The translations under genes were made by a program, and so were the position numbers. Under the pieces are notes generated by a model, which saw only the letters and a program-made list of their open reading frames with translations, was not told the origin of the DNA and searched no databases. A stretch of DNA of 57,130 nucleotides from a virus (Duplodnaviria; Caudoviricetes), in the IMG/VR virus record IMGVR_UViG_3300021961_000119, positions 1-57,130 of that record; one strand, 5' to 3'. Positions 1 to 57,130 of this stretch are shown piece by piece; position 1 is the first letter of the stretch, and each line of letters opens with the position of its first letter.

Positions 1-108
1 CGCGTCGTAGCAGTCGCGCAGGGCGCACTCGCACGAGTACAAGTCGGAATTGGCGAATTTGCGGCGAAAGAGGGCCGCGAGGTCAGTGTAGGAGATCGTG
101 CGGTTCAT
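1..108 (-). CDS. Partial hypothetical protein (N-terminus; full copy at 55879-56121)
   Basis: ATG at 108-106 reading MNRTISYTDLAALFRRKF; TGATG overlap with the upstream ORF; runs off the window edge. Confidence 0.7.
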   Translation of the reverse strand, partial: MNRTISYTDLAALFRRKFANSDLYSCECALRDCYDA

Positions 109-365
109 CACTTCACCTCCGCGCCGCCGGACATTTTGCCGTCCATGATGTCGAACAGGATCGCCTTTGCGCGGTTCAGGTACTGACGGGCGGTCTCGGT
201 GTCGCCCATGAACATCAGCTCTTGAGCGTCGGACATCAGGCCCGCGACGACCATGTTGCCGCCGGTGAAGCGGTAAGTGATCGAGCGGCGTACGGACGCC
301 TTGAACTCTTCGATGTCGCAACCGTACATTGACTGCTCGGGGCTGGTGTAGGTGGTAGCTTGCAT
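108..365 (-). CDS. Early hypothetical protein (85 aa)
   Basis: Preceded by promoter and ATAGAGGACA RBS; diverged homologue at 56121-56375 keeps the frame. Confidence 0.85.
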   Translation of the reverse strand: MQATTYTSPEQSMYGCDIEEFKASVRRSITYRFTGGNMVVAGLMSDAQELMFMGDTETARQYLNRAKAILFDIMDGKMSGGAEVK

Positions 366-399
366 TGTGTTGTCCTCTATGTGTTGTTGAAAAGGTTAT

Positions 400-429
400 A
401 TTATAACACAGGTGCTACATATCTGTCAA
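400..429 (-). promoter_or_regulatory. sigma70-type promoter
   Basis: TTGACA-N18-TATAAT with extended -10 TG. Confidence 0.85.
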
Positions 430-1196
430 GTACCCCTAGACTCTTTGTAGATTTTTTCGAGGAGGCTGACTAGCACAGCCACGCTTCCGTTGCAGAAGTG
501 AAGCTTCGGGGCCTTGCGGTATTTGTCCTGCACGGCGTGCGAAATGAACTTGGTCATCAGCACCGTATGTGCCCGGATGAGCTTGGGGAACGTCACGGCG
601 TCTTCGGCGGTGAAGAAGGACAGATCCAGCTTGTCGGCCAGCAGGTGGCTCACGTAGTGCGCTTGGGCCGGGAGCAGTCCGATTACCAGCACGCCGGGGC
701 GGGCATGGCCAGTCGGGTGCGGGATCGGCTGGGGGTTATGCTTCGGGTGCTTGGCCAGCTCTGCGGCGAACTGATCATCCACGTGTTGCCGGAGTTCCTC
801 CCGGAGCATCGGAGGACGCATATTTGCCGCGACCTTGGCCGCTACGGACTCGGCGACGACGTCCAGTAGTAGCTCGAGTATATCCGCAAGCCTTCCCTTA
901 GGGGTCTCCTTGGGTTTGGGTGCGGGGGTTGGGGCTAGTATAGGGGCCGGGGCTTCGACAGCCTCCGAGGGCTTCTTCTTCGACTCTTGCAGAGCCTTTT
1001 GCCGGGCCACCTCGATGCGGTCTTTGTAGTTGAACACGCGCTGGTCGGTAACGACGATCCAACGGTGGGATTGAAGCACGGACTGCGCACGCCGTATCGC
1101 CTCTTTGCGGCCGAGTTGTGGGAACTGTTTAAAGACCGCGACCATGGCGGCGAAGACCGCGCCTTTTTCGATATTTGACCAGACTATACGAGCCAT
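426..1196 (-). CDS. Early hypothetical protein (256 aa), C-terminal alpha/beta domain possibly DUF2325-like
   Basis: ATAGAGGA RBS; C-terminal VLVIG...VLMTKFISH pattern; homologue at the right end. Confidence 0.8.
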   Translation of the reverse strand: MARIVWSNIEKGAVFAAMVAVFKQFPQLGRKEAIRRAQSVLQSHRWIVVTDQRVFNYKDRIEVARQKALQESKKKPSEAVEAPAPILAPTPAPKPKETPKGRLADILELLLDVVAESVAAKVAANMRPPMLREELRQHVDDQFAAELAKHPKHNPQPIPHPTGHARPGVLVIGLLPAQAHYVSHLLADKLDLSFFTAEDAVTFPKLIRAHTVLMTKFISHAVQDKYRKAPKLHFCNGSVAVLVSLLEKIYKESRGT

Positions 1197-1218
1197 ATTA
1201 TGTTTCCTCTATGTGTTT

Positions 1219-1244
1219 AAAAAGAGGGGGCCGAAGCCCCCTTT
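1219..1244 (-). terminator. Intrinsic terminator
   Basis: GGGGGC-TTCG-GCCCCC followed by TCTTTTT on the minus strand. Confidence 0.75.
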
Positions 1245-1283
1245 AAGATCTCATGGCAACTGCGTGGAACCACGGACACCACT

Positions 1284-1311
1284 ATTATACCATGGCCATC
1301 GCCTGTGTCAA
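1284..1311 (-). promoter_or_regulatory. sigma70-type promoter inside the 3' end of the DUF932 gene
   Basis: TTGACA-N16-TATAAT with TG extension; the TAA stop lies within the -10 box. Confidence 0.65.
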
Positions 1312-2265
1312 TGCGTCGCGTTTTAGGCGGGCACCAGCACCGAACCAAGCGGACTGCAAGCGGGTGTCGCGCGAGGCGGCTTTGCGCTCGTGATCGGCGA
1401 ACCGGGTGACGGCGTTCAAGAGTCCCCACGCCGTGCCTTGGGCGGTCTTGGACCGCTGGCCCACGCCGTCGAGGTAGATCTTCGTTACCAGCTCGATCAT
1501 CGGACGCTTGGCTTCGACGTCGATCGAGACAGCTTCGTCGCCGTAGAACACGTCGAGGAAGTAGCGGGTGGCCTCTTCTTTCGACACCTTACGCTTGGAC
1601 AGCGTGGTCGCGTTCGTCTTGAACTGGCTCCAAGTGTCCGCGCACAGGCCGAGTTCTGCCTTGAACTTGTCGGCGTTGAACTGGGTGCTGTGCGGCACGC
1701 GGATTTGGCCGGTCTTGTTACCCACAGCGAGCGACAGCGTGTTATTGCACACGACGCGAGTGGTCGTGAACTGCGCAGTGTTCGACATTGAGCCATCGCA
1801 CGACGTTGCCAGCAGTAGGTAAGGCAGGACCACGTCACCGCCGCCCACGTCGAACGAGTCCTCAGCCTTGGCCAACGCCCAGTAGGTGGAGCCATTGCGT
1901 AGGACCCCGGCGGTCTCCATCTTGAAGTCGCCGCCTTCGGTCAGGTCGCGGAAGAACTCCATCACGGCGCGGGGCTGGGTGATAAAGTAGTTACTCGACA
2001 TGACGGACAAGGGCGCACCGGTGTCGGAGCGGTACAGTGCCCAGCGTGCTGGTACGGTCTGCATGCGGACGGGGTTATTCTCCTCGTCGCGCACCTCGTA
2101 GGCGATCGCGCCCTTTTTGACTTCCCAGTCTAGGCCCGCTTCGCGAGTCCAAACGTCGAGGGGAGCGTCCGGGGTGAGCTGTTGACCTAGGCCGTGCCAA
2201 GGTGTCTCTCCTGCGTACGCCATTGAAGCTTTACCAGCAGAATTGAAGTTGAGTTCGTGTGCCAT
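1285..2265 (-). CDS. DUF932 / phage-plasmid-like protein
   Basis: MAYAGETPWHGLG, YLLLATSCDGS, TRVVCNNTL, GTAWGLLNAVT motifs; start moved to MAHELNF behind the ATAGAGGACA RBS. Confidence 0.85.
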   Translation of the reverse strand: MAHELNFNSAGKASMAYAGETPWHGLGQQLTPDAPLDVWTREAGLDWEVKKGAIAYEVRDEENNPVRMQTVPARWALYRSDTGAPLSVMSSNYFITQPRAVMEFFRDLTEGGDFKMETAGVLRNGSTYWALAKAEDSFDVGGGDVVLPYLLLATSCDGSMSNTAQFTTTRVVCNNTLSLAVGNKTGQIRVPHSTQFNADKFKAELGLCADTWSQFKTNATTLSKRKVSKEEATRYFLDVFYGDEAVSIDVEAKRPMIELVTKIYLDGVGQRSKTAQGTAWGLLNAVTRFADHERKAASRDTRLQSAWFGAGARLKRDALTQAMAMV

Positions 2266-2302
2266 GATGCGTGTGTCCTCTATGTGTGTTGATGAAGAAT
2301 GA

Positions 2303-2331
2303 ATTATAACACAGGTGCGATAACCTGTCAA
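2303..2331 (-). promoter_or_regulatory. sigma70-type promoter
   Basis: TTGACA-N17-TATAAT with extended -10. Confidence 0.85.
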
Positions 2332-2338
2332 GTATCGT

Positions 2339-2524
2339 CTAATCGCCCAGCACTTCCCAAGTGTCGCCTTGGTGACCACACTCTTCGCACTGGTAGCCGT
2401 ATTTCGCCCAAAAGATGTCGTGCCGGGGATCGGTCTTGGACTCCAAGCACTTGGTGGCCATACCCGCATTGCAGATCGGGCAGGTGTTCGCGCCTTCGTC
2501 CTCTTCGACGTCGTCGTCATGCAT
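2339..2524 (-). CDS. Small zinc-ribbon protein (61 aa)
   Basis: CPIC...CEEC; overlaps the upstream ORF. Confidence 0.65.
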   Translation of the reverse strand: MHDDDVEEDEGANTCPICNAGMATKCLESKTDPRHDIFWAKYGYQCEECGHQGDTWEVLGD

Positions 2525-2735
2525 AGTGTACTCCTATTACTAACATCGCAATCAGTGCGACACTGGCAGTCCAAAGGACAGCGTCCCAAAAGCGTTCGGC
2601 CGCAGGACGGTACTCGGGATCGAGCAGTGAGGACTGGAGCCTTTCCATGTCAGCACTCGGTACCCAGTTCTGCGGTGGCTGGTAATTGCACCCGATTCGA
2701 ATGCCAGTCTTGGTGGTGTACGGGGTGGGCTTCAT
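2517..2735 (-). CDS. Small membrane protein (72 aa)
   Basis: C-terminal hydrophobic helix; overlaps both neighbours. Confidence 0.65.
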   Translation of the reverse strand: MKPTPYTTKTGIRIGCNYQPPQNWVPSADMERLQSSLLDPEYRPAAERFWDAVLWTASVALIAMLVIGVHYA

Positions 2736-3028
2736 TTTACGATCTCCATCTGGTGAATGTTCATCACCTCGACTTCACCGGTGTTCGCGGTGATAAACTC
2801 GGCCGACAGGTGAGCGCGGACGGCTTCCATGTCGAGCTGTGGGCGGGTAGTGAACTTGATCTCGACTTGGTGCTGGTCGCCACGATAGATCGCGTCGCCG
2901 CCCTTGCGGAAGATCTCTTTCAGGTACTTCTCGCGAGCTGTCAACGCTTTGAGCTGGTCACGCACGCTGGCGAGTTCGTCCACCATGTCGGTGGTGATTG
3001 CGACGGGCTTAGTAGTAGTCTTTGCCAT
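2732..3028 (-). CDS. Early hypothetical protein (98 aa)
   Basis: Start MAKTTTK behind ATAGAGGACA RBS and promoter; coiled-coil N-half. Confidence 0.75.
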   Translation of the reverse strand: MAKTTTKPVAITTDMVDELASVRDQLKALTAREKYLKEIFRKGGDAIYRGDQHQVEIKFTTRPQLDMEAVRAHLSAEFITANTGEVEVMNIHQMEIVK

Positions 3029-3062
3029 GATTGTATGTCCTCTATGTGGTCTATCGGTTGGT

Positions 3063-3084
3063 CCGGATCGTCTCACTGATCCAG
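3063..3084 (-). promoter_or_regulatory. Conserved 5'-leader hairpin, copy A
   Basis: CTGGATC-AGTGAGAC-GATCCGG just downstream of a promoter; related to 55518-55539. Confidence 0.5.
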
Positions 3085-3091
3085 TCCCTGT

Positions 3092-3121
3092 ATTATAACA
3101 CAGGTGGGGTAGCCTTGTCAA
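3092..3121 (-). promoter_or_regulatory. sigma70-type promoter
   Basis: TTGACA-N18-TATAAT; overlaps the stop of the upstream gene. Confidence 0.85.
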
Positions 3122-3398
3122 TACCCCCCTTTGGTATTCGTGTTGCCACGATGGTCGCGTACCCCGCTATGTCCACCCACGAGTCGAGGTGGTTGGGGTC
3201 GCCGTTCAAAATGCGGGAGGCCTTGCACGCGATCATGTCGAGCGATTCGCGCTGGTGGTACTCCAGCCGCTCCCAGCCCGGGCACTCGCGAAAGAGGTCC
3301 TTCAGCGTCTGTGCGATCTCGGCTTGGATGGTGTAGTCGCCGTACGACTGCCCGCGCTCCGCAACCACCTCGTCTATATCAAGCGATGACTGCGGCAT
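3093..3398 (-). CDS. DUF6378-like phage protein (101 aa)
   Basis: ERGxxYG ... KASRILNGDPNHLDSWVDIAGYA signature. Confidence 0.75.
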   Translation of the reverse strand: MPQSSLDIDEVVAERGQSYGDYTIQAEIAQTLKDLFRECPGWERLEYHQRESLDMIACKASRILNGDPNHLDSWVDIAGYATIVATRIPKGGIDKATPPVL

Positions 3399-4626
3399 GT
3401 GCGAGTCCTCCTTTTTTATACCGGTTCTTGTACCCGCCGGGTGGTGCGTCCTGCAGTAAACGCTCGACGATCTCGTCGGGATCGTACCCTTTCAGCATTC
3501 CACGGATCAGAGCCTCAGTTGTGGCCTGTCGTCCGAGCGTCGCCGGACCCATTGCCCCCTCTATACGTCCGGGATTCGCTACCACTTGTGGCTCAGCAAG
3601 ATTCTTAAGCAAAGCGGTCTCGTGCGGGCGTACTTGGCTGAATCGCAGTGGGGACGCCGTACCCGTACCGGGGCCGTAGGCACCAGCCAGTTGCGCTTCG
3701 CGTGTGAGGAGTGTTCCGATCGTCTGCTCGGGTGTCATCGACAGAAAGTCCGGTGTACGCAAATCCGCCGCCGCATCCATGTATTCGTCAGTCTTGCGAT
3801 TCGCGACCATGCCCGGACCACCCAATAGCTTCTTCAGGTAGTAATCCTCGGCGTGAGCGGCCTGAATGGGCGCGGCAAAAAGCTGACCCGACATCCCGGG
3901 CATATGGCCCATCTCCTCTACCGGAGAAATGAACCCAAGGTCGCCGTGTCCGAGCGAATGCGACGCCACATTGCCGAGTCGCCGTGCTTGATTTACGTCG
4001 GTCAGGTGCGACGCCACGTTGCCATGGCCTTGTGCTCGCATCATGTCGTACGCCAGCGCGTACATCTCTTTACCTTTCGCGGGCAGACTCTTCCACCATG
4101 CGGCACTGGGGTCCCGAAGTCCGTACCCGTCGGGCTTGACGTCCATCGCATAAAGTTCAGTCATCACCGGATCGGGCGTTAGCGAAGTCCGACGCGGGTC
4201 GCGCATCGCGGCTTGTTCCATGAACTTTTGTAGGCCATATCCTAGGTCCTCTTTGCCGGGCCGTGCGCGGCCGTAATTCCAAGTGATGTTAGGATATGCA
4301 CCCATCGCGTGCGCTTGGTCTATGTCTTTCGGAGCCTTGCTCTCGGGGTCTAGCCGGAGCTTGCCAGTTCTAGGCATGAAACCCCGCTTCACCGCATCTT
4401 CATCTGTGCTCGATATCGTCGCACGGATCGGTTCGCCGGTAGCGGTCTTGCCGAAAATCCCAGCCTTGTTATACTGCTCCACGATTTCTGCCGGGAGCAT
4501 ACCCTTTTGCGCTTGACGCATCCCAAGCGGAATGCGCTGGGCGTCCGGGGTGGCGGCAATGGCGCGATGGCCCCTGCCTACCCCTTGCATTAGGTCAGCG
4601 AACGACAGATTCTTCACTGGTGGCAT
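3379..4626 (-). CDS. Hypothetical protein (415 aa), possible GNAT-like core, C-terminal YKKGG motif
   Basis: Long ORF overlapping both neighbours; function is inference only. Confidence 0.75.
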   Translation of the reverse strand: MPPVKNLSFADLMQGVGRGHRAIAATPDAQRIPLGMRQAQKGMLPAEIVEQYNKAGIFGKTATGEPIRATISSTDEDAVKRGFMPRTGKLRLDPESKAPKDIDQAHAMGAYPNITWNYGRARPGKEDLGYGLQKFMEQAAMRDPRRTSLTPDPVMTELYAMDVKPDGYGLRDPSAAWWKSLPAKGKEMYALAYDMMRAQGHGNVASHLTDVNQARRLGNVASHSLGHGDLGFISPVEEMGHMPGMSGQLFAAPIQAAHAEDYYLKKLLGGPGMVANRKTDEYMDAAADLRTPDFLSMTPEQTIGTLLTREAQLAGAYGPGTGTASPLRFSQVRPHETALLKNLAEPQVVANPGRIEGAMGPATLGRQATTEALIRGMLKGYDPDEIVERLLQDAPPGGYKNRYKKGGLAHAAVIA

Positions 4627-5449
4627 AGTATACCTCGTTGCTGATCTTCAGCGTTTGCAGGTGGATGTCGATCGTGTCTTGCATCGGCTTCGCGTATCCC
4701 CCTGCTAGATTCCACACCAATGGGACCCGGGCCTCGCGTGCGGCGGTGAAGATGCCACGATCGCGGGCCGCAAGACCCTCCTTGGACAGGTATCCGACGC
4801 CGTAGGGGTCTTGGTCCCAAGCGTCAGCACCGGCCTGATACAGTATTATACCAGCCTTCGAGTGTCGAATCAATCCCTTGGCGAACGAATTCCACATGGC
4901 GGCGTTCCAGTCGGACTGGATCGGGCGTCCAATGTCCGGGCGAGTGACGTGCGTCACGCGGCCCCGGATCATCAGGTGGTCCAGCACGTCCTCGGTCCCG
5001 TCGCCGTGGTGCCCATCCCCGTCAATGATCAGCACATTCGTCGCGCCGTTCCGGAGTGCCTTCATCGCGGTGATCATCAGCCCGTTGAACGTGCAGAATC
5101 CGTACCCGTCCTCGAAGTGGGCGTGGTGGAAGCCCTGCGTAGCGGAGCACGCAACCCCGCCGTTCTCCAGCACGTGCTTGGCCGCCGCCCAGTGACCAGC
5201 GTTCGAGTAGAGGAGCGAGTTGGTAAGCTCCGGATCGATCGTGCCGAATCCGTTGGGGGTGACATTCTTCAGGACGCCACGGACGTATTCGCGGTGGTGG
5301 GCCTCTTCGAAGTCGATCGCTGTGTACGGCTCGAAGTTCGAGCGCACGTCACCCTCCAACTGGTGGATGAACTCGGGGATCTTCGCTACCGAGATGAAGT
5401 CGTAGGAGATCTCTTGGGCCGGGTGGTAGAATACGGGGGTGCTAGTCAT
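4595..5449 (-). CDS. Zn-dependent histone-deacetylase-family (HDAC/AcuC/APAH) amidohydrolase
   Basis: GFHHA catalytic His pair, GFC, DGDGHHGDGT metal motif, QAGAD, GGY catalytic Tyr. Confidence 0.93.
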   Translation of the reverse strand: MTSTPVFYHPAQEISYDFISVAKIPEFIHQLEGDVRSNFEPYTAIDFEEAHHREYVRGVLKNVTPNGFGTIDPELTNSLLYSNAGHWAAAKHVLENGGVACSATQGFHHAHFEDGYGFCTFNGLMITAMKALRNGATNVLIIDGDGHHGDGTEDVLDHLMIRGRVTHVTRPDIGRPIQSDWNAAMWNSFAKGLIRHSKAGIILYQAGADAWDQDPYGVGYLSKEGLAARDRGIFTAAREARVPLVWNLAGGYAKPMQDTIDIHLQTLKISNEVYYATSEESVVR

Positions 5450-5460
5450 GTGTATGTCCT

Positions 5461-5676
5461 CTATGGTTTATTGGTGGGGGACGAATTATACCACACGTGG
5501 GACAGGTTGTCAAGTCCATTCTTCCCATCCTCGGGTGACTCGGGCATCTCGGGTCTTTCGCGAGTCGTGAAGCGAAATTCGCAATGGTTGCAAGTTCGGC
5601 GACGGCGAGTGATGCCGTTCGCGTTTTGGTACGTGGTAGTGACTCGGGTGTCCTCGCCGCATTTGATACAATTCAT
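5461..5676 (-). CDS. Stand-alone NrdR-type zinc-ribbon protein (no ATP-cone)
   Basis: CIKC...TRV...RRRRTCNHCEFRFTTRE matches the NrdR N-terminal pattern; ATGA overlap with datZ. Confidence 0.8.
   Translation of the reverse strand: MNCIKCGEDTRVTTTYQNANGITRRRRTCNHCEFRFTTRERPEMPESPEDGKNGLDNLSHVWYNSSPTNKP
5485..5513 (-). promoter_or_regulatory. sigma70-type promoter for the deacetylase unit
   Basis: TTGACA-N17-TATAAT with TG extension, then ATAGAGGACA RBS. Confidence 0.85.
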
Positions 5677-6236
5677 AACCAACCCCCTGTAATTCCTATA
5701 TCGTTGCAAACGCGGCGAACCGACTCGCGCACGTTCAATGTCGGATGCAAACGCTCGGTCTCGTTCACCATGTCCGACAGGATCGCACGAAGGCCATCGA
5801 GCACTTGCTTGGCGTGTGCCCCCACCCCGTTGTCCTGCAGAAAAAAGATCGCCTCGATCTGGTCCGCGAGCTTGACTATGGCTTCTACATCGGAGCCTTT
5901 TACCTGCCGGTACGCCGCCATGGTGTCTATATCTACGCGGTCCTCAGCCTTCTCCACGATCCCTACACCCCCTACCGCTTCTAGGTCTCGCTTGAACGGC
6001 GTCGGCATGTCGCCCGTGCGCACCTCGATGATGTCATGCGCGAGTGCCCACTGCAAGAGCTTCAATTTGCCCGAGTCCTGCAAGAGTCCGTTCCAGCGCA
6101 TTGCGGCCGCGAGGGATCCCGCGATCACCGCTACTGCGAAAGAGTGCTCGGCCAACGTCTGCTCCCGCGACGTCTGCACAATGTGCCACCGCTTGACGTG
6201 GCAAGCGCGAAGTTGTTCGTATACTGTTAAGCTCAT
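5673..6236 (-). CDS. datZ: HD-domain dATP triphosphohydrolase
   Basis: LRACHVKRWHIVQT, AEH, ALAHDIIEVRTGDMPTP, KLADQIEA, NGVGAHA closely follow cyanophage S-2L DatZ as I recall it; in the purZ operon. Confidence 0.9.
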   Translation of the reverse strand: MSLTVYEQLRACHVKRWHIVQTSREQTLAEHSFAVAVIAGSLAAAMRWNGLLQDSGKLKLLQWALAHDIIEVRTGDMPTPFKRDLEAVGGVGIVEKAEDRVDIDTMAAYRQVKGSDVEAIVKLADQIEAIFFLQDNGVGAHAKQVLDGLRAILSDMVNETERLHPTLNVRESVRRVCNDIGITGGWL

Positions 6237-6448
6237 GATTTTACTGCCTGTAAACGTCTAATCTGGTCCGCGATCTGATCGCCGGACAATTCGTCGAAAA
6301 GCTGAAATTCGTACTTGCGAGCGATGTGCTCCAGTGCTCCGTTCCAGATTTTTTTCACCGCTTCGCGGTTCTCGTCGTCCTCAGACCCCAGCACATGGCC
6401 GAAGGTCTCGTTGTACCAAAGGTCAAAGGTCTCATTTCGTTTCGACAT
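6233..6448 (-). CDS. Hypothetical protein (71 aa) inside the Z operon
   Basis: Overlaps both mazZ and datZ. Confidence 0.7.
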   Translation of the reverse strand: MSKRNETFDLWYNETFGHVLGSEDDENREAVKKIWNGALEHIARKYEFQLFDELSGDQIADQIRRLQAVKS

Positions 6449-6935
6449 GGCGCATGATCCTCGTGTTGACGTCGACTTCCCATTCGCGTCCCTCGTTGAT
6501 ATCCATCTTGTCCTCTACCGCCTTATGTACGTCTATACCGTTTTTGTGCGCGACGTCGAGCAAGAGAATCATGATGTCACCCATTTCGAGAGCGGCTTTT
6601 GGGTTACGAGCGTACTCGCCCACCTCCTCGTAGAGCTTGAGGAGGATGTCCGCAGTGGTACGCGCCGGAAAACGCGAGTCTGCCCACTTGGTAATTCTAT
6701 CCTGAAGTTGTCGCATATCAGCCCCACCACGCTTCTTATACGCGTTGACGGCGCGGACCGCAAGGTCGGCATTCTTATCGCAGTTGGCCATAACGCCACG
6801 CAAGTGATGACGGACTTCGAAAGACGCGACGGTTGCGCCGTGCGCATCGACAACTTCTGCCGCCCGTTCAGGGTGAATCGCCCATGGGGTGTCATTGAGT
6901 TCATCCGTGTGTACTGTTGATTCTACCTGTAGCAT
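6432..6935 (-). CDS. mazZ: MazG-like (MazZ/DUF550-type) dNTP pyrophosphohydrolase with extra N-terminal domain
   Basis: C-half WADSRFP..LKLYEEVGE..EMGDI..KMDIN.R.W is an all-alpha NTP-PPase motif; adjacent to purZ. Confidence 0.8.
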   Translation of the reverse strand: MLQVESTVHTDELNDTPWAIHPERAAEVVDAHGATVASFEVRHHLRGVMANCDKNADLAVRAVNAYKKRGGADMRQLQDRITKWADSRFPARTTADILLKLYEEVGEYARNPKAALEMGDIMILLLDVAHKNGIDVHKAVEDKMDINEGREWEVDVNTRIMRHVETK

Positions 6936-8028
6936 AAGCCCTCCAAAGTTCTAGAATTCGTCCCATTCGTGCCTCTTGCCCATACTGGGGCATGGAGTAC
7001 ACGTCTTTATATTCCGGTCCGAGACCGATCCAACGCACGAACGTGTTCGGCGTGCGCTCGATCGATTCGACGATGTCCTGCACCTCTTCCTCCGTCTTGC
7101 AGTAATTAACGAAGTTCAGGAAGATCTCCCGGGCACCATTATACTCTATCGCTTCCCCGATCTGCTTGCGACTGAATGTGAAAATGCGGCGCGGTAGCTT
7201 GGTGACGGTGGTAAGCTCCGTCTTTTGTCCGATCTCTTCAAACGTGATCTCCAACTGGTCGTCGTAGCACGGGCCGGAGTACCCGACTTGCGTGCCGTGT
7301 GTGTCGAATCGATTGGCCACCCGGATAGGGTAAGTGCGGCAAGTGCCGACGACTGTGATATCGGGCAAGTCCATCACTGTAGGCAACAGGTCGTGCGGAA
7401 TGCCGCAATCGGCAAGGATTTGCCACAGACTCACATCACGCGAAGTGGTGTAGGGGTAGAAGCCGTGGTACATCGAGAGTCCGTACCCTTGTGCACCCTC
7501 CACCAGCACGTGCTCGGCTTCGCGCAAGCACTGGCGGTACTTGGACACTGTGACCACGTACTTCGATAGCCCCTCACAATTCGCGGCTATGTTCATGTCG
7601 TCCGGGTCGCGCCGGATGCGCTGAATCATCGCGGCACCCACGCCTTTTTTGGTCGAACCGATCTTGGTCATCGGCCCGGCTTCTTCTTCGATGTGACGAT
7701 CCGTCACTACGGCGGCGTGCGGGTGAATCACGATGCGAACGCTCTTGAGCAAGTCCGCGCACGCGGCGATCTCTTCCAGCAATTGCACCGGGTTGATAAG
7801 TGAGCCGGGGCCGAGTAGCACCTGCTTGAGCATGGGCGACACGATGCTATTTGCAAGGTGCGTGTGAATGAACTTGCGTCCAGTCTTGCTGATGTACGTG
7901 TGCCCCGCATTGGGTGCCCACGCGGTGATCACCGTATCCGGTGCTTCGTCCTCCGCGATCTTGCCCACGATAAGCCCCTTACCGGTGCTCCCGTATTGCA
8001 AATCGACTACAACCTTAATCTTGTCCAT
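6901..8028 (-). CDS. purZ: N6-succino-2-amino-2'-deoxyadenylate synthase
   Basis: Adenylosuccinate-synthetase fold with DLQYGSTGKG (Ser for the PurA catalytic Asp), PNAGHT, EGAQG, YPYTTSR, TTVTKLPRR, NFVNY; start MDKIK behind TAGAGG. Confidence 0.95.
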   Translation of the reverse strand: MDKIKVVVDLQYGSTGKGLIVGKIAEDEAPDTVITAWAPNAGHTYISKTGRKFIHTHLANSIVSPMLKQVLLGPGSLINPVQLLEEIAACADLLKSVRIVIHPHAAVVTDRHIEEEAGPMTKIGSTKKGVGAAMIQRIRRDPDDMNIAANCEGLSKYVVTVSKYRQCLREAEHVLVEGAQGYGLSMYHGFYPYTTSRDVSLWQILADCGIPHDLLPTVMDLPDITVVGTCRTYPIRVANRFDTHGTQVGYSGPCYDDQLEITFEEIGQKTELTTVTKLPRRIFTFSRKQIGEAIEYNGAREIFLNFVNYCKTEEEVQDIVESIERTPNTFVRWIGLGPEYKDVYSMPQYGQEARMGRILELWRAYATGRINSTHG

Positions 8029-8033
8029 TACCT

Positions 8034-9869
8034 CTATCCTTTCGCTTCGTACCAGTCCTCGCCTATACCCCAGTCGCACGTGATCGGAACACGTAGATGA
8101 ATGGGGCACTCTACACCATCAAAGGTCGTGTAGATTCGTGCCACCTCTTGCGCTTTGTCGAGTGAGTCATTATCGAGCGATACGCCCACTTCGTCGTGTA
8201 CCGTCAGCAGTAGTCGCCCACAGCCTTCGGCGGTTAAATACTTGTGCAGTTCGATGAGCTTCTGCTTCATGCAGTCCGCGCTGGTGGCTTGGTAGATCAG
8301 CCCCGACGCCTTGTGCACGAATTGCCCGCCCGGAAAGCGAAGCCTCCGGCCCATCACTGAATGCACCGAACCACGTTCCTTGGCGATGTTACTCGCCTTC
8401 TGTGCGGTGTTGCGCATCCCGGGGTTCGCGGTGTGGTACTTGTCGAACAGTGCCATCGCCTCGGGTCCTGCCTTCAAGAACACATTGCCACTGGGTCCCA
8501 CTTCTTCGGTGTAGGGCAGTCCACACTCCTGCGCTAGCCGCCCGGACCCCATATTGAACGCCAGCCCGAGGTTAATCGCTTTCGAAGACGGGCCACCTGC
8601 GTACTGAGCGTTCCGGGGTATGCCGGTGAGATCAGACACCAACTGGTGAAAGTCCAGATCGGGGTTTGCACGATAGGCCTCAAGAATCGCGGGAACTTGA
8701 CCGTAATGGTTAGCCACTCGGAATTCAAATTGTGACCAATCCAGCCCCATCCATTTAGCACCCACATCAGCCTTGAAAATCGGCCGGATAAGCGATTTGA
8801 TGGCAACGTCTCGCGATGGTATCTGCTGGAGAGCGGGATTGGTAACTGATAGACGTCCAGTGCCAGTTCCCGCCTCAGCGTCGTTTTTAGTCTGGTTATA
8901 ATTGCAGTGAATGATGCCATCGTGTTCGTGCCCCAAGATGTGACCCGACAGGAAAGTGTCCCGGGTCTTGAGCATTTTGCGCAAGTCGAGAATCATCTTC
9001 GCGGCGGGGTGCTTCATGCGTCGCAAGCAGTCGGCGTTGATCGAGGCCTTACCGCCGTCGGTCTTGTCCGCCTTCGTGCCGTCGATCAGGTACCACTCGT
9101 TATCGTCCGCGAGTGTCGGCTTGAACAGATCCGCGATCGATCCGGAGGGGTTCGGGTTGACCTCAAAACCGGCCAAGCTATTCAGATCCCTCTGCATATT
9201 GTCAACGCGCACGGTGAGGTCACGGACGGCCTTCTCAGCCAGCCCCACGTCCACCCGCACACCCTGCTCTTCCATATCCATGATCACGGGCATCAAATCG
9301 CGCTCGAGCCGGTGGACTTGGGCGAGATTCTGCGTCCGCATCTGCTCCTCTTGCCAGTCGTACAGTGCTAGCGTGACCACGGCGTCCTGAATAGCATATT
9401 TCGACACCATGCTGATCGGGGCACGCGAAATGTTCGGCATCTGCGCATTCCGAGTCGAACGGCCACCGAAGAGTCGCGCCATCTCCTCGTAGATCTCGTC
9501 GTCCTTTTTCATGCCGCAGTATTTGCGGGCGAGGAAGTCGAGGGCGTAGGTGGGTTCGTGTTCCGAGATCAGTGCGGCACGGGTCATCGTGCAGTCGATT
9601 CGGTCAAGGGGGATCGCTACACCAGCTTCCCGGAGAAAGTGGAGATCGAATTTGAGATTGTGACCGACCCACAGATCGACACGTTTCTCGTCGATGAGGT
9701 CGTTGAGCCACTTGATAACATGAGGGTCGGACCGTACATCCCAGTACCCCGAGAACCCGGGGAGCGCGATGGAGATGCCGAACAGCTTGTCGGCCCACCA
9801 TTTCAGCCCCGTGGTCTCGGTGTCTATGACCACCACCGGAGCGTGGTCAATGCGTGGGAATTCGGTCAT
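8034..9869 (-). CDS. dpoZ: Family A DNA polymerase with 3'-5' exonuclease, DpoZ-like
   Basis: Exo motifs DTETTG, HNLKFD, YAIQD; Pol motifs DWSQFEFR, KAINLGLAF, TVHDE; directly upstream of purZ. Confidence 0.88.
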   Translation of the reverse strand: MTEFPRIDHAPVVVIDTETTGLKWWADKLFGISIALPGFSGYWDVRSDPHVIKWLNDLIDEKRVDLWVGHNLKFDLHFLREAGVAIPLDRIDCTMTRAALISEHEPTYALDFLARKYCGMKKDDEIYEEMARLFGGRSTRNAQMPNISRAPISMVSKYAIQDAVVTLALYDWQEEQMRTQNLAQVHRLERDLMPVIMDMEEQGVRVDVGLAEKAVRDLTVRVDNMQRDLNSLAGFEVNPNPSGSIADLFKPTLADDNEWYLIDGTKADKTDGGKASINADCLRRMKHPAAKMILDLRKMLKTRDTFLSGHILGHEHDGIIHCNYNQTKNDAEAGTGTGRLSVTNPALQQIPSRDVAIKSLIRPIFKADVGAKWMGLDWSQFEFRVANHYGQVPAILEAYRANPDLDFHQLVSDLTGIPRNAQYAGGPSSKAINLGLAFNMGSGRLAQECGLPYTEEVGPSGNVFLKAGPEAMALFDKYHTANPGMRNTAQKASNIAKERGSVHSVMGRRLRFPGGQFVHKASGLIYQATSADCMKQKLIELHKYLTAEGCGRLLLTVHDEVGVSLDNDSLDKAQEVARIYTTFDGVECPIHLRVPITCDWGIGEDWYEAKG

Positions 9870-10126
9870 CAGAACGGAATGTCGTCAGACACGAAGTTCG
9901 AATCGCTGGCTGGTCGGCCAGTAGAACCGCCTTCTTTGCGGGTAAGCTTAATGGAGAAGTACTTTTTGCCCTCTAGCTTGCCGCCGGGCTTGCCCTCGTT
10001 AACCCACGCGGAGAGCCAAAAATCCGTGCCCTCAACGTTGATCGAACCGGTGAATTCCGGGTGCTTGTCGGTGTCGCGACGCTCGTTACGAGCCATCATA
10101 CCGGAGTTAGTATTGTCGTATGCCAT
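9869..10126 (-). CDS. Small SSB-like protein (85 aa)
   Basis: beta-rich core with SSB-type acidic DDIPF tail; TGATG coupling to the polymerase. Confidence 0.7.
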   Translation of the reverse strand: MAYDNTNSGMMARNERRDTDKHPEFTGSINVEGTDFWLSAWVNEGKPGGKLEGKKYFSIKLTRKEGGSTGRPASDSNFVSDDIPF

Positions 10127-10162
10127 CTGAATGTCCTCTATCTGTTGGTTAATGAAGTGATT

Positions 10163-10191
10163 ATTATACCACCCGCGCTACTGTCTGTCAA
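10163..10191 (-). promoter_or_regulatory. sigma70-type promoter of the Z operon
   Basis: TTGACA-N17-TATAAT with TG extension, then ATAGAGGACA RBS. Confidence 0.85.
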
Positions 10192-10194
10192 CTG

Positions 10195-11610
10195 TCACAG
10201 TTTGTAGCCATTGTGTCCCTCTACTATATCTAGCACTCGCTTGGAGCGGGTCATCCCGACGTAGAACACTCGGACCTCGTCGTCCGGTGATTTCTCGGCA
10301 GTCTGCTGTACTCGCGTGGTCATGTCGGTGAGAAGAATGACTCGATCCGCCTCATGACCCTTTGCCGCATGGATCGTAGAGAGTCGAATAGTAGGCTCAG
10401 TATCGAGATCGGCGTCGGTGTAGAAATCCACGACTCGGCCGGGGATTTGGAGAGCGACGTAGAACGGGGTGCGACCAAGAGTGGCGAGGTCGCCCGCTTC
10501 AAGAAGCCTGCGAGTCTCAGCGCTGGAAATGGTGAATATTGCATTTCGCTCCCCCTCCGTGACTCGCTCGCCTCGGCCAAGCTTGCGGAACGCCCGGATA
10601 CCGGAGGCATAACGATTTTGATAAAGCCCGGGGCGACCCGACTCTCTAGTGTATGGGATGCGCTGTTCGATAAGTGATTGTTCAACTTCGCGGAGGACTG
10701 AATGTGTCCGTCCCAATAATAGTATATCTTCCCCGTGGGTGATTTCCACCGAGTTGATCGATCCGTGTACTCGGACCAGTCCCACATCTGCTTTGGGACT
10801 AAACTCCTTATCCACGCGGAGTGCGACTCGACGGATGAGGTCTTGAGATCGTGCGTGGACTGAAGCAGGAAGTCGATGCGAGTGCGAGAGCACACGGCTA
10901 TCACCCTTATGCTTTTGTGTAAATCTTGCCATACCGTGTACATCCGCACCGGCCCATGTATAAATCGCCTGATCGTCGTCCCCAGCGATATGCACTTCGT
11001 GAGAACGTCTGACGAGCTTCTCGATGACAGCCCACTGAAGAGGTGATAGGTCTTGAGCTTCGTCGACAAATACAACCTCTGCGTCTGCTCGCACTGCGCC
11101 CCGGGCGGCACGTTCAAGCATATCGGTGAAGTCGTAATAGCCGTACGTAGATTTCCAATCAGCGTATGCCCGAACGAACGCATTGAACTCGGCCCGAGTA
11201 CCCGGCCGGTCCGAGATGTCGTAAACTTCTGCCGGATTGGAAAAGGTGTTCCGGGCATAATTGAGTAGGTCAAGGTAGAAGTCTCCATCAGCACGCTCCT
11301 CATCATCTTCCGGGGATTTGCCAATAATCGGTATCCCCATAACTGTTGAAAATTCGCGAAGCTTCATCGCGTCCACGACTTGCGTCTGCCGCAAGCCCAT
11401 GTGACGGAAGGCCATCGCGTGAATGGTGGACACATTGTCCGAACGCTTGAGGCCCAGCCGGGAGAGTGCCTCGGAAGCCGCCGCACGGGTAAAAGAAACG
11501 AAAGCCACGCGTTCGGCTTGAACGCCCGAATCCCTAGTCTCTTTTACTCGCCGCAGTAGCTCCGTGGTCTTGCCAGTCCCGGGGGGTCCGTAGATGGCGT
11601 TAACTTGCAT
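10195..11610 (-). CDS. UvrD/Rep-like SF1 helicase
   Basis: GPPGTGKT, SFTRAA, VDEAQD, GDDDQAIY, STIHAAKGHE, FYVGMTR; start MQVNAIY with TAATG overlap. Confidence 0.92.
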   Translation of the reverse strand: MQVNAIYGPPGTGKTTELLRRVKETRDSGVQAERVAFVSFTRAAASEALSRLGLKRSDNVSTIHAMAFRHMGLRQTQVVDAMKLREFSTVMGIPIIGKSPEDDEERADGDFYLDLLNYARNTFSNPAEVYDISDRPGTRAEFNAFVRAYADWKSTYGYYDFTDMLERAARGAVRADAEVVFVDEAQDLSPLQWAVIEKLVRRSHEVHIAGDDDQAIYTWAGADVHGMARFTQKHKGDSRVLSHSHRLPASVHARSQDLIRRVALRVDKEFSPKADVGLVRVHGSINSVEITHGEDILLLGRTHSVLREVEQSLIEQRIPYTRESGRPGLYQNRYASGIRAFRKLGRGERVTEGERNAIFTISSAETRRLLEAGDLATLGRTPFYVALQIPGRVVDFYTDADLDTEPTIRLSTIHAAKGHEADRVILLTDMTTRVQQTAEKSPDDEVRVFYVGMTRSKRVLDIVEGHNGYKL

Positions 11611-11882
11611 TAGCCGCGATGCTTCACTGCACGCACCGCCCACATCTGAGCTGTGACCGTGTGAGCGATCGCTGTGGTGAACATCTCTTGCACTTCACCG
11701 TCGTGGTAGACGTCGCGCAGTGTACGCAGATAGGTGACAGTCGTGTCGAAGGATTGATTTATCGAGCGAATTCGACGCTCTTCGTCATTCTCGTCCTGCG
11801 GGATGGGCATCGTAGACACAACCTCTTTAAATTCCGCGAGAACGTCTTCGGCTGGCGTCTCGACTTGCTTCTTGGTAGCCAT
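11610..11882 (-). CDS. Helical-hairpin protein, possible Acb2/Tad1-like nucleotide-signal sponge
   Basis: Two long helices ending TTAIAHTVTAQMWAVRAV. Confidence 0.5.
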   Translation of the reverse strand: MATKKQVETPAEDVLAEFKEVVSTMPIPQDENDEERRIRSINQSFDTTVTYLRTLRDVYHDGEVQEMFTTAIAHTVTAQMWAVRAVKHRG

Positions 11883-11896
11883 AATAGTCCTTTAGT

Positions 11897-11912
11897 GGGG
11901 GCCGAAGCCCCC
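11897..11912 (-). terminator. UUCG hairpin (weak terminator or stability element)
   Basis: GGGGGC-TTCG-GCCCCC, same stem-loop as at 1226-1241 but no U tract. Confidence 0.45.
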
Positions 11913-11920
11913 GTGGTTGA

Positions 11921-12664
11921 TCAATACTCGGATTCTGCGACTTCAGTCACTTCACCGTCGTAGTCGTTCGAGACCTTAACGCCACCGGAACGGATCGTTT
12001 CGTACAGCTTCTCGGCACGCTCGTACAGCTCCTTGTTCACGAACCCGAGGGCCGCAACGTTGAAGTTAAAGTAGCTCTCGTTCCGTGCATTGGTCTCGGT
12101 CGTGGCCGACAGCTTGTAGGCGCGGCTGAACGAGTCTGTGTTGGTCAGTCGCATCAACGAATTCCAACGCTTGGATACCTTGATCTTAGACTTGGCCATC
12201 GAGATCACCGCTTCTTGCCAGTCGTCGCCATTGCGCACCAACACGAAGTGTTGAGCCGTATCGGACACCTCCAACGCTTCTTCGGCTAAATCCGCGATAG
12301 CACGGTCAGCCAGTTCTTTAGTAGCGAACGCTCCACGGAAGCCGTTACTGCCACCACCACCCGCTTTGCGGTCTTTCCACACGAGGAACTGCTTCGTGTA
12401 GTACACCGGCACCACAGTGACTTCAGTGCCGTACAGCGTGCGAGTGACGTTATTGTACAGCATGCCCTCTTCTGCGCCGTCGATGTAGGCGGGGTCGCTT
12501 TTCTTGCGCACTGGGGACAATGCTTGGATCAGCTCAATGCGAGGAATGATCATGTCGTCAGTGCCGACATTCTCCGCGCCTCGGTTACCTTGCTTTAAGA
12601 AATCCGGAATCTCGTTAGTCACAAGTTCGAACTCTTCTTTTACTGCTACTTGATTTTTAGCCAT
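11921..12664 (-). CDS. Putative phage ssDNA-binding protein
   Basis: IPRIELIQALSP motif, beta-rich body, acidic aromatic-ended tail; replication context. Confidence 0.6.
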   Translation of the reverse strand: MAKNQVAVKEEFELVTNEIPDFLKQGNRGAENVGTDDMIIPRIELIQALSPVRKKSDPAYIDGAEEGMLYNNVTRTLYGTEVTVVPVYYTKQFLVWKDRKAGGGGSNGFRGAFATKELADRAIADLAEEALEVSDTAQHFVLVRNGDDWQEAVISMAKSKIKVSKRWNSLMRLTNTDSFSRAYKLSATTETNARNESYFNFNVAALGFVNKELYERAEKLYETIRSGGVKVSNDYDGEVTEVAESEY

Positions 12665-12722
12665 TACTAGCTCCTAGTTACATGCACGCATCGCGTGCGG
12701 GATATCCGGCACCATTGCCGAA

Positions 12723-13160
12723 TCAGGTTCGCGTGATCGAAGCACGCGTAAAAGGTGACACGTTCAGAAGAGTATCCGGCACTTCTTCGCCTTCGCGGAA
12801 CATCTTCTTCACTGCCGCCTTTAGTGTAGACGGGTTAATATTCTCTTGCAGGAGGTCGCCACGACCATTGTCGCGAAGCCACGTAAAGAATTCGGGCTTC
12901 TGGTCCGCTTTCACTGATACGTGCATATCCGCCGTGAGTGATACCCGGCCTATACCGGTCACATTAATGCGGTCCACGCCGTCCTCTTCCATCTTGCTCG
13001 GGATCTTCGTGATGCGCAGGAAGTCGAACTCCCGGTTAATCAGCTTGAGCTGGTCTTCCAGTGCCTCTTTGCGATTCTGCATGGTAGACATAGCGTGCAC
13101 CAGCTCGACTAACGGCATCGAGTCGTACTTCTTGAATTCGTTCTCTATTTCAATAGACAT
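12723..13160 (-). CDS. Replication-module hypothetical protein (145 aa)
   Basis: IPSKMEEDG...WLRDNGRGDL...NPSTLKA pattern typical of genes next to phage SSB/SNF2 genes. Confidence 0.75.
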   Translation of the reverse strand: MSIEIENEFKKYDSMPLVELVHAMSTMQNRKEALEDQLKLINREFDFLRITKIPSKMEEDGVDRINVTGIGRVSLTADMHVSVKADQKPEFFTWLRDNGRGDLLQENINPSTLKAAVKKMFREGEEVPDTLLNVSPFTRASITRT

Positions 13161-13491
13161 TCTTCTCTCCCTTTACTCCGATTCGGATCGCTGTGTATTG
13201 CCTGTCGCGGTTGTTCCACTTGAGGATATTGAAGGTGTCTCCTTTTTCTCGAGCCATCGCAAATACCAACCCCGCGACGATAGGACTTCCACTGGGGGCG
13301 ATGAAGTCGATGGTGGGGTCGTATTTATCGAATCTACTTCGGATGAAGGAGATGAGCTTTTGATTGTGGAGGGAATCCGGGACATTCGACACCTCGCTGG
13401 TGGAAAGGAATACGGGTTCGCCGAAGCGTTCCACATCCTGATAATTGGCTGTCGTCACTTCTTGAGTCACGAATACTACGGGTTTTTGCAT
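13150..13491 (-). CDS. Hypothetical alpha/beta protein (113 aa)
   Basis: ATAGAGGA RBS; overlaps the downstream gene. Confidence 0.75.
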   Translation of the reverse strand: MQKPVVFVTQEVTTANYQDVERFGEPVFLSTSEVSNVPDSLHNQKLISFIRSRFDKYDPTIDFIAPSGSPIVAGLVFAMAREKGDTFNILKWNNRDRQYTAIRIGVKGEKNVY

Positions 13492-13523
13492 ACTTCCTCT
13501 ATGTTCTAATCTCTATGTATCCT

Positions 13524-13552
13524 ATTATACACTACGCGAGCGTTCCTAGCAA
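13524..13552 (-). promoter_or_regulatory. Probable sigma70-type promoter
   Basis: TTGCTA-N17-TATAAT. Confidence 0.55.
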
Positions 13553-15274
13553 GTTCCGATCGTTTCGGTCGTTGATGCTCGTCCGCACGAATTCACTCAC
13601 GTCTTTTTTCTCTCGCAACGCTTGTGTGACGGCCGCATCTACGGTGCCCTCGGCGATAATGTCGATGTAGGTCACACTCCGCGTCTGCCCAATTCGGTGC
13701 GCACGGTCCTCGGATTGCTCGCGATCAGTGAAAGAGAACGAATTCGAGTAGTACACCACCAATTCTGCACGGGTCATGTTAAGACCCACACCGCCGGTGG
13801 CCGCATTGCCCACAAGGAATCGCGCTTTGCCAGTTTGGAATAAGTTCTGCACGTTATGGTCGCGGTCGTTCTCGGAAATGCCGCCATGAATCTCCACCAC
13901 AGCGTCGTGGCCGTACCTTTCGCGTAGGGCCTCGCACACCATCCGGATTTCCTCGATGAACCGACACCACACGATCGTGCTGGCGTCGTTCTCCTCGGCT
14001 ACAGCGAGTAGCTCCTCGACTTTCGGGTTCTTTCCTGCAATGCGATTATGCGTGAACTTCGCCGCGTCGTAAAGGTCGGGGTTGCGCTCGAAGGTGATAA
14101 TACCCCCGGCGATCTCTTGAAGCCGGAGCATTCGCTCGAGCACTGTCTTGACGGTGATTCCTTGATCTCCAGATACCGTCTTGTCACGTTTAGCAATGTC
14201 TTTATATAGTCGTTTTTGTTCATCTGTTAGCTGGACCTCGCGGGTCTGGTACACTTTTGGTGGTAGCTCCGTCAGCACCTCGGACTTGCGAACTTGGTAG
14301 ATGAACGGAGAGATCAGCTCGATAAGCTCTGCCATATTTTGGTAGCCTACCACCTGTCGATCCTCGTACCCGCCCATGATCGCGTACCGATTGCGGAAAG
14401 AGTAAAAATCCCCGATCCCGATTATGTTCGGGTCGAGGAACTCGAATTGCATGAAGATGTCCATGGGGCCGTTCGCCACTGGCGTTCCCGTCATGATCAC
14501 TTTGTAATTCGCGGATTTCCCCAGCTTCACGCAATTCTTACTGCGTACCGCCGAGTGATTCTTGATCATGTGCGCTTCGTCCACGATCATGCCGACACGG
14601 GTGCTACAGTCCACGAACTTCTGCGCAAGATGCACCGCACCACCGGCCGCAAGGGACTCGGTGCCGACGATCAGGAACTTCAGACGGCCATCGGTCGTGG
14701 TGTTCCACTCCTCGAACGCCTTGGGCTTGCCGGTGTCAAGAATTAGCGTGTCGCACTCCATCGGGCAGTGGATAATCACCTCGCGCTCCCAGTTCTTGCG
14801 TGTGCTGAACTTGGTGACGATCAGCACCCGGTCCACCTTAGCGTCCATGAAGTACGCGGCAAAGAGGTCGAGCGAAGTCTTGGTCTTGCCCGTGCCCATG
14901 TCCATGTAGAACGCGAATGTGCTCTTGTTCCACGCATGGTCGAGGCCCTTGAGCTGGTACGGCCGTGGCGTAGTCTTGAACGTGTAGACCGGCGGAAATG
15001 CCGCTACTTGATTCGTATGTACGCGCTCGATAGTCGTAGTTGCAACCGTGCGAGCATCGTCTGTAAATGTGTCAGCATCAAAATTACCCAGCAGGAACTC
15101 GCTATTAGCCCGAAGAGCAGGAGCTGTCCACACGCGGCGACGAGAATCCCAACGCCGATTGGGAATGCGGCGAATTTTGTCCACCATCCACGGCGGCGAG
15201 TGGATGACGAATCGGCTGGTCTTTGCATCGTAGGCAATCTGCACTTTAGAATTCTGATCGGAACTTGGGTTCAT
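13532..15274 (-). CDS. SNF2-like SF2 helicase
   Basis: MDMGTGKT, VDEAH, MTGTP, GGVGLN, QSEDRAHRIGQ. Confidence 0.93.
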   Translation of the reverse strand: MNPSSDQNSKVQIAYDAKTSRFVIHSPPWMVDKIRRIPNRRWDSRRRVWTAPALRANSEFLLGNFDADTFTDDARTVATTTIERVHTNQVAAFPPVYTFKTTPRPYQLKGLDHAWNKSTFAFYMDMGTGKTKTSLDLFAAYFMDAKVDRVLIVTKFSTRKNWEREVIIHCPMECDTLILDTGKPKAFEEWNTTTDGRLKFLIVGTESLAAGGAVHLAQKFVDCSTRVGMIVDEAHMIKNHSAVRSKNCVKLGKSANYKVIMTGTPVANGPMDIFMQFEFLDPNIIGIGDFYSFRNRYAIMGGYEDRQVVGYQNMAELIELISPFIYQVRKSEVLTELPPKVYQTREVQLTDEQKRLYKDIAKRDKTVSGDQGITVKTVLERMLRLQEIAGGIITFERNPDLYDAAKFTHNRIAGKNPKVEELLAVAEENDASTIVWCRFIEEIRMVCEALRERYGHDAVVEIHGGISENDRDHNVQNLFQTGKARFLVGNAATGGVGLNMTRAELVVYYSNSFSFTDREQSEDRAHRIGQTRSVTYIDIIAEGTVDAAVTQALREKKDVSEFVRTSINDRNDRNLLGTLA

Positions 15275-16808
15275 CGACTTTCACCTCGTGATCTTCAGTA
15301 ATAGGAGCGTACCAAACGTTGATGGGCTTGCCGCCCGGGATTCGGAGCTTGTCGTGATCCGCGCCGCAGTCGCGCCGGAGCGATGTCCACAGGTCCATCC
15401 CCGTCATCACCTCGGCTTTGTTACGCTTAAGGAACTCGGAGAAGGCCGTGCCCCGGAACACGATGCACCGCGTGCCGTTGATGACCTGCACCACCGGGAT
15501 GTTGCGGGTTAACGCTTTCCGGTCTTCGGTGTTAGTACCGTCGGAGGTCAAGTCGGCCTTTTGCACGAATTCGTTGAACTTGGCGGCAATGATGCCTGAC
15601 GCACTCGCCTCTTTCGGCACTTCGATCACCCGCAGAGTCGGGATGAGCGGGTCGAGGATTCGGCGTCGCCACGAGTCCTGAGTGATCTTGGGGATGTTGA
15701 TCTTGAGCTGTTCGAAGATCAGCGTGCCCATCGCGGCGGGGTCACGTAGGATAATAGTCGGGATGTTCGCGATGAGCTTCCCGTTAACGTGGATGCCCCA
15801 GCGTGGGGGTTCGGACTGGTACTCGATCAGCTCGGTAAACTGGGGCAGTTGGTCCTGCGCGTCCAGCTCTTTGCTCTCGTCGGTTGAGATCCCGAACTCG
15901 CGGGTAACGCACACCTTGCGATCGCAAAGCGACTTGCACGGCTCTTCGCTACATTTGTACAGGTAGTCCCGGCGCGACGCGGAGCGGATCACCTTCTTGG
16001 CCTCGGCGGGTCCCAGTGGCTTGTCGAACATCGTGCGGTTCAACGCCATCGCATCGTCAAAGAATGTGTCGGGGCGGGCACGCTTGAGGTACACCACCAC
16101 GTTGTACATCGAGTCGTTGCGGGAGCCGGATTCGACGCCTGTGTGGATCATCTTTTGAATGCACGGTGGAGCCTCCAAGTGCTCCCGGTGGGCCATTTCC
16201 TGCAGTGCCGCCACCGTAACTCGGCGCGACTGGGCGTACGAGATGAACAGCTCGAACGACATCTTCTGCCCTTTGTCGTCAATCGCGTACCGCACCGTCC
16301 GGTCTTTGTCGAAGAATGGCAAGTTGATCCAGTTCCCCAGCGACTTCTCACCACTGGACGTGGTCAGCGAGTCCTGCTTGGGGAAGATGTCCACGTGGTT
16401 CGGGATTTGGAGCATGTCGCGCCACGAATTAAGGAGCCGGATCACGAGCTTGGCCGGTAGGTATTCCTCACCAAATAAGTACAGATGTGCCCCGCCCGAC
16501 TTGCTCCGGGTCGCCACCAGCGGGAGCCGGTAGTGCTCGATCTTTTCCACAAGCTTCGGAATGTCGATGTCGGACCCGTCCGAACCTTTGCCGTGGTTAT
16601 CCACGTCGATACAGCCGAACAGCACCGTGCCGCCGTCCGTGATCGGAACCACCCCCAGTCCCATCTTGCCGCCCAAATGGTCGGCGTAGTGTTGCAGGGT
16701 TACTTCGCTCTTCTCGGTTATCATATTGCCCGTCGCGGGATCCCACTGTCCGAAGGACCGGAGATTACCAGCGAACAGGTTTGCGTAGTCTTGAACTAGA
16801 CTAGTCAT
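15246..16808 (-). CDS. Archaeo-eukaryotic primase (PrimPol-like) with PriCT-like domain
   Basis: CIDVD, RSKSGGAHLY, IFPKQD, GNWINLP, then PPCIQKM...GSRND and a Cys cluster; no Walker A seen. Confidence 0.85.
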   Translation of the reverse strand: MTSLVQDYANLFAGNLRSFGQWDPATGNMITEKSEVTLQHYADHLGGKMGLGVVPITDGGTVLFGCIDVDNHGKGSDGSDIDIPKLVEKIEHYRLPLVATRSKSGGAHLYLFGEEYLPAKLVIRLLNSWRDMLQIPNHVDIFPKQDSLTTSSGEKSLGNWINLPFFDKDRTVRYAIDDKGQKMSFELFISYAQSRRVTVAALQEMAHREHLEAPPCIQKMIHTGVESGSRNDSMYNVVVYLKRARPDTFFDDAMALNRTMFDKPLGPAEAKKVIRSASRRDYLYKCSEEPCKSLCDRKVCVTREFGISTDESKELDAQDQLPQFTELIEYQSEPPRWGIHVNGKLIANIPTIILRDPAAMGTLIFEQLKINIPKITQDSWRRRILDPLIPTLRVIEVPKEASASGIIAAKFNEFVQKADLTSDGTNTEDRKALTRNIPVVQVINGTRCIVFRGTAFSEFLKRNKAEVMTGMDLWTSLRRDCGADHDKLRIPGGKPINVWYAPITEDHEVKVDEPKFRSEF

Positions 16809-16835
16809 CGTTTCACCTCTCTATACGTCTATGTA

Positions 16836-16864
16836 TTGACACCACCTCTGTGGGCTGGTATAAT
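16836..16864 (+). promoter_or_regulatory. Plus-strand consensus sigma70 promoter
   Basis: TTGACA-N17-TATAAT with TG extension, facing the repeat element. Confidence 0.7.
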
Positions 16865-16891
16865 TATAACATCTCGCCATCGGAACAGCAA
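16863..16891 (-). promoter_or_regulatory. Probable primase promoter overlapping the plus-strand one
   Basis: TTGCTG-N17-TATAAT with TG extension; shares the TATAATTATA palindrome. Confidence 0.55.
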
Positions 16892-16903
16892 CCCCCACCG
16901 TTT

Positions 16904-17142
16904 GTTCCACCGTTCCATCAAGATGGAACACATGATGGAACACCCTCTCCCATTCGACAGACAGGCCTCCTGTTCCACCGTTCCATGCGCACGCGGGGGG
17001 ATTGCTCTGTCAACGGCGTGGTTCGATACGGGGGGTATATGATGGAACGGGGGATACAACGGAACACGACACACTCAAGCCCCGAAGGACGCGGGCTTCG
17101 AGACACCGGGGCGTTCCAGACGCCGTACCATCTTAATGGAAC
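16904..17142 (+). repeat. Iteron/hairpin element copy 1 (inverted relative to 52702-52937)
   Basis: Non-coding; many GTTCCA/TGGAAC units; palindrome GTTCCATC-AA-GATGGAAC at 16912-16929. Confidence 0.88.
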
Positions 17143-17233
17143 AGGAAGTCGATTCTAGGGCCTTCTCGTGCATGCGCATGTAAGAGAGAGCCTCTCCGAG
17201 CGCGTCGAAGAGGTGGGGAGCTATATTAGTAGC

Positions 17234-19288
17234 TTACTGGCCTAGAGAGCCTAAGGGAGAGGGCGGGGGACCGGCTGGCGGGGTCGCCATACCGGACAGC
17301 TCGATCCTCGGTGGCCGTGTGGGGGCCATAGTGTCCTCAGGATACTGGTCTTTGGGGTCTCGGGCGGCGACGAGGCCACCAGCGAGTGTGGCACCAGCAT
17401 TTGCGACACGGCTCGAAGTGAGTAGTGACTGCTCTTGCTGTTTGAGCGACTGCATAATACTGTCGATCACTGTGTCCACCTTGGCGGTCGGGGTCAGGAG
17501 CTTCTCAGTGGTAGGCTGAGCCACCCGGGGCGACATCCCGATCAGGTTCGGGAACTGGGCACGGAGTGCATCTCCGGCGGCAGTGAAAGGACGGCCAGCC
17601 ATCAGGTTCGCGGCGGCACCCACCCCACCCGCGCCTTGGTCGAGGTCGGTGTCCAATGGTGTGCGACGGAATCCGGACTTTTCGGTCTGGAGCATTGTAC
17701 GCTCTTGGAGCAATCGGTTCTTGAATTCGTCAAATGCGGCGTCGTCGCGAAAGGCACGGCGAAGCTTCTGCTCAGCATCGCGGGACAGGATCGACTTCAT
17801 CGGGTCAGCTGATGGCCCCGCGACTCGGAGCTTCTCCAGCATCGCTTGGGAGATACCAGCGCGGAAAGCGTCGTACTCGGACGGTGAGTCCTTGAACCGG
17901 TCGATGAGCTTGCGCATGTCAAGCTCGTTCATAGTGTAGATCTGCTGTCCCTCTTTCATGGCTGTTAACAGCTCGGAGTCACCGGCAAAAGTTTGCCGTG
18001 CTATGCGGTATTCGGGCGAAGCTTTTTCCATGTCGGCGAGGAGTCGCCGTTTCATGTTCAGAAGTGTCCCGGCTTGACCGCCTTTACCTTCACGCATTGC
18101 GCTCTCGATCATGTCGTCCAGCGCGATCTTAGTCTCGTGCAGAGCACGCAAGGTGTTTCTAGGGTCGGCGATATCCAGCTCGTTGTCTGCCATGCGCTTG
18201 GCACCAATCTTCATTGCCTCCTTGAAGGTGGGCAGGTTGCGAAGCTTGGCGATATCGGGCGCGGTCGTAGGGTTAAACGTTGGGGCACTGTTCCACGCGG
18301 CCTTATACAGGGGGTCGGCCTCTTCAGCGCGCTTTTTGGTGAGGTCCAGCACGTCTGTGTAGAAGTCTTTAGAGCCTGACATCAGGGTGCGTAAATCTTC
18401 CGAGACACGTGGGATGCGTTCCATCTCGCGAGTAGCAAGCTCGGACTTGCCCTGAATTCGGGCGGGTGATGGCGCGGCAGTGGCACGACGCAACAGTGCG
18501 GCAGTGTTCTCGCCGAGGTCGGCCAGTGTGATCTCGCCACGGGACATCGCTTGCATCTTGGCCAACGCTTGGTCGGGCGTCATCCCGTCCTTCTCCAGTG
18601 CCTTGACGATCGCAAGATCGGCCGCTTTATTCGCGTCACCGAATCCCAGCGAGGTTTTAATCTTGTTGAATGCGGGCATCGCCACGTATTTACCGAGCAG
18701 TCCCAATGTGCCAGTAGTCACCGCTCCAGCGGCACCACCTTTGAGGGCTTCGCCGCCCAATTCACCGGGCGGTTTCTCGCTCGTACCGACAGCAGTTACT
18801 GCGCCGGACCCGGCTCCGTAGCCCATCATCCGGGGAATACTCGGGGCTTTGCCAAAGAGCATTCCAGCGAGCTTGGGGCCAACGGCTTTGGAGACCGCCG
18901 GGATCGCGCCAGCACCACCAGTGAACAGGGCTGGCACCAACGCCCCACCTAACTCGGAAGCTACTGCGGTACGTGGATTCTCCTCGGCGTATTTGCGCAA
19001 GCCTTCGCGTTCAGCCTTGACCAAATCTTCGTAGCTTTGATTGCCGCCCAGTGAACGTAGCCGAGCAATAGCTTCATCCGAGAAGCCCATAGTCAGACCT
19101 TGCAGTGCCTGACCCGCCGCACCGGGCAACATCGCATCAGGTCGTTTCGCCTGTGGACGCACTGGTGCGACGGGTGCTGTGGCATCGGGTGTCCCCGCCT
19201 TGTTCAGCGTAAATCTCCGAATCGTCGCCTCAGGTGTGCCCTCGGGGAATTCGTAGATCTTGCCGTCAATCACTCGCTCGATGGTCAT
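17234..19288 (-). CDS. Putative internal virion/ejection protein (684 aa)
   Basis: Helical, Ala/Gly-rich, ALQGLTMGFSDE motif; last gene of the virion module. Confidence 0.65.
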   Translation of the reverse strand: MTIERVIDGKIYEFPEGTPEATIRRFTLNKAGTPDATAPVAPVRPQAKRPDAMLPGAAGQALQGLTMGFSDEAIARLRSLGGNQSYEDLVKAEREGLRKYAEENPRTAVASELGGALVPALFTGGAGAIPAVSKAVGPKLAGMLFGKAPSIPRMMGYGAGSGAVTAVGTSEKPPGELGGEALKGGAAGAVTTGTLGLLGKYVAMPAFNKIKTSLGFGDANKAADLAIVKALEKDGMTPDQALAKMQAMSRGEITLADLGENTAALLRRATAAPSPARIQGKSELATREMERIPRVSEDLRTLMSGSKDFYTDVLDLTKKRAEEADPLYKAAWNSAPTFNPTTAPDIAKLRNLPTFKEAMKIGAKRMADNELDIADPRNTLRALHETKIALDDMIESAMREGKGGQAGTLLNMKRRLLADMEKASPEYRIARQTFAGDSELLTAMKEGQQIYTMNELDMRKLIDRFKDSPSEYDAFRAGISQAMLEKLRVAGPSADPMKSILSRDAEQKLRRAFRDDAAFDEFKNRLLQERTMLQTEKSGFRRTPLDTDLDQGAGGVGAAANLMAGRPFTAAGDALRAQFPNLIGMSPRVAQPTTEKLLTPTAKVDTVIDSIMQSLKQQEQSLLTSSRVANAGATLAGGLVAARDPKDQYPEDTMAPTRPPRIELSGMATPPAGPPPSPLGSLGQ

Positions 19289-20904
19289 TGTGGAGTCTCC
19301 CGTCCTTGGCTATCAACACGCACTCGTGGCATGCTGAAGTATTGCTGGTAGGTCATGCGGTTGGGGTTAATCGAGACCTTGCCTTTATCGTCGCGGGTGG
19401 TGATCGGATTCGCATCCAAATATCTGCGCCACTGGGCTTCGGCATACGGCGTGATGGCACCATTGACGGCGGCGTAATCGGCCATGTACTTGTTGAACTC
19501 CGCGTCGCGGCGGCGTTGCGCGATCTTGAATTCGAGCAAGGTCTTGTTGGTCGATGGCTCTTTGTCGGAACTGAACGCGCCGAGTTGCATCATCTTGATG
19601 TCCAAGTTCGACACGTTCGAGTCGCCCGGAATGCGGTTCTGCTTCGCGGCGAGTGCGGCGAGCGAGTCGAATTCGTTGATCTTCGCACGGTCACCGGAAG
19701 TGAGCTTCGCGATGTCTCCGATACCAAAGCCCACACCGTAGGTGTAGCCGGTGCTGATCTCGGAGTTGAGCTTCAATGCACGTTCAAGGTCGCGGATATC
19801 GTCCTCGATGCCGGAAGTGAACGGTGAGATTTTCTCGCGTATATACTTACCAGATTCTTCTAGATCTTTTTCGCGCTTCTTGGCGGCTTCGATCTTGTTT
19901 AGTCCTCGGTAGGAGGTCTTAGGATCGATTGGCACTCCAACGTCCATGGCTTTGGTAACAATTGCGTTGATGTCGCCATTGCGAATGTGGTCGTCAATCT
20001 CCTGCTTAGTGCGGGTGGTTTGTGCCACTTGCTGAGCGATCGAGGTACGCTTGCTGGTCTGGTCCAGACGCACATTCTCGTCCACGATCTTCTGCGCACG
20101 AGCGCGGTCCTTCTCGTTAAGAGGGTCGCCACCAAATGTCTGCAGGGCGTCGGCCACGAGCTTGTTCTCTTTGCGATACGCGTCGCGTTGAGCTTCCTGT
20201 TGTGCTTTGACGAGTTGCTCAGGGTCGTTCAGATTCAAGTTAAGACGGGTTGCGATGTCGCGCAAGCTCTTCGTGTCCTCGAACATCTTGAACTTCACCG
20301 AGAATTGCGGATCAGTCAAAGACACACCGGCTTGCGCGGCGAATGCCTTCATTTCAGGCGTTGCTTTATCTCCCGCGAGCAGTTCTTTGACACGTGCGAT
20401 GCCTTCGGGCGACCGTGGATTAAGACCCTCGGATTGCGCCTGTTTCTGGTACGCGGTCATCTGCGGGGTAAGCTTCGACACTACACTCAGGCCAAGCCGT
20501 GCGGCCTCTTTTTCTTCTTCAACCGCTTTGAGCGACAACTCGTAGCGCATCTTGGCAAGTTGAGCGTTCCGATCAGCTTCAGCTTCTTGCGCTTTCCCAA
20601 AAGCTCCGGCGGCAGTGCCTAGCGATTCGCCGAAAGAGCCAGTGCGTGTCGGTGCTAGAAATCCTTGAGCCAGCGCGAGCATCGACGGGTCGATTCGACC
20701 TTTGCGGTCTTGCAACGCTTGCTTCATTGTCTCTCGTGCGGCATCCACTTCCGCTTTTGCGGCTTTGTAGGCGTCAGAATCGGCACCCATTGCTTGGCGT
20801 CCGAGAGCCGAAAGCGACACGCTCCCGATCTTCTCGGGGTCGATCTTCATCATCTGCGCGAGCAGTGGGCTGTAGCCGCTTGTATCTTCGGTGGGTTCTG
20901 CCAT
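19285..20904 (-). CDS. Putative internal virion/ejection protein (539 aa)
   Basis: LALAQGFLAPTRTGSFGESLG N-terminal motif; helical; position. Confidence 0.6.
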   Translation of the reverse strand: MAEPTEDTSGYSPLLAQMMKIDPEKIGSVSLSALGRQAMGADSDAYKAAKAEVDAARETMKQALQDRKGRIDPSMLALAQGFLAPTRTGSFGESLGTAAGAFGKAQEAEADRNAQLAKMRYELSLKAVEEEKEAARLGLSVVSKLTPQMTAYQKQAQSEGLNPRSPEGIARVKELLAGDKATPEMKAFAAQAGVSLTDPQFSVKFKMFEDTKSLRDIATRLNLNLNDPEQLVKAQQEAQRDAYRKENKLVADALQTFGGDPLNEKDRARAQKIVDENVRLDQTSKRTSIAQQVAQTTRTKQEIDDHIRNGDINAIVTKAMDVGVPIDPKTSYRGLNKIEAAKKREKDLEESGKYIREKISPFTSGIEDDIRDLERALKLNSEISTGYTYGVGFGIGDIAKLTSGDRAKINEFDSLAALAAKQNRIPGDSNVSNLDIKMMQLGAFSSDKEPSTNKTLLEFKIAQRRRDAEFNKYMADYAAVNGAITPYAEAQWRRYLDANPITTRDDKGKVSINPNRMTYQQYFSMPRVRVDSQGRETPQ

Positions 20905-20909
20905 GATAA

Positions 20910-21950
20910 TTACCCTAATGGTTTCTCTTCCATACCACCGAACTCGTCGGTTTGGCCTTTCCAGCCAGTATTCGAGAAGTCGTAGTTAAAGCTCGGACTG
21001 CTGAACAAGTTGCTAAGTGATGTACCCAGCGAGCTGAATGCATTGCCGAATCCGGTAGCGGCACTTGTACCACCATTTGGACCGGAGGCAAAGAGAGATC
21101 CGAGGCCCGCGATTTGGGCGAGTGGTGACGTGGAGTAAGCACCGGGGATTGGCGCACTAGCCTTCTCGGACACCGTGCTCGGGACCTTAACGTTCGAGAA
21201 CACATTGGCCGCACCAGTGGCGGCGGCAAGGGGAGCCATAATGCCGGTCTGCTCCAACTTCTGCTCTTCACTGCCGAGACCATATAAACGCTCGAGTTCT
21301 TTGAGCTTTAGATCGAGTTCCGTGGATGCTAGCCCACGCTGGGTCTCGGCCGCGTTCCGGTAGATGCCCGCTTGGTCCATAGCGGCTTTGAGTGCGCTGT
21401 CGTACCCCGACGCCATCTGCTTAGTCTGCGCTCCGAGCAGATTGGCTTGAGTGTCGGCTCCCAACTGGCCCATCGCGTCGAACATGCGCTTGCCACCCGT
21501 ACCACCTGTACCAGCAAACGCTCCCTTGAGCGACGGAATCAGCGAACGTTGAAGACTTTGCTGTTGAAGCCGTTCCATTTCATCCACGACTCCGGGCATC
21601 TTAACACCCGCTTCGTTCGTGTACCCACTAATGTAGGGATTCATGAACGACTGGATCATCTCCGGCGTGATTCCGGCGGCGGCAAGTGCGGCGGTGTCGC
21701 CAGCGTCGCCCAGCATGGTCTCGTAGCCGCGTAGTCCGGTGCCGGTTCCGTCCTCACCCTTTGCGTAGTTGAGCACACTAGTCTGCAACTCCGACATTGG
21801 AGCTACAAGGTCTTCGCCAGTCTGCTTCAGTAGTTCGGTGCCGGGTTCCGCGAGACCTTCAAGGTACGTCGTGTACCAATCCGGACCGGTGGTATCGACT
21901 ACCTTGGTAGTGTCAATATTCGGTAGGGGATCGCCTTGCAGTAAGCTCAT
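20910..21950 (-). CDS. Putative DNA pilot/ejection protein (346 aa)
   Basis: FMNPY motif, Gln/Ala/Gly-rich, QIAGLG C-terminal segment. Confidence 0.6.
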   Translation of the reverse strand: MSLLQGDPLPNIDTTKVVDTTGPDWYTTYLEGLAEPGTELLKQTGEDLVAPMSELQTSVLNYAKGEDGTGTGLRGYETMLGDAGDTAALAAAGITPEMIQSFMNPYISGYTNEAGVKMPGVVDEMERLQQQSLQRSLIPSLKGAFAGTGGTGGKRMFDAMGQLGADTQANLLGAQTKQMASGYDSALKAAMDQAGIYRNAAETQRGLASTELDLKLKELERLYGLGSEEQKLEQTGIMAPLAAATGAANVFSNVKVPSTVSEKASAPIPGAYSTSPLAQIAGLGSLFASGPNGGTSAATGFGNAFSSLGTSLSNLFSSPSFNYDFSNTGWKGQTDEFGGMEEKPLG

Positions 21951-24900
21951 AATGCGCCTTTCAGATATGCCAAGGGCGATTTAGCCGCTGGTGGAATTGA
22001 TTTAATGGAACCGCCGCGTTTGTGCTTGCGAATTGCTTCCCGCATAGCGTCCAGCCGCTTGGCACCCTCTTTGTTCGAGCCGTCACCCAGTGCCGCCACG
22101 ATGTCCGCGTCGAACACGTATTCGCCGTCAGCGAGCTTGGCCGAGATAAGGTCGTCCTGACCGCCGCCCGCGCCCTGTACGTAGTGTGAACCTTTGTGTG
22201 GTACATCGCCGCCTGACGCCGCCATTAGTGGAGAAGCCATTATTTTACCACCGTCGGCATACTTCTGTACAGTCCCCCCATTCATGAACGGTTCGAGGAC
22301 CTTGGAGTAAGAGGGTTCAGTGCCATAGGCGTAGTAGTCGGCTCCGGGTTTCTCGGCACCGTCTTCGATTCCGGAGGCGCGGCGAAGGGCCGAGATTGCT
22401 TGTGCTTCTTGGAACATAGGAGTGTCTTGTGGTAGTAGTGCGCCGAGTCCGGCAAGAGGCGCGAGGTTACGGAATCGACCACCGAGCCATGTTTCGGCAA
22501 TGTCGCTGTCTTTAGCTTTATACGTAGGCTCGTTAAATGCTGGACCAGCCATCGCACCCGGTGTCTGCTTCTTGGGCGTAGCTAACTTAAGCTTGGCCGC
22601 TTCGACGCGTTTATTGACTTCCTCGGGTGTCAGAACTTGGCCGGTCGTCACGTCAATCGCCGTGCCGTCTATCACCACCGTGCTGGAGTCGATCACTTTC
22701 CCGGGACCGTCTACGCTGGTAATCTCGCCCGTGTCGGTGTTTACATTGATCGTCGTAGTAAGATCAGTGTTCGTGTCCACCACGGTGTTAGTGGTCGTAT
22801 TGGTATTAGTATCAGTCGTTGTGTTGGTATTGACGCCAGTGTTCGTGTTGGTGTTTGTGGTAGTCGTAACACCGGTATTCGTATTTGTGCTAACAGATGT
22901 GTTTGTACCGGTATTAGTGTTCGTTGTGGTTGTGGTCGTTACGCCAGTATTGGCGTCTACGGCCGTATTAGTAGTCACGCCAGTAGCCGCGTTAGTGCTG
23001 GTGTTGCTATTTGAACCGGTGGCAGTGTTCGTGTTCGCGGCGGTTCCAGTCGTCGTTGCGGCGTTAGTTCCAGCCGTTGTGCCGGTGGTCGTTGCGGCGT
23101 TAGTTCCAGCCGTTGTGCCGGTGGTCGTTGCGGCGTTAGTACCAGCAGTTACATTAGACACAGCAGTGGTTGCGGCGTTCGAAGCCGTTGTCACGTCGGC
23201 ACCAGCGGCTACGGCGGCGTTCGCGGCAGTCGCGGCCACTACGCTTGCATTTGCGCCTGTAGTATTAGCGGCATTAACCACCGAGGTGATCGTGTTGTTT
23301 ACATCAGCACCGTTGCTAATTGCTGAACCCACTGATGTATCGACGGCTTGAGTCGTGTTACCGGTGGCGGTGAAAATCGACGCGAAGTCTGTAGCGGCGG
23401 CAGTGTCAGCTCCCGTTGCGGCAGTGTTAGTTACGGCGGCAGTGTTGGCTCCCGTGGCCGTTGTGCCACTACCAGCTACCTCAGTCACAGCGGTTTGCGT
23501 ACCAGCACCCCCTGTACCCGCGTCAGTGATTTTCGTAATGGTCTCCGGACGGAATGAGCCATCTGAGGATGTAAGGCCTTCAGACGCAAATGCTTGTTGA
23601 ATATCTGCGGAAACGCTAGATCCGGCAGTGAGTGTGCCGGAGGTCTTAGAACCTATCGTACTACCCGCGATAGATTTAGACAGAGCGGTCGCTAGGTCAT
23701 CACCGGTAGCAAGCGCAATTGCCAGCTCCTCAAATCCTTCTTCGGCCCACTCTTTGCCGACTGACGTCGTGGTCTTGCCGAAGACTTTATCCATCGCTCT
23801 TTCGTAACCTTTAATCAACGCCGCATCCGCGAGAGTAGCCGTGCCAGCGGTGATAGCGAACGCTTTCCACCCATCTGCGTTGGCCAGCTTCTCCGCTTGA
23901 TCAACTGGTGTACCCTTTTGGATCTCTTCGTTGAACTTTTGACGAGACTGCGAACCCATGGACTCCGAAGCGTTCATAAGAACGTCGGTAGCTATACCAG
24001 CGGTTTTACCCAGTATCCTGAACACTGCACCACCAGTTACGATCGGAAGCACCTCTTGGAGGCCTTCTTTAGCGACTTGAGTGAGCACTAATGGGTTGTT
24101 AAGAACAGACTTAATCGAAGCGGCCGCTTTCCCAGCGTATGTCTCCGCTCCTTGAATGTCGTTCCAGAAATTCTCGGTAGCTTGAGTGACGCCGGGTATT
24201 TCAAGACTCTGACCAGTGCGTTCGAGCGACTGACCCAATTGCACGAGCACGTTATAACGCTCGGCCACTCCCATATTAGCCAGTGCAGTACCAAGATCTG
24301 CGACTTGCTCGCCACCCGCACCAATTAGCGTCGAAAGTGTCTGACGAACCACATCGCCCGAGGTCCCTTCGAGCGTGTTCGCCCAATTAACCAAATTATT
24401 ACCGGCTGTATCCAGACTTTGAGCCGTTGTAGGCACACCCCTGTCGCCTACACCGGCTATATCGATCATTGGGGCAGTGCTACCCGGAGCGTATTTTAAC
24501 CCGCGTTCATCATAGGCGAAGCCCTTGTCATCGACCCACCGGCCCTGATCATCCTTTCCAACGATAGCAGGTGCTTTGTTAAGAATGTCTTGAATCGACG
24601 CGTTTTTGAGCTGATCAACGGTCATCGAGTTAGCCGTAAATGCTAACGCCGCTACCTCTTGATCGGTGAGCTTATCAAAGGATTTACCGGTCGTTTTTTC
24701 ATAGGCGGTCACCAACCTATCGACTTCAGTGTTGCGAGACTGCTGTTCGATAGCTTGATCGACGCCCTCGAATTCACCTAAATCAAATTTACCTGATGCC
24801 CCAGCATCGCCGGTCGTAGTGGTATCGGCCACTTGCGTGTTGGTCGTCGTGCTAACACTCGTACCTGTACCTGTGCCGGTCACTGTATTGGCCGCCTCAA

Positions 24901-26626
24901 GCGCTTCGGCATCAGTAGCACCAGCTTCCTTAGCCGCGACAAATGCGTCGGCACCGCTGGTAACGCTATTAGTAACTGACTTTGCAACACTAGCGTTGGA
25001 AAGATTATTGGCCGCGTTAACTGTGTTGTTTAGTCCTGCCGCCGCATTAATAATGTTGACTTCATTGCCCGATTGGATAGCGTTGAATAAATTCAGTGCG
25101 GCACCAGCGGTCTTGGTGTCAGCGCTACCTGTCAACGTACCGAGTGAATTCAGCGCACCGGCGTAATTACCATCTTTGACGTTCGACACCGCGTTATATG
25201 CATTACCAGCGTCGGCCAGCGAGATCGTGTCGGTCAGCATCGTACCACCGGCCATAGAGCCAATGGTCTCATTTTGTAACAATGATGAAGCTAATGCGCC
25301 GAGATCTTTCTGGTCGATGGCCTTGGCCACCCGAAGCCCGGTGGCAATATCGGTGTATCCACCTAAACCCGCCATGCTAGCAAGACCGCCGAGCACGTCG
25401 CCATTATCAATCGCAATCGCGGCATTTGCGGCCATCGCAAACGGAGCGACGCCGGGGATGAACTGCGCTATGGCGAGAATTGGCGCGATGCTACCGATAT
25501 CGCTACTGGAAGCCCCGGTGGTGTAGAAAATTGGGCGACCTTGGGCGTCGAATGTAGTGCGGTACGCCGTGTTGCCCTTGCCAACGTAAGTGCCGGACCA
25601 TGCATCACCTACGCCGCCGCGCTCTCCGTAAGCGTTTATTAGAGCCTTACCAGTATCTTTATTGCCAATAACCGACTTGGTGCCGATCGGAGCCACATAG
25701 CTAGTATAACCACCACCATCCCAATCGTAAATCTGTTCAGCTTTGACTAATGCCGCATCGACTTCTTTCCCATCTTTGTCAACATAACCCACTAATGTGG
25801 CGGTCATGACGGGCTGTCCATCTCCATCAACTTGGCCAGTGTTGGTATACTCGTACTTCGGCGTGACGGATTCGTCGACTTTTTGGTCGATCTTGGCAAC
25901 CTGATTGATATCAGTGATACCATTCGCCACCAACTGCTCGGCCATCGCCTTAGCATTAGCCTCAGGAGAACCATACCCAGCACCTGACCACTTGGAAGTC
26001 GTCCCCTGCGCGAGGATTTGTTGAGTGACTTTGTCGACCGTGGCGTTATTGATAGTGTATATCTGCCCTTCCAGTTCGATAGTGCTCGTGGCCGCGTTGT
26101 TAGCGGCAATCTGATCGGCTTGCGCTTGAGCCAACGCACCAGTGGTGTTGGTGGTCGAACCAGTAGTGTCCGCAGTCGCTTGTGTTAAAGCACCCACCCC
26201 AGTCGTATCTGCTCCAGCGTTACCAGCTCGGTAAGAATTCACGTACTGCGTGTAGCGGTCATTTGGGTTATCCGTGATATACCGATCAACGGCTCCGCCA
26301 AAGACCGACGAAAAGTCGTCGAGACCTACTTGGCCGGTTTGAAGCATGTTGAGGAAGTGGTTGTAACCACCAGTGTCGATCTGGTTAGTACCCTCCCCAA
26401 TCCCAGTGCGGCCAATGGTCGCGTAAGCGTCTTGGATGATCTGGTCGTATACTGGTGCTAGAGCCGCAGTGTACCGCCCCGACACATCTCCATAGCTCAA
26501 GCCGGTAGCTTCAGCCATTTGAGCAGGAGTCACACCCGCTTCCCGCATTGTGGTCGCAATCAGCGTATCGTCTGCGCCGGGATTTTCGTTCAACCAGCCT
26601 AGAATATCTGCATTAGAAACTGCCAT
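21947..26626 (-). CDS. Giant virion-associated protein (1559 aa) with Thr/Asn-rich tract
   Basis: Long ORF in the ejection-protein block; C-terminal GGGQDDLISAKLADGEYV domain. Confidence 0.7.
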   Translation of the reverse strand: MAVSNADILGWLNENPGADDTLIATTMREAGVTPAQMAEATGLSYGDVSGRYTAALAPVYDQIIQDAYATIGRTGIGEGTNQIDTGGYNHFLNMLQTGQVGLDDFSSVFGGAVDRYITDNPNDRYTQYVNSYRAGNAGADTTGVGALTQATADTTGSTTNTTGALAQAQADQIAANNAATSTIELEGQIYTINNATVDKVTQQILAQGTTSKWSGAGYGSPEANAKAMAEQLVANGITDINQVAKIDQKVDESVTPKYEYTNTGQVDGDGQPVMTATLVGYVDKDGKEVDAALVKAEQIYDWDGGGYTSYVAPIGTKSVIGNKDTGKALINAYGERGGVGDAWSGTYVGKGNTAYRTTFDAQGRPIFYTTGASSSDIGSIAPILAIAQFIPGVAPFAMAANAAIAIDNGDVLGGLASMAGLGGYTDIATGLRVAKAIDQKDLGALASSLLQNETIGSMAGGTMLTDTISLADAGNAYNAVSNVKDGNYAGALNSLGTLTGSADTKTAGAALNLFNAIQSGNEVNIINAAAGLNNTVNAANNLSNASVAKSVTNSVTSGADAFVAAKEAGATDAEALEAANTVTGTGTGTSVSTTTNTQVADTTTTGDAGASGKFDLGEFEGVDQAIEQQSRNTEVDRLVTAYEKTTGKSFDKLTDQEVAALAFTANSMTVDQLKNASIQDILNKAPAIVGKDDQGRWVDDKGFAYDERGLKYAPGSTAPMIDIAGVGDRGVPTTAQSLDTAGNNLVNWANTLEGTSGDVVRQTLSTLIGAGGEQVADLGTALANMGVAERYNVLVQLGQSLERTGQSLEIPGVTQATENFWNDIQGAETYAGKAAASIKSVLNNPLVLTQVAKEGLQEVLPIVTGGAVFRILGKTAGIATDVLMNASESMGSQSRQKFNEEIQKGTPVDQAEKLANADGWKAFAITAGTATLADAALIKGYERAMDKVFGKTTTSVGKEWAEEGFEELAIALATGDDLATALSKSIAGSTIGSKTSGTLTAGSSVSADIQQAFASEGLTSSDGSFRPETITKITDAGTGGAGTQTAVTEVAGSGTTATGANTAAVTNTAATGADTAAATDFASIFTATGNTTQAVDTSVGSAISNGADVNNTITSVVNAANTTGANASVVAATAANAAVAAGADVTTASNAATTAVSNVTAGTNAATTTGTTAGTNAATTTGTTAGTNAATTTGTAANTNTATGSNSNTSTNAATGVTTNTAVDANTGVTTTTTTNTNTGTNTSVSTNTNTGVTTTTNTNTNTGVNTNTTTDTNTNTTTNTVVDTNTDLTTTINVNTDTGEITSVDGPGKVIDSSTVVIDGTAIDVTTGQVLTPEEVNKRVEAAKLKLATPKKQTPGAMAGPAFNEPTYKAKDSDIAETWLGGRFRNLAPLAGLGALLPQDTPMFQEAQAISALRRASGIEDGAEKPGADYYAYGTEPSYSKVLEPFMNGGTVQKYADGGKIMASPLMAASGGDVPHKGSHYVQGAGGGQDDLISAKLADGEYVFDADIVAALGDGSNKEGAKRLDAMREAIRKHKRGGSIKSIPPAAKSPLAYLKGAL
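23052..23140. repeat. 36-bp tandem repeat (~2.5 copies) encoding TTAGTNAATTTG-type units
   Basis: GTCGTTGCGGCGTTAGTTCCAGCCGTTGTGCCGGTG twice plus a partial copy. Confidence 0.85.
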
Positions 26627-26627
26627 A

Positions 26628-26888
26628 TTAGTTCACCGCAGGGTTAACAGCATTCACGAGTTGCTCGGCCCATTCCTGCCAGTCATCGAACTGGTAGGGA
26701 CCCGGAATACCTTCATTTGTAAACACGTCGATTGCCTTAAGTCCCGCGCCCCAGTCTTTCCAATCTGTGTTCGCGTCGGGAATCGAAAGCTGTTGTGGAG
26801 CGTAGAGTTCGCACATGAGGCACGCCCACGACTCAAAAGTGTGGTAGCGAGGGTCGTAGACCTGTGTGGGATTAAGAATGTCCGCCAT
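26628..26888 (-). CDS. Hypothetical virion-module protein (86 aa, Trp-rich)
   Basis: Tightly packed between tail and ejection genes. Confidence 0.75.
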   Translation of the reverse strand: MADILNPTQVYDPRYHTFESWACLMCELYAPQQLSIPDANTDWKDWGAGLKAIDVFTNEGIPGPYQFDDWQEWAEQLVNAVNPAVN

Positions 26889-28867
26889 TAGTACGGTCTC
26901 ACGTCGCCGGTGTCGGCATCAAGGATCACACGGCCAAGTTGGTAATCACCACCGGCCACATTAGACACGAACTTTAGACGCAACTCGCGACGCTGTTCGC
27001 GCATATCGATCTTGCGTGTCGCAGGGTCGAAAGTGTAGGGACCCGTGGTCACATCGTCGGCTTGAGCGAATGGGCGTCCAGTGACGTACAGTTCCATCTC
27101 GCCCTCTTGCACGAAATCGGGTTCGACACGCTCTAGATGTAACGCCTTGTTATCGCCGACAGGCGAGGGCTGAGCTGGACCACCAGATACCCAACCGAGA
27201 TCATTGGTCTCGAAGTACGACTCGATCGCCAGCGCGGTTGCACCTTGCACTTTGTCCGTACCAATCTCGTTCTGCCACAGTGACACGAAAGTCATCAATG
27301 AGCTAATCGTGATCGCGAAGTTAGAACCGGCGGGGAGTGCGGCAGACAGCACATCAGCTACTGTGTAATTCACTCCGTGCCCGTTGATCACCACCGAAGT
27401 AACAATACCACCCGCGACCACGATATTGGCGGTTGCGCCGGTACCCGTGCCACCAGTTAGCGCTTGATTGTTGTACGTACCATCGGTGTAGCCCGAGCCA
27501 GCGTTAGTTAACGTAAACGCCAGTACGCCGCCGGTAGCATTTGCATTCCACTCGGCCGCGATTGGATAGTGGAAGACCTGCGAGAAGTAACCAGCGGACC
27601 TTTGCGCACCGGTAGCCTCACCCGCGTCGTACCAGCAGTTCTCGCGCACATTGTAAATGATTGCGTCTGTGCACTCAGTGGCGTTGCCGCGCGGGTAAAA
27701 CCACCAAATCTCGCCGAACCGTGGGACCTTAGATACCCACACCTTCTCGCGGGCGTCGTAGTTAAGATTATCGAAGAAATAGTTCTGGTTGAACGTGTTC
27801 GGGATCTCTTTAACGACACCATTGTAGAGCAAGAATCGGTCAACACCACACCAATAATACACGCCGTCGTACTCGATGACGGACTGCGAGGATAGGATCG
27901 AAGACTGGCTCGAAATTAAGTCGTAGCGCCAGAATTGCGGGGGTGTGCCCACGCCGCCAATGTAGGATACGCGAATGAGCGAGTCCAAGCTCCAAAAGAG
28001 TCCGGATGGGGCGTTCGAACCGCCGCGTACTGGGAGGCCTTGTACAATCTTGCCGGTGGCCACCGACACCTCATTAGCATCAGCCGACACCCAGTCATTC
28101 GCGTTGCCAGCGGAGCAGTTGCGGATTAGGCCATCATTGCCGTATACGAACACGTAGGGGTGCAGAGTCACCACACCACCAGAGACATCGACATTGTTGT
28201 CGAATGTTACTGTCACTGTAGCGCTTGCGGTAGCGTTGGCCGACAGCGTTACACTGGTCGTTGAGACCGAAAGGACTGTAGTGCCGGACGGAATCCCGGC
28301 ACCGGTCACGGTTTGTCCAGCACCGACTAGGATGTTGGCCGCCGCAAGGGTGATCACCGGGTTACCGTTAATCGTGGTCGCAGTATCGGTGAATACGCCA
28401 ATCGCGGACATAGTGGTACCAGTGATGTCGCCGCCGAGCACTGGGGTATTAACGTTGTTGTCGATTAGCGTCAGATTCTGGCCGGGGTGCGCGAGGAGCA
28501 GGTTATTACCCGAGCCGCTCACGTCGTAAAAAGTGTCGAACTGCCACAGATTGTTCGCGTTAGCAGTAAAATCCGACAGCGTCATGTCAGTGATACCCGA
28601 CCCCGTGCCACTATTGTTGATCGGGAGCAACTGCATGCCGCCCGAGTAACCACTGAATACGTTGTTGAAATTCTGCTGTGGATTTAAGTAGATGCCACGC
28701 GAAGGCCCAGCTAAGTCGTTCACAATCTCCCGGAATCCGCCGATTTTGCGAGGACGACCACGTTGAAAGCGTACCCAGCGACCCGAATTGTAGAACTGCT
28801 TGTCGAACACTGTACCATCGCGTTGGACGCCGGGTTTAGTGTCGAGGGCGAAGACCTTTTTGGTCAT
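26888..28867 (-). CDS. Putative tail nozzle / tail tubular protein B-like
   Basis: WVRFQRGRPRKIGG N-terminus, FGEIWWFYP, beta-rich; position before ejection proteins. Confidence 0.65.
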   Translation of the reverse strand: MTKKVFALDTKPGVQRDGTVFDKQFYNSGRWVRFQRGRPRKIGGFREIVNDLAGPSRGIYLNPQQNFNNVFSGYSGGMQLLPINNSGTGSGITDMTLSDFTANANNLWQFDTFYDVSGSGNNLLLAHPGQNLTLIDNNVNTPVLGGDITGTTMSAIGVFTDTATTINGNPVITLAAANILVGAGQTVTGAGIPSGTTVLSVSTTSVTLSANATASATVTVTFDNNVDVSGGVVTLHPYVFVYGNDGLIRNCSAGNANDWVSADANEVSVATGKIVQGLPVRGGSNAPSGLFWSLDSLIRVSYIGGVGTPPQFWRYDLISSQSSILSSQSVIEYDGVYYWCGVDRFLLYNGVVKEIPNTFNQNYFFDNLNYDAREKVWVSKVPRFGEIWWFYPRGNATECTDAIIYNVRENCWYDAGEATGAQRSAGYFSQVFHYPIAAEWNANATGGVLAFTLTNAGSGYTDGTYNNQALTGGTGTGATANIVVAGGIVTSVVINGHGVNYTVADVLSAALPAGSNFAITISSLMTFVSLWQNEIGTDKVQGATALAIESYFETNDLGWVSGGPAQPSPVGDNKALHLERVEPDFVQEGEMELYVTGRPFAQADDVTTGPYTFDPATRKIDMREQRRELRLKFVSNVAGGDYQLGRVILDADTGDVRPY

Positions 28868-30099
28868 GTGAACGTACCCCCAGCGACACCGGTGGTGAAT
28901 GTGCCGGACCCAGTCACGGTCACACCCGTTGCAGTCACGCCGACGCGTTTAGTGCCGAGTACCGCGACGCCGAGTTCGCCAGCGCCGGGACGATAGATAC
29001 CCGTACCGGTCTCAGCCGCGAAATTGAGCGATGGGGTGCCAACAGTACCATCTACCAAGCTCACAGTGGACGCTCCGGCTTGAGTAGTGTTGGCATTCAG
29101 AAAGTTAGTACCGTCGCAGATTAGTGTGGCTTGCTGGCCCGGAGGGATCGTCGCTGTGTATCCAAGCCCAGTCGTAATTGTCAGACTGTAACCATTGTCG
29201 GTTGTCTGGTTCGAGATCACGTACAAGTTAACCACAGGCGGGAACGTTACGGTCACATTACTGACCAGACTTCCGACGTATTCTTGAATCGTGTTTGCCG
29301 CCTCGTTATTAGTCAGCAAATAGGAGCCGCCGGTTACGCTCTTGGTCAGCGCTGTAAACACGAATTGTGAGCTTACACCATAACCGACGGTTACGTAGGC
29401 CGTCCCTGTGCACACGATGAAGGCGGACTCGGACGGGTTAAACGTCTTGGTCGAATTACCATCAATTAGCTCCGCGCCAGAGCAGGAAATCGTGAAAGAC
29501 CCTGTGCCGTTATTCTTGAAGAGTGTGAACCAGTTATTACCAAGTGTCGCGGAAAGCGGCAGTGTAGCCGTTCCGGAGCCACTCCCCCACACTCGGGTTT
29601 GCGCACGATCGGTATCCGCAAATGTCGATCCGCTGGTGATCGCCGCGCTTGGGTGGCTCTGGTTTAGTGTCGCGCCACTGGCCACGAGTCCATATCCGGC
29701 AAGCGTCGCGGCATCAGCCGAAGACGTCCCAGTGCCGAAAGCGATGACGCCCCAAGTACCCTGAGCGTCAGGGTTCGTCGTGATGTAGATGTACTTGGAC
29801 TCACCCGCCGCCACCGATACGATGGTATTCGTGCCCGCGTAATCTTTGACTGTGAACGTGTTCGCACCGATATTGCGGATGAGTGCATCATTACCCACCG
29901 AATTCTGATTCGCGGGCGGCATGTAAAGGCTGAGGCTTCCCGCCGTTGCCGTCACTTGCATGATTCGGGCGGCGTAGTCCGTGTCCGTGTTGCCGTTGAT
30001 TGGCCACTGGAGCTGTGTGTTGGCCGAAAGCGTTACCGACCGGAAGCTGACATCTGTCGGCTGGATGACATCACCGGTGAAAGGGCTGACGTAGCTCAT
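28864..30099 (-). CDS. Putative tail structural protein (411 aa)
   Basis: Thr/Gly/Ser-rich beta protein in the tail block. Confidence 0.6.
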   Translation of the reverse strand: MSYVSPFTGDVIQPTDVSFRSVTLSANTQLQWPINGNTDTDYAARIMQVTATAGSLSLYMPPANQNSVGNDALIRNIGANTFTVKDYAGTNTIVSVAAGESKYIYITTNPDAQGTWGVIAFGTGTSSADAATLAGYGLVASGATLNQSHPSAAITSGSTFADTDRAQTRVWGSGSGTATLPLSATLGNNWFTLFKNNGTGSFTISCSGAELIDGNSTKTFNPSESAFIVCTGTAYVTVGYGVSSQFVFTALTKSVTGGSYLLTNNEAANTIQEYVGSLVSNVTVTFPPVVNLYVISNQTTDNGYSLTITTGLGYTATIPPGQQATLICDGTNFLNANTTQAGASTVSLVDGTVGTPSLNFAAETGTGIYRPGAGELGVAVLGTKRVGVTATGVTVTGSGTFTTGVAGGTFT

Positions 30100-30731
30100 G
30101 AATCCACCGCGATGGCTTGACGATCAGCGATGCGGAGTTTATCCTCCTCGCTTAGTGTGGCCATAATCGCGTCATATTGCGACTGCCACATTGGGATACG
30201 ATCGTCGTTCTTCAGGAAAGGCATCGCTTGCAGGAGCGAACCGTAGAGCAGGGCTTGTGGCGCGTACACCGTGAACCAGTTCGTCTGGTTACTCGAATCC
30301 AGTGGTTGCACCCGCTCGTAGTACAATACCTCGAACGCGTATGCCGCATCCGGCGTAGGGGCCACGAGCCAATTCTCGTAGTCGTAGTCCGCGTAATACT
30401 CCGGTGTGCCAGTCGCAGTGGGGTCCGGAGCATAGTTACGGAGGTACTCGTACTTGCGCAGGAGCACTGGCTGGCGCTCCCCAGCTACTGTAATATTCAT
30501 CGATACTGTCTTGTGCCACCGAGCGGGCTTCGCGATCACCGCGTTGCTGGCCACCATGTTGCTGGTGTTGACGGTCAGGTTACCGAGGAATTTGATCTTA
30601 GACGCGATCACCTGCTCGGCGAGCATAATGAAGAGAGGGATCTTGTCGAGAGTAGCGGTGTCGTTACGCTCCAGATAGGACTGGATATTTTCAACAAGGG
30701 AGTCGTAGGTCATCACCGACGCGGCAGTCAT
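30096..30731 (-). CDS. Putative head-tail adaptor / tail tubular protein A-like
   Basis: IPLFIMLAE, APTPD, NWFT..APQALLYGSL motifs. Confidence 0.65.
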   Translation of the reverse strand: MTAASVMTYDSLVENIQSYLERNDTATLDKIPLFIMLAEQVIASKIKFLGNLTVNTSNMVASNAVIAKPARWHKTVSMNITVAGERQPVLLRKYEYLRNYAPDPTATGTPEYYADYDYENWLVAPTPDAAYAFEVLYYERVQPLDSSNQTNWFTVYAPQALLYGSLLQAMPFLKNDDRIPMWQSQYDAIMATLSEEDKLRIADRQAIAVDS

Positions 30732-30766
30732 AGAAGTCCTTCACACGAATGGCAACGTTGGACGAA

Positions 30767-30795
30767 ATTATACCATGCCTTTAACATTTGGTCAA
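30767..30795 (-). promoter_or_regulatory. Possible internal promoter for tail genes
   Basis: TTGACC-N17-TATAAT with TG extension at the gap after the lysozyme gene. Confidence 0.5.
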
Positions 30796-31250
30796 TCCAG
30801 CAAAACGCACTCAGCGGTACGCCTCTTAAGTAGTCCCGGCAACACCTTGCCGCCGCCCTTGGTCCATAGCATTAACTGCTCTTTTGCACCCTCCCAATCC
30901 CCGGCATTGATCCTGCGCTTAAGCGTCGAAGTCTGGAGCCGCCCAATGCCGAGATTGTAGCAAAAGTCTACGATCGCGTTGAGCTTTCGAGGGTCTCCTT
31001 GCGCGGCTAGGACTAAGAGGCCGGGGCATTGACGTATGGCACCGGGAGCGTAGGTGTGAAGCAACTCCGTCATCAGGAGTGCACGGGCCGTAGGTTCGTC
31101 CATCGGGGGGTCTTCGAGTGTCACCTTGCGACCGTCCCCGTAGTAGGTGGAGCCATACCCGATCGTGGCCACCCCAGCCGGGCAGAGGTAGGGCTTGGCC
31201 CGATATCCTTCGAACCGGCGGCAAAGTTCAGCGGCCAGTTCTAGATTCAT
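30792..31250 (-). CDS. Endolysin, GH24 phage lysozyme
   Basis: FEG...PYLCPAGVATIGYG, FCYNLG, LPGLLKRRTAE. Confidence 0.92.
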   Translation of the reverse strand: MNLELAAELCRRFEGYRAKPYLCPAGVATIGYGSTYYGDGRKVTLEDPPMDEPTARALLMTELLHTYAPGAIRQCPGLLVLAAQGDPRKLNAIVDFCYNLGIGRLQTSTLKRRINAGDWEGAKEQLMLWTKGGGKVLPGLLKRRTAECVLLD

Positions 31251-31741
31251 AGCCCACGTTGTTTCAAAGTACGGTCGAGGAACCAGTAGTTAATGGTGCC
31301 GGACAGCAAGGCTGAAAAGTCGGGAGTCATCATCGTCTTGAACACCTCGACTGCGGGAGCACCAGCGAGCCAAGCGTTCCAAGCAAACCAGACGTGGATG
31401 AAAGACCAGACGAACAGGACCCAATAGGTGACCAAAGGTCGGACAGAGGCGGAGAGGCTTGCCACCCACCCGCCAGCGGCTTTAACCATCTCGGCTTGCT
31501 GGTTAATCGCGGCATTGAACGCGTCCATCACCCCAACGTCGATAGCGGCTTCGCGTTGCGCTCCGATCTCTGCCAGCTTTTGCTGGCCTCGGAGTTGTTC
31601 CAACTCGCACTGCCGCGAGAACATTAGGAGTTCATGTTCACGCTCGTTCTTCTTGTCGAAAAATTTAAGCACTTCAGGTGCCAAGCGGAACAAGCCGCCG
31701 AACACCGACCCAAGAATACCGCCGGATAATATATCAAACAT
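31247..31741 (-). CDS. Putative holin (3TM-type)
   Basis: Hydrophobic segments, SVRPLVTY, YWFLDR; directly upstream of the lysozyme. Confidence 0.65.
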   Translation of the reverse strand: MFDILSGGILGSVFGGLFRLAPEVLKFFDKKNEREHELLMFSRQCELEQLRGQQKLAEIGAQREAAIDVGVMDAFNAAINQQAEMVKAAGGWVASLSASVRPLVTYWVLFVWSFIHVWFAWNAWLAGAPAVEVFKTMMTPDFSALLSGTINYWFLDRTLKQRGL

Positions 31742-32207
31742 TGGATTCCTTTATCGTAAACATCAGGTTTTTATGCGCGGGGTAGTTTACAATCACTTCA
31801 CCCTCAGGGCACTTATATTTAATGTGAGCCAATAGCGTAGCAACGCCGGGGGTTACCTGCGCGGTGGTATCGAGCTTGAACTTGTACCCAAACTTGTCCA
31901 CGGTGTCACTGGCTGGACCTGAAAATGTCGCAATACTAGGCTTCGCTGGGTGTACGACCAATTCAGAGTCCCGCACTTCCAGCTTGAATGCTGTAACTTC
32001 GCAGTTGTCCCTGATTTTCTGACGAGCCACTACGACCTTAAATTCGCCGTTCGCGGGAGCATCGGATATTTGAAAGTGTTCCGGTGCCCACTTGAGGATG
32101 TCTTTGTGAAATACGCCGAACTTGTCGGCGAGCGTGTACCCACCACCAATCATCGCAGTGGACGCGGTCACCGCGCCTATTACTTTGGTGTAATACTCGA
32201 GTTCCAC
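31734..32207 (-). CDS. Membrane-anchored hypothetical protein (157 aa)
   Basis: N-terminal hydrophobic segment, two Cys; lysis region. Confidence 0.65.
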   Translation of the reverse strand: MELEYYTKVIGAVTASTAMIGGGYTLADKFGVFHKDILKWAPEHFQISDAPANGEFKVVVARQKIRDNCEVTAFKLEVRDSELVVHPAKPSIATFSGPASDTVDKFGYKFKLDTTAQVTPGVATLLAHIKYKCPEGEVIVNYPAHKNLMFTIKESNV

Positions 32208-32402
32208 TTAGATCCCCAATAGCTTCTTCACGAATTCAGCGGCAACGCCCGGTCCGAGAAGCACTGCGGCGATAGTGATGTAGAGCAATATCTCGATCGT
32301 CTTCATCCGCTTCTTGCCGCTATCGAGCGATTCGTTGATTCGCTCGTAACGCTGTGCACAAATCGCTTCGTGCACCGACAATTTAGTCTCCATTGATTCC
32401 AT
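32208..32402 (-). CDS. Small membrane protein
   Basis: HEAICAQRY coiled coil plus C-terminal TM helix; start may be 32393. Confidence 0.7.
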   Translation of the reverse strand: MESMETKLSVHEAICAQRYERINESLDSGKKRMKTIEILLYITIAAVLLGPGVAAEFVKKLLGI

Positions 32403-32535
32403 CTTCAACCTTTGGCTCTGAAGGCTTTGCGGCGTCCTGAATCGCTTGGATTAGTTGGTACACCTCTTGGTATGGGCGTGAACCCAAGTAACCTAGAAGT
32501 TGGTTTGCTGTTTCAATTGGCAATTGCAGTTTCAT
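32383..32535 (-). CDS. Small hypothetical protein (50 aa, not in the ORF track)
   Basis: Hand translation MKLQLPIETANQLLGYLGSRPYQEVYQLIQAIQ...; AAGGA RBS; fills the gap. Confidence 0.7.
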   Translation of the reverse strand: MKLQLPIETANQLLGYLGSRPYQEVYQLIQAIQDAAKPSEPKVEDGINGD

Positions 32536-32543
32536 GTTTGTCC

Positions 32544-32753
32544 TTATACAGAAGCGTTACGTAGGGGTGTCAGATCTTGGGTAGTCCAAAAAGTCTTGGC
32601 AACCATGATACGAAGATGCTCTTTGTTACGAGCAAGGCAGTCGGCCCACTCTTGGGCTTCCATGCTTTCAGGCTGGCCAGCGTTGATGAGGTTGACGGAA
32701 TCCATTGCCGCCTTGTAATGCTGTGCAATTTGCTCTGGTGTTTGTGTATCCAT
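32544..32753 (-). CDS. Hypothetical protein (69 aa)
   Basis: AAGGA RBS; tail accessory region. Confidence 0.7.
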   Translation of the reverse strand: MDTQTPEQIAQHYKAAMDSVNLINAGQPESMEAQEWADCLARNKEHLRIMVAKTFWTTQDLTPLRNASV

Positions 32754-32762
32754 GATTTTCCT

Positions 32763-33245
32763 TTAAGGCTGTGTAGGCCAAGTGATTGTCCAAGGGAAAC
32801 CAGACTGCGCAGTGATGTCGCGCAGGGCTTGGCGGTATGTAGCCCATACAGCTTTATCTGCGGTGCTGTCGGCAATCTGTGTCCAGTCGCAGTCTTTGAG
32901 CTTTTCTGTACGTTGGTTGCGTACATTTGCGGCCTGTTCAGCATCTTTCATAGCCTTGTAAGCGGCTTCCTGTTCAGCGGCTGTTGTCTCGCCGTCTGTA
33001 AACACAGGGCCAAGGATGTACTTGGTGTACCACTTTCCGTCAAGTTGTTCAACGCCGTCTTGCTGTGAGTATTGGTAGACAGTGCCGCCTGTGGCTTGTG
33101 GGCCTTCAAACACGATGTCTGACTCAAAGCGATTGACCGCCTCTTCAGATATGCCACTCAATGACTTGGCGTAGGTCTGTGCAACCCACTTTTCCCACTC
33201 GTGCTGAAGAAGCACTTGACCTGTTGATCTGATTCGTATTTGCAT
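32763..33245 (-). CDS. Tail fibre assembly chaperone-like protein
   Basis: RNQRTEKLKDCDWTQ...WATYRQALRDIT...FPW.ITWP signature. Confidence 0.8.
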   Translation of the reverse strand: MQIRIRSTGQVLLQHEWEKWVAQTYAKSLSGISEEAVNRFESDIVFEGPQATGGTVYQYSQQDGVEQLDGKWYTKYILGPVFTDGETTAAEQEAAYKAMKDAEQAANVRNQRTEKLKDCDWTQIADSTADKAVWATYRQALRDITAQSGFPWTITWPTQP

Positions 33246-33254
33246 GATTGTTCC

Positions 33255-35195
33255 TTATGCGATTGCTAAGAAGATGTATGTTGCACCGCTTTCATTAGCG
33301 TTAGTTGCGGCTACTTCGTTAACAACAAACCCAGTGCTGTTTGTGTCAACGCTATCATTTGAAGTAACCTCGCCATCCGATAAATTCAATGCAAAATACG
33401 GGTCGTTACCACTCACAATACCTCGTGCGCTGTCCCACAAATTCCAGTTACCCGTTCCGCTTGATTTCCTAATAAGCACAAACCTAGCACCGCTTGTGAA
33501 ACCGCAGTTGATTGTTTGTGAGCCGCCGTTACCTGTGTAGCTTCCTACTTTGGAAACACCTGCAAGGGTTGCAAATAGGTAGGCAACAAAATTTTCACCA
33601 GCGCCATTTACTGAAGAGCTAGAACCAAGTGAGAACACGGATGATGTTGGAGTTGCATTATTCCAAATTCCTGAATCTGTTGTTGCTGCATCAGTATTGT
33701 TTAGGTTTAAATATTTTGTATTCCCAACACCAGAAACATAAACAAACCAATTTCGGTTAATTGAACGATCTTTGACAATCATTAGTTCTGGAACAGCCGC
33801 TAGATTGTGCGTTATTGTTCTAGCTGTGTCGGTACCTGTGTAGCAAACCACGTCGTGGAAACTAGGCGCGCGCCCAAACGAATACGTCCTGTAGGTATAG
33901 GCGCTACTATTGATGTTAATACCACCTGCGGCGTTGTATCCAACAATTGGGCCTGTATTGCTATCAAATCGGCAGTACAAACTAGAAGTGGCTTCCGCAT
34001 TAGTCAATGATGTGTAAAGTTGTAAATCTTTGCCTCTTAAACGATCTACAAAAGGCGAAGTATCACCAATAGATCTTTTACCTAAAAATGTGTCTGTTAC
34101 AAAACCAGCGGTCAGTTGTCTGCTTGTTGAATCATTACCTGTAAAGTACAAAGGCGTAAACACACTTGTACCCGCAGTAGGCACTTTCATCGGGCCACGA
34201 CGGATGGCTATGTAGATGTAAGTTTGACTCGTATTCCTCATGTTATTGGTATTAAAACCTTGAGAAGCAATTGTGATTGGGTTGTCATTTGTTTCCCCGT
34301 CACTTGTGTTGGCTTCTAAAACGGCTGAATTATTTGTGGCAGTAAAACCTCTCATGTTGTCTATCATTTTCCAATCGTTGGCTGACCCTCCCGATCCACT
34401 AGTTACGTTTTTTATTAATATCCATTGCGGCTCATATCCAATATTTATTAATCTAGTTGTTCCATCACCTACATAAGACCCACACGAAATCACATTGTCT
34501 GTACCAGTTAGGCCAAAACCTCCTGCATCGTTGGCAAATATATAAAGAATGTATGTATACCCAGCACTGCACATGGCTTGTTCGTTAATGCCAAGCGTGG
34601 TAGACGTTGGTGCTGTTCCCCAACGATTGCTTCCGGAACCCGCCGAGCCATCTAAATTTAAGTTAATCGACGCATTTAAACCAAGGCTTGTGTGATAGCA
34701 ATCCCAGTTTGCCCCATTAATTGTTATTGACTTTAAAATCCAAAAACCGGGAACAGAATCAAGCGAGTGTGAAATACGCCTGTTTGTGTTTGTTCCTGCG
34801 GTGAAAGTCACAACATCAAAGAACTTTGGTTGCTTGCGGAATGTCCATGAAACAAAGTTGCCTGATGAACTATTTATTTGCGACCAAGAGCCTGTTGTAT
34901 ACCCATTTGAATTAAATGCAGTTATGCCCTGAGTTTCTGTTGCTTCCGCGTCAGTACTATTTGAGCATAGTGTTTTTTGAACACCTCTAGTGGTATCAAA
35001 TAAATTATGTATAAAACTACTAGTTCTATATTTTGACCAAACCAACCCACCCTTGGTAGATAAGTCAATACCGTTGGTGATGGTCTGTGTAGAACTATTA
35101 CCCGCGTAAAGCCAAGTTTTGAACACATCTTCAATGTAAACAGGGGCGGCTCCACCCGCGCCTTCGCCTAACAATAGTTGCTGTGATGAACTCAT
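33255..35195 (-). CDS. Tail-associated repeat protein (646 aa), putative receptor-binding
   Basis: Repeated YTGxG...HxLxxVP/G.F.P beta modules; visibly AT-richer DNA. Confidence 0.65.
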   Translation of the reverse strand: MSSSQQLLLGEGAGGAAPVYIEDVFKTWLYAGNSSTQTITNGIDLSTKGGLVWSKYRTSSFIHNLFDTTRGVQKTLCSNSTDAEATETQGITAFNSNGYTTGSWSQINSSSGNFVSWTFRKQPKFFDVVTFTAGTNTNRRISHSLDSVPGFWILKSITINGANWDCYHTSLGLNASINLNLDGSAGSGSNRWGTAPTSTTLGINEQAMCSAGYTYILYIFANDAGGFGLTGTDNVISCGSYVGDGTTRLINIGYEPQWILIKNVTSGSGGSANDWKMIDNMRGFTATNNSAVLEANTSDGETNDNPITIASQGFNTNNMRNTSQTYIYIAIRRGPMKVPTAGTSVFTPLYFTGNDSTSRQLTAGFVTDTFLGKRSIGDTSPFVDRLRGKDLQLYTSLTNAEATSSLYCRFDSNTGPIVGYNAAGGININSSAYTYRTYSFGRAPSFHDVVCYTGTDTARTITHNLAAVPELMIVKDRSINRNWFVYVSGVGNTKYLNLNNTDAATTDSGIWNNATPTSSVFSLGSSSSVNGAGENFVAYLFATLAGVSKVGSYTGNGGSQTINCGFTSGARFVLIRKSSGTGNWNLWDSARGIVSGNDPYFALNLSDGEVTSNDSVDTNSTGFVVNEVAATNANESGATYIFLAIA

Positions 35196-35196
35196 A

Positions 35197-36972
35197 TTAG
35201 GTCACATTTCCTGAAACAACACACAAGGTGCTGGTGATGAACAGTACAGTTGCTACACCTGCCGCCGCCAAGGTCATCGTGGCTTTGTCAGTGAATGTGC
35301 CTGCAATGTACGCCGTTGTGATTGAGCAAGTGATTGTTGCTGTACTAGCGGTGTTGTTGAAGATGGTGATAACGTCACCAGCCGCAAACGTAGCATCAGG
35401 AATCACAATCGCACCGCTTGCGCCAAGTAAGATGTACTCACCAACATCGGTTGTGGCTAGTGTGTAGGAGCTTGTCTTGGAAGAGCCTGACTGCGGAACG
35501 GCTCTGAGTTTTCCTGCGGCATCGTACCAATCCGTGCCGTTGTTGTACATCCGTGGATTCCCATCTCCATCAGACAGCACGATGTAGTTGTTTGCAGTGC
35601 GGATGTCGAGGCCACCTTGGTTGCCGTTGTAGCGACCGAGGATGGTGTTGTTGTTGCCTGTGGTAACTAGAGACCCCGCACCAACACCAATAAATGTTTC
35701 GCTTCCACCAGTAGTTACAGCAGTTCCTGCCAAATAACCAAAAAATGCGTTACCAGAACCCGTTGTGTTTGCGTACCCCGCTTGATAACCTACAGCAGTG
35801 TTGTAGGATGCTGTGGTGTTGGCCCCAAGGGCGCTTGTTCCGAAAGCCACGTTATACGAGCCAGTGGTGTTGGCTCCCATGACCGCGTAACCAAAAGCGG
35901 CGTTGTGCTGTCCTGTGGAGTTGGTGTACAGCGCCGTGCGACCCATCGCCGTGTTGTAGTTACCCGTGGTGTTGGAGTACAACGCCCCATAGCCCACCGC
36001 AGTAAGTTCCGCGCCCGTAGTATTTGAATACCCCGCCTGATAACCTACAGCGGTGTTGTAAGAGGCTGTGGTGTTGGAATAGAGTGCTGTTTCACCAATA
36101 GCCGTGTTTGAATCACCAGTAGTGTTTGTGTATAAAGCCGCACGACCAACCGCAACTACAGAAGAACCTGTTGTTAATGCTTGTGCGGAATCTTTACCAA
36201 CCGCCGTGTTGTTGTTGCCAGTAGTTACACCCTTTAAAGCGCCATATCCAACTGCGGCATGACCAGTCCCTGTTGTGTTTGCATACCCCGCCTGATAACC
36301 CACAGCAGTATTGTTAGATGATGTGGTGTTGGAGTAAAGTGATGACTCGCCCAATGCAATGTTATAACTGCCAGTCGTATTGGAATACAAAGCCTGATAA
36401 CCAATACCAGAATTTGACGTTCCAGTAGTGTTTAAAACAAGAGAAGCAAAACCAAAAGCGTTGTTGTAGTTTCCTGTTGTATTGGTGTAAAGCGCACGAT
36501 AGCCAACAGCACTATTTCTGTCGCCAGTTGTGTTTACTTTAAGCGCATCACCTCCAAATGCCACACTTAATGCACCAGTAGTATTAGCCGCCAAAGCACT
36601 AGCACCTACCGCAGTATTGGTAGCCACAGCACCCGCACCACGACCAACAGTCAGACCATAAACAGTAGCATCGTTGGTGACTGTTAACCCTAATGTAGCG
36701 AGAACCGTTCCGCTCCATGTCAAGCTGGCAGATGCGCCAAACGCACCGCTGTTGTTAAACTGAATCTGTGTGTTAGACCCTGCTGGCGTTGTAGGCGTAG
36801 TTGCGGCATTAGATGCCAACAGCTTTACCGTGCCAGCGGAGTTCTTAAAGTACAGCTTCTCGTCAACTGTGTTGAGCGCCAACTCACCAGCGACCAAATT
36901 GCCAGCAGAGGGAACAGCAGAAGCTGTTGTGCTGTAGTACAGCGATATAGGTGTGAAGTTAGTCGCCGCCAT
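35197..36972 (-). CDS. Tail fibre with 14-residue NTTGxxNTAVGxxA repeats (YadA-head-like beta-roll)
   Basis: GELALN..D.KLYFK N-terminal fibre domain and a long run of 14-aa repeats. Confidence 0.75.
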   Translation of the reverse strand: MAATNFTPISLYYSTTASAVPSAGNLVAGELALNTVDEKLYFKNSAGTVKLLASNAATTPTTPAGSNTQIQFNNSGAFGASASLTWSGTVLATLGLTVTNDATVYGLTVGRGAGAVATNTAVGASALAANTTGALSVAFGGDALKVNTTGDRNSAVGYRALYTNTTGNYNNAFGFASLVLNTTGTSNSGIGYQALYSNTTGSYNIALGESSLYSNTTSSNNTAVGYQAGYANTTGTGHAAVGYGALKGVTTGNNNTAVGKDSAQALTTGSSVVAVGRAALYTNTTGDSNTAIGETALYSNTTASYNTAVGYQAGYSNTTGAELTAVGYGALYSNTTGNYNTAMGRTALYTNSTGQHNAAFGYAVMGANTTGSYNVAFGTSALGANTTASYNTAVGYQAGYANTTGSGNAFFGYLAGTAVTTGGSETFIGVGAGSLVTTGNNNTILGRYNGNQGGLDIRTANNYIVLSDGDGNPRMYNNGTDWYDAAGKLRAVPQSGSSKTSSYTLATTDVGEYILLGASGAIVIPDATFAAGDVITIFNNTASTATITCSITTAYIAGTFTDKATMTLAAAGVATVLFITSTLCVVSGNVT

Positions 36973-39398
36973 TAGAAGGTTCCTCCGAAGATGCCAGTCG
37001 TGGCATTCAATGTTGTAAATGCGCCAGTTGATACGGTTGTTGCACCAATCGATGTCCCGTTAATCGTCCCACCAGTGATAGCTACAGTACCAGCGTTCTG
37101 CGTGGACATGGTTCCTAAACCAGTGATCGCCGTATTAGGGATTGTGGTGGAGGCTGACATTGCGCTTGTACCGTTACCGTACACGTAGCCAGTCAGTGTC
37201 GTAGCTCCAGTTCCACCGTTTGCAACTGGAAGGGCTGTACCAGAATAAGTGACAGCCAAAGTACCGCTAGTTGTGATGGGGTTACCAGACACCGACAAGA
37301 ACGACGGGACACTCATGTCCACACTTGTCACCGTACCACCGAAAGAAGGTGTCGCAGAGATCGTGATCCCACCAGCACTATTTGAGATGCTAACGTTTGT
37401 TCCTGCTGTCAAGTTAGCTAATGTGTAGCCTGTTCCGTTACCAATAGCCAACTGACCGTTGGTAGGCGTAGCTGTTAAACCTGTACCGCCATAACCAACA
37501 CCAATCGCTGTGCCGTTCCATGTTCCAGCACTCAGCGTACCTACACCTGTGATGCCAGTGTAAGAACCGCTCAAACGAGCTGTTCCTAGCGTTCCTGAGC
37601 TGATATTAGATGCGTTGGTAGTGTCAGTGGTAGCTGAAGCCGCAAGACCTGATACAGCACCTGCCGCAATTGCAATTGATGTGTTGGTGACCAAAGTCAA
37701 TTGACCTTGAGCATTCACAGCAAACACTGGGACTTGTGAGGCAGAGCCGTAGGTAGCCGCGGTGACAGCAGTATTAGCTATGTTGAATGTATAGGCAGGA
37801 GACTCGGTTAAACCAGTGCCTGCTGAATAGACCAAAGGAGCGCCAAACTGTGCAAAGACAATCGCTGTTGTACCTACAGTAATAGGTAGGGGTGTCTGCT
37901 GTACCCAAGACGTATTGGCTTGTGTTGCACCTGCTGTGATCAGGAAGAAGTCACCAGCGTCAATCTTATCTACGCCTGCACCAGCGGTATCAAAGTCTGA
38001 AGCACGAGTTAGGATGTACGGAGCACCAGCAGATCCAGTCTGGGTAACCGTGTACACACCGTTATTCGCCTGCGTAACTTCGTTCTTAACCAAGATACGA
38101 TTGCCAACAACAACAGCCACACTATCAACGCTCAAAGCACCATTTGCATTTGCGGTTAACGTAGCACCAACACCAGAAGCTCCGTTGTTGTACGTGTTAG
38201 CCGCCAAAGCTGTAGTCGTTGCTAAACGGCAAGACTGGTGGAAGTTAATACCAGACGCAATAGCATCAGCATAGTCTTTGTTGACAATGTCATTACCAGT
38301 TGTTGGTATAGTGGTGATTGTTCCAGTGGTCATTGCCACATTGGTAAACGTACCAGCCGCCGCAGTTCCTGCGCCAATGGTCGTACTGTTGATTGTGCTA
38401 CCAGTAATAGCAACACCAGAAGCTGTACCGCCTGTAATTGCAACAGCAGAAGCATTTTGGGTGGACATTGTCCCTAACCCAGTAATGTCAGTATTTGGAA
38501 TAGTCGCGCTGGCAGTCATGGCTGAAGTACCAGCACCCTTGACATAACCAGTCAAAGTTCCAGCGCCAGTTCCGCCATTGGCTACGTTGAGAACACCCCC
38601 GAGTGTGACAGCACCAGCGGTCGCGCTGGATGGCGATAACCCGGTCGTACCAGCGCTAAATGTAGATACGCCGCCAGCTAAACTGAACGCGTTCCAAGCA
38701 CCGTTAGCGAAACCCTCGAATACTTGAGTGTCGATATTGTAGCGAATCTGACCAGTCGCGCCCGCAGGGGTCTGGGCAGTCGTACCATTGGGGACAACAA
38801 CGCCACCGGTGCCGGGCAATACCGCGTCATCCGCTATGCTAAATACCGGGGCACTCGATGCACCATTAGCATTTGCAATGTTAATCTGGTTCGCAGTACC
38901 AGCCAATGTGCGACCCGAAATCGAAGTACCACCACCAGTAATCGCCAGCATACCCGTACCGGACAGCGCGGCGATTGAGGCCGCAATACCAGTGAGTTGA
39001 AGCGTTGGATTCCCACCAGTGCCGTCAGCATTGGAAACACTTAACCCACTACCCGAAACCGCGATCGAGCGGTTGATAACGGTGTTGCTACTGTCTTTGA
39101 CGATGATTCCGCCGCCAGCGGCGTTGAGACTCGCCGCCGCACCATCGAGCGCGATGCGGTAGAAAGACTGTGCTCCGCCATCAGTCAAAGTGAGTCCGGA
39201 CGCGGTAGACAGGTAGCGGCTATTGGCCAGCGTCGCTTCCTGATTCTTCGTCAGGAAAGTCTGGGTCTGACTGGGGGAAGCCGAAATCGCGCCGGTCGTC
39301 GTCTGAACCGTCACACCATTTTGAACAATCGGGACCGCCTCAGTACCTGTAATCGCACCGGCGGCTGGTAGTTGGGTAATGGCTACTTGTGCTGACAT
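36972..39398 (-). CDS. Tail fibre protein (808 aa)
   Basis: Gly/Thr/Ala-rich; GQIRYN..FEG, LxVANGGTG repeats, RILVKN..NGVY domain. Confidence 0.75.
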   Translation of the reverse strand: MSAQVAITQLPAAGAITGTEAVPIVQNGVTVQTTTGAISASPSQTQTFLTKNQEATLANSRYLSTASGLTLTDGGAQSFYRIALDGAAASLNAAGGGIIVKDSSNTVINRSIAVSGSGLSVSNADGTGGNPTLQLTGIAASIAALSGTGMLAITGGGTSISGRTLAGTANQINIANANGASSAPVFSIADDAVLPGTGGVVVPNGTTAQTPAGATGQIRYNIDTQVFEGFANGAWNAFSLAGGVSTFSAGTTGLSPSSATAGAVTLGGVLNVANGGTGAGTLTGYVKGAGTSAMTASATIPNTDITGLGTMSTQNASAVAITGGTASGVAITGSTINSTTIGAGTAAAGTFTNVAMTTGTITTIPTTGNDIVNKDYADAIASGINFHQSCRLATTTALAANTYNNGASGVGATLTANANGALSVDSVAVVVGNRILVKNEVTQANNGVYTVTQTGSAGAPYILTRASDFDTAGAGVDKIDAGDFFLITAGATQANTSWVQQTPLPITVGTTAIVFAQFGAPLVYSAGTGLTESPAYTFNIANTAVTAATYGSASQVPVFAVNAQGQLTLVTNTSIAIAAGAVSGLAASATTDTTNASNISSGTLGTARLSGSYTGITGVGTLSAGTWNGTAIGVGYGGTGLTATPTNGQLAIGNGTGYTLANLTAGTNVSISNSAGGITISATPSFGGTVTSVDMSVPSFLSVSGNPITTSGTLAVTYSGTALPVANGGTGATTLTGYVYGNGTSAMSASTTIPNTAITGLGTMSTQNAGTVAITGGTINGTSIGATTVSTGAFTTLNATTGIFGGTF

Positions 39399-39772
39399 TA
39401 TGTACTCGTATTGTTAGGTGGACTCGGAGCGATAGTGTCCCGATTACCATTGGTGGACGGCGTTTGCGTGTTCCCCTCGGTCGAGATTTGGAACTGGCTG
39501 GAGCCATCCATTGACTGGCTACCAGTCATCAGGTAATTATCATTCGCCGCAACGCTCACGTCCGGACGGGGGAAGCGCAGGTTAATGCGCTCGGTCTTGC
39601 GGGCGGGCAGACGGTACGGGTCAAATTGATCCCGGCACCCAGTATCGCACACCCGGAGTCCGGGAAAATTGGGATCAGGACCAAGTCGAACGAATGCGTA
39701 CTTCATCTTGCACCGGTCGCACACACCAATAGCGACCGAGGTCAGTCCGGTGGTGTCGAGAAAGAGTGGCAT
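39398..39772 (-). CDS. Hypothetical virion-module protein with CDRC...C..C motif
   Basis: Stop/start overlaps with both neighbours. Confidence 0.7.
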   Translation of the reverse strand: MPLFLDTTGLTSVAIGVCDRCKMKYAFVRLGPDPNFPGLRVCDTGCRDQFDPYRLPARKTERINLRFPRPDVSVAANDNYLMTGSQSMDGSSQFQISTEGNTQTPSTNGNRDTIAPSPPNNTST

Positions 39773-40845
39773 TACGTCGTGTACACCGAAATATTCGGTG
39801 CCCAGTAAATTGGGGACTTGTCACGCTCTTCCTGCTCGGCGTCATTAAAATTCCGGTCAGCTTGGCCTTCAAGGTATTTAACGCGATCAAGCGGGACGGC
39901 GGGGAGGATCAGCGACATCCGGTGCGCAAGCATTGACTCCACCGCGAGGAGCCAGCGATCGGGGATCGCGAGTTCGCCCGAGAGTCCTCCGATGTCCTCG
40001 ATTTGTGCCGAGTACCAGACCGTCATCTGAATGAAGGGGTCCGAGGGTACTGGCCACAGGTAGATCGTAGGGACCGGGATAGTACGGTCGAACCAGAACT
40101 GGTAGGGTTGGTTCGCCGTAAAATTCTTATTAGGTAAGTTCGTGTAATCGTCACGGTTCAGGCGGGCCATCTGAATCTCTCGGCTATTATTACCAAGGTA
40201 GAATTCACGAAGCGCAAGCGTAGTACCTCCGGAGGCCCGGACGCGGTATGCGATCACATTCTGCCCGGGGTCAATGTCGGTCCAGACCCATTCGTTGTCC
40301 GTCACGACTATCGAGCCGAGGCTGTCGAGGGTGTTCCACGTGGAACCATCCACGGAGTATTCGTACGTTATTGTCCAAGTGGCACTGCCACCACCACTAA
40401 CATATGGCAAAATACCAATAGAGCCAATGTAGACAGGATTGCTAGCACCATAGTTAACAGATATGTTACCATTGGCCGATGTCTGCTGACAAAACGTGCT
40501 AGTGTCGCCATCGTATACATTTGCTACCGTTCCTCCAGCAGAAGTCGTGTAGCTTCCGGAAGGCCTTTCCATCTGTCGGTACAGCACGTTCAGGGCGTCG
40601 TTGGACCCCACGGGCATGTTATAGATATACTGGTCGGCATTCAGCCCGATCACGGTCTTCTTGATCGCGAAATACTGGATGCCCTTGTTGATTATGGACG
40701 AGAGGACGTAGAAGAGATTACGCTTCGACGATTGCACCTGCTCCACCGTAAGCTCTTCGGCGAGCTTTCCCGAAGCTCGAGCCGCGTCGTCAATCAGGTT
40801 CTGTACGCTGACTGTCGTTAATCCTACTGTCCCAGATGTTGCCAT
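39772..40845 (-). CDS. Putative head-completion/adaptor protein with inserted discoidin-like domain
   Basis: MATSGT start, DYTNLPNK...PYQFWFDR..YLWPVP; central DGD...EYSVDGSTW insert. Confidence 0.6.
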   Translation of the reverse strand: MATSGTVGLTTVSVQNLIDDAARASGKLAEELTVEQVQSSKRNLFYVLSSIINKGIQYFAIKKTVIGLNADQYIYNMPVGSNDALNVLYRQMERPSGSYTTSAGGTVANVYDGDTSTFCQQTSANGNISVNYGASNPVYIGSIGILPYVSGGGSATWTITYEYSVDGSTWNTLDSLGSIVVTDNEWVWTDIDPGQNVIAYRVRASGGTTLALREFYLGNNSREIQMARLNRDDYTNLPNKNFTANQPYQFWFDRTIPVPTIYLWPVPSDPFIQMTVWYSAQIEDIGGLSGELAIPDRWLLAVESMLAHRMSLILPAVPLDRVKYLEGQADRNFNDAEQEERDKSPIYWAPNISVYTT

Positions 40846-40848
40846 TTA

Positions 40849-41265
40849 TTACCACCCCGGGCAATTCCAACGTTTAAGCGATGCGGCTTTCCGGGTCGGA
40901 CGCCCTTGATCGTCCTTCAGTGGCCCCGGATTGCCCTCCATCCTAGCGCAAAATGAATCTCGACGGGGTCCCCCTTGGGGTTGTGGAGCTTTCAAGTTAC
41001 TACCAGTTTCCCGATTATACTTTGCCCGACCCCTCTTTGTCAATCCTGCGCCTTTTTCGACCGGAAGCTTTTCACCCCGGCCAATAGAGAGTGCCACGCC
41101 GCCTTCAGCTTTTCGAGTAGGGAGTTTAGCATAGGATTTACCTTTTACGTTACTGGAAGTGTACTCAGCCGCTTGAGACTGAGACATTCCGATTTTCTTG
41201 GCAAGTCCCGGATTGTGCTCGATCGCTTTCATCAAGCGAAATTGGGCTTTGGACTTGGCGGGCAT
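40849..41265 (-). CDS. Basic protein, DUF6321-like
   Basis: MPAKSKAQFRLM; GLTKRGRAKYNRETGSNLKAP...SFCARM. Confidence 0.7.
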   Translation of the reverse strand: MPAKSKAQFRLMKAIEHNPGLAKKIGMSQSQAAEYTSSNVKGKSYAKLPTRKAEGGVALSIGRGEKLPVEKGAGLTKRGRAKYNRETGSNLKAPQPQGGPRRDSFCARMEGNPGPLKDDQGRPTRKAASLKRWNCPGW

Positions 41266-41267
41266 AA

Positions 41268-41552
41268 TCAGCCGCAGAATATAGTCACAGCCGCCGCTGT
41301 CGGCAACGTAACATGTATGTTCGTGGTAAAACGTATTCCGTTGCCGGGCAACAGGGTCGAAAATGGGTTCGTAGGTGTGGCTGAGATGTTGACCCGCAGA
41401 CGAACAGTGCCGGACGCTCCGCCATCGCGAAACACGATTTCGCCAGCAGTGCCACCAGTCAATAACTGATACCCGGCAAGATTAGTCGCGCCAGCGTAAA
41501 TTACGCCCGTTGTATCTCTGTGTTCCGAAAATATGTTCGTTAGAGTGCTCAT
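41268..41552 (-). CDS. Small structural protein (94 aa)
   Basis: LPGNGIRF motif; head gene block. Confidence 0.7.
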   Translation of the reverse strand: MSTLTNIFSEHRDTTGVIYAGATNLAGYQLLTGGTAGEIVFRDGGASGTVRLRVNISATPTNPFSTLLPGNGIRFTTNIHVTLPTAAAVTIFCG

Positions 41553-41564
41553 GATAATTCCAGT

Positions 41565-41590
41565 AAAAGGACGGGAGCCGAAGCCCCCGC
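41565..41590 (-). terminator. Intrinsic terminator
   Basis: GCGGGGGC-TTCG-GCTCCCGT followed by CCTTTT. Confidence 0.6.
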
Positions 41591-41595
41591 CTTAC

Positions 41596-42354
41596 TTAAC
41601 AGACCCGACCACCCTTTTTGAACGTTCCCGAAAGTTCGGAAATCGCTACTGGGGAACTCGGAGCTTTCTTTGGCATTGCTACGGCGCGGCCGGTATCAAC
41701 TACGCCCCCCGTAGCAAAATGCTTTTTTGCGGCACCGCCTTTTTTGTAGCCGCCAGCGTTGCCCATCTTGACGTCACCAGTAGGCGCTGAATTGTTGTCA
41801 GGTGTAGCACCCACAACCTTCGTCGTCTTATTAGTCATCGTCTTGATGATGCCACTTGCGGGTACTGAGCCACCCTTTTTGAAGCCGCCTTGACCATCTA
41901 CAACGCCGCCAGTCTTGTAACCGCCGGGTTTCGTGGACTTGGCGATGCCACCAGTCTTCAAGCCCTTATGAGCCTTGGACGCTGGCATGCTTTCATGCTT
42001 CTCCAACTCGGCTTCTACGCCGCCACCCTTCTTCATCATGGGGCGACCCATGGGCATTGCGGCTGGCATTGGAGGACGAGTAGGTGCGGGCATTCCGCGA
42101 GTAGGAGGAGTGGGTTTCGTGGCCATACGCTTAGCGGCCATCGCGCGTGCGGCAACGGGGTTACCCATTGGCATCGCGGATGAACCGGCTAAACTGCCCA
42201 TAGCTCCACCATCCATCTTCTTCACGGGCTTGTGGCCCATTTTAGCACCCTCGGCGTGCATACGCTTATGAGTGGCAGAACCGCCCGTCTTCAGCTTTAA
42301 TTCAACTGAAGGCTCGGTGGTCATCATCTTCACCATTGGTTTAAATTCACCCAT
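41596..42354 (-). CDS. Basic low-complexity protein with ~9 hydrophobic-x-x-GG repeats
   Basis: Lys/Gly/Met/Pro-rich; LKTGG, MKKGG, YKTGG, FKKGG, YKKGG, FATGG. Confidence 0.75.
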   Translation of the reverse strand: MGEFKPMVKMMTTEPSVELKLKTGGSATHKRMHAEGAKMGHKPVKKMDGGAMGSLAGSSAMPMGNPVAARAMAAKRMATKPTPPTRGMPAPTRPPMPAAMPMGRPMMKKGGGVEAELEKHESMPASKAHKGLKTGGIAKSTKPGGYKTGGVVDGQGGFKKGGSVPASGIIKTMTNKTTKVVGATPDNNSAPTGDVKMGNAGGYKKGGAAKKHFATGGVVDTGRAVAMPKKAPSSPVAISELSGTFKKGGRVC

Positions 42355-42365
42355 GATGCTACTCC

Positions 42366-42815
42366 TCAGATTTTCTGTGAGTAAACCACTGTCAGGCGAT
42401 AAACGCCTTGAGTCGTGGAGATAGTACCGTCTGGATCAACAGTGATAACGACGTTTTGGCTGGTGCCAATGTCGGACATCGCAGTCAATTGTGCGGCTGT
42501 AAAGCTCAGCGCAATACGACCACCAGCGAACACATCAGTCGAGGACACGTACTGTGTACCTGCGGCGGCTGTGCCGATAGTCATCGCAATAGCTGTGGCC
42601 GTACCACCACCCACCACCTCATTAGTCACAGTATCGACCATGAAATCGATGATTTGTGACGATGCGGGCAGAGTGAGGGTCGCACTGGTTGCAGTACCAG
42701 CGGCGGCTGTAGTAACGGTGGTCGTTTGGCTCAGAACCGTGAAACCGCCATCGACGGTATCAGTTAAAGCTGTGGAACCTGCGCGTACAGTAGAACCAAA
42801 ATAAGTTTGTGCCAT
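42366..42815 (-). CDS. Putative capsid decoration/minor head protein (149 aa)
   Basis: beta-rich, follows the major capsid gene, strong AGGAG RBS. Confidence 0.6.
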   Translation of the reverse strand: MAQTYFGSTVRAGSTALTDTVDGGFTVLSQTTTVTTAAAGTATSATLTLPASSQIIDFMVDTVTNEVVGGGTATAIAMTIGTAAAGTQYVSSTDVFAGGRIALSFTAAQLTAMSDIGTSQNVVITVDPDGTISTTQGVYRLTVVYSQKI

Positions 42816-42861
42816 TGTCTTTTCTCCTTAATGGAGCAGGGGGCGAACCCCCCACTGTTGA

Positions 42862-43776
42862 TTAGACGCCAGCAGTACCGTACATGCTACGGGGATCAGT
42901 CCAGCCCACCTGATAACGCTCAGTTGCCTTGTAGCGCATCGAGTCGGTCTCGAAATCACCTTCCATGGTCTTCTCCAAAGCACGGCGCATCAAGAGCTTC
43001 ATGCCCTCAGGAGCGTCGGTCTGGACCCACCATGCGTTAGCATTGGTCAAACGGCTCAAGACTGCGGCACCTTCGTCCAACAAGCCGATAGACTTGACGG
43101 GGTTGATGTCGTTGTTCGTTGTACCAGCGCGGAGCACTGACTTCAACAGAACTTCAGCTTGGAAGATGTTGCCGGGAGCGACCACCAACTGGCGGGGCAC
43201 CAAACGGATCTTCTTGCCGTTGTTGTCCACTGCTTGACGAATCTGGATCAACATCTGCTCAAGCGATGTTTGTGACAGATTAGCGGCTGTAGACAATTCG
43301 TTAGAGAATGTACCATTCACGATCGGGTGAGCGGTATCGATAAGCGACACGCCGTCACCACCAACGTATGAACTGTTAAATGAACGGTTCAAAACGTTAG
43401 CGGACAGAGTCTCTTTGGTCTCGATCAATGATTGAGCCAAGTGCTTAGCATAAACCTGACCGATACGGATGTGGTCGCCGTCTTCCACCAACACTTTGGT
43501 CAATGCGAAGGCGAGGCCATACACATTGTACACATAGCGTTGCAAGAAGAGCACACCACCCTGTTGGTAGCTGACGGGAGTACCATCAGGCAACTGGGGA
43601 GCGGCACCAAATCCGTACAAGACGGGTTCTTCATGGTAGTTACGGGGAATGCCCTGTTCTTCACGGAAGACACGGGACCATTCGTCTTTACGCTGTTCGT
43701 AGATACCATCGAAGCATTCGTTCAGAATTGGCTCGACGATACTACGAAAGTCGGTACTGCGCATTGGAGCGGCCAT
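42862..43776 (-). CDS. Major capsid protein (HK97 fold, Mu gpT-like)
   Basis: GGDGVSL...HP, PRQLVVAP, GDFETDSMRYKATERY; position after the scaffold. Confidence 0.85.
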   Translation of the reverse strand: MAAPMRSTDFRSIVEPILNECFDGIYEQRKDEWSRVFREEQGIPRNYHEEPVLYGFGAAPQLPDGTPVSYQQGGVLFLQRYVYNVYGLAFALTKVLVEDGDHIRIGQVYAKHLAQSLIETKETLSANVLNRSFNSSYVGGDGVSLIDTAHPIVNGTFSNELSTAANLSQTSLEQMLIQIRQAVDNNGKKIRLVPRQLVVAPGNIFQAEVLLKSVLRAGTTNNDINPVKSIGLLDEGAAVLSRLTNANAWWVQTDAPEGMKLLMRRALEKTMEGDFETDSMRYKATERYQVGWTDPRSMYGTAGV

Positions 43777-43789
43777 TTTTTAGTCCTCC

Positions 43790-44362
43790 TTAAATAGCGT
43801 TAACGGACGCATTGAACTGCGACTCATTAACTTGAACTTGTACAACAGTGTACGCATCTCCCCATGCGTTATCAACGCCGGGGGTCAAACCAATAATCTT
43901 CAATTGCGCAGAAGAACCAGCGGCAACAACCGAGGTGCTAATAGTGCACTGAGAGAGTCCAGTGGTCGTGGAACCAGCAGTCACATTGCTAAAATCTGAC
44001 TGTGCGCCCAAAGTCGTTTGTGCCAACGAGCCATCGGCTTGAATGTCATAAACGATTGCGGGGTCTTGGTAGTAATAAGCTACCAAAGAGCCGGTCACGT
44101 AGGCAGTATTGGCGGGCCAATAGTTGCTGATACGAGGACGACCAGTAGTGTCGGTCCATTGAGCACCCGCGAAGGCACCCAAGAACGCGTCACCAGCGGC
44201 GGCGGCTTGTAATAGGCCAGTTGTGGCCAACTTGACGGGCTGGCCCTTCAAGATATCGCTGGTATAACCAGACAGAATACCGTCAGCCAAAGCGACCGCA
44301 CGGTCCAAACCGGAAGGATGGAACGAGGGGCGCAAGCCGAACGGTGCATTTGTTGAAGACAT
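43790..44362 (-). CDS. Putative head decoration/cement protein
   Basis: NAPFGLRP start, GQPVKL, DPAIVYDIQ; immediately upstream of the MCP. Confidence 0.65.
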   Translation of the reverse strand: MSSTNAPFGLRPSFHPSGLDRAVALADGILSGYTSDILKGQPVKLATTGLLQAAAAGDAFLGAFAGAQWTDTTGRPRISNYWPANTAYVTGSLVAYYYQDPAIVYDIQADGSLAQTTLGAQSDFSNVTAGSTTTGLSQCTISTSVVAAGSSAQLKIIGLTPGVDNAWGDAYTVVQVQVNESQFNASVNAI

Positions 44363-44397
44363 ATTAGTCACTCCAAATCATGGTTCAGGTTCCGTCA

Positions 44398-44934
44398 CTA
44401 AAAAGTAGGGACGGGCATAGGTTTATCAAGTTCACTGATGCCTTCGCCTTCAATTTGACCAAGACGCCTGCCATTACTGTCTCGCCCCATTGTCTGCTCA
44501 GCCTGAACGCGGATTTTGTCCGCCTCATCCTGAGGAGCGTGGTGGTGCAACTCTGCCATAATGTCCTGATAAACATCCTCAGGCAATTTGTAGAGCAACA
44601 TTTCATTGCAAGCGACGAATCCAGTGTGCTCACCGGCTTTAACTTTATAGTTCTCAAAGCCCGGAACCTCTTCAATTCTTACTGGTTCGTAACCCATGCG
44701 CATGCGCTTGTGGATAGGGTCGTACCCATTGGTAGTTGAAAGCCAACATACGTGAAATCCCGGAATATCCGGGGGTTTTGGAAGGGACTCTTGAATCCAT
44801 TCCGAACTGAACATCCTACGACGTTCTTGCGCGCTCGCCAGTTCCTTCGATGCTGATCCGCGTTCGCTATCCTGCTCTGCGCGGGACTCACGGCCACCAC
44901 CGGAAAGATTCTTTTTCAATCGATCGTCTCTCAT
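44398..44934 (-). CDS. Hypothetical head-module protein (178 aa)
   Basis: PPDIPGFHVCW...GYEPV motif; lies between scaffold and capsid genes. Confidence 0.7.
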   Translation of the reverse strand: MRDDRLKKNLSGGGRESRAEQDSERGSASKELASAQERRRMFSSEWIQESLPKPPDIPGFHVCWLSTTNGYDPIHKRMRMGYEPVRIEEVPGFENYKVKAGEHTGFVACNEMLLYKLPEDVYQDIMAELHHHAPQDEADKIRVQAEQTMGRDSNGRRLGQIEGEGISELDKPMPVPTF

Positions 44935-44938
44935 AATC

Positions 44939-45934
44939 TTAACCCCTATTTGTGTTCATGCGGTCATATTCCGCGTATTTACGAATCATCTTGTTACGCT
45001 CGGTGATGTTATCCCATCTACCGGCTTCCTTGATGGCGCGGACTCGCTCGGGTGACAACCGAAACTCGTTTCCACGAGATGTCGATTGTGATTCACGTCC
45101 TGAGCTTGTTACCACGGTACGGGGTCTCCGATTTGACGACTGATTGTCGTTGCCGCTATTATAACGGTGCGGCAGGTATTTTGTCAATCTATTATCTAGC
45201 TCTTCCCAGTATTCGGCAGTCTTCGGGTCCCATCCGTCGGCCACAAGAGCCTCATCCACCTTGGTGGCGACTTGGGAGTCCATGTCCTTGCCGTTCGGGT
45301 CGTACCAATCGTTCCGAGCCATCCAGTCCGAGGCGTGACGCTTCAGGAGCGGGTCCGGAGCTTGGGGAACAGAATTGCGATTGGGTTCCGAGGCCACAGC
45401 CTTTTTCTTGAGCGATTCGAGAGCCTCCACTTGGCGGCGGGCTTCATACCACGCCTCCTGCGCTTCTACGACGGAAGCGCCATCAGCCATCTCAGTGGCC
45501 TCTTTCACCTTCATCTTCGCGTATTGGAGCCTCAAATTACCATCTTCGATCGCCTTGTCCAGTCGAGCAAGGTCCGAACCGGCCGTCCGCTTTTCGAGGA
45601 CCGCTAGACGCTCGGCCATATGGTCATTCTGGCGTTTCAGCGAGGTGATCAGGTGGTTCGACTCACTCGCCTTGGCCTTCTGAAGCTTCTTCTTGAGCTG
45701 TCGCTCCTCACGACGGGCCAGTCGAATTGCTTCGCGCTCAGGATCGGCGTGGGGTATATTGTCGGCGGGATTATCATCATCGTCGCCATCATCCGAATCT
45801 ACTCGGCCACCGGTCCGGAGACCATCGCCGCTATTTTCGGGGGTATTCGGTGCCTCGCCATCGGGCAGAGACACCACTGCGGACCCATCGGGTTCTTCCG
45901 CGAGTTGCAAATCGAGTTTATCGTTGGAGGTCAT
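44939..45934 (-). CDS. Putative capsid scaffolding protein
   Basis: Acidic N-terminus, long coiled coil, W..RN.WY segment, C-terminal helix. Confidence 0.7.
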   Translation of the reverse strand: MTSNDKLDLQLAEEPDGSAVVSLPDGEAPNTPENSGDGLRTGGRVDSDDGDDDDNPADNIPHADPEREAIRLARREERQLKKKLQKAKASESNHLITSLKRQNDHMAERLAVLEKRTAGSDLARLDKAIEDGNLRLQYAKMKVKEATEMADGASVVEAQEAWYEARRQVEALESLKKKAVASEPNRNSVPQAPDPLLKRHASDWMARNDWYDPNGKDMDSQVATKVDEALVADGWDPKTAEYWEELDNRLTKYLPHRYNSGNDNQSSNRRPRTVVTSSGRESQSTSRGNEFRLSPERVRAIKEAGRWDNITERNKMIRKYAEYDRMNTNRG

Positions 45935-46365
45935 AGGAATGCTTTCACTTTCAAGGGATCACCAGTAACTTTCGCAATTACTTCGTGGTCGTTAAAAACA
46001 CTAAAAAGTGCGGTTTCGCCGAGCGTCGGGTCCCCATAAGGTACTTCCCAGCGGTCACCACCCCACTTTGGCATGCGAACAAAGTCGCCGACATCGATCC
46101 AGTTGCCCTCGGGCCACGGTTCGAGTGTATCGCGTTTCTTGAAAGCCAGTGGACCTACCGCGATGACTTTCGCCACTTGGTTATTCCACTTTTCCGTTTC
46201 CTTCGTTTCCTCTATGAGCACTATTCCTGACGATGTTACGGTCTTCTTGGCGGCTCTCCACTGCACAAGAATTCGTCCACCTACAGGTAAAGCACCGGGG
46301 TCTACTGCGGGAAATGCTTCCTGCAACGCGGCTTCATTCGAAGCCACCGGTTGAGTATCACTCAT
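45931..46365 (-). CDS. GroES-like co-chaperonin
   Basis: PVGGRILV, TSSGIVL, KVIAVGP, VGDFV, NDHEVIAKV; start MSDTQP. Confidence 0.85.
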   Translation of the reverse strand: MSDTQPVASNEAALQEAFPAVDPGALPVGGRILVQWRAAKKTVTSSGIVLIEETKETEKWNNQVAKVIAVGPLAFKKRDTLEPWPEGNWIDVGDFVRMPKWGGDRWEVPYGDPTLGETALFSVFNDHEVIAKVTGDPLKVKAFL

Positions 46366-46543
46366 TACTATCTTCCTCATTTAAAAGGTCGTTTAAAATT
46401 ACCAGAGCTTCTTCAAGCCCTTGGTGCTGTCCAACTAGGCGTTGGTAGGCCTCAAAAGTGACGGCATTGCCGTTCACCAATGACTGCGCGATCGCCGATT
46501 TGCGGACCTCAATAGCACCAATGAGGTCACTGACGTATCGCAT
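46358..46543 (-). CDS. Hypothetical protein (61 aa)
   Basis: YQRLVGQHQGL helix; coupled to the GroES-like gene. Confidence 0.7.
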   Translation of the reverse strand: MRYVSDLIGAIEVRKSAIAQSLVNGNAVTFEAYQRLVGQHQGLEEALVILNDLLNEEDSNE

Positions 46544-46710
46544 TATTTCTTTTTAGCTTGCGCTAGTGCCCCACCACCACGTTTGGGCGCACTGGGCGTC
46601 TTCGCGGGTTCTTTCGCACCAAGCGAGGAGCCATCGAGCTTCGCGCCCATAGCCATACGCTTGTGGTAAGGTACATTCTGACCCATTTGTTCTGTGTCGC
46701 TGGTAGCCAT
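46543..46710 (-). CDS. Small basic protein (55 aa, not in the ORF track)
   Basis: Hand translation MATSDTEQMGQNVPYHKRMAMG...PKRGGGALAQAKKK; GGAG RBS; TAATG overlap. Confidence 0.65.
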   Translation of the reverse strand: MATSDTEQMGQNVPYHKRMAMGAKLDGSSLGAKEPAKTPSAPKRGGGALAQAKKK

Positions 46711-46711
46711 A

Positions 46712-49210
46712 TTACACTCCTAAAGTTCGTTGTGCGCTTTCTTGCGCGGCCAATGCAGTCTGCTCCTGCTCGCTCTTCAGAATCGCCGCGTCTTGCGTCA
46801 ATTCTGCAGTCTTGATCCGTTCTTCGGTCAAGTTGTCCGATGCGTTCAGCGCGATTTTGATCTGCTGTTCGCGGTTTTTGTTCAGTGCGTCGTTCTTGAT
46901 GCGCTCTTGCTCGAGTCCGAGTTCGACTTTGTCGCGCTCTGCACGTCGCTTGGTTTCGGCCATTGAAGTCTGGAGGATCACCTGATCCGAGCCGTCCATC
47001 TGTGGCTTCGGTTTGAGCTTCTGCACAGTCTCCAAGATCTGTTGCATCGCGGGCATAACCTTCGCAAACGCCTCTTTCGCATCCATCTGGGTGTGCTGGG
47101 AGGCCAACGCGTACAACTTGTCGATCTCCCCGGTGATTCCCGCGATGTCGTAGTCCTTCACAGGACGTCCAAGCGACTCCTCGACATAGCCGTTCATATG
47201 GCCGAGATACCACAGCATCAAGTGTTGCTTGAAATGCTCGAGGAAAGCGGGCAAGAACGCTGGCGCGATGATCGGGTTGGACCCCAGCATTGGGTTCAGC
47301 GCGAAATCGAGGTGGCTCTGAATATGCGCCAACTGGTTCTGGTGTGGGTACGCAAACGCCGCACGCCCGATTGTCATTGCCGCATTTTCTTCGGCGGCAT
47401 TGATCTCCATCGGCTCGGCCGTCGCGGGCATCAGCTCCTGCACGTTCGGTATCTTCATCTGCTTCAACGCACGCTGGATGACCGCCCGACGATCAAAGAG
47501 ATCGGGGTACTTGTCCATGTAGGCCATCACCGCTTGGGTCTGGGCCATCCGCTGAGTCTCGGAGAATATGTGCGGATCGCTCACCGGAATCACGTCAGTG
47601 TTCCGATTGAAGTCTTCGCGGCGAATGTCCAGCTCTTGGACCACGTCGCCCATTCGCATCTCGTCGAGATACCAGCGATTGATACGCTGAAGTACCTTCA
47701 AGACCCGCGACTGTGAATCGTGAAGTCGTGCGTGAATCGCTGAGAATACCTTCGAACCCTGTTCGATCAACGCTTGAGTAGTGCCGACTGGTGTGTTGGC
47801 ATTCATCTCCGCGATTTTCTCCTCGGAGGTGGTCACAACACCCTTTGCCGCGTCCGTCAGGAACCCGACGAGCTTGAAGAGCACCTCGCTCGGTGGATTG
47901 AAAGGCATCGGCATTGCGATCTTACGAATGTCGTCTACACCCGGTGCACCTTCGATTTCGGTGATTTGCGTCACTTCGACATTTTGCGATTGTCCCGAAA
48001 TCTTCGCGCCCTTGATCTTGAGCATCGTGGCGGCGTTGTTGATGTGCGCAGTGTCGAGCAATGCACGCAAGCCACCGGTGATCGCGGCAGACAGTCCACC
48101 AATCAACTGTGGCAATCCGATCGCGTAGGCACCACGCCACGGGATGAACTTGAACTCGATCATCCAGTCGAGCTTTATCATCGCTTCGTCGCCCTGCTCC
48201 CAGTTCCGGTACATACCGACGACTTCCGAATTGTTCTCGTCGATCATCAAAATGTAGGGAGCCAACTCGCCTTTGGTGTGCGAATCGCCCTCTTCCGCGA
48301 TGAACGCGTAGATGTGGTACACGCGACGCAGTCCATCGGTGTCGTCACTCCACTGCTTACCCTCGATCTTGTTGTTCGCCTTCTCGGGGGACGTTGGCTC
48401 GGGTTCCATGCTGGCGCGGGTGAACGACACGTCGCGGTACAAACCCGACGACATCCGCGACTCGAATTCCTGCTGGGTGATGTCCTGCACCTCAGTCACT
48501 CGCTGTGCAGTGTAGAAATTACCAGCCGAGAAAGGCAGTAGGATGTTATCAATCGACACGAACTCCGCGCAGGGACGCTTCTTGCGATCGTCGTACCAGA
48601 GCTTCAAGAACTGCGAGCCGCCCAGTGGCAACTGCGTCAGCATCTGCTCCTGCTCATCGCGGAACTCCTCGATCTGCTCAGTTAACTGCCAGTTCATGAA
48701 GTCGCGTTTGCGCTCGGCCCGCTTCGTTTCCTCTTCGGTAACTTTGCCCAATACGTGCGTGCGCACTGGACCGTCCGGTGGGAACAGCTCTTTAATAGCA
48801 CGCGACTCGAAATCAATACAGGCTTCGGCCATCACGGGGTGCACCACTTTGCTCGCCCCTTGGAACTGCGCACCACCGGGAGCGTCGTGCCCGAGGCCCG
48901 TGCGCTTGAGTCCCTCTTCGTATTGCTTGTCCCGCTCTTTGCGTGCCTCTTTGTCCTTCTCGATCAGGTCGAGGTACTGCATCGCCAGCTTGTCCAGCTT
49001 CCACGGGTCAAGCTCGTCGGCCATATTCGCGTAGAAGTCTTGATCCTCGCCCGGACCCTTGAATTCGTCCATCCGCACAATGGCCGAACCGTCCGGTTGC
49101 TCTTCCACTTCCGCGTACGGGTCCTCCATGTCGAGGTCAAACACCATGCCCGCCGTGTCCTCAGGACCTTCGGGTGCTTCCATCTGCGGTTGTGGGAATT
49201 CAGTTGCCAT
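46712..49210 (-). CDS. Portal protein (P22-like, with long C-terminal barrel)
   Basis: 832 aa downstream of TerL; HPVMAEA, LPLGGSQFLK, TPVGTT.ALIEQG; helical C-terminus. Confidence 0.85.
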   Translation of the reverse strand: MATEFPQPQMEAPEGPEDTAGMVFDLDMEDPYAEVEEQPDGSAIVRMDEFKGPGEDQDFYANMADELDPWKLDKLAMQYLDLIEKDKEARKERDKQYEEGLKRTGLGHDAPGGAQFQGASKVVHPVMAEACIDFESRAIKELFPPDGPVRTHVLGKVTEEETKRAERKRDFMNWQLTEQIEEFRDEQEQMLTQLPLGGSQFLKLWYDDRKKRPCAEFVSIDNILLPFSAGNFYTAQRVTEVQDITQQEFESRMSSGLYRDVSFTRASMEPEPTSPEKANNKIEGKQWSDDTDGLRRVYHIYAFIAEEGDSHTKGELAPYILMIDENNSEVVGMYRNWEQGDEAMIKLDWMIEFKFIPWRGAYAIGLPQLIGGLSAAITGGLRALLDTAHINNAATMLKIKGAKISGQSQNVEVTQITEIEGAPGVDDIRKIAMPMPFNPPSEVLFKLVGFLTDAAKGVVTTSEEKIAEMNANTPVGTTQALIEQGSKVFSAIHARLHDSQSRVLKVLQRINRWYLDEMRMGDVVQELDIRREDFNRNTDVIPVSDPHIFSETQRMAQTQAVMAYMDKYPDLFDRRAVIQRALKQMKIPNVQELMPATAEPMEINAAEENAAMTIGRAAFAYPHQNQLAHIQSHLDFALNPMLGSNPIIAPAFLPAFLEHFKQHLMLWYLGHMNGYVEESLGRPVKDYDIAGITGEIDKLYALASQHTQMDAKEAFAKVMPAMQQILETVQKLKPKPQMDGSDQVILQTSMAETKRRAERDKVELGLEQERIKNDALNKNREQQIKIALNASDNLTEERIKTAELTQDAAILKSEQEQTALAAQESAQRTLGV

Positions 49211-49242
49211 AGTCAGCCTTTAATATGCGATTTTAACACGGC

Positions 49243-50481
49243 TCAATTCTCGTGACCATATTCACCAAGGTCTTTCGCTGTCTGCCGTAGTCCTTCGTAC
49301 ACTTCCGGTGCACGTTCGCGCATCGCACGAATTCGGGGTCTAATGCTAGAGAGGGGCGCACCAGTCAGTGACTCGGGCAACGCACCCATCATGCCGCGCA
49401 TTACTTCACCGGGTCCGGCCTTATTGTCCAGTGCCGTGAAGACTTCGGGATCTTTGTACGCTTGAAACATGTCGTCGATCCTGAACCGCTCTTGGGCTTT
49501 CGGCATCATGCTTCGCACAAAATCCATCGCTTGCTCTTCACTCATACCTTTACGCACTGCTTCCGCGACCAGCGCGGGAACCATGTCGAACGTAAATACC
49601 GGTGCCGCAGTCTCCGCGACTTTCGCCACATTGCCAATCGCGCCGAGTCCGCCAAGATCGGGCAACACGCCGCGCATAACCTGACCTGCCGTCGATTGCA
49701 AGACTTCGCGCCTCGACATCGGCGTTTCGCTCAACGATTTGAGTGTAGACTTTGCCGCGCCCTTGCCGGGGTCGATGGTCACCGACTTCTCAGTGATCGC
49801 TGGCGCGTTTTTGAACATGTCCTTGTCCAGCTTGGCCAGTGGGAAATCCGATGCCTTACCAAGGCCGAGAAATCCACGGCGTGCGAGATCCGGCTTGTCC
49901 GCCAGCTTAGTGCCCTTTTGTGCCATCTCCGCCATCATCTGGTCCAGCGTCTTTTTCACGCCGCCGCCCCTGTTGAAAGGCTGAGGGTCGGGGATGAAGC
50001 GTCCACCGTCCTGCATGTCGGGAATGGAGAAATCGATTGCGCCACCGTTGGCGAATTTCTTTTTCTTCGGTGCGGCACTCACGTACTGCTGGGCCGACAT
50101 CGGTGCCTCTTCGAAATCCTTGCGACGTGTGGCAGTCGTCGGGCTGTACGAATCGCTCGCTTGGCGATTGTACTCGTCCATCATCGCCCTGAGCATCTGG
50201 TTGCTAATCGATGGTTTGTCGGGGTGAACACCAAAAATCCGAGGATCTCGGTACTGCATGTTGAACGCCATGCTTTCGTACGATGGCTGATCAACGGTCG
50301 GCGGATTAGGCGCACTTGGTGGACCACGACGCCTGTTTAGGTCAGTCATTTCGTCCGGGCCGAGTTCACCGGAACGAAACAGCATGCCCAGCGGCACTGA
50401 ATTGCGCAAACCCGCCAATAGCGTGGCCGCGTCGATCGGGTCCAAACCCTGCAGGAAGTCGTCAATCAGATTACTGGGCAT
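49243..50481 (-). CDS. Hypothetical protein (412 aa) between TerL and portal
   Basis: Overlaps the terL stop; carries FANGG/MQDGG/FNRGG motifs. Confidence 0.7.
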   Translation of the reverse strand: MPSNLIDDFLQGLDPIDAATLLAGLRNSVPLGMLFRSGELGPDEMTDLNRRRGPPSAPNPPTVDQPSYESMAFNMQYRDPRIFGVHPDKPSISNQMLRAMMDEYNRQASDSYSPTTATRRKDFEEAPMSAQQYVSAAPKKKKFANGGAIDFSIPDMQDGGRFIPDPQPFNRGGGVKKTLDQMMAEMAQKGTKLADKPDLARRGFLGLGKASDFPLAKLDKDMFKNAPAITEKSVTIDPGKGAAKSTLKSLSETPMSRREVLQSTAGQVMRGVLPDLGGLGAIGNVAKVAETAAPVFTFDMVPALVAEAVRKGMSEEQAMDFVRSMMPKAQERFRIDDMFQAYKDPEVFTALDNKAGPGEVMRGMMGALPESLTGAPLSSIRPRIRAMRERAPEVYEGLRQTAKDLGEYGHEN

Positions 50482-51907
50482 AAGGGTTCCCTCGGTTCGG
50501 TCTGTATTCGTCGTCCACGTAGTCGTTGTCCGGTGGGATCGGGTCGATTTGCAGGAACGACATGTCTTTCAGCAGTCGCAGTGCTTGGGACAGCGTGTCG
50601 GTCAAGTCGTCCCGGTCCGCCTCGGGGAACGAGCACACTTGGGACACCAGTGGCTCTGCCCAGTCGCGTGGCTGGCCCGGATGGACGAGCGATTCGGGCA
50701 CGTAGACGCGGCCGTGGGCGATGATGTTGGCCACTAAGTGCAAACGCTGTACTTTGTCAGCGCGGCCCGGGTTGTAGGCGCGGCACGGCACTCCAGCCCG
50801 TTGCAGGTCCTGCAAAATGCTGATGCCCGACGCCTTGTCCTCGACGAGCACGAGGTCCACCTTTTTGCCGGGTTCGCCGTAGATCGAGCCGTACTCGTCA
50901 ATGATCTTGGGCCGCAGGTCGGGGTACGCGAGGAAGTCCTCCCAGCAGTCGATGAGCATAGCGCAAAGCCCGGAATCGTCGTTGGGCCTAAAGATGCCCC
51001 ACACGGAGCACGCGGTCGGATCGTTTTGCGTCTTTTCGGTGTACGCGCAGTCGTAGGACTGGAGCACGTAGAGGAATTCGGGCAGTGGCTTTTTCGCGTC
51101 CCACAGCCTGAACCACTCGCGCTTGACGATGCCGTAGTCCTCAGGATCGATCACCTCCGCGTACAGCTCCTGCCGTCCGATGCGTGTGCCCTCGTACTGC
51201 GACACGATTTCGTCGCGAAACGTGGGTGCGAGGTTATTAAAATTCTCGTGCGTTGTGCCCGTGGTGACGATGACACGCTCCTCGCTAATCAGGCGTCGCA
51301 CGATTGGGATGGGCTTGGGCGTCGTGGTGATGCAAACGCGGGGCTTTTGCCCCAGTCGCAGGCCGAACATCAAGTTGGACCACATGTCCTCCGCATTGCG
51401 GAATTTCGCCAGTTCGTCCACCCAAGCCAAATCGTGCTGTGGTCCCCGCAGTGTCTCGGGGTCGTTGTCCGAGTAGATCGTGGCGATCGCACCATTGGGC
51501 CACTCCAGTCGCCGCTTAGAAGGCACAAATATCGGCTTGCATTTCGGGTGCGAGATGGCCAAAATGCCGGATTCGCCCTCAACCATCACATCGCGTGCGT
51601 CGCCCGCGTCTTCAGCAATGAGTGCAATGCGGCTGGCCAGTCCGTTTTCGGCGTGGTAGCGCACGAATTCGGCACCACAGCGGGTTTTTCCCCAGCCACG
51701 CCCAGCGAGGATCATCCAAATGGTCCAGTCCGCACCCGGTGGTATCGTCTGGTTGTGCCTCGCCCACGTGGGCCAGTCATAAAAAAGTTCGAGTGCTTCG
51801 CGGTCCGACAGTTCGTCCACGAACTCGTGCCAGTTCGCCGAATCGACGACAGTCGACTTTTTACTCCGCCTTTGAGCGCGAGTTAAGACGTTGGGCAAGG
51901 CGATCAC
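50471..51907 (-). CDS. terL: Terminase large subunit
   Basis: AGRGWGKT Walker A, WVDE Walker B, ITTTP, nuclease SYD and DDLTD. Confidence 0.93.
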   Translation of the reverse strand: MIALPNVLTRAQRRSKKSTVVDSANWHEFVDELSDREALELFYDWPTWARHNQTIPPGADWTIWMILAGRGWGKTRCGAEFVRYHAENGLASRIALIAEDAGDARDVMVEGESGILAISHPKCKPIFVPSKRRLEWPNGAIATIYSDNDPETLRGPQHDLAWVDELAKFRNAEDMWSNLMFGLRLGQKPRVCITTTPKPIPIVRRLISEERVIVTTGTTHENFNNLAPTFRDEIVSQYEGTRIGRQELYAEVIDPEDYGIVKREWFRLWDAKKPLPEFLYVLQSYDCAYTEKTQNDPTACSVWGIFRPNDDSGLCAMLIDCWEDFLAYPDLRPKIIDEYGSIYGEPGKKVDLVLVEDKASGISILQDLQRAGVPCRAYNPGRADKVQRLHLVANIIAHGRVYVPESLVHPGQPRDWAEPLVSQVCSFPEADRDDLTDTLSQALRLLKDMSFLQIDPIPPDNDYVDDEYRPNRGNPYAQ

Positions 51908-52520
51908 GGAGACCTTCGATGTTGATGTTCGAGTCCAGCTGGCCCGACACGTTCATATTGACGTCTTTCGAGCGGAATTTCGCGTCGTACCCCATGAGGG
52001 TGAACTGGAGCAGTGAATCACTGAACTTTTTCACGGTCTCGCCCGTTTTGACGCCCTGATGCGTGAGCGGCTCGTCGTGTCCCACCACAGAGCGACGATA
52101 CGCTTCGGCACGCATTGTGTCGACCATCTCCTCTTGGATGCTGTCCATGATGCCGTCGAACATCTTGTGGTCACCGCGCCAGCCAATCAGCGTTTGCCGG
52201 TGAATACCCGCCGTGTTGTAAGCGTGACGTAAGGAGAAACGTGACTCGGGCGGACCATCACGGAATTCGGCGATGATCACCAGCATTTTGAATGCTTTGG
52301 TCTCTTCCATGAGTGCTAATTCGCCGGTCGCCACTAGCGTGGGATCGTTGCACTCTTTCGTGTGTGCCATGTGACTGGCTGAATTGGGCGGGTGCCGCAC
52401 GCGGTCACGGACGATAGCGTCCAACAGCATTTGCACAGAGATCCCGGCACGCCGCTCGTATTCGGCGATCGTAGCCGGTCCAAGGTCTTTCAGCAGTTTG
52501 AGGTCGTCATTAAAGGCCAT
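51861..52520 (-). CDS. terS: Terminase small subunit
   Basis: HTH-like AYNTAGIHRQT, EAYRRSVVG, KFSDSLL motifs; start probably MAFNDD; upstream of terL. Confidence 0.7.
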   Translation of the reverse strand: MAFNDDLKLLKDLGPATIAEYERRAGISVQMLLDAIVRDRVRHPPNSASHMAHTKECNDPTLVATGELALMEETKAFKMLVIIAEFRDGPPESRFSLRHAYNTAGIHRQTLIGWRGDHKMFDGIMDSIQEEMVDTMRAEAYRRSVVGHDEPLTHQGVKTGETVKKFSDSLLQFTLMGYDAKFRSKDVNMNVSGQLDSNINIEGLRDRLAQRLNSRSKAE

Positions 52521-52701
52521 GAAGCGAATTAAACCACAAAAGCCGCACAGCACGCAATACCCGGCTTTGTCTACAGCTGAGTTATGAGACTGAGGCTCAG
52601 CATAACGCCAAGTTATAACGCTTTTGTGCGCACACACGAGAAGCCCAAGATGAGGCCCTAAGTGGTGGTGGAGGAATATTCGACGTCTGAAGACCCCGAT
52701 T

Positions 52702-52937
52702 TGTTCCATAATGATGGAACGGTGATGGAACGCACCACAGTCTCACAAGCCCCGTCCGACGCGGTTTTCGAGACACACAGCCCGTGTACCATTGTTCCAT
52801 CATATACCCATATATATTAAACCATGCCGTTGACAGGGCAGTACCCCCGCGTGCGCATGTAACAATGGAACACCGGGTCTTTTTTCGAATGGGGAGAGCG
52901 TTCCATCATGTGTTCCATCTTGATGGAACGGTGGAAC
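52702..52937 (-). repeat. Iteron/hairpin element copy 2 (inverted relative to 16904-17142)
   Basis: Reverse complement begins GTTCCACCGTTCCATCAAGATGGAACACATGATGGAAC, identical to 16904-16941. Confidence 0.88.
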
Positions 52938-53007
52938 GTTGCTTTTCTTGTTCCACCAGCGTCGGGAGGTCCGACACGAGTACAGCGCATTGCACGCCGT
53001 GGACGAA

Positions 53008-53454
53008 TTAAACCACGAATTCGCGCAGTGCCACAAGTACGTCCTCGGTGCTACAGGCTTTTTTGTCGAGTCGCACACCGTATAAACTCCACTCGGCCCG
53101 AGTCCAGTCGTTGGTCGCCAGCTCCACGGCGTTGAACACGAAGACTTCGTCGCCCACTTGGACGAGGAGCCACGTGTTGCCGCCGTACGTTTTGTGCCGA
53201 ATCGCCCAATAGCGTTGGCCGGTGGTCCAGTGCGGAAGCTTGACGGTCGTGGTAGGCTTGACCGGGAAAGCGTCGAGGCATTTCAGTTCGATCCAGCCCG
53301 ACAGCGGGCGGTCGTCGGTGGCGGGTTGGGCCTTTGTGCTGAAGTACAGGTCCGGGGTGTCTTTTTTCACCCGGTTCTCGACGCGTTCGAGCATAGCCCG
53401 GTGGCCGATTTTGCGGACCAGCCAGTCGTAGAGCTTCTGTTCAGGCAGTCGCAC
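53008..53454 (-). CDS. PD-(D/E)XK nuclease (VRR-NUC / Holliday-junction-resolvase-like)
   Basis: E...RVEN...TPD...WIELK...Q..W. Confidence 0.8.
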   Translation of the reverse strand: MRLPEQKLYDWLVRKIGHRAMLERVENRVKKDTPDLYFSTKAQPATDDRPLSGWIELKCLDAFPVKPTTTVKLPHWTTGQRYWAIRHKTYGGNTWLLVQVGDEVFVFNAVELATNDWTRAEWSLYGVRLDKKACSTEDVLVALREFVV

Positions 53455-53554
53455 CGGACCTCCGCACTGTGCTCCGATACCTCTCGGAGGCCTTCCGTGG
53501 GGTCTTCCTTGCGTTGGAAGGTATAGTACCGGTATGGTAATAGCTTGGCATATC

Positions 53555-53767
53555 TCAAGCGTCTCCCGTGGGCTTCCGTAGGTTCTTCACGAAGATCGAG
53601 AAGGAAGCGGCGGTGTCGCCCATCGCGGTGAGCGCGGCGATTTTGTACGCGGCGTCGTCGAGGGCCTCTTGGTACGCGATGTCGTACACGTCGCCGATCA
53701 TTACTTGCAGTTCGGGCAGATCAGGGAAAGCCCGTTCCGCCATCGCTTGAATCGTCGCTTTGCTCAT
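53555..53767 (-). CDS. Hypothetical protein (70 aa)
   Basis: Start MSKATIQ; GDTAASF motif. Confidence 0.6.
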   Translation of the reverse strand: MSKATIQAMAERAFPDLPELQVMIGDVYDIAYQEALDDAAYKIAALTAMGDTAASFSIFVKNLRKPTGDA

Positions 53768-53876
53768 TCGGAAGCTCCCGGTTGATTTCGTGGATCGCCC
53801 ACAGTAGCGTGCCCACCCCGAGGGCGAGGAAGGCAAGCAGGACAAGGGTGGCGTCGGACATGCCACCGATTGTACA

Positions 53877-54308
53877 TCACGGAGCCTTGGCACGCAAGGC
53901 ATTGGCCAGCCGCATCGCGGCCACACCCGGGTTGGGGGCGTTGGTGAAGATGGCCGGGTCCACGCCGTATTTCGCGCACAGTCCGAGCCGCGCTTCGCTG
54001 GTTTTGTGCACGGCGAGGAGCTGGGCTACCAGATCCGGGGTCCGGGCGGGCTTCGGCGGGGTCGCCGGGGCCTTCCTTGGGGTCTCGGAGACGCTCGCCG
54101 CCCGGGGTTGGGCCTTAGGTACCGGGACGGGTCTCGGTGCCACGGGAAGCCTTCCGGTGGCCTTGCCGCCGACGATCGTGACGCCCGACTCGGTGGTGTA
54201 TTTCGTGCCGTTGGCACGGGCGTACTCGCCCTTTGCCCACCATGGCACGTAGTCGAGGTCCGCCACGGGACGGGGAGAGTGCTCGGTCAGTGGTGCGAAG
54301 TCGATCAT
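53877..54308 (-). CDS. Hypothetical protein (143 aa)
   Basis: GGAGAGG RBS; ends NPGVAAMRLANALR, resembling the end of 54978-55481 (NPGMQRMNLGNMIR). Confidence 0.7.
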   Translation of the reverse strand: MIDFAPLTEHSPRPVADLDYVPWWAKGEYARANGTKYTTESGVTIVGGKATGRLPVAPRPVPVPKAQPRAASVSETPRKAPATPPKPARTPDLVAQLLAVHKTSEARLGLCAKYGVDPAIFTNAPNPGVAAMRLANALRAKAP

Positions 54309-54580
54309 TGGTTCACCGCCTCTCCGATTTCTTCGATCGCGGACTCGACGTCGTCGATCGCGGACTCGAATGTGCTGTTGGCCGAATCGAACGCTTGCGC
54401 GATCTCTTCGATGCGCTGGCCGTTCTCGGACGCTTGGAGGCCTTCGGGCATGTTGTCGAAGCAGTCTTGCTCCTCGGTCGCGAGGTCTTGCAGGTTCTGC
54501 AGGGCGAAACGCAGGGCTTCGATCGCGGTTTGGGCGGCGAGCACTTCGGCTTCAATTTTGGCGCGGCGTTGCTTGTTCAT
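54305..54580 (-). CDS. Acidic helical early protein (91 aa)
   Basis: MNKQRR...EEQDCFDNMPEGLQ; promoter and RBS upstream. Confidence 0.8.
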   Translation of the reverse strand: MNKQRRAKIEAEVLAAQTAIEALRFALQNLQDLATEEQDCFDNMPEGLQASENGQRIEEIAQAFDSANSTFESAIDDVESAIEEIGEAVNQ

Positions 54581-54616
54581 GGTGTGTGTCCTCTATCTGT
54601 TGGTGTAAAAAGACGT

Positions 54617-54646
54617 ATTATAACACGGGTGCGGTACCTTTGTCAA
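54617..54646 (-). promoter_or_regulatory. sigma70-type promoter
   Basis: TTGACA-N18-TATAAT with extended -10. Confidence 0.85.
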
Positions 54647-54768
54647 TACCCCATTTTCCGCTGGGTGAACTGGACCCAGCATTTCGCACAGAGCCACCGG
54701 CCGGGACGGGTTTGGACCCCGCCTTCGGCCAGCCGCTCGGCTTGACATTTCGCGCAGAAGTGCGTCAT
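54643..54768 (-). CDS. Small zinc-finger protein (41 aa)
   Basis: MTHFCAKC...WLCAKC. Confidence 0.55.
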   Translation of the reverse strand: MTHFCAKCQAERLAEGGVQTRPGRWLCAKCWVQFTQRKMGY

Positions 54769-54769
54769 G

Positions 54770-54985
54770 TCAGCCCCGGAGGTTTTCGTCGAACCAACGG
54801 TCCAAGGCGCGGAACGCGAGCCAGCGGTCCACCTCTTGGCCGTCCTTCGTGGGATCGAACCACGCTTCCACCTTCGGGCCGTTGATTTCGGCGCGGAAGG
54901 CGATGCGTTGGCCGTCCAGTAGCATTTCACCCGTGAGGGTGGCCGAGTGCAAGCGCACCCGAACTTCTTTTTTGGTATCAGGCAT
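54770..54985 (-). CDS. Hypothetical protein (71 aa)
   Basis: AAGGAG RBS; overlaps the upstream stop. Confidence 0.65.
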   Translation of the reverse strand: MPDTKKEVRVRLHSATLTGEMLLDGQRIAFRAEINGPKVEAWFDPTKDGQEVDRWLAFRALDRWFDENLRG

Positions 54986-55481
54986 TTGCGGTCTCCTTGA
55001 GTGCTTTGCGGATCATGTTGCCGAGGTTCATGCGTTGCATGCCGGGGTTCAGGTGGGCGAAGCGATCGCGGAGGCCGACTTGGGAGATGCCGGTCGCGCT
55101 GGACGCTGTCGCGTACACGGCGTCGAGGGTCAGCTTGCGCAGTGTCAACGCCACGGTGTCGCCTTTGTCGATCGAACGCTTCTTCGTGCCGTCGGCCAAC
55201 TGGATGGCGTACGCGGTGTACTGGGGCAAGTAGAGCGGATCGACTTTGCCGTTTTTGCGCTCGTTGATGTCCATCTTGACGCGGGCAGTGGCGCGGGCCT
55301 TTGCGATCACGAGTTCGGCGGTCACTGGTGTGGCCTTAGTGATTGTCGTGTGGCCGGTCAACTCGCCGTTGCGGACCTTGATGGTCTTTTGCTGGCCGAT
55401 GGCGCGGATCGTGGTCCAGCCGCCGTTTACGGCGACGATTTCGACTTGGGTCTTAGTAGCTGTGCGTGTTGCGATTTTCAT
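54978..55481 (-). CDS. Basic early protein (167 aa)
   Basis: Promoter, leader hairpin and ATAGAGGACA RBS upstream. Confidence 0.8.
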   Translation of the reverse strand: MKIATRTATKTQVEIVAVNGGWTTIRAIGQQKTIKVRNGELTGHTTITKATPVTAELVIAKARATARVKMDINERKNGKVDPLYLPQYTAYAIQLADGTKKRSIDKGDTVALTLRKLTLDAVYATASSATGISQVGLRDRFAHLNPGMQRMNLGNMIRKALKETANA

Positions 55482-55517
55482 GGTGTGTCCTCTATAAGTT
55501 ATCGGTTGATTGGTTTA

Positions 55518-55539
55518 CTGGACCGTTTCATCAATCCAG
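55518..55539 (-). promoter_or_regulatory. Conserved 5'-leader hairpin, copy B
   Basis: CTGGATT-GATGAAAC-GGTCCAG. Confidence 0.5.
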
Positions 55540-55546
55540 AATCTGT

Positions 55547-55576
55547 ATTATAACACGGGAGCAATAGGTTTGTCAA
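55547..55576 (-). promoter_or_regulatory. sigma70-type promoter
   Basis: TTGACA-N18-TATAAT with extended -10. Confidence 0.85.
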
Positions 55577-55609
55577 TACCCCCCTCAAATGACCCTACTG
55601 GCGATAGGG

Positions 55610-55882
55610 TCATTCGGCCTTTCCCGAGGGATCGCGGATCGTGTCGACGTACTCTTGCACCCCGTCGGTCCATTCCTCTTGGGGCCAGTAGGCGAGGTAC
55701 CCTTTGCCGAGCTGGTCCACCATCGCGCCCACCTTGGGCAAGCCTTCGAGGTCCGAGCCTTGGTCCAGCTTGCACGCCACGCACCGGCGTCCGTACATGA
55801 AGCGGCCAGTGTAGGGGAAAGGTGTCAATTCGCGATTCGAGATCGCGTCGATCAGGTCAGCAGTGGTATTTAGAATCATCAT
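55610..55882 (-). CDS. Hypothetical protein (90 aa)
   Basis: YTGRFMYGRRC...DQLGKGY..YWP motif; ATGA overlap. Confidence 0.7.
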   Translation of the reverse strand: MMILNTTADLIDAISNRELTPFPYTGRFMYGRRCVACKLDQGSDLEGLPKVGAMVDQLGKGYLAYWPQEEWTDGVQEYVDTIRDPSGKAE

Positions 55883-56121
55883 GGGTAGGCCCTCATTGCT
55901 TTGAGTTCACGAGCGTTCTTATTGATCGCCATTTGGCGGTCGCGGATGGCGTCGATTTCGCACCACAGCTTCCGAGCGTACTCGGGGTCGCGGTCTTCGC
56001 CGACGGCCAGCATCGCGTCGTAGCAGTCGCGCAGGGCGCACTCGCACGAGTACAAGTCGGAATTGGCGAATTTGCGGCGAAAGAGGGCCGCGAGGTCAGT
56101 GTAAGAGATCGTGCGGTTCAT
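55879..56121 (-). CDS. Hypothetical protein (80 aa)
   Basis: Start MNRTISY behind GGAGGTG; TGATG overlap. Confidence 0.7.
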   Translation of the reverse strand: MNRTISYTDLAALFRRKFANSDLYSCECALRDCYDAMLAVGEDRDPEYARKLWCEIDAIRDRQMAINKNARELKAMRAYP

Positions 56122-56375
56122 CACTTCACCTCCGCACTGCCGGACATTTCGCCGTCCATGATGTCGAACAGCACAGCCTTTGCACGATTGAGCATTTGGC
56201 GGGCGGCCTCGGTCTGCCCCATGGCCATCAGCTCCTGCGCGTCGGACATCAGACCCGCGACGACCATGTTGCCGCCGGTGTAGCGGTAGGTGATCGACTC
56301 GCGAATGGAAGTCTTGAACGCTTCGATGTCGCAACCGTACATTGATTGCTCGACGCTGGTGTGGGTAGTCTGCAT
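56121..56375 (-). CDS. Early hypothetical protein (84 aa), variant of 108-365
   Basis: Shares EQSMYGCDIE, GGNMVVAGLMSDAQELM, LNRAKA. Confidence 0.85.
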   Translation of the reverse strand: MQTTHTSVEQSMYGCDIEAFKTSIRESITYRYTGGNMVVAGLMSDAQELMAMGQTEAARQMLNRAKAVLFDIMDGEMSGSAEVK

Positions 56376-56409
56376 TGTGTTGTCCTCTATGTGTTGTTGA
56401 AAAGGTTAT

Positions 56410-56439
56410 ATTATAACACAGGTGCTACAATCTTGTCAA
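56410..56439 (-). promoter_or_regulatory. sigma70-type promoter
   Basis: TTGACA-N18-TATAAT; counterpart of 400-429. Confidence 0.85.
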
Positions 56440-57130
56440 GTATCTTCACCAGTTCGCCCGTGCCGCCATTGCAAAAGCGCAGATTAGTGGCCTTGCGGTA
56501 TTTGTCCTGTACAGCGTGCGAAATGAACTTAGTCATTATCACCGTGTGCGCTCGAACGAGCTTAGGCTTGGTCACGGCTTCTTCGGCTGTGTAGAAGGTC
56601 AAGTCCAACCGGTCCCCCATCTCGGGCAAGACGACTTGGTAGGCCTGTGCCGGTAGCAGTCCGATCACCAGCACACCGGGTTTTGCCACGCCGGTGGGGT
56701 GCGGAATCGGCTGGGGGTTATGCTTCGGACGATTAACCACGATCTGCGGGGCGTTTTCCAGCATTTGCGTCGACATTCTATCTGCAACCCGGGCCGCCAC
56801 GGACTCGGCGACGACATCCAGCAGTAGCTCGAGTATATCCGCGAGCCTCGTCTTGGGGTCTTCCTTGCGCTCGGGCGCGGGGGTCGGGGCTAGTATAGGG
56901 GCAGGGACCCCGAGAGCCTCTCGGAACGTCTTCTTCGATTCCTGTAGAGCCTTTTGCCGAGCGATCTCGATCCGGTCTTTGTAGTTGAATACGCGCTGGT
57001 CAGTGACCTTTATCCAGCGGCTGGCATTGAGCACGGTCTGCGCTTCGCGCAGTGCGTCTTTGCGGGAGATATTGGGGCGATGGCGAAAGACTTGCTCCAT
57101 GCGAGCGAAGATCGCGCCTTTTTCTATGTG
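56411..57130 (-). CDS. Variant of 426-1196, 5'-truncated by the window edge
   Basis: Frame stays open to the edge (HIEKGAIFARM vs NIEKGAVFAAM). Confidence 0.8.
   Translation of the reverse strand, partial: HIEKGAIFARMEQVFRHRPNISRKDALREAQTVLNASRWIKVTDQRVFNYKDRIEIARQKALQESKKTFREALGVPAPILAPTPAPERKEDPKTRLADILELLLDVVAESVAARVADRMSTQMLENAPQIVVNRPKHNPQPIPHPTGVAKPGVLVIGLLPAQAYQVVLPEMGDRLDLTFYTAEEAVTKPKLVRAHTVIMTKFISHAVQDKYRKATNLRFCNGGTGELVKILDKIVAPVL

Follow-up and report, generated by a model that had tools for sequence, protein, structure and literature searches.

A full set of predicted genes for replacing adenine with 2-aminoadenine in an uncultured phage lineage of about 57 kb

Phage gene modules for the use of 2-aminoadenine (Z) in place of adenine (A) have been described in several forms. 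In the type represented by Acinetobacter phage SH-Ab 15497 and Pseudomonas phage PSA28, the module comprises a helicase, dpoZ, an ssb-like gene, purZ, a DUF5664-DUF550 fusion and an HD/datZ gene. That of the Vibrio podovirus phiVC8 is made up of dpoZ, a primase, purZ, MazZ-2 and datZ. Cyanophage S-2L has the order purZ-mazZ-datZ and is described as lacking DpoZ, relying instead on DatZ and a non-selective PrimPol (PMC8065100); its MazZ, which has Asn at position 20, is reported to be (d)GTP-specific (PMC8342488). A further group, the PurZ0 systems with DutZ/DmtZ, is found in the actinobacteriophages Wayne, Goodman, Frizzle and Galactica.

The window, by which we mean the whole stretch of DNA analysed (57,130 nucleotides), is the complete record of an uncultured phage and, judged by its predicted proteins, carries a full and intact set of the known genes for replacing A with 2-aminoadenine. 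We consider it very probable that the region listed below is an early/middle transcription unit enabling the use of Z for A in phage DNA. It consists of seven tightly packed or overlapping minus-strand genes 3' of a promoter-like site, with a helicase gene directly upstream of the run:

10195..11643, minus strand: UvrD/PcrA-type helicase (PF00580 2.7e-28; phrog_1967 6.9e-78)
10163..10191, minus strand: sigma-70-type promoter-like site, TTGACA-17-TATAAT with a TG extension
9869..10126, minus strand: small SSB-like protein, 85 aa (phrog_7364 'single strand DNA binding protein' 8.5e-14)
8034..9869, minus strand: dpoZ, family A DNA polymerase of phiVC8-like type with 3'-5' exonuclease domain, 611 aa (PF00476 7.1e-47; PF01612 7.1e-15)
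6901..8028, minus strand: purZ, predicted 2-aminoadenylosuccinate (dSMP) synthetase, 375 aa (phrog_1211 5e-86)
6432..6935, minus strand: mazZ, DUF550-type (d)NTP pyrophosphohydrolase, 167 aa (PF04447 33.4 bits, cut-off 23)
6233..6448, minus strand: 71-aa ORF between mazZ and datZ, overlapping mazZ by 17 bases and datZ by 4
5673..6236, minus strand: datZ, HD-domain dATP triphosphohydrolase, 187 aa (phrog_7076 'dATP triphosphohydrolase' 1.4e-31; PF12917 57.7 bits)
5461..5676, minus strand: stand-alone NrdR-type zinc ribbon, 71 aa (PF22811 34.4 bits, cut-off 27.2)

The successive junctions of the run measure -1, +5, -35, -17, -4 and -4 bases. A sequence-only reading had placed an operon of dpoZ, purZ, mazZ and datZ at 5673-10191, and the ORF list has all four genes there on the minus strand. 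The content and limits of that operon need amendment, as the 85-aa SSB-like gene, the 71-aa ORF and the 71-aa zinc ribbon also lie in the run, and because the zinc ribbon (5676..5461) belongs to it the transcription unit reaches about 210 bases past the earlier left edge. The order purZ-mazZ-orf71-datZ agrees with the definition of a Z cluster given in PMC8342488 (datZ, mazZ and purZ co-located, with mazZ in the middle). The promoter-like site at 10191..10163 matches the consensus at 12 of 12 positions, precedes the SSB-like gene by 37 bases, and is one of 12 perfect sigma-70 consensus matches in the window, against none in 100 shuffles of the sequence. A perfect copy occupies the same position in 22 of the 40 related loci that include the upstream region and is absent in the other 18, while the interior of the gene block has no perfect match in any of 51 related loci. 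The site is a predicted promoter by pattern match. The earlier description of the genes as being under one promoter is a simplification, because no terminator was found between the helicase gene (stop 10195) and the promoter, so that read-through from upstream is possible.

The module of the SH-Ab 15497/PSA28 type resembles that of the window in having the same functions on one strand in nearly the same order, and among cultured phages the PurZ (47-50%) and DpoZ (45-49%) of this type are the nearest. In both, the DUF550-type pyrophosphohydrolase is aromatic at the position of S-2L N20, and the small SSB-like protein has a DD(I/L)PF tail. In contrast, the SSB-like gene of the window precedes dpoZ, the DUF5664 domain is missing from the pyrophosphohydrolase, there are two additional genes (the 71-aa ORF and the NrdR-type zinc ribbon), and the genome measures about 57 kb instead of 43-48 kb. 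The structural module of the window also differs from that type and resembles that of a non-Z phage, MW202545.1 (terminase 48%). With phiVC8 the window shares the DpoZ sub-family (2e-135, three insertions), a PurZ of 45% identity and DatZ W20; phiVC8 differs in the primase between dpoZ and purZ, in a MazZ-2 that tblastn with the window MazZ did not detect, in Leu at DatZ position 22 and in S583 of DpoZ. S-2L shares the purZ-mazZ-datZ order, the MazZ-1/DUF550 fold family, W20/I22 of DatZ and the best PDB match of PurZ. The PurZ0 systems have in common with the window the P-loop Ser for Asp and a family A polymerase nearby, but they have GSEAKG instead of GSTGKG, no NFxN pocket and a separate position in the tree, and the window is without a dUTPase or NDT domain corresponding to their DutZ/DmtZ.

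The best PDB match of each of the four enzymes is its experimentally solved Z-phage counterpart, and nearly all residues published as catalytic or specificity-determining are kept, the exceptions being N20 of MazZ (F89 here) and S583 of DpoZ (Glu here). The enzyme names given from the sequence, PurZ, DatZ, MazZ and DpoZ (the last being of phiVC8 type), are borne out by the family searches, these structure matches, the residues and a tree. PurZ, read from an ATG at 8028 with an AAGGA ribosome site (a GTG start at 8109 would give a longer frame that runs into dpoZ), matches S-2L PurZ (7odx) with an E-value of 1.7e-79 and phiVC8 PurZ (6fm1) with 1.6e-75. At 33 compared sites of S-2L PurZ, 29 residues are identical, three differ in a way shared with the PurZ of phiVC8 or SH-Ab, and Thr stands in place of C204. 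The dGMP pocket of S-2L PurZ (Y21-S23, N49, A50, T132, Q190, R240, V241) is identical in the window, V237 is present, and the strictly conserved T273-T276 loop reads TTVT. Alignment with bacterial PurA recovers the three motif replacements pointed out earlier, namely GSTGKG for GDEGKG, TTVTKLPRR for the G..GR.RR loop and NFVNY for TKLD.

That the PurA paralogue is instead an auxiliary adenylosuccinate maker for purine salvage, with the HD and MazG-type genes doing pool housekeeping in a phage of canonical DNA, seems to us highly improbable. Pfam by itself says only 'Adenylosuccinate synthetase', and true PurA genes do exist in large phage records. Against this, Ser14 (YGSTGKG) stands at the position of the PurA catalytic Asp13 (D14 in the bacterial PurA control), and Ser at this site is reported for 100% of 147 phage PurZ/PurZ0 sequences (PMC12884076). 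The GTP-specifying TKLD is likewise replaced by NFVN: the adenine-nucleotide pocket consists of N305, F306, N308, G337 and P338 where the PurA columns have T, K, D, D and Q, in keeping with the S-2L pocket N305/F306/Q308(N)/G335/P336 described as replacing the GTP-specific TKxD (PMC8342488). E. coli PurA is matched with an E-value of only 4e-11, against the 1.7e-79 of PurZ. In a quick IQ-TREE phylogeny of 75 rows, of which only seven are cultured PurZ, four PurZ0 and two PurA, the protein falls inside the PurZ clade (SH-aLRT 98), apart from PurZ0 (98) and PurA (100). We accordingly retain the reading as PurZ, and the residues predict an enzyme that would convert dGMP, Asp and (d)ATP to dSMP. 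One sentence of PMC12884076 swaps the ATP/GTP preferences of PurZ0 and PurZ relative to the structural paper, which we follow here.

The product of mazZ is a predicted pyrophosphohydrolase, as had been proposed, but of the DUF550 (PF04447) kind and not simply MazG-type, and it has an N-terminal extension of about 70 aa. Its sole PDB match is S-2L MazZ (7ody, 3.4e-11), and the metal and phosphate residues of S-2L MazZ are kept (K31, E35, D53, D60, K76, N80, W85, R94, H95). Because N20, the guanine O6 contact of the S-2L enzyme, is Phe here (F89), the substrate range may differ from that of S-2L MazZ. The DUF550 domains of SH-Ab 15497 and PSA28 have Tyr or Phe at this site, and F89 points to the DUF550 sub-type of pyrophosphohydrolase, for which hydrolysis of dATP as well as dGTP is reported (bioRxiv 10.1101/2025.10.22.683976). 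The 71-aa ORF that follows has no family match in Pfam, PHROG or NCBIfam; it was detected in 47 of the 51 related loci but not in any of the 21 Z-phage loci that are less closely related.

DatZ matches S-2L DatZ (6zpa) with an E-value of 7.1e-19 and YfbR with 8.1e-08. Alignment with S-2L DatZ shows R19, W20, I22, Q29, A32, H34, H66, D67, G74, P79, K81, K116 and D119 to be conserved; H34, H66, D67 and D119 are described as metal ligands, and R19, K81 and K116 as phosphate contacts (PMC8065100). W20, which excludes the ribose 2'-OH, and I22, which excludes the purine 2-amino group, correspond to W17 and I19 in the stretch KRWHIVQT of the window. The ATG of the zinc ribbon overlaps the datZ stop (ATGA), in translational coupling to datZ, and the ribbon accompanies datZ in all 50 related loci that hold the latter but in none of the 21 distant ones. 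Its sequence, CxxC...RRRRxCxxCxxRF, resembles the DNA-binding part of NrdR. A full NrdR repressor was considered and rejected, as the 71-aa protein is a ribbon alone with no ATP-cone domain, and TIGR00244 (NrdR) matches only residues 1-43 at only 24.6 bits (cut-off 124.65).

DpoZ, of the phiVC8-like group DpoZ-2, matches phiVC8 DpoZ (7pbk) with an E-value of 2e-135 and Klenow with 7.6e-41. By the insertion and residue criteria of PMC8599892, it keeps all three clade-specific insertions (palm, helix O and finger tip, the third being shorter by about four residues) as well as R440, L455, F459 and G548. S583 in motif C of the phiVC8 enzyme is Glu in the window and likewise in SH-Ab 15497 and PSA28; the same source does not regard it as characteristic of the clade. 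All 25 phage matches listed for DpoZ are polymerases of 41-49% identity, and 24 of these records are also among the PurZ matches by accession. The predicted dZTP preference rests on kinship, because phages that have no Z cluster, such as phiJL001, can carry a DpoZ-like polymerase as well (PMC8599892). The SSB-like protein ends in SDDIPF, resembling the tip of bacterial SSB; its homologues adjoin dpoZ in SH-Ab 15497 and PSA28, with the tails DDDLPF and DDDIPF, and its stop overlaps the dpoZ ATG (TGATG). The helicase-dpoZ-ssb-purZ neighbourhood recurs in these two phages, and the UvrD/PcrA-type helicase probably works with DpoZ and the SSB-like protein in replication. According to a preprint, the helicase and SSB of PMBT28 increase dZ incorporation in E. 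coli.

In the pathway that we propose, host RNA polymerase would start at 10191..10163 and transcribe the seven coupled genes. MazZ would convert dGTP, and probably also dATP, to the monophosphate, and PurZ would join dGMP to aspartate with ATP or dATP to give dSMP. Since the phage encodes neither PurB nor the kinases needed, those of the host would take dSMP on to dZTP. DatZ would destroy dATP, and DpoZ would copy the genome with dZTP, its exonuclease removing misincorporated A; the upstream helicase and the small SSB-like protein would assist it. The identities of the genes, their compact and coupled arrangement, the conserved residues and the promoter pattern are seen directly, as is the conservation of all these in about 50 related metagenomic loci; each enzyme activity, the activity of the promoter and the contribution of the host are inferred. 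The roles assigned to PurZ, MazZ, DatZ and DpoZ from the sequence agree with those described in PMC8342488, PMC8065100 and PMC8599892. When the whole record was searched in six frames, no dUTPase, no NDT, no PurB-type lyase and no guanylate kinase turned up, which fits the dependence of the pathway on host enzymes reported in PMC8342488. The record is a metagenome assembly, and no host was found for it (no relative among the genome contigs searched).

The virion DNA may fairly be expected to contain Z, though palindrome depletion gave no separation of the window phage from a non-Z relative. It is also conceivable, if unlikely, that the genes are active but replacement is partial or conditional, so that substantial A is retained in the virion, for example through incomplete dATP clearance by MazZ and DatZ or weak polymerase discrimination. 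The change at the N20 position from the dGTP-specific S-2L enzyme would allow for this, as would the attribution of polymerase selectivity to backtracking and not to direct reading of the 2-amino group (PMC8599892), and the yield of only 14-44% dZ reported for clusters transplanted into E. coli (PMC12944874). On the other hand, the window encodes two dATP-removing functions (DatZ and the DUF550-type enzyme) and a proofreading DpoZ with all clade features, and substitution is described as complete in the phages studied (PMC12884076, PMC8342488).

At least 51 related metagenomic loci in IMG/VR have the same gene order, 14 of them on contigs of 53-59 kb. All four Z genes are present in 44 of the 51, the remaining seven being cut by contig ends. 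An inactive remnant travelling with replication genes is scarcely credible, given that all frames are open, that the published residues are intact but for MazZ N20 and DpoZ S583, and that the genes are kept at 45-99% identity over the 51 loci. Among cultured phages, no PurZ exceeds 50% identity to that of the window. The co-occurrence of all four parts, which the sequence-only reading had singled out, does not set the phage apart, as the same four functions are co-located in the compared Z phages. By tblastn, all four genes were detected in three of seven cultured and 11 of 14 distant metagenomic loci; three of the other four cultured loci have an annotated or published MazZ variant beyond the reach of tblastn, and S-2L uses PrimPol. 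Thus, the four genes together are normal for DpoZ-bearing Z phages, and what is new is the uncultured lineage of about 57 kb and not the gene combination.

The further genes specific to this clade are three: the zinc ribbon coupled to datZ, a deacylase resembling class IV HDACs and a protein of 415 aa that may be GNAT-like. The latter two form a cassette that adjoins the operon, has a consensus promoter of its own, and is either present or absent as a pair. The AlphaFold model of the 415-aa protein (pLDDT 88.8) gave almost exclusively GNAT-fold proteins in VIA-align, but with best Z-scores of 5.8-6.2 and an rmsd of 4.5-4.7 over 125 residues, and no Foldseek match at E<=0.001. GNAT acyltransferases have an acyl-CoA-binding G-x-G loop; in the 415-aa protein, G185, Y189 and D194 are invariant in a G-x-G...Y...D stretch. 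A second layer of the Z module, in which the cassette might have Z-DNA or its precursors as substrate (for example, in a reversible acylation of the 2-amino group that would yield hypermodified Z), the zinc ribbon might re-tune host ribonucleotide reductase control during dATP destruction, or both, is a speculation to which we give very little credence. Two of the 50 related loci with the zinc ribbon have lost the cassette, which shows that Z itself does not depend on it.

Since the Z pathway is already well described, the finding confirms current understanding and does not change it. With it, the phages expected to use Z for A gain an uncultured lineage of about 57 kb. Where these database records show A, the particle probably contains Z, which bears on restriction and cloning, on melting behaviour and on the nanopore signal. 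For the laboratory production of Z-DNA the enzymes offer new, divergent variants, and the zinc ribbon, the 71-aa ORF and the deacylase cassette are candidates for accessory functions.

Pfam recognises the PurZ (dSMP synthetase) of the window only as 'adenylosuccinate synthetase' (105.6 bits), and PHROGs places it in the PurZ family (5e-86). Among solved structures, the best match is S-2L PurZ (1.7e-79), followed by phiVC8 PurZ (about 1e-75), with weaker matches to the PurA of Pyrococcus (1.8e-24), a 'PurA-like' phage enzyme (2.2e-20) and the PurA of E. coli (4e-11). An alignment of the protein with PurZ from S-2L, phiVC8 and SH-Ab 15497, two metagenomic relatives, one PurZ0 and one bacterial PurA reveals that 29 of the 33 S-2L PurZ sites checked are identical in the window; three further sites carry substitutions also present in phiVC8 or SH-Ab 15497 PurZ, while C204 gives way to Thr both in the window protein and in the two relatives. 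The residues of the dGMP pocket, aspartate loop and adenine-nucleotide pocket listed in PMC8342488 are retained, with Ser14 at the position of PurA Asp13 and N305-F306-x-N308 at that of the PurA T-K-x-D motif. Thus, the three motifs by which the sequence-only reading had distinguished this protein from PurA are correct.

Phylogeny likewise separates the enzyme from PurZ0 and PurA. In a quick IQ-TREE analysis (LG+G4, SH-aLRT support only) of 75 rows, comprising the window, 61 IMG/VR sequences, 7 cultured PurZ, 4 PurZ0 and 2 PurA or PurA-like proteins, and leaving out rows shorter than 300 aa and two duplicate window loci, the window falls within the PurZ clade (98), with PurZ0 (98) and PurA (100) branching separately. 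There it belongs to a sub-clade of 48-55 metagenomic rows that contains none of the 7 cultured sequences, and to which no exact sister is assigned, support being low at many of the deeper forks and several branches being long.

The other three proteins of the 2-aminoadenine (Z) pathway are of matching type. DatZ (dATP triphosphohydrolase) hits the PHROG 'dATP triphosphohydrolase' (1.4e-31) and matches the structure of S-2L DatZ (7.1e-19) far better than that of YfbR (8e-08); all four metal ligands, three phosphate-binding residues and W20, I22 and P79 from the residue list of PMC8065100 are conserved. DpoZ, the polymerase, matches the phiVC8 DpoZ structure with an E-value of 2e-135 versus 7.6e-41 for Klenow, and bears the marks of the phiVC8-like clade given in PMC8599892, namely three insertions and L455, F459 and G548; S583 is replaced by Glu, as in SH-Ab 15497. 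Among the 25 phage matches listed for DpoZ, identities range from 41 to 49%, and 24 of these records are shared by accession with the PurZ matches. The pyrophosphohydrolase MazZ scores over the cut-off of PF04447 (DUF550), has a single match in the PDB, S-2L MazZ (3.4e-11), and retains the metal and phosphate residues as well as D60, which contacts the guanine 2-amino group. N20, the O6 contact, is replaced by Phe, as it is by an aromatic residue (Tyr or Phe) in SH-Ab 15497 and PSA28, whose DUF550 domain is fused to DUF5664, whereas the window MazZ, without DUF5664, is extended by about 70 unassigned residues. Enzymes of PF04447 hydrolyse both dATP and dGTP according to a 2025 preprint (bioRxiv 10.1101/2025.10.22.683976); given the Phe at the N20 position, the window MazZ would be expected to do the same rather than be strictly specific for dGTP.

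The record (57,130 bases) is that of a complete virus (CheckV estimate 100%), with nearly all genes on the minus strand. The Z genes and their neighbours are arranged as follows.

Features of the Z-gene run and its surroundings
Stop at 10195, minus strand, UvrD-type helicase gene
10191..10163, minus strand, predicted promoter TTGACA-17-TATAAT with TG extension, perfect consensus match
10126..9869, minus strand, SSB-like gene, 85 aa
9869..8034, minus strand, dpoZ
8028..6901, minus strand, purZ
6935..6432, minus strand, mazZ
6448..6233, minus strand, orf71, an ORF of 71 aa
6236..5673, minus strand, datZ
5676..5461, minus strand, zinc-ribbon gene, 71 aa
5513..5485, minus strand, next predicted promoter, also a perfect match, at the 3' end of the zinc-ribbon gene, putatively serving the HDAC-like and 415-aa genes
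5449..4595, minus strand, HDAC-like gene, nearest solved relative HdaH (1.2e-21)
4626..3379, minus strand, 415-aa gene, overlapping the HDAC-like gene by 32 bases

From the SSB-like gene to the zinc ribbon, the junctions are overlaps of 1, 35, 17, 4 and 4 bases and one gap of 5 bases, and a GGAG-like ribosome site precedes most starts. The perfect promoter 5' of the SSB-like gene is kept in 22 of the 40 related loci that cover the region, including a sub-clade at about 61% PurZ identity, and 39 of 48 loci have one 5' of the HDAC-like gene; inside the gene block none was found in any of the 51 related loci, a comparison confined to perfect matches, so that weaker promoters may be present. The distance from the helicase stop to the -35 box is too short for a terminator; a terminator scan of the window returned 10 sites where 9.2 are expected by chance, and was therefore not used. 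The SSB-like protein (9869-10126) ends in SDDIPF, and the corresponding tail of its homologue is DDDLPF in SH-Ab 15497 and DDDIPF in PSA28. Such a tail is like the C-terminal tip through which bacterial SSB binds its partners.

In total, the window has 12 perfect TTGACA-N16-18-TATAAT sites versus 0 expected, 11 of them on the minus strand, and several have in common the spacer ...CACCTGTGTTATAAT and an extended -10 TG.

Perfect promoter sites in the window
400-429
1284-1311
2303-2331
3092-3121
5485-5513
10163-10191
16836-16864
41014-41043
45158-45187
54617-54646
55547-55576
56410-56439

In an uncontrolled comparison, the number of such sites is 1-4 in each of four other Z phages and 0 in MW202545.1, a non-Z relative. 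The heptamer ATGGAAC is also over-represented (23 copies versus 7.3 expected), and 14 of its copies lie in two clusters (16912-17142 and 52703-52929), often as inverted pairs GTTCCAT-N4-ATGGAAC. One cluster falls in the 425 bases that follow the primase gene, a gap that also contains the sole plus-strand perfect promoter, and the other is just upstream of the small terminase gene, such that the two flank the late structural block; these clusters are candidate regulator or origin sites.

The sequence-only reading had singled out the presence of all four Z genes together as the stand-out feature, but this co-location is not unusual and recurs in cultured and metagenomic Z phages. In SH-Ab 15497, PSA28 and BUCT555, dpoZ, purZ, the DUF550 gene and the HD gene are adjacent; the four genes are also adjacent in phiVC8, ZP6 and vB_OspP_OH, but with another MazZ variant, and S-2L is the only compared cultured Z phage without DpoZ. 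Among the 14 more distant metagenomic loci, 11 have all four. At the DNA level, megablast found no relative of positions 5400-10200 among 50,697 phage records, in which 205 PurZ matches all fall below 60% identity, the best (49-50%) being from Acinetobacter phages. Relatives were found in 65 IMG/VR loci, 51 of which have a PurZ at 55-99% identity. These 51 share the order primase, SNF2 helicase, Pam3-gp34-like gene, UvrD helicase, ssb-like gene, dpoZ, purZ, mazZ, orf71, datZ, zinc ribbon, HDAC-like gene and 415-aa gene; all four Z genes are seen in 44, contig ends cutting the other 7, and 14 of the contigs are 53-59 kb long.

In many relatives, inserts of 0.25 to 1.9 kb separate orf71 from datZ (for example, L027 9775-11579, L055 9763-11676 and L034 9796-10822), two genes that overlap by 4 bases in the window; the junction seems to be a hot spot at which extra genes enter the Z operon. 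The Pam3-gp34-like protein (PF23977, 4.8e-67; 11921-12664), encoded upstream of the helicase, is present in 12 of the 14 distant metagenomic and 6 of the 7 cultured Z-phage loci, and the early region encodes a TIGR03299 'phage/plasmid-like protein' (1.4e-90; 1285-2589).

The structural part of the genome has other kin. The nearest relative of the window terminase is that of MW202545.1 (48% identity), a metagenomic phage of 57 kb whose structural genes are similarly ordered and in which PurZ, DpoZ, DatZ and MazZ are all absent within the 50 kb searched. The Z-plus-replication and structural modules thus differ in kin, and the shared terminase and gene order indicate that the window is a mosaic in which these two modules are unrelated. 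Such differing kinship is described for other Z-phage groups in PMC12884076, where Z phages are sorted into seven groups by network. The structural module (17234-52709) is highly divergent, most of its large proteins, one of them 1,559 aa long, being without a family; Pfam identified almost nothing in it apart from a weak SU10-adaptor match below cut-off, and with neither a tape measure nor a sheath family among the matches, the families give no tail type.

Three further genes are additions of the clade of the window. The protein encoded directly after datZ matches the N-terminal zinc ribbon of NrdR (PF22811, over cut-off), with no ATP-cone found, and is present in all 50 related loci with datZ and in none of the 21 more distant Z-phage loci. 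A search of the window with an NrdR-box consensus, allowing up to 3 mismatches, gave one match versus 1.28 expected, as by chance. The other two genes form a cassette (3379-5513, minus strand) behind its own perfect promoter (5513..5485). The nearest solved relative of its class IV HDAC-like protein is the class IV-like deacylase HdaH of Vibrio cholerae (named in PMC11532494); the catalytic motifs HH, D-x-D-x-H...GDGT, D and GGY are invariant across 49 sequences, and homologues occur in 6 of the 50,697 phage records. The 415-aa protein has no PHROG, Pfam or NCBIfam family and no tblastn match among the same records, and the Atlas gave only viral hypothetical clusters. Its AlphaFold model, built with 20 sequences, is confident (pLDDT 88.8, pTM 0.90), and VIA-align matches residues 45-248 nearly exclusively to GNAT-fold proteins; as the best Z is no higher than 5.8-6.2 and Foldseek found no match at E<=0.001, we treat the modelled resemblance to GNAT acyltransferases as a lead and not a result. 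Both cassette genes are present in 48 of the 51 related loci and both are missing in 2 that retain the zinc ribbon, so the cassette is a dispensable unit. A literature search found no papers pairing PurZ with NrdR, and neither PMC12884076 nor the 2025 preprint, which reports 116 dZ-associated domains, mentions deacetylase, NrdR or acetyltransferase in its main text.

Six-frame searches of the whole record found no dUTPase, nucleoside deoxyribosyltransferase, PurB-type lyase or guanylate kinase, the same searches being positive in 11, 3, 14 and 10 of 14 reference genomes, respectively. This agrees with the role of host enzymes in turning dSMP into dZTP as described in PMC8342488. A PurZ scan of genome contigs gave 69 pattern matches, none confirmed, and hence no host or prophage clue; scans of the window for tRNAs and for Rfam families at the gathering threshold were empty. 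Palindrome avoidance was considered as an indirect sign of Z and rejected. GC-only 6-mer palindromes number 49 in the window versus 148 expected and those containing A/T 630 versus 808, but MW202545.1 is similarly depleted (27 versus 107 and 384 versus 604) and the test is therefore not discriminating. Individual GC-only palindromes rarer than expected in the window are CCGCGG (1 versus 31), GCCGGC (0 versus 17), GGCGCC (0 versus 9) and GGGCCC (0 versus 7); GAGCTC is likewise absent (16 expected). GTCGAC occurs 8 times versus 25.9 expected, which, as a single case, is compatible with the cutting of dZ-DNA by SalI reported in PMC12944874.

Families, solved structures, residues and the tree together bear out the initial observation and support its interpretation as a Z module. 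Judged from its genes, the Z-genome module of the window is complete, undamaged and conserved, and belongs to the known PurZ/DatZ/DUF550/DpoZ type, with Z in the virion DNA as a prediction only. Its novelty is that of a phage lineage without cultured members, not of a new kind of module.
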